Positions 1-43,936 are shown, counted from the stretch's first letter. The stretch is DNA of 43,936 bases from Prevotellaceae bacterium (GCA_031257655.1 JAIROF010000173.1:1-43936); one strand, 5' to 3'. Program-made: numbers and translations. The notes: generated by a model from the sequence alone, not told the origin.

Positions 1-147
1 TAAAATTCAACATTATTGTATTCCCGACATTATTTTCGCGACAGTAATGTTTTGTGCTATGTTTTTCATATATGACTATATATCAACAACAAAATGTCCA
101 TCAGGTCAGGAGTTCTGAACTTTCGACCGAGCGGAGTATAGCTCCTC

Positions 148-2274
148 CTACCGCATCATCAGCAGCTCCATCATCTTGGTGGCCGCCAGCGATACGGGGG
201 TGCCGGGGCCAAAGATGGCGGCGGCGCCTGCGTCGTAGAGGTACTGGTAGTCCTGGTGGGGTATTACGCCGCCCACGATGATGATGATGTCCTCGCGCCC
301 CAGCTTTTTGAGCTCCTCCACCACCTGCGGGAGGAGGGTTTTGTGGCCGGCGGCGAGGGAGGACATGGCGAAGAAGTGCACGTCGTTTTCCACCGCCTGC
401 TTGGCGGCCTCTTCGGGGGTTTGGAAGAGGGGCCCCATGTCCACGTCGAAGCCCATGTCGGCGTAGCCGGTGGCGACGACTTTTGCGCCGCGGTCGTGCC
501 CGTCCTGCCCCAGCTTGGCCACCATGATGCGCGGCTGGCGACCCTCCTTTTCGGCAAACTCATCTACCAGCGCCTTTGCCCTGTCAAAGGAGGGGTTTCC
601 CTTCGATTCGGCGCTGTATACTCCAGAATTCATACGTATGGTGGCTTTATATCGTCCGGCCACTTTTTCGCAGGCGTCGGAAATTTCGCCCAGCGTGGCG
701 CGCTTTTGCGCGGCGTCGACGGCGAGGGCGAGCAGGTTGCCCGTTTTGGCTTCGACGGCGCGGGTAATGGCGTCGAGGGCGGCCTGCACGTCGGCTTCGC
801 TGCGGGCGGTGCGCAGCGCTTGCAGCCGCTTGATCTGGCTTTCGCGCACGGCGGTGTTGTCCACGTCGAGAATGTCGATGGGGTCTTCCTTGTCGAGGCG
901 GTACTTGTTGAGGCCAACAATCACGTCTACGTTGCTGTCTATGCGGGCTTGCTTTCGGGCTGCCGCCTCTTCGATGCGCATTTTGGGGATGCCCGTTTCG
1001 ATGGCCTTTGCCATTCCGCCCAGCTTTTCCACCTCTTCTATGAGCGCCCAGGCGCGGTGCGCCAGCTCGTGGGTGAGCTTCTCCACGTAGTAGGAGCCGG
1101 CCCAGGGGTCAACGGACTTGGTGATGTTGGTTTCCTCCTGGATGTAGATTTGGGTGTTTCGGGCAATGCGCGCCGAGAAGTCGGTGGGGAGGGCGATGGC
1201 CTCGTCGAGGGCGTTGGTGTGGAGGGACTGGGTGTGCCCCAGCGCCGCCGCCATAGCCTCGATGCAGGTTCGGGCAACGTTGTTGAAGGGGTCTTGCTCG
1301 GTGAGGCTCCAGCCCGACGTTTGCGAGTGGGTGCGCAGGGCGAGCGACTTGGGGGTTTTGGGGTCGAAGGTTTTCACGATTTTAGCCCAGAGCATTCGGG
1401 CGGCCCTCATCTTGGCAATCTCCATGAAGTGGTTCATGCCGATAGCCCAGAAGAAGGATAGGCGGGGCGCAAAGGCGTCTATGCTGAGGCCGGCCTTTAC
1501 GCCGGTGCGCAGGTACTCCAGGCCGTCGGCGAGGGTGTAGGCCATTTCGATGTCGCAGGTGGCGCCGGCCTCCTGCATGTGGTAGCCCGAGATGGAGATG
1601 CTGTTGAACTTGGGCATGTGCTGCGAGGTGTAGGCAAAGATGTCGCCGATGATGCGCATCGAAAATTCGGGCGGGTAGATGTAGGTGTTGCGCACCATGA
1701 ACTCCTTAAGGATGTCGTTTTGGATGGTTCCGCTGAGCTGGTCGAGCGTGCATCCCTGCTCGAGGCCTGCCACGATGTAGAAGGCCAGCACGGGGAGGAC
1801 GGCGCCGTTCATGGTCATGGAGACGGACATTTTGTTGAGGGGGATTTGGTCAAAGAGCACCTTCATGTCCTCGACGCTGCAGATGCTCACGCCGGCTTTT
1901 CCCACGTCGCCCACCACGCGGGGGTGGTCGGCGTCGTAGCCGCGGTGGGTGGCCAGGTCAAAGGCTACGGAGAGGCCTTTTTGTCCGGCGGCAAGGTTGC
2001 GGCGGTAGAAGGCGTTGGATTCTTCGGCGGTGGAGAATCCGGCGTACTGCCGCACCGTCCACGGGCTCATAACGTACATGGTGCTGTAGGGCCCGCGCAG
2101 GTAGGGGGCAATGCCGGCCGCGTAGCAGAGGTGCTCCATGCCCTCCAGATCGGCGGCGGTGTAAAGTGGTTTTACGTCAATTTGCTCGGGCGTGCGCCAT
2201 TCGCTGCCGCCGCCCGCCGCCTCGCGCGCGCTGGCAGCGGCGGAGTAGGTAAGGTCTGAAAATGTGGGACGCAT
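148..2274 (-). CDS. mutB: methylmalonyl-CoA mutase, large (alpha) subunit with C-terminal cobalamin-binding domain
   Basis: 708-aa ORF with ATG at 2274. The N-terminal barrel sequence is canonical MCM: [11 protein letters not shown]...[49 protein letters not shown]. The C-terminal [17 protein letters not shown] carries the DxHxxG B12-binding motif. Confidence 0.95.
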
Positions 2275-2309
2275 ATTGTATGTTAGATTGATTAAGTATA
2301 TTTTTTCTG

Positions 2310-2639
2310 CTAAATAACGATTTTGGCGTTGAACATTGCGCGCGCGTCTTCATATTCGTCGGGCGTTTTGGTCAGAATATCCATGGGCACTACAAATTTG
2401 CGCATAACCTCAAGGTTTGGCTGCACGGTCATTCTTGCCCGCTCAAAAATATCCTTACCCTCAAACGCCTTGGATACGATGATGAGGTCAATATCGCTGT
2501 CCTCGTGCGGGTTGCCGTTGTTGAACGAGCCAAATAGCGCAATTCGGTTATCAATACCATGCCTCACCAGCGTTTGGTGCATGTAGGCAATCACGCTATC
2601 TACCGTTGCCCTGTCCAAGTTTACTGCATCTTTATCCAT
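2310..2639 (-). CDS. minimal nucleotidyltransferase (MNT-type, partner of HEPN; antitoxin-like)
   Basis: 109-aa [24 protein letters not shown] matches the GS-x(n)-D-x-D pol-beta-fold NTase signature. Its ATG (2639) lies inside the 3' end of the upstream HEPN reading frame, a typical TA-operon overlap. Confidence 0.8.
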
Positions 2640-3012
2640 GGCTGTACTGTTTTTGTTTGTTGGTAAATGTTGATAGCTTGTTCTTTAGTGTAGAGCGCCA
2701 TCATTCTGCGCAAATCTTCCGGATAGCGCACTACTATGGACAAGCTGTTTATCCATTCTAAAAAACTTTTATGTCTTCCGGCAAATTCAAGGTGATTTTT
2801 TCCACAAAATACAGCAAGTTATGCAGCTTTGGCGGTATTTTGTTAAACCGCTTTATGTACAATCCTTTCAGCGCTTTTTCCAAGCTCAGGTGGCACATGT
2901 AAATGCAGTAAATGTTTCTTCCGGTTTTCAGCATAGAATCGGCCACGTCCAAGTCGTAGTCGGACTGCAAAAACCATTCTTCGTAGCTAAGCTGCTTTTC
3001 CATGATATGCAT
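2621..3012 (-). pseudogene. HEPN-domain protein, frame broken by a 1-nt shift in a T6 run (A6 on + strand, 2760-2765)
   Basis: Frame 1 runs from ATG 3012 (or 3003): MHIMEKQLSYEEWFLQSDYDLDVADSMLKTGRNIYCIYMCHLSLEKALKGLYIKRFNKIPPKLHNLLYF...DIKVF, then TAG at 2758-2760. The next frame continues directly with [45 protein letters not shown] and stops at 2621-2623. One extra T in the run would join both halves into a ~130-aa HEPN protein with EKALK...HNL and RYPED elements. The first 56 codons of the track ORF (3013-3180) look like a spurious extension. Confidence 0.65.
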
Positions 3013-3033
3013 TTTTGTATTAGCATGAGGCTG

Positions 3034-3041
3034 CAAAGTTA
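3034..3041 (-). promoter_or_regulatory. Bacteroidota -7 promoter box (TAACTTTG) for the HEPN-MNT operon
   Basis: Exact match to TAnnTTTG on the - strand, 22 nt upstream of the ATG at 3012. Confidence 0.45.
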
Positions 3042-3531
3042 ATAAATATTTCCTTCTCCCAAAAGCTGAAGCGACTAAATTAATTGGGCTTAGCCGCCCC
3101 GAATGGAGAGCAGTACAACGCACCGCAAAAAACAACATGTTAGTATCCAAATGCTTGCGCCACTTTTCCCGCGATGGCAAAAAAGCGACAGCTGGCGGTT
3201 AGCCTATATCAGCAGCAAAGCCGACAAGGGTCGACAAATGGCGCTCTCTGCCAAATAATGGGGCTAAATGCCTTTTTGCCAGGGCGTAAGCATAGCAGCG
3301 CTGTCTTTTTTGGCGTATTCGCCCAAAGTACAGGCAAATTTGTTACCTTTGTGCCGTTAGCCACTGCTTAAAAAGCGATTTTGAACAATTACATTGAAAA
3401 TAGCTGTACTCAGCGCCGCTAAAGCAAGCCGAGCGGAAGCAAGCGCTACTCTTTTATTTAGCTGATACGGAAAATATCCATCTAAAATTTGTGAACCCCG
3501 AAAATTAAACAACGCATAAAAAATAGCAGCC

Positions 3532-4899
3532 ATGGAATTTAGCATAAAAAATAATCAGGTCGTTTCGCTCAGCCTGCTAAAGAAAGAGGCGGCCACAGGC
3601 AATGACATTTTATTTGCCTTAATCGACGAAGGTCAGCGCCCCTGGGTTGAGCTGAAGCTGCACAACAACGAATTAGCTGTAATCCAAAAATCGGATGATA
3701 TTATTGCGGATGATATTTTCGACCTTAAGCTGGAGGAAATACTGTTGGAGATAATAGAAACAGAGCAGTCTGGGACGGACAGCTACAGCGAACAAAACAC
3801 GCTAGAGCCTAACCCGTACGACCCCGACCAAATTAAAGTCCGCTCCGATAAAATATCCATCACGCTTATTTCGCAGATGATTGACAACGGCGACATTGAT
3901 TTAAATCCCGATTTTCAGAGGCATTTGGTTTGGGATCAGATACAAAAATCGCGCTTGATTGAATCCATTTTGCTGCGAATACCCCTACCTATGTTCTACT
4001 TTGCGGAAGACAAAGAGGGAAAGCTGTCGGTTGTTGACGGGTTGCAGCGAATATCGGCCATTAAAGAATTTATGGACAATAAATTCCCTTTAAAAAACTT
4101 ACAGTACCTGGAAGAAAGCTGCAGGGGTAAGCACTATGAAACAAAGGGAGATAAGCAAGGTATTGACACAAAATATTTTAGATGGTTTAACTTGACCACG
4201 CTGTCGGCAAACATCATAGACCCGAGCTCTCCGTTTAAGGTGAAATATGATATTTTTAGAAGAATCAACACCGGCGGGAAGCCGTTGAATAACCAGGAAA
4301 TACGTAACTGCTTAACGGGAGAGGGGTTAAGAAGCGTCCTCAAAAAAATGGCATCCTTAAAGGAGTTTAAAACGGCAACCGATAATAGCATTAAGCCCAA
4401 GCGCATGGATGACCAAGAGGTTGCCCTCCGATTTCTCATGTTTTACGAAATGAAAGCCACAAAAGGAAATATAGCTTCCTACAGCGGCTACATGGATTCT
4501 TCTCTGGATGCATTTACAGAAGCCCACATAAAAAGCAAACAGATTGATTTTGAACAATCTGTAAAACGTTTTGCCGAGGCGATGAAAAATGCAGAGTACT
4601 TGTTTGGCAAAAAATATGCATTTAGAAAAGTTACGCCTAAAAACACCCGGCCTGATGCATACAAGCAGCTGATAAACAAATCACTGTTTGTATGCGCATC
4701 CATTTTACTGGCCGATTATAGCCACGAAAAAATTAAAGCGCTAAACAGCCGTCAAGCGTTGCTATCCCCTCTGGCAAAGGAGGTAGAAAGCAACAAACAA
4801 TTTTTTGCCTACCTGTCTTACGGAACCAACGGCAAAGCGAATTTCCTTTACGTGTACGACACGCTGGCCAAGCTGTTCAGCTCGGTAGTAAAATACTAA
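3532..4899 (+). CDS. DUF262 (ParB/Srx-fold, GmrSD/SspE N-domain-like) protein, no recognisable fused nuclease
   Basis: 455-aa ORF. Core sequence: DLNPDFQRHLVWDQIQKSRLIESILLRIPLPMFYFAEDKEGKLSVVDGLQRISAIKEF, followed by FRRINTGGKPLNNQEIRN. These are the FQR...W / DGxQR / N-x-G-x-x-L motifs of DUF262. The N-terminal ~110 aa are unassigned. AT-rich codon usage differs from the flanking genes. Confidence 0.8.
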   Translation: MEFSIKNNQVVSLSLLKKEAATGNDILFALIDEGQRPWVELKLHNNELAVIQKSDDIIADDIFDLKLEEILLEIIETEQSGTDSYSEQNTLEPNPYDPDQIKVRSDKISITLISQMIDNGDIDLNPDFQRHLVWDQIQKSRLIESILLRIPLPMFYFAEDKEGKLSVVDGLQRISAIKEFMDNKFPLKNLQYLEESCRGKHYETKGDKQGIDTKYFRWFNLTTLSANIIDPSSPFKVKYDIFRRINTGGKPLNNQEIRNCLTGEGLRSVLKKMASLKEFKTATDNSIKPKRMDDQEVALRFLMFYEMKATKGNIASYSGYMDSSLDAFTEAHIKSKQIDFEQSVKRFAEAMKNAEYLFGKKYAFRKVTPKNTRPDAYKQLINKSLFVCASILLADYSHEKIKALNSRQALLSPLAKEVESNKQFFAYLSYGTNGKANFLYVYDTLAKLFSSVVKY

Positions 4900-4903
4900 A
4901 ACA

Positions 4904-6046
4904 ATGAAACATATCACCATCAAAAACTTCAAATGCTTCCATGAGGTCGATATTCCGCTCAGCAAATTAGCTGTTTTGGCCGGAGCAAATGGCAATGGGA
5001 AAAGCACAGCGATTCAATCTTTGCTGTTTTTACGAAAGACCATAGAGCACTGCGCCAAATGGGAAAAAGGCCGGTTCGATTACAGCGCACCGAATGGGCT
5101 GAACGTAGAGCTGAACGGCTCATACTGCCTTGACTTGGGAAACAGCGACTACGTAATACCCGTAGATTCCAACATGCGCGATATAATTACGTTAGGATTA
5201 TTTGATGAGCGCAACAACAACGAATTTACAGTTACCTACAGCACCAATACCGGACAAGAGTTGTGGTTAACGCCCAAAGAAGTGTCTAACCGCTACAGAG
5301 ATAACCCTCTATGCCACCAAGAGTTTTACTACCTAAACGCAGAAAGGATAGGGCCGCGAATGTCTCAGAGCATAAAATTTTACGACTACCCTAACGTAGG
5401 CTTTAAAGGAGAGTACACGGCACAAATCATCTCCAACCTAAACTGGAGCTTCAAAGTAGACGAAGAGCGGGTTAACAGCGAAAATTTGTTGGGCAGCCGT
5501 TTTGAGCACTACATCAACGCATGGTTGAGGTTTATACTTCCGGGTGTTTCTGTTGCGTCCCACTTTGACGATAAAACGCATACTGCCCGCATTGAAGTTC
5601 AAAACAGCTACTCCAAGAACAACGCCATAATCCCGACCAATACGGGGTTTGGTATAAGCTACGTTCTACCCATTATCGTATCCGGGTTGATTGCCAAAAA
5701 GGATAGATTTATGATTGTCGAAAACCCCGAAGCACACTTACATCCTTCCGCTCAATCAAAAGTTGGTCAATTTTTGGCAATAATTGCCAACGCTGGAGTT
5801 AACGTTATTGTAGAAACCCATAGCGACCATGTCATTAACGGCATTCAAATTGCGGTTGTCCGCAACAAAATAAAGCCGGAAAACGTTTGCATTAACTTCT
5901 TCCAGCAGGATGATAACGCTACTCAGCCAAAAGTTACCACCATCGGTATAAAAGAAAAAGGGGAGCTAACGGATTGGCCTAAAGGATTTTTCGACCAAAC
6001 ACAAATTGACTATTCATACCTGATACAGCTTAGACGAAATGTTTAA
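4904..6046 (+). CDS. ABC/OLD-type AAA ATPase (AAA_15/21-like) with DUF3696-like C-terminus
   Basis: 380-aa ORF starting 4 nt after the DUF262 stop. Walker A is LAGANGNGKST. Walker B region is RFMIVENPEAHLHPSAQ. H-loop is IVETHSDHVINGI. C-terminal GELTDWPKGFFDQ is as I remember for DUF3696. Confidence 0.8.
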   Translation: MKHITIKNFKCFHEVDIPLSKLAVLAGANGNGKSTAIQSLLFLRKTIEHCAKWEKGRFDYSAPNGLNVELNGSYCLDLGNSDYVIPVDSNMRDIITLGLFDERNNNEFTVTYSTNTGQELWLTPKEVSNRYRDNPLCHQEFYYLNAERIGPRMSQSIKFYDYPNVGFKGEYTAQIISNLNWSFKVDEERVNSENLLGSRFEHYINAWLRFILPGVSVASHFDDKTHTARIEVQNSYSKNNAIIPTNTGFGISYVLPIIVSGLIAKKDRFMIVENPEAHLHPSAQSKVGQFLAIIANAGVNVIVETHSDHVINGIQIAVVRNKIKPENVCINFFQQDDNATQPKVTTIGIKEKGELTDWPKGFFDQTQIDYSYLIQLRRNV

Positions 6047-6854
6047 CTACTACTTGTACCATAGAAGCTACGAAAATTCAGCAGCTCAAGAAATTGAGCG
6101 CAACTTGCAAGATTTAAACGAGATCGTTTTCTGCGAACGGCGCGAAAACGAACATTTCTTTAAGCACGATGAGACCATTTGGGGCGTAAAAACAGCAGAT
6201 GGAATTTTTGGCGAGGTGGTTTTTTCAAAAATAGCGGATAAGCAATTTAGCAATAGCGTTATTCCCAAGTTGTTTAACGCCATTGATGCTATCGAAAAGG
6301 AAATATTATCTTTTGACGACTTCGACAATTTATACAAAACATACAACGCATTTTACGGAATTAATTTTGCCAACCTAAATTTAGACACACAACGCTGCCT
6401 CCGCAGTAAAGAGGCTTATAAAACGTTTCGCGCCAAATTTTTATGGGAGCTTACCCCCGCCTCGCTCTGGGAGCGGAGAGAGCAACTTTTTTCAAAAATC
6501 ATCCTTTGCCCTTCTGTTGAAGAGCAAATTAAAACGATTGGAGCTTCTTACATCGCTCAAATAGCATCAACGCTGAGAAAATTAGATGAATATGCTGTTC
6601 AATATTGGGAAAAAGGCAGCTTTAGCTATGATGACGCCAATAAAAAAGCGGCCTTAAATATTTCGCCTGAATCTGAAACCACAATGTCGCAGAATAAATA
6701 CCGTAATCAAAGAGTATTTTCTATGCCCGACGGAAGAAAAGAATGCTTTGAGCTGCACATAAAAGTGAGAGATATACGTTTTCATATTTTCCCCGAAGGT
6801 GGGAAAATTTATATTGGGTATATTGGAAAACACCTTAATACTGCTAAATTTTAG
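6039..6854 (+). CDS. hypothetical protein, third gene of the DUF262-ATPase operon
   Basis: 271-aa ORF. Its ATG overlaps the ATPase stop (ATGTTTAA, 6039-6046). Same AT-rich composition as the two upstream genes. I recognise no family. The C-terminus is ECFELHIKVRDIRFHIFPEGGKIYIGYIGKHLNTAKF. Confidence 0.7.
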   Translation: MFNYYLYHRSYENSAAQEIERNLQDLNEIVFCERRENEHFFKHDETIWGVKTADGIFGEVVFSKIADKQFSNSVIPKLFNAIDAIEKEILSFDDFDNLYKTYNAFYGINFANLNLDTQRCLRSKEAYKTFRAKFLWELTPASLWERREQLFSKIILCPSVEEQIKTIGASYIAQIASTLRKLDEYAVQYWEKGSFSYDDANKKAALNISPESETTMSQNKYRNQRVFSMPDGRKECFELHIKVRDIRFHIFPEGGKIYIGYIGKHLNTAKF

Positions 6855-7168
6855 AGTGTCACGAAGCCCCTGCCCGATTCAACACAGCATTTCCCGATCA
6901 GGCTGGCTGCGCGCTGTACCTTACCCTCCGGTGCGGCAGCGCAAAGCGCAGCAAGGCGCACCGCCGCGTGCCTCCACCGCACCGGCAATCCGCGCCTCGC
7001 GCAATTAAAATCTAAACGGGAATCTCTAAAAACCCAAAACAAGGCTTGGGGCTGAGGCAAAAGCGGAGGTTAGTAAGGTAGTGAGCGCAGCAAATGAGCA
7101 CTTTGCCGAGGGAGCGTAGCGCAGCGCTTGGGGGGGCGAGGGTTGGAGGTTTCCTAACCCTTCTTCGC

Positions 7169-8140
7169 TCAGGTTTTTCTTTGCAGGAGCGCAAGCGCCA
7201 GGCGTTCGAGGTGTTCCTTTCGCTCGCGCGGCGCGCTCACCTGCGCGAGGCTTTGCATGGCGGCGTTGAAGAGGGTATTTTCCGCATCCTTCAGCAGCTG
7301 CTGTGCGTTGGCCTTTGCGTAGAAGCGTTTTGCCTGCAGCACCTTTTCGGCGGTGGGGAGGCGGGTAGTTTGCATGAGCAGCAAAAAATCGTCGCGCTCA
7401 CGCCCTCGCAGGGCCGCCACCGTGCTCACAAACAGGAAAGTTTTTTTGCCTGCGGCAATGTCTCCGCCCGTAGCTTTTCCAAATTCTGCGGCGTTGGCGT
7501 ATGCGTCGAGGTAGTCGTCTTGCAGCTGAAACGCCAGCCCGAGCTTATAGGCAAAGTCGTACAGGCGCCGAACGTCGGCGTCGCCGGCGGAGGCGGCCAA
7601 GGCGCCCATGGCGGCGGAGGCGGCCAGCAGCGCCGCCGTTTTTTTGCCCACCATGGCAAAGTACTCGTCCTTGGTAATGGTGGGCTGCTGCTCAAAGTCC
7701 ACGTCGAGCTGCTGGCCTTCGCAGACCTCCGTTGCCGCGCGGTTGAAGGCGTCCAGCACTGCGGCGTTGCCGGCAGCGCCGCACACCAGCTTGTAGGCTT
7801 CAATCAGCATGGCGTCGCCGGAGAGGATGGCGGCGCTCACGCCCCACTTGCTCACCACGGTTGGGCGTCCGCGCCGCAGGCTTGCCCGGTCCATAATATC
7901 GTCGTGGATGAGCGTAAAGCAGTGAAAGAGCTCTACGCCCAGCGAAAGGTCGACGTGCTTTTTTTCCAGCTCCTGCGCAAACAGGTCGGCGCACATGAGC
8001 AGCAGCACCGGCCGTATGTGCTTTCCCCCCGATAGCAGGGCGTAGCGCATGGGCTGGTAGAGCATTTCCGGCGTTTGCGGAAAGCTTAAGCCGGCCATTG
8101 CGCGGGCAACTTGCTCCGCGAGCTGCGAAAAGGAGTACAT
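7169..8140 (-). CDS. polyprenyl diphosphate synthase (trans-isoprenyl diphosphate synthase family)
   Basis: 323-aa ORF. First aspartate-rich motif is LIHDDIMDRASLRRGRPT. Second is FQLQDDYLDAY. Confidence 0.9.
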   Translation of the reverse strand: MYSFSQLAEQVARAMAGLSFPQTPEMLYQPMRYALLSGGKHIRPVLLLMCADLFAQELEKKHVDLSLGVELFHCFTLIHDDIMDRASLRRGRPTVVSKWGVSAAILSGDAMLIEAYKLVCGAAGNAAVLDAFNRAATEVCEGQQLDVDFEQQPTITKDEYFAMVGKKTAALLAASAAMGALAASAGDADVRRLYDFAYKLGLAFQLQDDYLDAYANAAEFGKATGGDIAAGKKTFLFVSTVAALRGRERDDFLLLMQTTRLPTAEKVLQAKRFYAKANAQQLLKDAENTLFNAAMQSLAQVSAPRERKEHLERLALALLQRKT

Positions 8141-8148
8141 GGCGCCGG

Positions 8149-8553
8149 CTACTTTTGGCTGGCAGCCGGAGCTGCAGCGTCCTTATTCTTGTTGGGGTGG
8201 CCGCCGCTGCCGGACATGTTGCAGTAGCCAACAAACTTGGCGCCCACCTCAATGAGGATTTGCTCCGTAGTAACGTCGCCGGTAATATTTGCCGTAGATT
8301 TGAGCGCAAGAAAATCGCTTGCCGTTATTTTGCCGTTAACTTTGCCGAGGATGTCGGAATTTTTGCAGACAACATCCCCTTTTATATGCCCGGTTTCGCC
8401 TACCACGAATTTTCCTTTGGTGGTAACATTACCCTCCAACACGCCGTCTATGCGAATATCACTTGCCGCTAAAATGTTGCCAATAAAGGTAGTACCTGAA
8501 CAAATCCGGTTGATGCCGTTTGAAATGATTTCGGTGTCTTGTGCTTTTCCCAT
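8149..8553 (-). CDS. bactofilin-family polymer-forming protein (DUF583)
   Basis: 134-aa ORF with the repetitive beta-helix pattern IGNILAASDIRIDGVLEGNVTTKGKFVVGETGHIKGDVVCKNSDILGKVNGKITA. It sits 8 nt upstream of the polyprenyl synthase start, so the two are probably an operon. Confidence 0.85.
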   Translation of the reverse strand: MGKAQDTEIISNGINRICSGTTFIGNILAASDIRIDGVLEGNVTTKGKFVVGETGHIKGDVVCKNSDILGKVNGKITASDFLALKSTANITGDVTTEQILIEVGAKFVGYCNMSGSGGHPNKNKDAAAPAASQK

Positions 8554-8582
8554 ATTATCTGATTTTTTATATTATTTTGGAA

Positions 8583-8590
8583 CAAATATA
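8583..8590 (-). promoter_or_regulatory. -7 promoter box (TATATTTG) for the bactofilin/polyprenyl synthase operon
   Basis: Exact TAnnTTTG on the - strand, 30 nt upstream of the ATG at 8553. Confidence 0.4.
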
Positions 8591-8653
8591 AGGCTATTTT
8601 CCATACTTTCGCAAAGAAATTTTATCAAAAGAAATAGACATCCCGAACATTTT

Positions 8654-11200
8654 ATGAAACCAGCAGCCAAAATAGTTGCCATAATATTCTGTATAACAAC
8701 AATATGCATCATCATAAGCGTTGCGCTGACGGTTATTTACCGCAACGATATTGTCAACGCAGCGCTGGAGGCCGCTGCAAAAAATAACGAGCTGTATTTC
8801 AAATCGCAAAGCATCGAGGTCAAGTTTTCCATGAGCCTGAGAAATACAGCCTTGCTCTTTGGCCATGTTGACGTGCACAGCCGGCAAGGCGTATCCGCTG
8901 TAGGCGTTGCGCTACAGGCCGAAACGCTTCGCGTGGAGGTAGACTTGCTGCACTTTGCGGTGCACCGGGAAATAAAGGTAAAAAAGCTGCTGGTGCAGGA
9001 CGGCGAGCTCACGCTGCGCTTACCCCCGCGCCGGCGCAGGCGCCCCGCTGCTTCGCCCCCCATGCCCGACACCGAAGCCCTGCTGCACGGGCTGCGCCGC
9101 ATACAGCTCGAGCGCTGCCGGGTGAAGGTGGAGAGGGGCGCCGGCCGCAGCGTGGCGGTGGAGGTTAAAACGCTCGGCGCAGGCTTAGGGCACGACAAGG
9201 AGGCGCTAACCCTGCACCTGAAAAGCGCGCTGACGGTGCAGGTATCGGAAAATCAAAAGCCGGAGCAGGCCTCCGCAGCGGTTTCGGTAGACCTGCGGGG
9301 GCGCCTTGCGCAGGGCGTGGCAACCGTTACGGGCTGCGCGCTCAGCGTAAACGGCGTTGCGCTGGAGGCTACGGGAAGCGCGGCGCTGCGCCCGCCGGGA
9401 GAGGTGCGCCTGAGCGTTACCGGAAAAAGCTTGTCGATTGAGCGCGCCGTTGGCCAGGTGCGCAAATACGTCGCCTTCGACGCCCCCGAGCGCCTGAGCG
9501 GTCGCGCCGACGTTCGCGTTCGCCTCGCCGGAAGCCTCGCCGAGAAAGCCACCCTGAGCCTCGCCGGAAGCGGTACGGCGCACAACGTGGCGCTTAAGCT
9601 TAAGGGCGTGGAGGAAATAAGCGCAAAAAAGCTGCGCTACAGCCTCACCTGCAGCGACGTAAAAAATTTGCAGTCGTACGCCTGCGCCATCGGCAGCGAC
9701 GGGGTTTCCTGCGGGGGCTTTCGCTTCGACGGCGAGGGCGCCATCCGCAGCTTCAAAGCGCCGCTGTACGAGGTTAACGCCGGCTTTTCGGGCAACGTGG
9801 CGGCGCTCAAGGTGGAGAACCTGCTCGAGGGCCAGGTGGAGGGGACGGCGCAGGTGCGCGCCAGGGATTGGAGCGGCGAGGGCGTTGAGGCGTTCAGCGT
9901 GCAGGCAAGCCTGAGCAACCTCAAGGTGCGGCTCCAAAAAGAGGTGTACACGCTCAGCGGGCAGCTCAGCGCAGACGAAAGCACGCTCCGCTCCCAGCTC
10001 AACGTTGCCGGCTCCGCCGTAGAAGGCGCCCTCGACGCAACGGCGCAAGGCTACCTGGCGGCGCTGACGGGTAAGCGCAAAGAGGGAGCGCCAAAAATTC
10101 GCGCAACCCTCACCGCCAAACACCTCAACATCGACACGCTGCTGGCGCAGGGCCACAGCTCGGCGTCCGGCCTCAACATCGGCGCCACCCTCAACGCGCA
10201 GGTAGACGAGCTGACCGCGTTTGGCTACCTGTACAAAAATGTCTCCGGCGTGGTGGACTACTCCGCCCGCAGCTTAGCGGTCAACAAGCTGCGCGCCGAA
10301 GCGTTCGACGGTACGCTGGGGGGCGACGTAAAGCTGTACGCCGCCGCCGGCAAAAGCGGCCGGCTGGGCTGCGACTTGTACTTCAACGGCGTACAGCTGG
10401 AGAGCCTACCCTACCTGCACAAGGCGCTGAACGTAAAGCCCGGCAGCATGCAGGGCAAGTGCAGCGGCGCCATCACGCTCGCCTCCGACGTGGGAGGCAA
10501 CGGGCCGAACATGGACAACCTGAGCGCTACCGTAAACTTTACCGTGAGCAGCGGACGGCTGCTGAAGTTCGCGCCCGTGCAGCCGCTCTCGGCCTACCTC
10601 AAAAAATCGCTCCTGCAGGACATTCGGTTTTCGGCCCTCCAAAACACCGTGAGCCTCGAAAAAGGCAAAATCACCATCCCAAAAATGGAGGTGCGCTCTA
10701 CGGCGCTCAACGCAATCATTGCCGGAACGCAGGAGCTGAAGGGCGACTTTGACTACCACATAACGCTATACCTCAACGAGCTGCTGTCCAAAAAAGAAAA
10801 GGACATCGAAAACCCGATAAAGGAAAATAAAACGAAGCTCTTCCTGCGCTTTACGGCCAAAAATGGGGTGACCGAGGTGCACCACGACGCGCGCGAGTGG
10901 AGCAAAAACATGGAGAAAAAGGTGCTCCGCGAGGCGCAGGAAGTAAAGAGCTTGCTGCGCAGCAGGCATAAAGCGGACAAACCGTCGCAAGCCGTCGCGC
11001 CCAAAACAGAAAAAATCGCCGTGGAGTGGGACGAGGCGGCGGAGCAGAGCGAGGCGGCGGAAACAGACCCGCTGGAGGCGAAATACCCCAACAAAGAGAA
11101 GAAGAAGGAAAAGGAGAAAAGAAAGGAGGAAAAGAAAAACGCACCGGAAAAAGCAAAGCAGCGCTCGGCGGTAGAGGTGGAGTGGGAAGAGGAGGGCTAA
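8654..11200 (+). CDS. AsmA-family-like envelope protein with Lys/Glu-rich C-terminal tail
   Basis: I place the start at ATG 8654 (MKPAAKIVAIIFCITTICIIISVALTV, an N-terminal TM anchor). The track ORF start at 8237 overlaps bactofilin on the opposite strand. The body is long and beta-rich. The AsmA_2-like end is GKITIPKMEVRSTALNAIIAGTQELKGDFDYHITL. A charged tail follows (KEKKKEKEKRKEEKK). Confidence 0.55.
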   Translation: MKPAAKIVAIIFCITTICIIISVALTVIYRNDIVNAALEAAAKNNELYFKSQSIEVKFSMSLRNTALLFGHVDVHSRQGVSAVGVALQAETLRVEVDLLHFAVHREIKVKKLLVQDGELTLRLPPRRRRRPAASPPMPDTEALLHGLRRIQLERCRVKVERGAGRSVAVEVKTLGAGLGHDKEALTLHLKSALTVQVSENQKPEQASAAVSVDLRGRLAQGVATVTGCALSVNGVALEATGSAALRPPGEVRLSVTGKSLSIERAVGQVRKYVAFDAPERLSGRADVRVRLAGSLAEKATLSLAGSGTAHNVALKLKGVEEISAKKLRYSLTCSDVKNLQSYACAIGSDGVSCGGFRFDGEGAIRSFKAPLYEVNAGFSGNVAALKVENLLEGQVEGTAQVRARDWSGEGVEAFSVQASLSNLKVRLQKEVYTLSGQLSADESTLRSQLNVAGSAVEGALDATAQGYLAALTGKRKEGAPKIRATLTAKHLNIDTLLAQGHSSASGLNIGATLNAQVDELTAFGYLYKNVSGVVDYSARSLAVNKLRAEAFDGTLGGDVKLYAAAGKSGRLGCDLYFNGVQLESLPYLHKALNVKPGSMQGKCSGAITLASDVGGNGPNMDNLSATVNFTVSSGRLLKFAPVQPLSAYLKKSLLQDIRFSALQNTVSLEKGKITIPKMEVRSTALNAIIAGTQELKGDFDYHITLYLNELLSKKEKDIENPIKENKTKLFLRFTAKNGVTEVHHDAREWSKNMEKKVLREAQEVKSLLRSRHKADKPSQAVAPKTEKIAVEWDEAAEQSEAAETDPLEAKYPNKEKKKEKEKRKEEKKNAPEKAKQRSAVEVEWEEEG

Positions 11201-11356
11201 GCAGATTCGGCCTTCGCAAGCTGCCTAACTTGTTAAATATAAATATTTTACAAAAATATTGCTGTTGCAAAGCAATAAAAATCGGCGTTTTTGCGTTATA
11301 CCATTCTGCAAGACAGACAGCTTGCGCAACATGAATTACGAAATACGAAATTATTC

Positions 11357-12517
11357 ATGAAAAAGATTAAATACATATTCTACAATAAATTTTTTATTAT
11401 CATCCTTGCTGCGGTGGCAGCGTCGTACTCCATCGTTGTCAGCCAGCGGTTTATCAACGAAGTTGCCGAAGAGGAGCGGGTAAAGGTAGAGCTGTGGGCC
11501 GACGCCATTAAAATCCTCACGCAGGCCGAAGCGCCCTTCGACATCAACTTTGAGTTTATCCACAAGGTGGTGAGCAGCAACACCTCCGTGCCCTGCATCC
11601 TGATGAGCGAAGAAGGCTGCCTGCTTTCGACCAAAAACATAGACTCCACCAGGATCAACACGCCCGAAAAGCTCCGCGCCCAGGTGGAGCGCATGAACAA
11701 GGCCAACGAGCCTATCCGCATCACCTTTGCCGACGGAGACGTTACCCTGATGTACTACGACAGCTCCGCCATACAAAACATGCTCAAGAACTTTCCCTAC
11801 GTGCAGCTCACCGCCATAACGCTGCTGATAACGCTGCTGTACCTCGTCGTCAGCACGGCCAAAAAATCGGAGCATAACATGCTGTGGGTGGGGATGGCAA
11901 GAGAAACCGCCCACCAGCTGGGCACGCCCATAACCTCCATGCTGGGGTGGCTCACCCTGCTTAAGGAAAAGGAGGGCGAAAGCGAAAGCGTGCGGGAGCT
12001 CGAAAAGGACGTCCTCCGCCTGCAAAAAGTAAGCACCAAGTTTGCGCAAATCGGCGTGAAGGAAAATGCGCAGAGCGTGGACATTGTGCAGGTGGCCAGA
12101 AACAGCATGGACTACGTGCGCTACCGCGCATCAAAAAACGTAGCCCTGATAGACAACACCTGCGGCCTCTCCGTAAACGCCAAGGTCAACGCCATGCTCT
12201 GGGAGTGGGTGGTAGAAAACCTGCTCCGAAACGCGCTCGACGCCATCGGCGCAAGCAGCGGAACAATAAAAATTTCGGCGCAAAGAGCCGGAAAAAAAGT
12301 CGCGATAGACGTGATGGACAGCGGCCGAGGAATACCCTCAAAAAAGCTCTACAAAAAAATATTCACCCCAGGATACACCTCCAAAACCAGGGGATGGGGG
12401 CTGGGGCTATCCCTCTGCAAGCGCGTGGTAAAGGACATCTACCACGGAAAAATATTCGTGCTCCACTCCGAGCCTAACAAGGGTACAACGATAAGGGTGG
12501 TGATGAAGGCCTCCTAA
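11357..12517 (+). CDS. sensor histidine kinase (two TM segments, HisKA + HATPase_c), no adjacent response regulator
   Basis: Start at ATG 11357 (MKKIKYIFYNKFFIIILAAV). H-box is RETAHQLGTPITSMLGW. N-box is VVENLLRNALDA. G1 is DSGRGIP. G2 is GWGLGLSLCKRVV. Confidence 0.85.
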   Translation: MKKIKYIFYNKFFIIILAAVAASYSIVVSQRFINEVAEEERVKVELWADAIKILTQAEAPFDINFEFIHKVVSSNTSVPCILMSEEGCLLSTKNIDSTRINTPEKLRAQVERMNKANEPIRITFADGDVTLMYYDSSAIQNMLKNFPYVQLTAITLLITLLYLVVSTAKKSEHNMLWVGMARETAHQLGTPITSMLGWLTLLKEKEGESESVRELEKDVLRLQKVSTKFAQIGVKENAQSVDIVQVARNSMDYVRYRASKNVALIDNTCGLSVNAKVNAMLWEWVVENLLRNALDAIGASSGTIKISAQRAGKKVAIDVMDSGRGIPSKKLYKKIFTPGYTSKTRGWGLGLSLCKRVVKDIYHGKIFVLHSEPNKGTTIRVVMKAS

Positions 12518-12740
12518 AAGCGGCGCCGGCGCCCTAAGCGCACACCTGCCGCCCCCACGCTGCAACAGCAAAACAGGAGGAGGTAGCGTCCATGCTCTAC
12601 TGAGGCAAACTTTAATTAGCAGAAAATCAAAGAAATATCAACTTTACGAAGAGCTTGTAGCTGTCTGACACTCAACGAAACATGCTTTTATCTCAGCAAA
12701 GGGAACCTCTAAAACGGATTTTACCTTCTTAAATGCGATT

Positions 12741-12768
12741 TATAGGGCTGAAAGCCCTATAAATTTTT
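12741..12768 (+). terminator. intrinsic terminator-like hairpin
   Basis: TATAGGGCT-GAA-AGCCCTATA gives a 9-bp stem and 3-nt loop, followed by AATTTTTG. It lies 224 nt downstream of the kinase stop. Confidence 0.45.
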
Positions 12769-12813
12769 GCCGAAAATTTTTATCCTTTTGCGTATAATCT
12801 CAAAATTTGATGC

Positions 12814-12821
12814 TAACTTTG
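12814..12821 (+). promoter_or_regulatory. -7 promoter box (TAACTTTG) for the GH43 gene
   Basis: Exact TAnnTTTG, 44 nt upstream of the ATG at 12865. Confidence 0.4.
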
Positions 12822-12864
12822 CGGGGTCTCACAGCTATTTGAACCTTTTAAATTACGTAAGATT

Positions 12865-13860
12865 ATGCTAAAAATGAAGGTAGCCGCCGTTACAGCGCTT
12901 GGCGCCATCGCCATTTCGTGCTCGGCGCCAAAAGAAAAAACCTACCGCAACCCTATTGTTGACGCCAGCTTACCCGACCCGTCGGTGCTCAAAGCCGAGG
13001 ATGGCTACTTCTACCTGTATGCGACGGAAGATATTCGCCATACTCCCGTTTTCCGGTCAAAAAATTTGGTAGACTGGGAGGCCGTTGGCGCCTACTTTTC
13101 GAAGGAAACGCGCCCTGCCTGGGGCGTGGAGGAGGCGGGCATCTGGGCGCCCGACATCAACTATATCCAGGGTAAATACGTGCTCTACTACACGCACGCA
13201 GCGGCGTACTGCCACGGGACGTGCGGCATTGGCGTTGCCGTAGCCGGCAATCCGGCAGGCCCGTTCACCGACATAGGCCCGCTCATCCATGCCGATTCGA
13301 TTGGGGTAAAAAACGCTATCGACCAGTTCTACATCGAGGAGGACGGAAAAAAATACCTCATTTGGGGCAGCTTTGAAGGCATCTACTGCATCGAGCTCGA
13401 AGACAGCGGGCTTGCCTTGAAGGCGGGCGCAGAGAAAAGGCAAATTGTGGGCGGCGGATACGAAGCTTCGTACATCCTGAAGCGGGGCAAGTACTACTAC
13501 TATTTTTCGTCTATCGAGGGTTGCTGCGCCGGCGCAGAAAGCACGTATAAGGTGTCGGTTGGCCGCGCAGATAAGCTGTTTGGCCCTTACCTGAACAAAA
13601 ACGGCGAATCGATGATGGGCTTTTGTCCGAACGTTATCCTGCATGGCGATTCGATTTTTGCCGGGCCAGGGCATAACGCCGAAATCGTGACCGACGACGC
13701 CGGCGACGACTGGCTGCTTTACCACTCTTTTCTGAAGCAAGCCCCCGAAAAAGGGCGCGTCTTGTGCCTGGACAAAATTATTTGGAAAGACGGTTGGCCC
13801 GAAATCGAAGGCGCCGTGCCCTCAAAAGAGGCGAAAGCTCCGGTGTTCAAAAGGAGCTGA
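12865..13860 (+). CDS. glycoside hydrolase family 43 (arabinanase/xylosidase-type), lipoprotein
   Basis: 331-aa ORF. Signal/lipobox is AAVTALGAIAISC. GH43 blades: YRNPIVDASLPDPSVLKAEDGYFYLYATED, GIWAPDINYIQGKYVLYYT, YEASYILKRGKYYYYFSS. Confidence 0.85.
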   Translation: MLKMKVAAVTALGAIAISCSAPKEKTYRNPIVDASLPDPSVLKAEDGYFYLYATEDIRHTPVFRSKNLVDWEAVGAYFSKETRPAWGVEEAGIWAPDINYIQGKYVLYYTHAAAYCHGTCGIGVAVAGNPAGPFTDIGPLIHADSIGVKNAIDQFYIEEDGKKYLIWGSFEGIYCIELEDSGLALKAGAEKRQIVGGGYEASYILKRGKYYYYFSSIEGCCAGAESTYKVSVGRADKLFGPYLNKNGESMMGFCPNVILHGDSIFAGPGHNAEIVTDDAGDDWLLYHSFLKQAPEKGRVLCLDKIIWKDGWPEIEGAVPSKEAKAPVFKRS

Positions 13861-14005
13861 AAGCGGCTGGCAGCAACGCCGCCGCCAGCTTAACTCAAAG
13901 TCCGGCGGCAATACGTTCCCAAACTGCTATCCGGCAGCTACGCATCCTTCTTACGCTAAAATTTTTTTACCCCGGGGCATCCAAGATACGCGCAAATACG
14001 CTATC

Positions 14006-14134
14006 TTTGTGCACGTCAAGACCACAACAATTGTCCATAAGCTTACGATTAAATTGTTTGACAATTTCTTTATGGCTACAAAGATAGCCATTGTACGTTC
14101 GAGTACGGTGTAAGTGCGACAAGCGTGGTCTTGA
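14006..14134 (+). ncRNA. candidate structured small RNA (family unknown)
   Basis: A TATCTTTG -7 box sits at 13992-13999. The 5' segment TCAAGACCAC (14006-14015) is perfectly complementary to GTGGTCTTGA (14115-14124), which is followed by TTTTTATTTT. Internal hairpins are AAATTGT/ACAATTT (14041-14057) and GGCTA/TAGCC (14065-14079). No credible ORF is present. Confidence 0.3.
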
Positions 14135-14174
14135 TTTTTATTTTCGCGCGCTTGAAAAGCTCGCATTTTTCAGC

Positions 14175-14182
14175 TACCTTTG
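14175..14182 (+). promoter_or_regulatory. -7 promoter box (TACCTTTG) for coaX
   Basis: Exact TAnnTTTG, 26 nt upstream of the GTG start at 14208. Confidence 0.4.
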
Positions 14183-14207
14183 CGCTTTTACCCATTACAA
14201 GTAAGCT

Positions 14208-14948
14208 GTGGCAAATTTGGTTATAGACATCGGCAACACAGCGGTGAAGCTGGCTGTGGCAGACCAGGATAGCGTTGTAGAAAAGCTGATGGACGACAGC
14301 GCTTCGTTCAGCGCCGGGCGTTCGTTTTTGGGTCGCCACGGAGGGCTTCCTCGGGCTATCGTATCGTCGGTGCGCGGCGGCGACGACGGGGTTGCCGCAT
14401 TAGTTCGCCGCCTGCTGCCCAACGCCGTGACGCTAACGCCCAAGACGCCCCTCCCCCTCCGCAACCTGTACGCCACGCCCGAAACGCTGGGCAACGACCG
14501 GCTGGCGGCAGCGGTAGGCGCAAGCGTCCGCTTCCCCCGCTGCAACGTGCTGGCGGTAGACGCCGGCACCGCCATCACCTACGAGCTGGTGAGCGAGCGC
14601 GGCGAATACTTGGGGGGCAACATTTCGCCGGGCATCGCCCTGCGGTTCAAGTCGCTGAACGCCTTCACCGCGCGCCTGCCCCTGTGCGGCATAGCCGAGC
14701 AGTACCCTTCGCCGGGCAGCAGCACGCGCGAGGCCATTACGGCGGGAGTGCTCAACGGCGTAGTATACGAAGTGGAAGTTAATATAGAACAATTTACCTT
14801 AAAGTATTCAAATTTAAAGGTGGTTTTCACCGGTGGAGATGCCGATTTCTTGGCAAAACGGGTAAAAAAAGCGACATTTGTGGATTATGACTTAGTGTTA
14901 ATCGGATTAAACAGAATACTTGAGCACTACTATGCTGAAGCTAACTAA
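14208..14948 (+). CDS. coaX: type III pantothenate kinase
   Basis: 246-aa ORF with a GTG start. It has the N-terminal ASKHA phosphate-1 motif LVIDIGNTAVKLAV, then LAVDAGTAITYELV and VVFTGGDA. Confidence 0.85.
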   Translation: MANLVIDIGNTAVKLAVADQDSVVEKLMDDSASFSAGRSFLGRHGGLPRAIVSSVRGGDDGVAALVRRLLPNAVTLTPKTPLPLRNLYATPETLGNDRLAAAVGASVRFPRCNVLAVDAGTAITYELVSERGEYLGGNISPGIALRFKSLNAFTARLPLCGIAEQYPSPGSSTREAITAGVLNGVVYEVEVNIEQFTLKYSNLKVVFTGGDADFLAKRVKKATFVDYDLVLIGLNRILEHYYAEAN

Positions 14949-16206
14949 ATGGATTTTTATAGGGGCGGGGGTTTGCATCGCCAGCTCCGCGCATGCTCAG
15001 GAAAACAGCAGCATCAACACATACTCTCCTTACTCCATGTACGGCTTGGGCGATATTGTGCAGCCGGGGTTTACCGCTACGGGCAACATGGGAGGCATCA
15101 CCACCGGCGTACGCGAAACAAGGCAAATAGACTACGTGAACCCTGCGGGCGCCTCTGCGCGCGATTCCCTTACCTTTGTGCTGGACTTTGGGGGCGAAAT
15201 GAAGAACTTTTACTCAAAAACCGCCAGCCTGAACACCAGCTACAACACGGCCAACTTTCACCACATTGCGATAGCCTTTCCCGTAGGTCGGTTTGGCGTA
15301 AGCGCCGGCATGACGCCCTTTAGCAGCGTAGGCTACGAGATAGAGCAGCGCGACCGGCGCAACGACGTCGTAGCCGGCATGGGCGACGTGCGGTACTTCT
15401 ACCGGGGCGAAAACGGCCTCAACCAGCTGTTCCTCAACCTGGGGTTCAACGCCACCAGCCGCCTGGCGGTGGGAGCAGGCGTGCGCTACCTCTTTGGCAA
15501 CGTTAGCCACTACTACAACACGCTGTTCAACACCAACGCCTACTACGCCAACGTCTACTCGTCCGAAGTCCAGAAAATTTCGGACTTTGTCCCCCTGCTC
15601 GGCGCCCAGTACACCCAGCCGCTCAACGAAAAGCAGCGCTTAGTATTTGGCGCCTCCTGGCAGCCGCAGGTCAGCCTGAGCGGCACGCAAAGCCTGCAAT
15701 CGCAAATACTCTCCAACAGCGGCTACGACACCGTAGCCGCCTCATCCGGTCGCTCCGCCGTGCTGCTGCCCATGCAGCTCAACCTTGGCGCAAGCATCAC
15801 CGCCACCGAAAAGTGGATGCTGGGCGCCGAATTTAACTACCAGGACTGGTCAAAGGTTAAGGTGCTCAACCACACCGACGAGATGGGACGCTCGTACAGC
15901 CTCCGGCTGGGCGGCTACTACATCCCCAACCGCTACGACGTGCGCTACTTCTGGAAGCGCCTCACGTACCGCGGCGGGCTGCGCTACTCTCAAACGCCCC
16001 CGCTGTACAACGGCAATACGGTAACAGACATCGCCCTCAACGCAGGCTTCAGCTTCCCCATGAGGGGCGCGGGCTACCTCCACGCCGGCGTGGAAGCCGG
16101 GCAGCGAGGCTCCACCGCCGGCGGCATGGTGCAGGAGCGCTACATCGCCATTTCGGTAGGCATAACGCTTTTTGAAGCCTGGTTTGTAAAGTACCGGTAC
16201 GAGTGA
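14932..16206 (+). CDS. outer-membrane beta-barrel protein (family not recognised)
   Basis: ATG at 14932 gives the signal peptide MLKLTKWIFIGAGVCIASSAHAQ. The body alternates aromatic and Gly-rich strands (YSPYSMYGLGD, GVRYLFGNVSHYY, LRLGGYYIP). It overlaps the coaX end by 17 nt, and its stop overlaps the lptC GTG (GTGA). Confidence 0.6.
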   Translation: MLKLTKWIFIGAGVCIASSAHAQENSSINTYSPYSMYGLGDIVQPGFTATGNMGGITTGVRETRQIDYVNPAGASARDSLTFVLDFGGEMKNFYSKTASLNTSYNTANFHHIAIAFPVGRFGVSAGMTPFSSVGYEIEQRDRRNDVVAGMGDVRYFYRGENGLNQLFLNLGFNATSRLAVGAGVRYLFGNVSHYYNTLFNTNAYYANVYSSEVQKISDFVPLLGAQYTQPLNEKQRLVFGASWQPQVSLSGTQSLQSQILSNSGYDTVAASSGRSAVLLPMQLNLGASITATEKWMLGAEFNYQDWSKVKVLNHTDEMGRSYSLRLGGYYIPNRYDVRYFWKRLTYRGGLRYSQTPPLYNGNTVTDIALNAGFSFPMRGAGYLHAGVEAGQRGSTAGGMVQERYIAISVGITLFEAWFVKYRYE

Positions 16207-16775
16207 AACCCATCGCCCCATACCCGCCCACGCTCGCCGCGCTGCTGCTGGCCGCACTCGCCTGCGCCTCGTGCAAAAGCAGCATAGAAAGAATCCGAGA
16301 AATCAACGACATCCAGAGCATCCCCTCGCTGCGCATAGAAAACTTGACCGGAAGAATGACCGAGCTGGGAGGCATCAAAGTGCGCTACGCTACCCCCGAG
16401 CTGAGGCAATTCCACTTTGCCGAAGAAAAATATACCGACTTCCCCAAAGGAATAGAGCTGTACCGCTACCTCGATTCGGTAACGGTAGAGGCCAGCGTTG
16501 TGGCCGATTACGCCATCTACTACGACGCAAAAGACCTCTGGGAAGCCACCGGAAACGTGCTGGTCAAAAACATGGAAGGCGACGAGCTGAGCACGGAAAA
16601 GCTCTTTTGGAACCAAAAAACAAAAAAAGTCTACACAGACGCGCTGGTAAAAATTGTAGACACCAAAAAAGGCGCCACCATTTTCGGCAAAGGGCTGATT
16701 TCCGACGAATCGTTTACCGACTACGAGGTACAGGAAATATTCAACAGCGTTATCTACGTTGACGACGAAAAGTGA
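16203..16775 (+). CDS. lptC: LptC-like LPS export periplasmic protein (lipoprotein)
   Basis: 190-aa ORF with a GTG start overlapping the upstream stop. Lipobox is LLAALACASC. OstA/LptC-like strands: EATGNVLVKNMEGDELSTEKLFWNQKTKKVYTDALVKIVDTKKGATIFGKGLISDESFTDYEV. The coaX-OMP-lptC-hemolysin-ppiD context is as I recall it in Bacteroidales. Confidence 0.55.
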   Translation: MKPIAPYPPTLAALLLAALACASCKSSIERIREINDIQSIPSLRIENLTGRMTELGGIKVRYATPELRQFHFAEEKYTDFPKGIELYRYLDSVTVEASVVADYAIYYDAKDLWEATGNVLVKNMEGDELSTEKLFWNQKTKKVYTDALVKIVDTKKGATIFGKGLISDESFTDYEVQEIFNSVIYVDDEK

Positions 16776-16784
16776 GGTTTGACC

Positions 16785-18047
16785 ATGAGCTCCGGATGGG
16801 TGATATTTTCCACGCTACTCTTCTCCGCCTTCCTGGGAGGGCTGGAGGTAGCCTTTCGCTCGTCCAGCAAGCTGAAGGTAGAATTAGACCGGCAGCAGGG
16901 CAAGCTTTACACCCACTTGGCGAGCATCTTCATACGCCGCCCGGGGCAGTTTACCGCCGCCATAGCCACGGGCAACACCGTGGCGCTGGTCATCTACGCC
17001 ATGGCCATGTTTGGCGCGCTGCACGACTGCGGCCTCGCCGAGGGATTTTCGTGGTACGCCCGCTTAGCGGCCAGCGCGCTCATATCCTCGCTCGTGTTCC
17101 TGGTGGCGGGCGACTTTTTGCCGAAAACCATTTGCCGCCTGCGCCCCAACTTCTTCCTCCGCGCCTTTGCCCTCCCCGCCTTTTTTGTATACCTGCTGTG
17201 CTACCCCGTAGCAAGGCTCGCCGCGCGGCTTTCGGCGGCGGTGCCGCGCTACGCCTTCCGCAAAAAGCCCGACGAGCAGGCAGGCGTGGCGACGTTTGAA
17301 AAAAACGAGCTGCAAAACCTGGCCAGCGAGGCAACAGACGCGGCCGAAGAGCCGGAGCGGGAGCACGACATAAAAATTTTTCGCAACGCCCTCGACTTTG
17401 CCGACGTTAAGGTGCGCGAATGCATGGTGCCCCGCACCGAAATAGAGGCCATAGCGCTCAACGAAAGCGTGGAAAACCTCCGAAACCTCTTCGTACAATC
17501 GGGATTTTCGCGCATCCTCGTCTACAGAGGCTCCATCGACAACATCATCGGCTACGTAAAATCTACCGACCTGTTCAAATCCTACGCAAGCATCCGCGAC
17601 ATGCTCATCACGCCGGAGTTTGTGCCGGAAAGCATGTCGGCGCAAAAGCTGCTCGCCGCGCTCATAAAAGACCACAAGTCTATGGCCGTGGTGGTGGACG
17701 AATTTGGCGGCACCGCAGGCATGGTAACGCTCGAAGACGTAATGGAGGAAATCTTTGGGGAGATAGAGGACGAGCACGACCTGGAAAGCCTGCTCGAAAA
17801 AAAGCTCTCCGACAGGGAGTTTCTCCTTGCCGGACGGCTCGAAGTGGCCTACCTCAACGAAAAGTACAACCTCCATATACCGGAATCGGACGAATACGAA
17901 ACCCTCGCCGGGTTCATCATCTTTAGCAGCGAAAGCATCCCCACCGCCGGCGAAACGCTGGAGCTGGACAACTTTAAGGTGCGCATCCTCAAAACCACCG
18001 CGTCGAAAGTAGACTTAGTGCACGTTACGCTCAAGAGCGAAGCGTAA
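16785..18047 (+). CDS. CNNM/hemolysin-family protein (DUF21 TM domain - CBS pair - CorC_HlyC)
   Basis: About 420 aa from ATG 16785 (TTG at 16779 is also possible). It has an N-terminal multi-TM region. The CBS region is VKVRECMVPRTEIEAI...ILVYRGSIDNIIGYV...MAVVVDEFGGTAGMVTLEDVMEEIFGEIEDEHD. The C-terminal transporter-associated domain follows. Confidence 0.85.
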   Translation: MSSGWVIFSTLLFSAFLGGLEVAFRSSSKLKVELDRQQGKLYTHLASIFIRRPGQFTAAIATGNTVALVIYAMAMFGALHDCGLAEGFSWYARLAASALISSLVFLVAGDFLPKTICRLRPNFFLRAFALPAFFVYLLCYPVARLAARLSAAVPRYAFRKKPDEQAGVATFEKNELQNLASEATDAAEEPEREHDIKIFRNALDFADVKVRECMVPRTEIEAIALNESVENLRNLFVQSGFSRILVYRGSIDNIIGYVKSTDLFKSYASIRDMLITPEFVPESMSAQKLLAALIKDHKSMAVVVDEFGGTAGMVTLEDVMEEIFGEIEDEHDLESLLEKKLSDREFLLAGRLEVAYLNEKYNLHIPESDEYETLAGFIIFSSESIPTAGETLELDNFKVRILKTTASKVDLVHVTLKSEA

Positions 18048-18101
18048 AAGCCGGCGGCTGCGCTCATTTACTGCACCAAACCCGCTTTTGCCGCAGCCGC
18101 A

Positions 18102-18123
18102 GGCCCCGCCTTTGGGGCTTTTT
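18102..18123 (+). terminator. weak intrinsic terminator after the CNNM gene
   Basis: GGCCCC-GCCTTT-GGGGC followed by TTTTT. The stem is short (5-6 bp). Confidence 0.35.
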
Positions 18124-18189
18124 GGGCGCCCTTCTACGCAAAATGGCTTAAAAAACCGGATTAGAGATTGCCAATTATAAATAAAGCGT

Positions 18190-18197
18190 TATCTTTG
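18190..18197 (+). promoter_or_regulatory. -7 promoter box (TATCTTTG) for ppiD
   Basis: Exact TAnnTTTG, 46 nt upstream of the ATG at 18243. Confidence 0.4.
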
Positions 18198-18242
18198 CAG
18201 GCTGTCAAAATTATTTATCACCATAAAAAAAATTACTGTAAA

Positions 18243-20333
18243 ATGGCTGTTTTAGAATCACTCAGAAACAAAGCCGGAGCGCTTTTAGTGGGCGTCATAG
18301 GCCTTGCCCTGCTCAGCTTTGTGCTCGGCGACCTGTTTGGAAATGGCGGGGGCGGACTATTTGCGTCGACCAACGACGTAGGGGAAATAAACGGGCGCAC
18401 AATCTCCTACGAGGAATACCAGCAAGCGGTAGACCACTACACGGGCGTCTACCTTGCCATGTACGGGCAAAACTCCACGAGCGAAGCCGTGACGGAAGAA
18501 ATCCGGGAGCAGGCGTGGCAAGGGCTTGTGCAGAAGTACGTGTACGACAAAAAGTACGCCGAGCTGGGGATAGCGGTATCGAGCGACGAGCTGTTTGACC
18601 TGATACAGGGGCGCAACCCGTCGCCGCTGGTGATACGCAACTTCACCAACCCCCAAACCGGCGAATTTGACCGCGGGTACGTGCTGCGCTACCTGCAAAA
18701 CATGGAGCAAAACCCCGACGCCAAAACCTACTGGCTCTTTCTGGAAAAAGAGATCGTCAACCAGCGCAAGCAAGCCAAGCTGTCGGGGCTGGTAGCAAAA
18801 GCCCTGTACATCACCGCCGCCGATGCCAAAAACACGCTGGGCAACGGCACCAATTCGGTAGCAATACAGTACGTCTCCAAGCCCCTGAGCAGCTACCCCG
18901 ACAGCCTGATAAAAATCACCGCGAGCGAAATCAAAAAATACTACCGCGACCACAAGCAGCAGTACAAGCAGAGCGCCTCCCGCGACCTGGAGGTGGTGAG
19001 CTTTCCCATTCTACCCTCGGAGGAGGACGACAAGGCCACCGGCAGCTGGATAGGAAACCTTGCGCCGGAGTTCAAAACCGCCACCGACGTAGCCCAGTTC
19101 ACCACGCTGCACTCCGACGTACCCTTCGACGCTACCTACCACAAAAAGGGCGAGCTGCCCGCGCTGCTCGACAGCTTTGCCTTTTCGTCGGGCAAAAGCG
19201 ACATGCTCGGCCCCCTGTCGGACAACGGCGCATACAAAATGGCGCGCATTGCCGACGCGCGAATGCTGCCCGATTCCGTCAAAGCGCAGCATATCCTCTT
19301 AGACGTATCTAAGGGAATGGAGGCCACGCGCAAAACCGCCGACAGCATCCGCACAGCCCTCCAAAAAGGCGCCAAGTTTGCAGAGCTGGCCACGAAATAC
19401 TCCGTTGACCAAACCGCCAACGAAAAAGGCGGCGACCTGGGCTGGTTTGCACAAAACGCTATGGTAAAACCGTTTGGAGATTCCTGCTTCTTTGCCCCAA
19501 AGGGGCGCGTGCTGGTGGTAGAAACGCAGTTTGGCGTGCACGTAGTAGAGGTTACCGACAAGGGTAAGGCCGAAAAGAAGGTTCAGCTGGCGGTGGTATC
19601 GCGCGCGGTAGAGCCAAGCCGCACCACGCGCGAGCGCATCTTTAGCAGCGCCAACGAGCTGGCTACGCTGGCTACCGACCACGCCGCGTTCGTTGCCAAA
19701 AGCGACGAAAAGGGGTATTCCCGCAGGCCGGCGCAGCGCATCACCATAAACGACAAAAACGTGGCAGGCCTCCAGCAGGCGCGGGACATCGTGCGCTGGG
19801 CCTACAACGGAGAGGAGGGCGACATATCGCCCATCTTTGAGGTGGACAACCACTTTGTGGTGGCCGCCATCACCGCAGTGCGCGAAGATGGCTACGCGCC
19901 GGTAAGGCAGGTTGCCGCCGAAATTTCGGCAGAGCTGACGCGCAAAAAGAAAGCCGCCGCCATTGCCGAAGAAATGCAGGGCGCAGAGAGCCTGCAAAGC
20001 CTTGCCGAGCGCCTCAACCTGAGCGTGCAAACGCTGGACAACGTCGGTTTCTCCAGCTTCTACCTCACGGGCATTGGCATGGAGCCCACCCTGTCGGCCG
20101 CAGCCTCCGTTGCAAACGAAAACCAAATTTCGGCGCCAATAGAGGGGCAAACGGGCGTGTACGTGTTCACCGTAACCGCCGTAACCGCCGCCAACACCGC
20201 CGACGACGAAAACCTGATAGCGCAAGAAAAAGTGCGCCAGCAGGCCTCCCTCTCCATGCGCACAGCCTACGAGCTGGCCGAAGCCCTGCGCACCGAAGCC
20301 AACATAAAAGACCTGCGCGGAAAGATATACTAA
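18243..20333 (+). CDS. ppiD: periplasmic chaperone/peptidyl-prolyl isomerase PpiD-like (SurA_N + parvulin)
   Basis: Start at ATG 18243: MAVLESLRNKAGALLVGVIGLALLSFVLG, an N-terminal anchor. The parvulin segment is VKAQHILL...KYSVDQTANEKGGDLGWF...FGVHVVEVTDKG. Confidence 0.85.
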   Translation: MAVLESLRNKAGALLVGVIGLALLSFVLGDLFGNGGGGLFASTNDVGEINGRTISYEEYQQAVDHYTGVYLAMYGQNSTSEAVTEEIREQAWQGLVQKYVYDKKYAELGIAVSSDELFDLIQGRNPSPLVIRNFTNPQTGEFDRGYVLRYLQNMEQNPDAKTYWLFLEKEIVNQRKQAKLSGLVAKALYITAADAKNTLGNGTNSVAIQYVSKPLSSYPDSLIKITASEIKKYYRDHKQQYKQSASRDLEVVSFPILPSEEDDKATGSWIGNLAPEFKTATDVAQFTTLHSDVPFDATYHKKGELPALLDSFAFSSGKSDMLGPLSDNGAYKMARIADARMLPDSVKAQHILLDVSKGMEATRKTADSIRTALQKGAKFAELATKYSVDQTANEKGGDLGWFAQNAMVKPFGDSCFFAPKGRVLVVETQFGVHVVEVTDKGKAEKKVQLAVVSRAVEPSRTTRERIFSSANELATLATDHAAFVAKSDEKGYSRRPAQRITINDKNVAGLQQARDIVRWAYNGEEGDISPIFEVDNHFVVAAITAVREDGYAPVRQVAAEISAELTRKKKAAAIAEEMQGAESLQSLAERLNLSVQTLDNVGFSSFYLTGIGMEPTLSAAASVANENQISAPIEGQTGVYVFTVTAVTAANTADDENLIAQEKVRQQASLSMRTAYELAEALRTEANIKDLRGKIY

Positions 20334-20357
20334 GAAGCGCTTTGCGCATACGCGGCT

Positions 20358-20891
20358 TTTGTCTGAACTCGGATTTTTGGGATTTGGATGATTAGGATGA
20401 TTGCTGACGCATGGTACGTTCTCTTTGTCTGAACTCAGATTTTTGGATGGCGTCTATGTTTGCTTGACATAATTCGTAAACAAGTAAAAATCAGGATTGT
20501 GGCATAAATTTGGGGGCGAAAAACCTCATTTACTCACTCGTTCCTATTTTTGGTGTTCGTGAGCTCGCTACGCTCATTTACACCTCATTTCCCTAACAAA
20601 ACAACCTCAGTAGCCGAGCAAACAACAACATGTAACAACCTCATTACCTCATTATTAACGAAGATTTGCGGACGGATGTCGAAAATTGGAGACGAGCAAA
20701 CGGAAAATGAGGTAATGAGGTTGGATGGTGGTTTGCCAACTCATTGCTACTGAGGTTGTTTTGTTAGGAAAATGAGGTGTAAAATGAGGTTTTCCGGGCG
20801 CAAGCAAAATCTTTCCTCCCCCTCGTTTCCTAACGAGGGGGAAATGGTCTTACGTTTTATATCAATCAAACATAGACGCCACCCAAAAATC
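20358..20891. repeat. nested inverted/direct repeat element (MITE-like or structured RNA locus)
   Basis: Direct repeat TTTGTCTGAACTC[G/A]GATTTTTGG at 20358-20380 and 20424-20446. Outer 25-nt inverted repeat at 20438-20462 and 20867-20891, 1 mismatch. 36-nt inverted repeat at 20579-20614 and 20746-20781, 1 mismatch. Inner 17-nt perfect inverted repeat at 20637-20653 and 20706-20722. There are multiple CCTCATT / AATGAGG copies. A 10-bp GC hairpin lies at 20817-20840. Confidence 0.7.
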
Positions 20892-23184
20892 ACCGCACCG
20901 CATTTATCACGTGCCTTGAGCCGCTCACGTAAATGCTTTCCACCTGCTTGTCGTACTCAAACACGGTGATGAAGGCGTCTGTGTATCCAAGCCTTATAAA
21001 CTGCCGAAGCAGCTTGCGCGCCTCTTCAATTCGTACAAAAGAGCCGTAGGTAAACCTCGTCGCCAAGCCGGTACCGTCGTTTCGCCGCGTGTACTGCAGG
21101 TCAAACTGCGGGTAGGTTTGGCGGAGCATGGTGAAGTATTCCCAGTCGGTTTCCTCCCAGTTGGTCAGGATTTGTATTCGATATTCGCGGGGCAGCACCT
21201 TCATCCGGTTTCGGGGTCTTTCGGAGCGGTCTATCACTTCGCGCGCGCTGCTAAACTCTTTTTTTGAGGTCATTTCTATTACCGTTTCCTCCTCCTCCAA
21301 AAAGACGGTCGAGAGTATCCTGATGGGGTCGGTAGATCGGTAGCGCTCTTTGAAACCGGCAATTGTATATCGGGCGTCTTTTTTGAGGGCAAAGCTGAAG
21401 GTTCCATCTTTTCCGCACTCTTTACACTCGGAGGTTCTTGTGGCGTCGTGTGTGACGCAAATTTTGGCGTTTGGCACCGGGTTTCGCGTGTCCTTATCGA
21501 CCACTTTCCCCAAAAAGCTTATTTGCCGCTTTTCTGTCGCCATTTTTTCTGCGTCAGCGGCGGTGGCAGGCGGCAGGGTTCTTAGGCCTCCTGCGCCTGC
21601 CACGGCAGCGGCAGGGCCGGCGGCGGCGGCTGAGTCGGCGGCGGCAGCAGCAGCAGCAGCAGCGGCGGCAGTTGTGGTAGTAGTGGTAGTGGTGGTTCTA
21701 ATGGTGGTGATGGTAGCGCCGGTCAGGCTATCTACCACAAGTATTGTATCTGCAGCGGCTACCAGCGTTTCAGGCTCCTCCTCGTCCGGCTCCTCTTCGT
21801 CAGGGTCGGGCAGGAGCTGGGATTTGGATATTTTCGGTCCTGGTATTCGGAACATGTATATATCGTCGCTACCCTTACCGCCGGGTCTGTTGGAGGAAAA
21901 GTAGCCCAGGGTGTCTGCTTTGCCCAGGAGGTTTTCGCTAAAAGCGTCCACCATGTAGGAGTAGTCGTCGGCGCTGCTGTTGATGGGCGCCCTCATGTTT
22001 TTCGGAGGAGTCCACTTTCCTTTTACCCTTTTTGAGTAAAAGATGTCTAATCCGCCCATCCCCGGGTGTCGGTCGGAGGAGAAGTAGAGGGTACCTGCGG
22101 GGTCGATGGTAGGGAAGACTTCGTTGCCAGGGGTGTTTACCGGCGTTCCCAGGTTGAATGGGGCGCCCCATCGCTTGTCGGCGGGCTGCCGAACGCAGCA
22201 CCACAGGTCCATTCCGCCCTGTCCGCCGGGCATGTCGGAGACAAAGTAGAGGGTATCGCCGTTAGCGCTCAGGCATGGGTGCATTACGGAGTGGTTGTCG
22301 TAGTCAAACGACACCACGTATTCGTCCCACTTTCCATCCGTCCGCCCCACAGCGCGTATTTCCAGGTTTTCTGTAACGATGCGCACCTTTTCCTTTCCCA
22401 TTTTAATAGTTTTCACCTCCCCTTTTCTGCCGGTGCAGGTATAGAAGAATAGGGTAGTATCCATTCTTGCCATTCCGAAAGGACCGGACTGCATGCCCTT
22501 TCGGTTGATAGGCGAAGGGAGGAGCTTTGGAGCGATCCAGGAGAGCGCGGAGTCTTTCGTTGATTTTGTAGCGGTAAAAGCCCTCAGGAGGTATCCCACG
22601 TGCTGTCGTTTTCCGGTGCAGGAGGGGTTTTCGCCGGGCCGGTCGGAGCAAAAGACCAGCTCGCGGGTCGAGTAGGGCATGGCGCCCCATTCGGAGTAGC
22701 AGGTGTTGACGTCGCTCAGGTTTGTTACCTGGTGCTTTGTCGGCTTTTTTGTCCACTGCACGGCGTTGTTGCAGGCGTCAATAATTCGCTGGGTTTGCTC
22801 GGCGTAGGCGGGGTCTGCCTTTTTCGCCTCATTTGCCTTTTGCTTTGCCTCGGCGTACTTTTTGTTGTGCAGGAGAATTTCTGCGTATCTGCATAGGGTA
22901 GCGGCATCTTTAGCTTTTGCCGCCAGGAGCTGGTATGCGCTTTCGGCCTTATCAAATTCGCTAAGCGCCCGGTAGCATCGGGCAATACCCTCGAGCGACA
23001 GCCGCGCCACTTTTGCATTGTCGTGCTGTCTGTCCTTTTCATATAGCACAATGGCGCCAAAATAATCGCTACGCATTTCCCGTTCGCGAGCTTTGAGCTG
23101 CGAGCGCGTTTCCTGCTGTGCCGTTGCCTGCAAAGCAAGGAGAAAGCTTAGCATGCCAATGAATAAAAACCGGTATAATTTCAT
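20890..23184 (-). CDS. PorE-like T9SS-associated protein: TPR + PD40/TolB-type beta-propeller + CarboxypepD_reg-like domain + C-terminal SPOR-like domain
   Basis: ATG 23184 gives the signal peptide MKLYRFLFIGMLSFLLALQATAQQ; the track ORF begins at an upstream TTG. TPR helices include AESAYQLLAAKAKDAATLCRYAEILLHNKKYAEAKQKANEAKK. PD40 blades are LVFCSDRPG, LYFVSDMPGGQGGMDLW, LYFSSDRHPGMGGLDIFYS and GYFSSNRPGGKGSDDIYMF. The CRD-like segment is FLGKVVDKDTRNPVPNAKICVTHD...DGTFSFALKKDARYTIAGFKERY. The SPOR-like end is YRIQILTNWEE...FTYGSFVRIEEARKLLRQFIRLGYTDAFITVF. Confidence 0.7.
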   Translation of the reverse strand: MKLYRFLFIGMLSFLLALQATAQQETRSQLKAREREMRSDYFGAIVLYEKDRQHDNAKVARLSLEGIARCYRALSEFDKAESAYQLLAAKAKDAATLCRYAEILLHNKKYAEAKQKANEAKKADPAYAEQTQRIIDACNNAVQWTKKPTKHQVTNLSDVNTCYSEWGAMPYSTRELVFCSDRPGENPSCTGKRQHVGYLLRAFTATKSTKDSALSWIAPKLLPSPINRKGMQSGPFGMARMDTTLFFYTCTGRKGEVKTIKMGKEKVRIVTENLEIRAVGRTDGKWDEYVVSFDYDNHSVMHPCLSANGDTLYFVSDMPGGQGGMDLWCCVRQPADKRWGAPFNLGTPVNTPGNEVFPTIDPAGTLYFSSDRHPGMGGLDIFYSKRVKGKWTPPKNMRAPINSSADDYSYMVDAFSENLLGKADTLGYFSSNRPGGKGSDDIYMFRIPGPKISKSQLLPDPDEEEPDEEEPETLVAAADTILVVDSLTGATITTIRTTTTTTTTTAAAAAAAAAAADSAAAAGPAAAVAGAGGLRTLPPATAADAEKMATEKRQISFLGKVVDKDTRNPVPNAKICVTHDATRTSECKECGKDGTFSFALKKDARYTIAGFKERYRSTDPIRILSTVFLEEEETVIEMTSKKEFSSAREVIDRSERPRNRMKVLPREYRIQILTNWEETDWEYFTMLRQTYPQFDLQYTRRNDGTGLATRFTYGSFVRIEEARKLLRQFIRLGYTDAFITVFEYDKQVESIYVSGSRHVINAVR
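21590..21700. repeat. GC-rich trinucleotide repeat tract encoding a poly-Thr/poly-Ala linker
   Basis: The + strand reads GGCGGCGGCGGC...GGCGGCGGCAGCAGCAGCAGCAGCAGCGGCGGC...GTGGTAGTAGTGGTAGTGGTGGT. On the - strand this encodes TTTTTTTTAAAAAAAAAAAADSAAAAGPAAAVAGAGG inside the PorE-like ORF. Confidence 0.9.
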
Positions 23185-23300
23185 AGCTTGTTTTTTAATT
23201 GACAATTAGTAATTGGCAATTGGGAGGCTTGTAGCCATTTGCTGTTATATTTTTACTATAGTACTGTTAGGTCATTTTGCGCAAGCGTACATCGGGCGTC

Positions 23301-23486
23301 TTACCTTCCGGTTCTACGGAAGGTAACGCGGGGTAAAACCCCACGCTACGCCATGCGGGGCCGTGCGACAAGGGCAGGCTTTCAAATTCTCAATTATTGC
23401 AAGGCTGGAGCCTTGCTTTTAACCCGACGTAGCGTAGACGCTACGCCGAGCGGGATTTTTAGTTCTTAACTCTTAGCTCTTAGCTC

Positions 23487-23497
<11 letters not shown>
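23301..23497. repeat. GC-rich hairpin modules followed by a degenerate period-7 array (TTTTTAG TTCTTAA CTCTTAG x3 CTCTTCC)
   Basis: Hairpins: TTACCTTCCG/CGGAAGGTAA (23301-23326), GCAAGGCT/AGCCTTGC + TTTT (23399-23420) and CGTAGCGT/ACGCTACG (23428-23445). The direct repeat ACGCTACGCC occurs at 23343-23352 and 23438-23447. The heptads span 23456-23497 and overlap the adhesin stop codon (23487-23489). Confidence 0.75.
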
Positions 23498-32771
<9,274 letters not shown>

Positions 32772-32914
32772 GTCAATTTTTTTTTAAGCCTAAAAACACC
32801 ATGTAGAAAAAAGGAATAATTTTGCTGCTATACTTCATCATCCAGCTCCCTTGCGCTAATTTTTCCACCTACATTCATATTTTTCGCGTGGTTTTTCAAG
32901 TTCATTTTTAAGAT

Positions 32915-33916
32915 TTAAAAATTCTTCGGGTTTCTCACCACGGGCACCTTTCTGGCGAAGGTAAAACCGAGTGAGATTTCGTGGCTTCCGTTCTGCACAT
33001 TTCCCACCTTCATGCGCGCTATAGAGAAGTCGTAGCAGTATCCTATTCTCAGGGATTGGGTTATCCACCCTTCGAGCATAACGGCCAAGGCGTTCATCAT
33101 GGCGAGGTTGCTGCCCAGGGTAGCGTTTGGTGGGTTTAGGGGCAACACCATGCGCGCGCCAACCCCCAGCCAGACAATATCGTTGTACGTGAGGCCTACG
33201 TTTGCGTCGATCAGGGGCCTGTCGTTGAGGGTGTAGCAGGCCAGCAGGGAGGGCGAAATTCTCCAGGCGTCGTTAAGGTAGTAGTGCATTCCCCCCATTA
33301 GGTAGAAGTGCGGGTTGTATATGTACAGGGAATCGTCTGTTTTGAAGCGGATAAAGGTTCCGAGGTTTGATACGGACAGGCTTGCGTAGGCCATTTTTCC
33401 GTAGCTGTAGTATGCGCCCAGCTTAAAATCCGGTCTCCACCTGGTTTCTGCGGCGAGGATATCGTCGCCGTCCTGGTATATAGGCTGCCCGTTGCTGCTG
33501 AGGCCGGCTGCGCTAATTCCCCCAAAGGCCTCCTGCATGGCGCCGGCCGCAAGTCCGAGGCTGAGCCTGTCGTCGAGCTCGTTGAGGCGTATTCTGTAGG
33601 CGTAGCTGGCGTATGCGCCCAGGGTCTTCATAAGCCCCAGCTGCTCGCCCACTACCGATAGCCCCCAGCCCATGCTGTTGCTCTGGGTGAGCACCCCGTC
33701 TACCGACCCCAGCTCCGAGCGCGGCGCCCCCTCCAAGCCCTGCCACTGCATGCGGTAAAGCACCTGGGCGTTGAACGTTTCGTAGCTGCCTGCAAGCGCA
33801 GGGTTAAGCGTTAAACCATTGAACATATACTGGCTAAGCTGAACTTCTTGCTGGGCGCGAACGCAAGGCGCCAGCAGCACCGCCAGCATCAGCACAAAAG
33901 TAATGCGTATTTTCAT
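32915..33916 (-). CDS. PorP/SprF-family type IX secretion system membrane protein
   Basis: 333-aa ORF. A signal peptide is followed by the family-typical N-terminus AQQEVQLSQYMFNGLTLNPALAGSYE. The body is beta-barrel-like. It lies directly upstream of the type-B CTD cargo. Confidence 0.85.
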   Translation of the reverse strand: MKIRITFVLMLAVLLAPCVRAQQEVQLSQYMFNGLTLNPALAGSYETFNAQVLYRMQWQGLEGAPRSELGSVDGVLTQSNSMGWGLSVVGEQLGLMKTLGAYASYAYRIRLNELDDRLSLGLAAGAMQEAFGGISAAGLSSNGQPIYQDGDDILAAETRWRPDFKLGAYYSYGKMAYASLSVSNLGTFIRFKTDDSLYIYNPHFYLMGGMHYYLNDAWRISPSLLACYTLNDRPLIDANVGLTYNDIVWLGVGARMVLPLNPPNATLGSNLAMMNALAVMLEGWITQSLRIGYCYDFSIARMKVGNVQNGSHEISLGFTFARKVPVVRNPKNF

Positions 33917-33986
33917 TTGCTCTGTTGCAATATTTTCTTACGTTAGTAGCACTCCCTATTATTGTGGTATATAGTACACCATCCGG

Positions 33987-33994
33987 CAAAGGTA
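33987..33994 (-). promoter_or_regulatory. -7 promoter box (TACCTTTG) for the porP-like/adhesin operon
   Basis: Exact TAnnTTTG on the - strand, 71 nt upstream of the ATG at 33916. I saw no comparable box in the 143-nt gap before the adhesin gene. Confidence 0.35.
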
Positions 33995-34221
33995 AAAAAT
34001 TAATTATAAACCCCCTCATCTTCTTAACATTTTTTCGTCGTAAATTGCTTGTAAGCTCCAAAATTCAGGGTTTCCGCGCCCTGCGCCGAGCCGTAAAGGA
34101 GGTTCGCCATCCCGCCCGGCGCCTGGCTTTGGCGCCAATTTTCGGCGCCGGCGCGGCGCTGGCGCGGGTTCGGCGTAGGGGCGCCAAAAATCCGAGCTCG
34201 GGCAATAGATGCGCTCCGCCT

Positions 34222-35673
34222 TCACCCCACACTGCCCTCCAGGTTGATCTGGAGGAGCTTTTGCGCCTCTACGGCAAACTCCATGGGGAGCTTGTTGAGC
34301 ACTTCGCGGGCATATCCGTTTACGATTAGCCCCAGGGCGTCTTCGGTTGCAATGCCGCGCTGGTTGCAGTAGAAAAGCTGGTCTTCGCCGATTTTGGAGG
34401 TGGTGGCTTCGTGCTCCACCACGGCGTCGGGGTTGTTGACCTCAATGCGGGGAAAGGTGTGCGCGCCGCACTTGTCGCCCAAAAGCAGGCTGTCGCACTG
34501 CGAAAAGTTGTGCGCCCCAAGCGCCTGCTTCCCCACCTTTACCAGCCCGCGGTACGAATTTTGGCTTCGCCCCGCCGATATTCCCTTGCTGACGATGCGG
34601 CTGCTGGTGTTTTTTCCGACGTGCAGCATCTTTGTTCCGGTGTCGGCCTGCTGGCAGCTGTTGGTGAGCGCCACCGAGTAGAACTCCGACGAGGAGGATT
34701 CGCCGAGCAGGATCGTGCTCGGGTACTTCCAGGTGATGGCCGAACCGGTTTCGACCTGCGCCCACGAAAGCTTTGCGTTGGCCTCCTTGCAGAGGCCTCT
34801 CTTGGTCACAAAGTTGAAGATGCCGCCCCGCCCCCTCTTGTCGCCCGGATACCAGTTCTGCACCGTAGCGTACTTTACCTCGGCATTCTTCATCACCACA
34901 ATTTCGACCACGGCGGCGTGGAGCTGGTTTTCGTCGCGCTGTGGGGCGGTGCAGCCCTCTAAGTAGGATACGTAGCTCCCCTCCTCGGCCACAATGAGGG
35001 TGCGCTCAAACTGCCCTGTACCCCTTGCGTTGATTCGGAAGTAGCTCGACAGCTCCATGGGGCAGCGCACGCCCGCAGGGATGTAGCAAAACGATCCGTC
35101 GCTGAAAACCGCCGAGTTGAGCGCCGCAAAAAAGTTATCGCCCACCGGCACAACCGACGCAAGGTACTTCTGCACCAGCTGCGGATGCTCCTGCACGGCC
35201 TCGCCAAAGGAGCAAAATATGACGCCCTTTTCGGCCAGGGCGGCGCGAAAGGTCGTCTTTACCGACACGCTGTCCATCACCGCGTCGACCGCCACGCCTG
35301 CGAGGGCCTTCTGCTCTTCGAGGGGGATGCCCAGCTTGTTGAAGGTAGCCCTCAGCGCGGGGTCAACCTCGTCCATCGTCTTTTTTAGAGCGTCTGGCTT
35401 GGGCGCGGCGTAGTAGATAATATCTTGGTAGTCTATTTCGGGGATTTGCAGGTGCGCCCACGTGGGCGCCGTCATCCCCAGCCAGCGGCGGTAGGCGTTG
35501 AGGCGAAAGGCGAGCAGCCACTCCGGCTCGCGCTTCTTTGCCGAAATGAGCCGCACCACCTCCTCGCTCAGCCCCTTGGGAATGAGCTCGCTCTCAACGT
35601 TGGTGGTGAAGCCGTACTTGTAGTCGCCGCCGGCAATATCTTTTAGGATGTCTTCGGATGCCATTTTTTTCAT
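34222..35673 (-). CDS. sufB: Fe-S cluster assembly protein SufB
   Basis: Start at ATG 35673 ([24 protein letters not shown]); 35664 is also possible, and the track start is an upstream TTG. Diagnostic sequences: [49 protein letters not shown]. Confidence 0.93.
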
Positions 35674-35736
35674 TTTTCGGCTACGAAGATACAAAATAAT
35701 GCTGACGTTTTGCTGGGGATAGGACGCAGGGGCAAG

Positions 35737-35990
35737 AAACTAAAAACTAAAAACTAAAAACTAAAAACTGCGCAAGGCGGCAACCCCTCGCCAAGCATTT
35801 TCGTAGGGCAACGCCCTACGAAAATGGCGCTTCGGCAGGACGCGGTAACAGGTAATAGTTGTGCGAAGCGCTTTAGTTTTTAGTTTTTAGTTTTTAGTTT
35901 TTAGTTTCTTCGTCCTGCCGAATTACAAATTCGGCAGAACGAAGTTGTGCGAAGCGCTTTAGTTTTTAGTTCTTAGTTCTTAGTTCTTAT
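35737..35990. repeat. period-7 satellite arrays in inverted orientation plus hairpin modules and a 25-nt direct repeat
   Basis: (CTAAAAA)x4 at 35740-35767 faces (TTTTTAG)x4 at about 35877-35904. Between them is the hairpin TTTTCGTAGGG-CAAC-GCCCTACGAAAA (about 35798-35824). A second hairpin, CTGCCGAATT-ACAA-ATTCGGCAG, lies at about 35914-35936. The direct repeat AGTTGTGCGAAGCGCTTTAGTTTTT occurs at 35857-35881 and 35943-35967. A terminal array TTTTTAG TTCTTAG TTCTTAG TTCTTAT spans 35963-35990. Confidence 0.8.
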
Positions 35991-35998
35991 AAATTTGC

Positions 35999-36006
35999 TA
36001 TATTTG
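35999..36006 (+). promoter_or_regulatory. -7 promoter box (TATATTTG) for the RNA-ligase-like gene
   Basis: Exact TAnnTTTG, 26 nt upstream of the ATG at 36032 and immediately downstream of the heptad array. Confidence 0.45.
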
Positions 36007-36031
36007 CAGGAGTTCCAAAACAAATATAGCA

Positions 36032-36748
36032 ATGACAACCTACCAAAAAATCAACACCATCTACAAGCGCGACATGGGCAGCAACAGCAAGCGCCTGCTC
36101 GTAGGCGAGTGGTCGCAGCCCGAATTTGAGTACCTGAAGGACAACCAGTGGGAGTGGACGGAAAAAATTGACGGCACCAACATCCGCGTCCACTGGGACG
36201 GCGCGCAGGTGCTCTTTGGGGGGCGCACCGACAAGGCCGACATCCAGGAGCACCTGCTGCAAATGCTGCGGGAAAAATTTACGCCCGAGCTCCTGCGGCA
36301 AGTTTTTCAGCCTTCGGACAGCGACGGCGGCAATGGCAGCAGCAGCGACGGCAATGGCAATGAGGGCAGCAATGGCGGCAGCGGCGGCAATCCGATCAGC
36401 ATCACGCTTTACGGGGAGGGCTACGGCCTAAAAATCCAGAAAGGCGGCAACTATCTTCGCCGCCAGGTTGGATTTATCCTGTTCGACATCAAAATAGGCA
36501 TGTGGTGGCTCAAACGAGCCGACTGCGAGGCGCTGGCGCAGCAGCTGGGTATTCCCATTGTACCCGTTGTTGGCTACGGAACGCTACAGGAGGCGGCGGA
36601 TTTTGTAAGGAAGGGGTTTAAGTCGGTCGTTGCCGAAAACAAGGATTACGACGCCGAAGGGCTGGTGCTGAAGCCCACCGTAGTCCTGCTGGCGCGCAAC
36701 GGGCAGCGCATCCTTACCAAGATAAAGCACTGCGACTTTCGGGATTAG
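36032..36748 (+). CDS. ATP-dependent RNA-ligase-like nucleotidyltransferase (KxDG covalent NTase superfamily) with Gly/Ser/Asn-rich insert
   Basis: 238-aa ORF. Motif I is TEKIDGTNIRV. Motif III-like is ITLYGEGYG. Motif IV-like is AEGLVLKP. Motif V-like is LTKIKH. The low-complexity insert is SDSDGGNGSSSDGNGNEGSNGGSGGN (nt 36315-36392). Confidence 0.65.
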   Translation: MTTYQKINTIYKRDMGSNSKRLLVGEWSQPEFEYLKDNQWEWTEKIDGTNIRVHWDGAQVLFGGRTDKADIQEHLLQMLREKFTPELLRQVFQPSDSDGGNGSSSDGNGNEGSNGGSGGNPISITLYGEGYGLKIQKGGNYLRRQVGFILFDIKIGMWWLKRADCEALAQQLGIPIVPVVGYGTLQEAADFVRKGFKSVVAENKDYDAEGLVLKPTVVLLARNGQRILTKIKHCDFRD

Positions 36749-38166
36749 GAGGCGCCCTTTCGGAGCCTTGCCACCGGAATGCGCAGCATATCGCGGTACT
36801 TGGCTACGGTGCGGCGGGCAATAAGGTAGCCCTGCTTCTTGAGAGCGTCGGCAATTTCCTTATCGCTCAGCGGGTAGCGTTCATCCTCTTCGTCGACCAT
36901 TTTTTTGATAATCGCCTTGAGCGTTCGGTTTGAAATTTCCTCACCGGCGTCGGTTTTCATGGATTCCGAAAAGAAAAACTTGAGCGGATATATGCCGAAG
37001 TTGGTTTGCACGTACTTGTTGCTCACCACGCGCGAAATGGTGGAGAGGTCGTAGCCCGTGTCGCTCGCCACGGAGCGCATCACCATAGGCTGTAGCGTGG
37101 TTTCGTCGCCGGTGGTAAAAAACTCCTTTTGCTTTTGCACGATATCGTTCATCACTATTGCGAGCGTGATGCGCCGGCGCTGGATGGCGTCGATAAACCA
37201 GCGGGCGTCTTCGATTTTTTTGCGTACAAAGGTCGAGGCCTCCCTGTTTTTTTCGTGGTTTTTGAGGAAGGCGATGTACTCCGGGCTTACGCGCAGGTGC
37301 GGTATGTGCCGGGCCGTAAGGGATTGCTGGAGCACTCCGTCTTTGTACTCCACCACAAAATCGGGGATAATTGCCGGCGCGGTATCCGTCACCTCTTCGC
37401 CCAGTCCGGCTCCGGGGCATGGGTTTAGCTTGGTAATTTCGGCAACGGCGGCTTTGAGCTCCCGCCCCGATATGCCCAGCTCGGCGCAAATCTCCTCGTA
37501 GTTTTTTTCCGAAAAATCGTCAAAGGCGCGCTGTATGATGGTTTTTGCCAGCAGCACGGCCCTGTTCTGCACCTCCTTAGCGTTGAGCTGCAGGAGGAGG
37601 CATTCCCGGAGGTTTCGCGCGCCCACGCCCACGGGCTCAAAATCCTGTATCAAGCGCAGCATCTCTTCGAGCTCCGGCTCGCTCACCTGGCAATTTTCTG
37701 TAAATGCCATGTCGTTTGCAATTTCGCTGAGGGGACGGCGGAGGTATCCGTCGCTGTCCAAGCTTCCTATGAGGAAGGCAGCGGCAGCCCGCTGCCGGTC
37801 GTCAACGGGGCGGAGGGAAAGCTGGGCGAGCATGATTTCGTAGAATCCCAGCCGGTTGTGGCCAACAAAAGGCATGTCGCGGCTTTCGCGCGGGTGGTTG
37901 TCATCGCGCAGGCGGTAGGCGGGAATATCTTCGCTTTCGGTAGCAACTTTTGCGGTAACCTCCTCGCCGGTAGCGTCGCTCGCTTTGACCTCCTCCAGCA
38001 CCGGATTGCTCTCCAGCTCCTCATTCACCCGCCGGTCGAGGTCAATGACGGAGAGCTCCAGCAGCTTTATCTGCTGAAGCTGTAGCGGCGAAAGCCGCTG
38101 AAGCTGCTTTTGGGTAAGGGTTTGTGTTTGCACTTGGGTAAGAGGTTTTCCGTCAAAATTCCGCAT
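36745..38166 (-). CDS. rpoN: RNA polymerase sigma-54 factor
   Basis: 473-aa ORF. Gln/Leu-rich region I is [22 protein letters not shown]. The C-terminal RpoN box is [22 protein letters not shown]. Its start overlaps the asnS stop by 14 nt. Confidence 0.93.
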
Positions 38167-39553
38167 TTTTGGGCGTTCTGGGGAAGGGGATTACGTCGCG
38201 AATGTTGCTCATACCGGTAACAAAGAGCAGCAGGCGCTCAAAACCCAGGCCAAATCCGCTGTGCGGGGCGGCGCCGAAGCGGCGCGTATCGAGGTACCAC
38301 CACAGCGTTTTGGTATCCATGCCCAGCTGGCCGATGCGCGCCTGCAGCTTTTCGAGGCATTCTTCGCGCTGCGAGCCGCCAATGATTTCTCCGATTTTTG
38401 GGAAGAGCACATCCATGGCGCGTACGGTTTTGCCGTCGTCGTTTTGCTTCATGTAGAAGGCTTTGATGTCGCTGGGGTAGTTTGTCAGGATGACCGGCCT
38501 TTTGAAGTGCTTTTCGACCAAGTAGCGCTCGTGCTCGCTCTGCAGGTCAACGCCCCAGCTCACGGGGAATTCGAATTTTTGCCCGCTTTGCTCCAGAATT
38601 TTCACGCCTTCGCCGTAGTCCAAGCGCACAAATTCGGTGCTGCAAACGCTCCGGAGGCGCTCAATGAGCTCCTTGTCGTACCTATCGTTGAGGAACTTCA
38701 GGTCGTCCATGCAGCGGTCCAGGGCGTAGCGCACCAGCGCTTTGATGAAGTCCTCCGCCAGGTCCATGTTTTCTTTAATTTCGTAGAAGGCCATTTCCGG
38801 CTCAATCATCCAAAATTCGGCGAGGTGTCGCGGGGTGTTTGAGTTTTCGGCGCGAAAGGTTGGGCCAAAGGTGTAGACTTCTCCCAGCGCCATGGCGCCC
38901 AGCTCGCCCTCCAGCTGCCCCGAAACGGTGAGGCTCGTTTCGCGGCCAAAAAAGTCTTCGGCAAAGTCGACGCTCCCCGAGGCGGTGAGGGGGGGATTTT
39001 TGGCGTCGAGCGTGGTCACGCGGAACATTGCGCCCGCGCCTTCGGCGTCGGAGGCCGTTACAATGGGCGTGTGCAGGTAAACAAAACCCTTATCGTTAAA
39101 ATACCGGTGGATGGCGTAGGCCATGGCATGGCGTATGCGGAGCACGGCGCCAAAGGTGTTTGTGCGGGGCCGCAGGTGGGCTATTTCGCGCAGAAATTCG
39201 AGCGTGTGCCCCTTCTTTTGGAGGGGGTAGGCGTCGGGGTCGGCGGCTCCGTAGAGCTCCACGTCGGTAGCCCGAATCTCCACGCGCTGCCCGCTGCCCT
39301 GCGAGGCAACCAGCGTGCCCGTAGCGCGCAGGCAGGCGCCGGTGGTTATCCCCTTGAGGCGGCTCTCCGAAAAGCTTTGCAGGTCAAATACCAGCTGAAT
39401 GCTATGGATGGTAGAGCCGTCGTTGAGGGCTACAAAGGCTACGTTCTTGTTGCCGCGCTTGGTGCGCACCCAGCCTTTTACGGTAACCTCGGCCCCCTCC
39501 CGGCCGCTGCTCAGCAGCTCCGCCACTTTTGTTCTCTCCGGTGTTTTCATCAT
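38153..39553 (-). CDS. asnS: asparagine--tRNA ligase
   Basis: I place the start at ATG 39553 ([14 protein letters not shown]). OB-fold: [25 protein letters not shown]. Class II motifs: [43 protein letters not shown]. The 50-codon upstream extension in the track contains the promoter box. Confidence 0.92.
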
Positions 39554-39588
39554 CTTAAAAAAATTATTAGGCATGCCATTATTTCCTG

Positions 39589-39596
39589 CAAATATA
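39589..39596 (-). promoter_or_regulatory. -7 promoter box (TATATTTG) for asnS-rpoN
   Basis: Exact TAnnTTTG on the - strand, 36 nt upstream of the ATG at 39553. Confidence 0.45.
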
Positions 39597-39743
39597 CATG
39601 AATTTTTTAAATCTCCCGTTATCCGAACAGCGCCGGAGCGCCCAAAGCCGGCAAGGGATATGGCCATCGCCGCTGACGGAAAAGGTGTTGGGGGCATGGG
39701 CATGTGGCGCCGTTGGCCACTTTCTGCGCGCGCACGGCGCTTT

Positions 39744-40820
39744 TCAAAATAAATCCAGCTCCAGCTGGGTGTACCTCTTAGCCGGCTCGCTGGCGGCGTT
39801 GCTCACGCCCAAGCCCAGCAGGCGCACCTTTTGCTGCGACAAGTCCACCTGGCGGAGAATTTCCTTTGCCGTGCTCCAAAGGGTTCGGAAGTGGGTCACC
39901 TTTCCCGGCAGCGTTCGGCTCCGGGTAATGAGCTTAAAGTCGGCGTACTTCACCTTTAGGGTGATGGTTTTTCCGTAAAAGTTCTCCTCCTTCATCCGCT
40001 GCATGACCTCGTTGGCGAGGTGGTGGAGCTCCACGCTGAGGAGCACGAGCGAATCCTTGTCGCGGAGGAAGGTGGTTTCGGCGCTGACGGATTTTGTGAT
40101 GCGGTTGGGCGTTACCTCTCGCAAGTCCACCCCCCTGGCCTGCTCGAAAAAGGTATGGCCTGCCTTCCCAAAGGTGCGGACGAGCTCGGCCTCCGAGCGC
40201 AGCTTCAAATCCCTGCCGGTGAAAATCCCGACGGCGTGCATCCGCTGCGCCGTTACCTTTCCAACGCCAAAGAACTGCTCAATTTTGAGGGATTCGATAA
40301 ATTTTTCGGCCTCCTGAGGTACGACGGCAAAGAATCCGTTAGGCTTTTTGTAGTCGGAGGCAATTTTTGCCAGAAATTTGTTGTACGAAACGCCTGCGGA
40401 GGCCCGGAGGCCTGTTTCGTCGTAAATTCGGCGCTGAATTTCCTTGGCAATGATGGTTGCGGAGGGGATGTTCTTGTGGTTTTTGGTAACGTCCAGAAAT
40501 GCTTCGTCCAGCGCGAGGGGTTCTACCAGGTCGGTATATTCCAAAAAGATAGCCCTGAGGAGCATGGAGATGTCGTGGTATACGTCGAAGCGCGGAGGGG
40601 CAAAAATCAGGTGCGGGCACTTTTTTTTTGCGGTAACGGAAGGCATTGCCGAATGTACGCCGTATGCCCGCGCTTCGTAGCTGGCCGCCGCCACCACTCC
40701 CCGCAGGTCGGGGTGCCCCACGGCCAGGGGTTTTCCGCGATAGGCTTCGTTGTCGCGCTGCTCCACCGAAGCGTAAAAGGCGTCCATATCCACGTGGATG
40801 ATTTTACGAATTGTAGCCAT
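39744..40820 (-). CDS. dinB: DNA polymerase IV (Y-family)
   Basis: 358-aa ORF. Diagnostic sequences: [51 protein letters not shown]. Confidence 0.93.
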
Positions 40821-40847
40821 TGCCGGCGCTTGCGTTTTATCGTTGCG

Positions 40848-42077
40848 CTAAATTCTCTTGGAGAGCCAGTCCTCGGGGTCTTGCTTGGCGGTTTGCTTCC
40901 AGAGCTCAAAGTGCAGGATTGCCCGCGGGCTATTTGGCGCGGAGGCTACAAGTCCGATGGGCTGCTTTGCGCGGACGGCGTCGCCAACGCGCACGGAGAT
41001 GCCCTTGAGGTGGGTGTAAACCGTATAGTAAAGCCCGTGCTGAATGAGCACGCTTGTTACCGATCCGGTGGTGAATATTCTGCGCACCACGCCGTCGGCA
41101 ACAACAGATACCACAGCGCCTTCGGTGGTCGAAAGGTCTATTCCGTTGCTGGTTACCTTAATTCCCTTTAGCACGGGGTGCTCGTAAACGCCAAAGTGGG
41201 TTACCACGATGCTTCGCGCCACGGGGGAAGGGAGGGTTCCGTGCTGCTTTTCAAATTTCAGGGTAAGGGCGTGCTCGTCGGCGATAAATTTTGCGGCCAT
41301 TTCCTTGTTTTTCTGCTCAATTTTTCGTCGCCGCTCAGCTTCTCGGTGGGCTTCTTCTGCAATGGCCGCCTGTATTTGCTCGTTGAGCTGTGCGGCCTGC
41401 TTTTTCTTTGCCTCCAAATCTCGCCTCAGCTCTTTTTCTTTGGTTTGCAGGGCGTATAGGGTCGCCTGGTAGTCCTTTTCTTCGGCGTCTAAGGCGAGCA
41501 GCTCTATGGTTTTTTGGTTAAGCAGGTACTGGTGCTCCGTTTTTTTAACCATCAGCGCCGAGAGTTCGCTTTTGAGCGCTTCGCTTTGCCTGGAGATATT
41601 GTCGGCCTGGTTAATGCGGTGGGTGGAGTAGGCTTTGAGGTAGGTAATTCGCCAGTATGCCTGGTCAAAATCGTCGCTGCTCAGAATGAACATGAGCTGC
41701 AAGTATGGCGTTCGGTTTCGGTAGGCAAAACGCAGCATTTTGGCGTAGTTGTCCTTAAGTCGCGTCAGGTCGTCGTGCAGGGTGGCTATTATTTTTTGCT
41801 TGGCGACCACTTCTACCGAAATAGCCGTGAGCTGCTTGTCTATTTCCTCGATGTAGCTTTTGCGCGTAGCGAGGTTGGCCTGAATGAGGTTGAGGTTGTC
41901 TAAGTTGGCCTTTTGCTCCGACTGTGTACGGTTGATGAGCTCGCTGGTATAGGCAATATCCTTCTCCAGCTGCGTTTTTTGCTGCTCAAGATTTTTTACG
42001 GCGTTTTTGGCGGCATTTTGCGCAAGCGCTGAGGTTGCCCACAAAAACAACAACAATATGACAAACCTGTGCTTCAC
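40848..42077 (-). CDS. EnvC-like murein hydrolase activator (coiled coil + degenerate LytM/M23 domain)
   Basis: The likely start is GTG 42077, overlapping the TPR gene's TGA (GTGA). This gives the signal peptide (M)KHRFVILLLFLWATSALAQ. A long coiled coil follows. In the LytM domain the HxxxD histidine is absent (TSNGIDL) and HxH reads ILHFELW. This resembles the non-catalytic EnvC/NlpD type. Confidence 0.75.
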   Translation of the reverse strand: MKHRFVILLLFLWATSALAQNAAKNAVKNLEQQKTQLEKDIAYTSELINRTQSEQKANLDNLNLIQANLATRKSYIEEIDKQLTAISVEVVAKQKIIATLHDDLTRLKDNYAKMLRFAYRNRTPYLQLMFILSSDDFDQAYWRITYLKAYSTHRINQADNISRQSEALKSELSALMVKKTEHQYLLNQKTIELLALDAEEKDYQATLYALQTKEKELRRDLEAKKKQAAQLNEQIQAAIAEEAHREAERRRKIEQKNKEMAAKFIADEHALTLKFEKQHGTLPSPVARSIVVTHFGVYEHPVLKGIKVTSNGIDLSTTEGAVVSVVADGVVRRIFTTGSVTSVLIQHGLYYTVYTHLKGISVRVGDAVRAKQPIGLVASAPNSPRAILHFELWKQTAKQDPEDWLSKRI

Positions 42078-43876
42078 TGCTTCACTTTGCTTATTTTTTC
42101 TTGCAGCTGCGGCGAATTTCCCCCATTTTCCACCACTCGCTGCCAATAAATCAGGGCGTTGCTATACTCCTTTAGCTTGTAGAGCACATCGCCGTAGTGC
42201 TCCAGCATTACCGGTTCTTTGTCGCCGCCCTTAACCAGCGCCTGCCGGAAAATTTGCTTTGAATCGTCGTACCTGCCCATGCAGTACAAAATCCATGCGT
42301 AGGTATCGAGAAAAATCGGGTTTTCGGGTTCGGCGTCGATGGTAATCTTGCTTAGCGCCAGCGCTTTTTTCAGCTTTCGGTTGCTCAGGCTCAGGCAGTA
42401 GGCGTAGTTGTTCATGGCCGTGTAGCTGTTGGGGGTAAGGCGGAGCAGGAGGTTAAAGTAGTTGTCGGACTTGGCGTAATTTTTCAGGTTAAAGTAAACG
42501 TCGGCCAGCGATGAGTAGAGCCTCGCTAAGAATGCGGTGTCGGCGGGTTCGGCGTGGTGCTTTTGGGCTTGCAGGAAAGCGTCGAGGGCGCTGTGGTAGC
42601 CTTTTTGCTGGGAGTAGGCCAGGCCCTTTACGAAAAAGGCTGTATGCTTATCGGGCAGCAGGCTGGCGTATCGGTCGGCTTCGCGCAGCAGCAGGTCCCA
42701 CTCCCGGCCGCCAACGAGCAAATCTAAGTAGAGCTGCCACGCCTCGTGGAAGGCAAGGTATTCGTTGGCGTGGGATGCAAAGAATTTCGATTTTTTTCCG
42801 CTGAGGATTACGTCTCTCAGGGCGTCGTCATTTTCGCCTCTCAGCGTCATCAGCTTGAGGATGCTGAGGGCGTACCCCAGCCTGCCCGTTTGGAGGAGGT
42901 AGGCTGCGTATATCGCCTCCAGCTGGTAGCTGTAGGCCGATCGCGCCAGCGCGTAGAGTGAGTCTATTGTAGCGGTGTAGCCCTGCTCTACGGAGGGGAA
43001 GCGCTGCAGGAATGCCAGCATTTGCCACTTTTGCAGCGTTGGCGTCGATTCGTTGGAAAACAGCTGCATCAGGCTGCGAAAGTAGCTGTCGAAGCTGGAG
43101 GTGCGGCGGTAGAAGTCCGACAGGGAAAGCTGCAGCTCATACGAGGTAGAATCGAGCGCTTTGGCCTGCAAAATCGCATCAAAGGCGAGCGAATCGGATT
43201 TGGCCACGCCGTACAGCTCGGAGAGGAGTAGCCAGTACTGCTGCTCGTTGGGGTAGAGGGCCAGCAGCTGCCTCACCTCGCCAATGGCTTCGCTCACCTT
43301 ACCCTGCTTCAGCAGGACGTTTTGCATGGAGAGGATGTTTGGCTCGGTGGGGCCAAACTTTTGCCGGTGGTGCACGAGCAGCTGCTCGGCCTTGTCGTAG
43401 CGCCCCTGTGCGTCGTAAATTGCCAGCAGGGCGTGGTAGGCTTCCGCGATTTGAGGATTTTGCGCAATGGTTTTCCTGAAAAAATGCTGCGCATCAGCGC
43501 CCGTATTTGCGCAGAGCTGCGCCAGGTGGAGGGTGTACCAAACGTTAGCCGAATCGAGCGCGTAGGCTGCCTCGGCCAGCCGGCGCGCCTCCGGCAGGCG
43601 TCCCCTCAGGGCGTAGGCGTTGGAGAGCTCGTAGTAGCAGGCGTCGCAGTAGGGGTCGGCTTTGATGGCCTGCTCAAAGCAGTAGGCGGCGCTGCCCGCG
43701 TCGCCGTACAGAAGCCGCCTTTTACCCTCGCAGAAAAAGAATATTTGCTTCATGCGCTTGTGCTCAGACACAGCCTTTCGCTTGCCCGTCGGCGGCGCCG
43801 GCAGCTTGGCCCCCACCGCCGACGGAGCGGCAATGGCGAGAAAAAAAAGAAAAATTATGGTTTTCAGACAGCTCAA
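42074..43876 (-). CDS. tetratricopeptide-repeat protein, secreted/periplasmic
   Basis: 600-aa ORF with a TTG start in the track; the true start is uncertain. N-terminal signal is LKTIIFLFFLAIAAPSAVGA. TPR-like helical pairs run throughout, e.g. AYCFEQAIKADPYCDACYYELSNAY and AYCLSLSNRKLKKALALSKITIDAEPENPIFLDTYAWILYCMGRYDDS. Confidence 0.8.
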   Translation of the reverse strand: MSCLKTIIFLFFLAIAAPSAVGAKLPAPPTGKRKAVSEHKRMKQIFFFCEGKRRLLYGDAGSAAYCFEQAIKADPYCDACYYELSNAYALRGRLPEARRLAEAAYALDSANVWYTLHLAQLCANTGADAQHFFRKTIAQNPQIAEAYHALLAIYDAQGRYDKAEQLLVHHRQKFGPTEPNILSMQNVLLKQGKVSEAIGEVRQLLALYPNEQQYWLLLSELYGVAKSDSLAFDAILQAKALDSTSYELQLSLSDFYRRTSSFDSYFRSLMQLFSNESTPTLQKWQMLAFLQRFPSVEQGYTATIDSLYALARSAYSYQLEAIYAAYLLQTGRLGYALSILKLMTLRGENDDALRDVILSGKKSKFFASHANEYLAFHEAWQLYLDLLVGGREWDLLLREADRYASLLPDKHTAFFVKGLAYSQQKGYHSALDAFLQAQKHHAEPADTAFLARLYSSLADVYFNLKNYAKSDNYFNLLLRLTPNSYTAMNNYAYCLSLSNRKLKKALALSKITIDAEPENPIFLDTYAWILYCMGRYDDSKQIFRQALVKGGDKEPVMLEHYGDVLYKLKEYSNALIYWQRVVENGGNSPQLQEKISKVKQ

Positions 43877-43910
43877 ATTTTAAGCATACAAAAAAATTAG
43901 CAGTAAAAAT

Positions 43911-43936
43911 CAGCAGCAGCAGCAGCAGCAGCAGCA
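43911..43936. repeat. (CAG)n trinucleotide repeat running off the window edge
   Basis: CAGCAGCAG... has at least 8.6 copies up to the last base of the window. Its context is unknown. Confidence 0.9.

Follow-up and report, generated by a model that had tools for sequence, protein, structure and literature searches.

The three co-directional genes at bp 3532-6854 of the window (the whole 43,936 bp stretch of Prevotellaceae DNA that was analysed, GCA_031257655.1 JAIROF010000173.1:1-43936) constitute, with a probability of about 95%, a complete Menshen (NsnABC) anti-phage system. The operon is intact and apparently functional. It is a further, ordinary member of an already described system and not a new one. 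Taken jointly with the mechanism proposed below, this identity is still probable, at a clearly lower level of confidence.

The best matches in a PADLOC search were NsnA for ORF1 (4.9e-109), NsnB for ORF2 (1.2e-107, over its full length) and NsnC for ORF3 (6.6e-44), which bore out the suggestion of Menshen in the initial annotation of this DNA. The alternative PADLOC profiles were far weaker (PD-T4-2_A 2.9e-42, HEC-03B 3.3e-35, AriA 5.3e-27 and GajA about 1e-15). The Pfam architecture of the trio was DUF262, AAA_15 + AAA_21 + DUF3696, and no family, respectively; the same arrangement of DUF262, AAA_15 + DUF3696 and a third gene has been described for Menshen (PMC12065111). Menshen has been catalogued in silico at 1997 loci (Li et al. 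2025, PMC12065111). Bacteroidota account for about 15% of these, and the sub-family of the window has hundreds of relatives, so that the locus does not qualify as the divergent or uncharacterised variant that was initially considered. Anti-phage activity was measured for the Solibacillus silvestris system (PMC12065111), and phage resistance was shown for a second Menshen, together with higher-order complexes by mass photometry (bioRxiv 10.1101/2025.07.10.664194). In the scheme of Li et al. 2025, the window contains a Type II Menshen, because its NsnA bears an extra N-terminal module, and its predicted NsnC effector is PB-BECR1-like.

Organisation of the operon

The element consists of nsnA (bp 3532-4899, 455 aa), encoding a putative ParB/DUF262-family sensor, nsnB (bp 4904-6046, 380 aa), encoding an ABC-type ATPase (aa 1 to about 320) with a DUF3696 helical tail, and nsnC (bp 6039-6854, 271 aa), encoding a predicted two-module effector. 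All three are on the plus strand, as are the features within them described below, and all are full length with each conserved motif intact. The initial coordinates were confirmed, including the gap of 4 nt between nsnA and nsnB (bp 4900-4903) and the 8-nt overlap between nsnB and nsnC (ATGTTTAA, bp 6039-6046, plus strand), which points to translational coupling. At this junction NsnB ends with ...AAT GTT TAA and NsnC starts with ATG TTT AAC. The 8-nt overlap was kept in every orthologous locus inspected (L001, L003-5 and L086-L090) and the coupling is therefore not due to chance. Scans for promoters and terminators at the nsnABC locus gave results no better than chance.

Gene order was determined in those GTDB loci in which the sequence extends 2.7 kb or more upstream, anchored on the NsnC relative. 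The order A-B-C was present in 26 of the 26 sub-family loci and 33 of the 35 others (together 59 of 61). In 12 of the 26 sub-family loci the trio was embedded in a type I R-M operon, in the order hsdM-hsdS-nsnABC-hsdR. The co-occurrence of the three genes and this defence context, which the initial annotation had suggested checking, both speak for the Menshen reading.

The three proteins

The PADLOC NsnA profile aligned to aa 75-454 of ORF1, and PF03235 (GmrSD_N, DUF262) was its sole Pfam domain (5e-25, aa 113-260). Within the ParB-DUF262 NTP-binding domain (aa 103-260, bp 3838-4311), motif I QRxxxW (Q129, R130, W134), motif II DGxQR (D169-R173) and motif III FxxxN (F242-N246) could be distinguished, and all their residues were invariant in 41 homologues. 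The motifs quoted earlier for ORF1 (DFQRHLVW, DGLQR and RINTGGKPL) were found in the translation, as were those for ORF2 (GANGNGKST, FMIVENPEAHLHP, ETHSDH and DWPKGFFDQ). Foldseek searches with the NsnA model gave BrxU (7p9k_A, E 3.9e-4) and ParB-CDP (6sdk_A, E 5.5e-4) as best matches, with SspE also listed. The C-terminal domain (aa 264-455, bp 4321-4896) is all helical according to the AF2 secondary structure (aa 264-452) and is the probable counterpart of "ParBDB", the eight-helix fold to which Li et al. assign DNA binding. Pfam matched neither DUF1524/HNH (PF07510) nor any other nuclease domain in ORF1, in line with the initial annotation, and since the model is all helical past aa 264, a beta-beta-alpha-Me finger is excluded. 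A GmrSD/SspE-type enzyme, which would carry a DUF1524 His-Me nuclease, was rejected on the same evidence.

The N-terminal module of NsnA (aa 1-80, bp 3532-3771) had gone unremarked in the initial annotation. The AF2 model shows six beta-strands (aa 2-53) followed by a long acidic helix (aa 61-80), with a pLDDT of 76-87, after which an acidic disordered linker follows (aa 81-100, bp 3772-3831; pLDDT below 50 at aa 87-95). The modelled topology agrees with that of the PS-BH sensor domains described by Li et al. 2025. No other part of NsnA varies as much as this module, with a column majority frequency of 0.54 versus 0.87 for DUF262. Residues 1-100 carry a net charge of -15, and this acidity is conserved across 41 homologues, with values from -8 to -18. 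A homologous module was present in 25 of the 26 sub-family loci versus only 1 of 42 other loci.

For ORF2, Pfam gave AAA_15 (1.3e-24), AAA_21 (9.2e-16) and DUF3696 (1.1e-13; helical tail at aa 323-370, bp 5870-6013); in agreement with the initial annotation, no TOPRIM or HNH nuclease is fused to it. Residues conserved in at least 95% of 72 NsnB sequences were G27, G32 and K33 of Walker A, R148 (the Q-loop changed to R), G248-F249-G250 (signature GxG), E273-N274 of Walker B, H306-H309 of the H-loop and G353, P359, F362, F363 and D364 of the DUF3696 tail. These agree with the Menshen-specific motif variants (PMC12065111). A TOPRIM domain was not found by Pfam in NsnA, NsnB or NsnC. Membership of the PARIS/Gabija/OLD family was rejected, as the trio contains no TOPRIM and the AriA and GajA profiles scored at least 80 orders of magnitude worse than NsnB.

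ORF3 was at first considered an orphan, and a Pfam search with it indeed gave no family; it is, however, NsnC. Two PADLOC NsnC profiles, PDLC03912 (6.6e-44) and PDLC03879 (1.2e-30), matched it only from aa 138/139 onward, which corresponds to the C-terminal effector module (aa 138-271, bp 6450-6851). This module, made up of a helical sub-domain and a BECR-like core (aa 206-271, bp 6654-6851), is common to longer NsnC proteins that bear another N-domain. In 76 modules from 76 loci at least nine residues were 100% conserved, among them H240, R247, H265, E211 and R225. The AF2 model (mean pLDDT 95) was analysed with DSSP, showing a helix (219-225) and then four antiparallel strands (234-236, 239-243, 246-253 and 256-263). 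Of the 50 best Foldseek matches of NsnC in the PDB, 16 were YoeB, HigB, RelE or ParE toxins (TMt 0.45-0.68, all with E of at least 0.27). Profile searches of the module against the PDB and Pfam gave spurious matches only, and with hhalign the probability against YoeB and YafQ was below 1%. By topology and the H-R-H triad the module is predicted to be RelE/YoeB-like (BECR), a similarity that is statistically non-significant. NsnC is taken as the predicted effector of the trio because the invariant H-R-H triad sits on this RelE/YoeB-like topology.

Proposed mechanism and alternatives

The initial annotation stated that it was unknown what is sensed and which subunit is the effector; a published in-silico hypothesis does exist, in which NsnA is the sensor, NsnB the transducer and NsnC the effector (PMC12065111). 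AF3 models in that study gave an NsnB4-NsnC2 complex joined via DUF3696. Following this hypothesis, NsnA, with its NTP-binding domain, its predicted helical DNA-binding domain and its additional acidic N-terminal module, would survey DNA and recognise a feature of invading phage DNA, upon which the NsnB ABC ATPase, probably a tetramer, would be stimulated or remodelled. The non-catalytic N-domain of NsnC would be held by paired DUF3696 tails of NsnB, and binding or hydrolysis of ATP by NsnB would activate or release NsnC. The BECR domain may then cut RNA via H240, R247 and H265, so that translation would stop and the infection would be aborted or stalled. The 4-nt gap and the 8-nt overlap would couple translation in such a way that the toxic NsnC is never produced without its NsnB ATPase keeper.

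The alternative that survives best, although we consider it unlikely, is a PARIS/Septu-like sequestration, in which NsnB, and not NsnA, detects a phage protein or a change in ATP or nucleotides and frees the NsnC toxin, while the part of NsnA would be limited to anchoring the complex on DNA or controlling the operon. In favour of this, NsnB has relatives in AriA (5.3e-27), HEC-03B (3.3e-35), GajA and PtuA, and the trigger of PARIS is sensed by its ATPase (as summarised in PMC12065111). An NsnA-NsnB or NsnA-NsnC interface was not found by AF3 in the same study, which also favours NsnB as the sensor. NsnA is nevertheless retained in 59 of the 61 assessable loci, and Type II NsnA proteins accrete DNA-recognition domains, including the N-terminal module in the window, a pattern usually seen in subunits that confer specificity or act as sensors.

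The role assigned to the N-domain of NsnC (aa 1-137, bp 6039-6449) in the preferred mechanism can be compared with the possibility, which we regard as quite improbable, that NsnC is a dual or different nuclease, with an active N-terminal PIN-like domain or with an effector that cuts DNA instead of RNA. From the AF3 models in PMC12065111 the N-domain is predicted to be a docking module for the DUF3696 tails of NsnB. It is a variable alpha/beta, Rossmann-like domain in the AF2 model, for which Foldseek gave only non-significant Rossmann-like matches and no PIN match. The view that the PIN domain is inactive has been disputed for one NsnC class, the BECR-Tox2-type (bioRxiv 10.64898/2026.08.28.747851), and E20, E38, E59 and D67 are kept as D or E in at least 94% of 48 homologues. 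However, only E20 and D67 are acidic residues with at least 90% conservation, and in the model none of the four is located where strand 1 (aa 2-6) or strand 3 (aa 103-106) ends on its C-terminal side, the positions of the catalytic Asp residues in PIN domains. Neither the alignment nor the model showed a conserved acidic set at strand ends that could form a PIN catalytic quartet (D-E-D-D). Besides the start methionine G107 is the sole invariant residue, against the nine or more in the C-terminal module. The mean identity to the NsnC of the window was 46% for the N-domain versus 67% for the C-terminal core, making the N-domain the fastest-evolving part, which is unusual for an active site.

The genomic location of the trio bears on a third explanation. 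The genes lie in an accessory island (bp 2300-7000) with a G + C content of 0.41-0.44 across about bp 2500-7000 versus 0.58-0.61 on either side, confirming the AT-richer block of the initial annotation. The island is flanked by genes for a methylmalonyl-CoA mutase (bp 148-2274, minus strand) and a polyprenyl synthetase (bp 7169-8140, minus strand). It also contains, as a neighbour outside the Menshen system, a HEPN/MNT type VII TA-like pair (bp 2310-3180, minus strand), consisting of an MNT nucleotidyltransferase (bp 2310-2639, minus strand; Pfam NTP_transf_2, 3.9e-10) and a HEPN gene (about bp 2621-3009, minus strand; Pfam HEPN, 2e-10) that is frameshifted relative to the intact L001 orthologue. 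HEPN/MNT neighbours are also found in L001 and L007. No tRNA, integrase, att-like repeats or mobility genes were found at the island, which two related Prevotellaceae MAGs carry in the corresponding chromosomal surroundings. At the DNA level nsnABC shares 80% identity with its L001 orthologue, close to the value for the housekeeping genes on either side (78-85%), and every ORF is uninterrupted; the window's nsnABC is inherited vertically in its lineage.

It seems very improbable that the trio serves mainly as a toxin-antitoxin-like addiction module, maintaining the island or an R-M operon, instead of sensing phage. Such a role would fit a BECR toxin translationally coupled to a putative keeper, the frequent location of the trio inside type I R-M operons and on mobile elements with recombinases, and the adjoining HEPN/MNT pair. 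On the other hand, anti-phage activity was measured for a Menshen system (PMC12065111), the island in this lineage has no mobility genes and is kept vertically, and three components with a DNA-binding NTPase exceed the needs of an addiction module. Least probable of all is that the locus is a decaying remnant that has lost its function, as the frameshifted HEPN gene and the loss here of the type I R-M surroundings that about half of the sub-family has might suggest, since none of the three ORFs is shortened, no conserved motif is damaged, and an amino-acid identity of 68-84% to the L001 and L007 orthologues without disruption indicates purifying selection.

Comparison with known systems

The reference Menshen of S. 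silvestris StLB046 (Millman et al. 2022; Li et al. 2025, PMC12065111) likewise consists of three co-directional genes. It shares with the Menshen in the window a DUF262/ParB protein that has a helical C-domain but lacks a nuclease, an ABC ATPase that combines Walker B "EN", R in the Q-loop and the signature GxG with a DUF3696 tail, and a two-module third protein with the H-R-H triad in its C-terminal module. The two differ in NsnA, as that of the window has an extra beta-sheet and helix module of about 80 aa plus an acidic linker and is of Type II, the reference being of Type I. They also differ in the N-domain of NsnC, which in S. silvestris is inPIN11 and in the window belongs to a different, shorter family (about 137 aa) that is unmatched by the best NsnC profiles. 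The reference host is one of the Bacillota, that of the window an uncultured member of the Bacteroidota.

Closer relatives, belonging to the same sub-family as the window, are present in Elizabethkingia anophelis, Sphingobacterium faecium, Sediminibacterium and other Bacteroidota (L003-5, L086, L088 and L090). Their NsnA is 455 aa with the same N-terminal module (59-63% identity), their NsnC is 267-270 aa (52-58%), and the nsnB/nsnC overlap is identical. In these orthologues the trio interrupts a type I R-M operon between hsdS and hsdR, and the elements that carry it frequently encode recombinases. The copy in the window and those of its two Prevotellaceae relatives are, by contrast, solitary and lie next to HEPN/MNT in a chromosomal island that lacks mobility genes.

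Like GmrSD/BrxU and SspE, NsnA carries a helical domain behind its NTP-binding DUF262 domain. GmrSD/BrxU and SspE, which are type IV restriction or PT-sensing nucleases, fuse DUF1524 to DUF262, whereas in Menshen the effector NsnC is supplied in trans via an ABC ATPase. Menshen shares with PARIS (AriAB), Septu (PtuAB), Gabija (GajAB) and HEC-03 (ABC ATPase + PIN) an OLD-type ATPase that controls or holds a nuclease partner. Unlike these systems, the one in the window has no TOPRIM or HNH, either fused or as partner, and has a ParB-like third component and a predicted BECR-like effector. The predicted core of NsnC resembles the toxins RelE, YoeB, YafQ and HigB in its helix plus four-stranded antiparallel sheet, and the model suggests a similar basic/His catalytic set including a His near the C-terminus (H265 of 271). 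In contrast to these toxins, to which its sequence similarity is undetectable, the NsnC module follows two other sub-domains in the same polypeptide, and its control is predicted to lie with an ATPase instead of a small antitoxin.

Identity and inheritance of the operon

Three co-directional ORFs on the + strand, nsnA (3532-4899, 455 aa), nsnB (4904-6046, 380 aa) and nsnC (6039-6854, 271 aa), are tightly spaced, with a gap of 4 nt between the first two and an overlap of 8 nt (ATGTTTAA) between the last two. The G + C content was 0.41-0.44 over roughly positions 2500-7000 and 0.58-0.61 in the flanks. The coordinates, spacing and AT-richer block described in the initial annotation were thus reproduced, and every motif it quoted was found in the translations. 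In Pfam searches, NsnA matched GmrSD_N/DUF262 (5e-25, aa 113-260) as its sole domain and NsnB matched AAA_15, AAA_21 and DUF3696 (aa 323-370), in agreement with the earlier reading of ORF1 as a DUF262 protein and of ORF2 as an ABC-type ATPase with a DUF3696-like tail. No Pfam domain was matched by NsnC.

The PADLOC profiles identified NsnA (4.9e-109, aa 75-454), NsnB (1.2e-107 over its full length) and NsnC, for which two profiles (6.6e-44 and 1.2e-30) aligned solely from residue 138/139 onward. The runners-up, PD-T4-2_A (2.9e-42), HEC-03B (3.3e-35), AriA (5.3e-27) and GajA (about 1e-15), were far weaker. NCBIfam offered no specific family for NsnA or NsnC, and for NsnB only generic ABC and MADS3/PtuA models with scores far below their cut-offs. 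Since the Nsn scores lie far above those of the next candidates, the locus is a Menshen (NsnABC) system, as had been suggested in the initial annotation. That annotation also considered a divergent member or an uncharacterised variant; membership stands, but the trio is a standard form of a system already described and catalogued. Likewise, ORF3 had been called unassignable, which holds for Pfam but not for PADLOC. A housekeeping, ParB/SMC-like role in partition was rejected in view of the low-GC island, the sporadic distribution, the embedding in restriction-modification (R-M) loci and the PADLOC assignments. The Menshen system of Solibacillus silvestris protects against phage (PMC12065111), and a comprehensive in silico analysis of the system covers 1997 loci, 15.5% from Bacteroidota (Li et al. 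2025, PMC12065111).

The low-GC island is flanked by methylmalonyl-CoA mutase and by polyprenyl synthetase and bactofilin genes. It contains no tRNA genes and no integrase, repeats at its borders were not above chance, and tblastn of NsnC against 72,556 plasmids and 50,697 phages gave no match; a mobile island was rejected on these grounds. An orthologous island was found in the same neighbourhood in two Prevotellaceae MAGs (loci L001 and L007), in one of them with local inversions. Between the window and L001 the DNA identity was 80.3% for the operon and 78-85% for the flanks; the protein identities were 81.5% (NsnA), 83.9% (NsnB) and 71.2% (NsnC), and 78.0% and 87.3% for the flanking polyprenyl synthetase and bactofilin. 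The shared neighbourhood and the flank-like identity of the operon show that the island is older than the divergence of these genomes. Purifying selection has kept the island intact, with its foreign base composition retained. In L007 (4460-16111), nsnA is immediately preceded by the HEPN, MNT and mutB genes on the + strand, and the bactofilin and polyprenyl synthetase genes are inverted too; its MutB is 95.9% identical to that of the window, its Nsn proteins merely 68-77%.

The same island holds, on the - strand, a predicted type VII TA-like module. It comprises an MNT-type nucleotidyltransferase gene (2310-2639; Pfam NTP_transf_2, 3.9e-10, with weak matches to NCBIfam MntA antitoxin and PADLOC PDC-S09) and a HEPN gene (2621-3180) that a 1-nt frameshift in a short homopolymer run, near 2760-2775, divides in two. 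The HEPN ORF (2758-3180) ends in ...NLPEDIKVF and a stop, while the last third (FLEWINSLSIVVRYPEDLRR...WIKMQ and a stop) continues in the other frame to 2621. This 3' part shares 19 nt with the start of the MNT gene, the same overlap as in the intact L001 orthologue, and the frameshift is either a pseudogene mutation or an assembly error. L001 itself carries a duplicated MNT-HEPN-MNT arrangement. A scan for promoters and terminators gave counts equal to the shuffle expectation. The Bacteroidetes -7 promoter consensus, TAnnTTTG, is matched by TACCTTTG at 3344-3351, 180 nt ahead of the start of nsnA; the match lacks conservation support because the intergenic region fails to align with L001.

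Elsewhere in the window, a 3094-aa ORF (23487-32771, -) has DUF11 repeats and, at its C-terminus, a CHU_C type IX secretion signal. It adjoins a PorP/SprF gene (32915-33916, -), and its 5' end lies in a second low-GC patch (G + C content 0.40 at 32001-33000). An ORF of 987 aa with a Lys/Glu-rich C-terminal tail (8237-11200, +) had no Pfam match. Its real start is probably near 8770, since the L001 orthologue has 809 aa and the 5' part of the ORF runs across the bactofilin gene, which is on the opposite strand.

Architecture of the three proteins

The DUF262 motifs of NsnA, QRxxxW (Q129/R130/W134), DGxQR (D169-R173) and FxxxN (F242-N246), are invariant in 41 homologues (59-82% identity). In the AF2 model (mean pLDDT 80), NsnA begins with six strands forming a sheet (aa 2-53) and a long helix (aa 61-80), after which come a disordered linker (aa 81-100), the DUF262 domain with its alpha/beta fold (aa 103-260) and, at the C-terminus, a domain made up of helices alone (aa 264-452). 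In Foldseek the model came closest to the GmrSD-family enzyme BrxU (E 3.9e-4) and to ParB proteins with bound CDP or CTP; SspE was among the matches too. GmrSD and SspE carry a DUF1524/HNH nuclease, whereas a profile search of NsnA found no such domain and the all-helical C-terminus of the model excludes a His-Me finger. NsnA is therefore not a nuclease of the GmrSD or SspE type, as had been noted from its sequence.

The extra module N-terminal to DUF262 makes this a 'Type II' Menshen system in the terms of Li et al., a type that accounts for 23% of Menshen loci (PMC12065111). In the model it forms a curved sheet with a helix after it, a topology consistent with their PS-BH class. It is the most variable region of NsnA (column majority frequency 0.54, compared with 0.87 for DUF262). 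The module and linker (aa 1-100; 3532-3831) have a net charge of -15, a value that ranges from -8 to -18 over all 41 homologues. The remainder of NsnA, its putative DNA-binding body, has a charge of +16. This conserved strong acidity is the sole non-trivial point left at the window locus. Foldseek also matched the module, weakly and without significance, to the DNA mimic Ugi-2 (8aim_B, 50 columns, E 0.68). This match prompted the idea that the module, with its sheet and acidic helix, and the acidic linker act as an intramolecular DNA mimic auto-inhibiting the ParB/ParBDB groove, by analogy with sigma-70 region 1.1 and Ugi, instead of as the extra sensor of phage DNA that the module is currently assumed to be. 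We regard this as improbable. If it were true, Menshen systems with this module would fire on displacement of the mimic, for example by high-affinity phage DNA or by an anti-restriction protein of the phage with affinity for DNA mimics. It would also account for the co-inheritance of the module with a dedicated, shortened NsnC N-domain and for the frequent nesting of such loci in type I R-M operons.

In an alignment of 72 NsnB sequences from related loci, the residues conserved in at least 95% were G27, G32 and K33 of Walker A, R148, N246, G248, F249, G250, E273, N274, P275, E276, H278, H280, E304, H306, S307, D308 and H309, and, in the DUF3696 tail, G353, P359, F362, F363 and D364. Li et al. 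describe Menshen-specific variants of NsnB: 'EN' for 'DE' in Walker B, Arg for the Q-loop Gln, GxG for SGG and a sensor His (PMC12065111). The conserved residues of the window protein are these variants, and the ATPase looks catalytically competent from its motifs.

Full-length homologues of NsnC (about 105, 40-77% identity) come nearly all from Bacteroidota or MAGs, and remoter matches cover the C-terminal half alone. An exhaustive search of 1.84 billion representatives gave 780 clusters at E <= 1e-3, a mixture of window-type proteins of 260-280 aa and proteins of 300-335 aa sharing solely residues ~140-271. A shared C-terminal half with a differing remainder is, at the level of sequence, the signature of domain shuffling already described for NsnC. 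In the AF2 model (mean pLDDT 95), the alpha/beta N-domain (aa 1-137) gives way to a helical stretch (aa 140-205) and then to a terminal helix (aa 219-225) that leads into four antiparallel strands (aa 234-263).

Across 76 C-terminal modules, taken from as many loci, five residues are 100% conserved: H240, R247, H265, E211 and R225. H265 is six residues short of the C-terminus, a position similar to that of the catalytic His at the C-terminal end of YoeB and YafQ. An H-R-H triad defines PB-BECR1, the commonest Menshen effector domain (PMC12065111), and H240, R247 and H265 match it as putative catalytic residues. Foldseek with the whole model gave no PDB match at E<0.19, and none in either PDB or BFVD at E<0.07, so that enrichment of toxin folds is the sole usable signal: 16 of the 50 top PDB matches were YoeB, HigB, RelE or ParE toxins (target-normalised TM 0.45-0.68, none significant). 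As independent fold evidence for a RelE-like core this is suggestive. A profile of aa 196-271 matched nothing in PDB but designed 'Pizza' propeller proteins, and in Pfam it matched Malectin_like and other spurious families. With hhalign, the core gave a probability of <1% against both E. coli YoeB (verified sequence) and YafQ (unverified sequence). A sequence link to solved or curated BECR families was dropped as uninformative after these negative searches; any relation would be at the level of the fold at most.

The N-domain of NsnC is the fastest-evolving part (mean identity to the window protein 46%, compared with 67% in the BECR core) and gave weak Rossmann-like Foldseek matches, no more. 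Apart from the start methionine, G107 is its one invariant residue. In PIN domains, strands 1 and 3 carry the catalytic aspartates at their C-terminal ends; the conserved acidic residues E20, E38, E59 and D67 are located away from these positions in the model, which favours a non-catalytic N-domain in the window locus. That this domain is catalytically active, or that DNA is the target of NsnC, is much less probable than the RNase model described in the last section. A preprint argues for an active PIN domain in another NsnC class (bioRxiv 10.64898/2026.08.28.747851), and the window protein bears on this live disagreement.

Related loci and R-M nesting

The NsnC alignment matched 170 relatives among GTDB species representatives, and the 80 best were retrieved. 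Among these, NsnB-like and NsnA-like genes lay directly upstream in 26/26 loci with window-type NsnC and in 33/35 loci sharing the C-terminal module alone, counting loci with at least 2.7 kb of upstream sequence; the trio does co-occur, a point raised in the initial annotation. A homologous NsnA N-module was found in 25 of the 26 window-type loci, compared with 1 of 42 others. NsnB identity to the window was 41-84% in the window-type loci and about 29-35% in the others, placing the former in a separate clade by sequence. Because NsnB identity separates the clades, the co-inheritance of the NsnA N-module with a short NsnC N-domain is phylogenetic, and their co-variation was dropped as independent evidence of physical coupling. 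The window locus defines a coherent, Bacteroidota-centred sub-family in which NsnA N-module, NsnB clade and short NsnC N-domain occur together.

In Elizabethkingia anophelis, Sphingobacterium faecium, a Sediminibacterium MAG and a Bacteroidetes MAG the trio, of this sub-family, lies between hsdS and hsdR of a type I R-M operon, often with recombinases near. Flanking hsdM/hsdR genes were present at 12/26 sub-family loci versus 2/54 others among the best 80 of 170, a count limited by similarity to the chosen query. Li et al. reported association with R-M and BREX for 27.9% of Menshen loci (PMC12065111). The hsdS-trio-hsdR arrangement, present in about half of the sub-family, was seen in loci L003-L005, L008, L013, L015, L018, L019, L024-L026, L028, L029, L086, L088 and L090, with the hsdR start a few bases from the nsnC stop. 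The E. anophelis locus carries in addition a PIN_12 gene between hsdM and hsdS, and a pair of nSTAND3 ATPase and S8 peptidase genes between nsnC and hsdR.

Proposed mechanism and comparison with known systems

Li et al. proposed NsnA as sensor, NsnB as transducer and NsnC as effector (PMC12065111), and one Menshen system is reported to form higher-order complexes (bioRxiv 10.1101/2025.07.10.664194). Following their proposal, and by analogy with PARIS, Septu, Gabija and ParB-SMC/ParA, NsnA would bind DNA and NTP and recognise invading DNA, and would then activate an NsnB tetramer. The N-domain of NsnC may be clamped by the DUF3696 tails of NsnB, and ATP binding or hydrolysis would release or activate the putative NsnC RNase, leading to translation arrest. 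At the window locus itself we observed the domain architectures, intact NTP-binding and ATPase motifs, and the invariant NsnC triad on a RelE-like topology, in an operon that is conserved with translational coupling and occurs in defence-island contexts. NsnB in place of NsnA as the true sensor stands well below this model, as does a primarily addictive role for the trio; a locus in decay is similarly improbable. These rivals touch mechanistic details, so the identification as Menshen is unaffected.

Any well-behaved Menshen member could serve for biochemistry, and for probing the mechanism the window locus is no better than dozens of orthologues from cultured strains. It leaves the current picture of Menshen unchanged and adds to the catalogue an intact, vertically maintained member from an uncultured Bacteroidales lineage. 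Whereas many of its sub-family relatives sit in type I R-M operons, the window trio stands alone.
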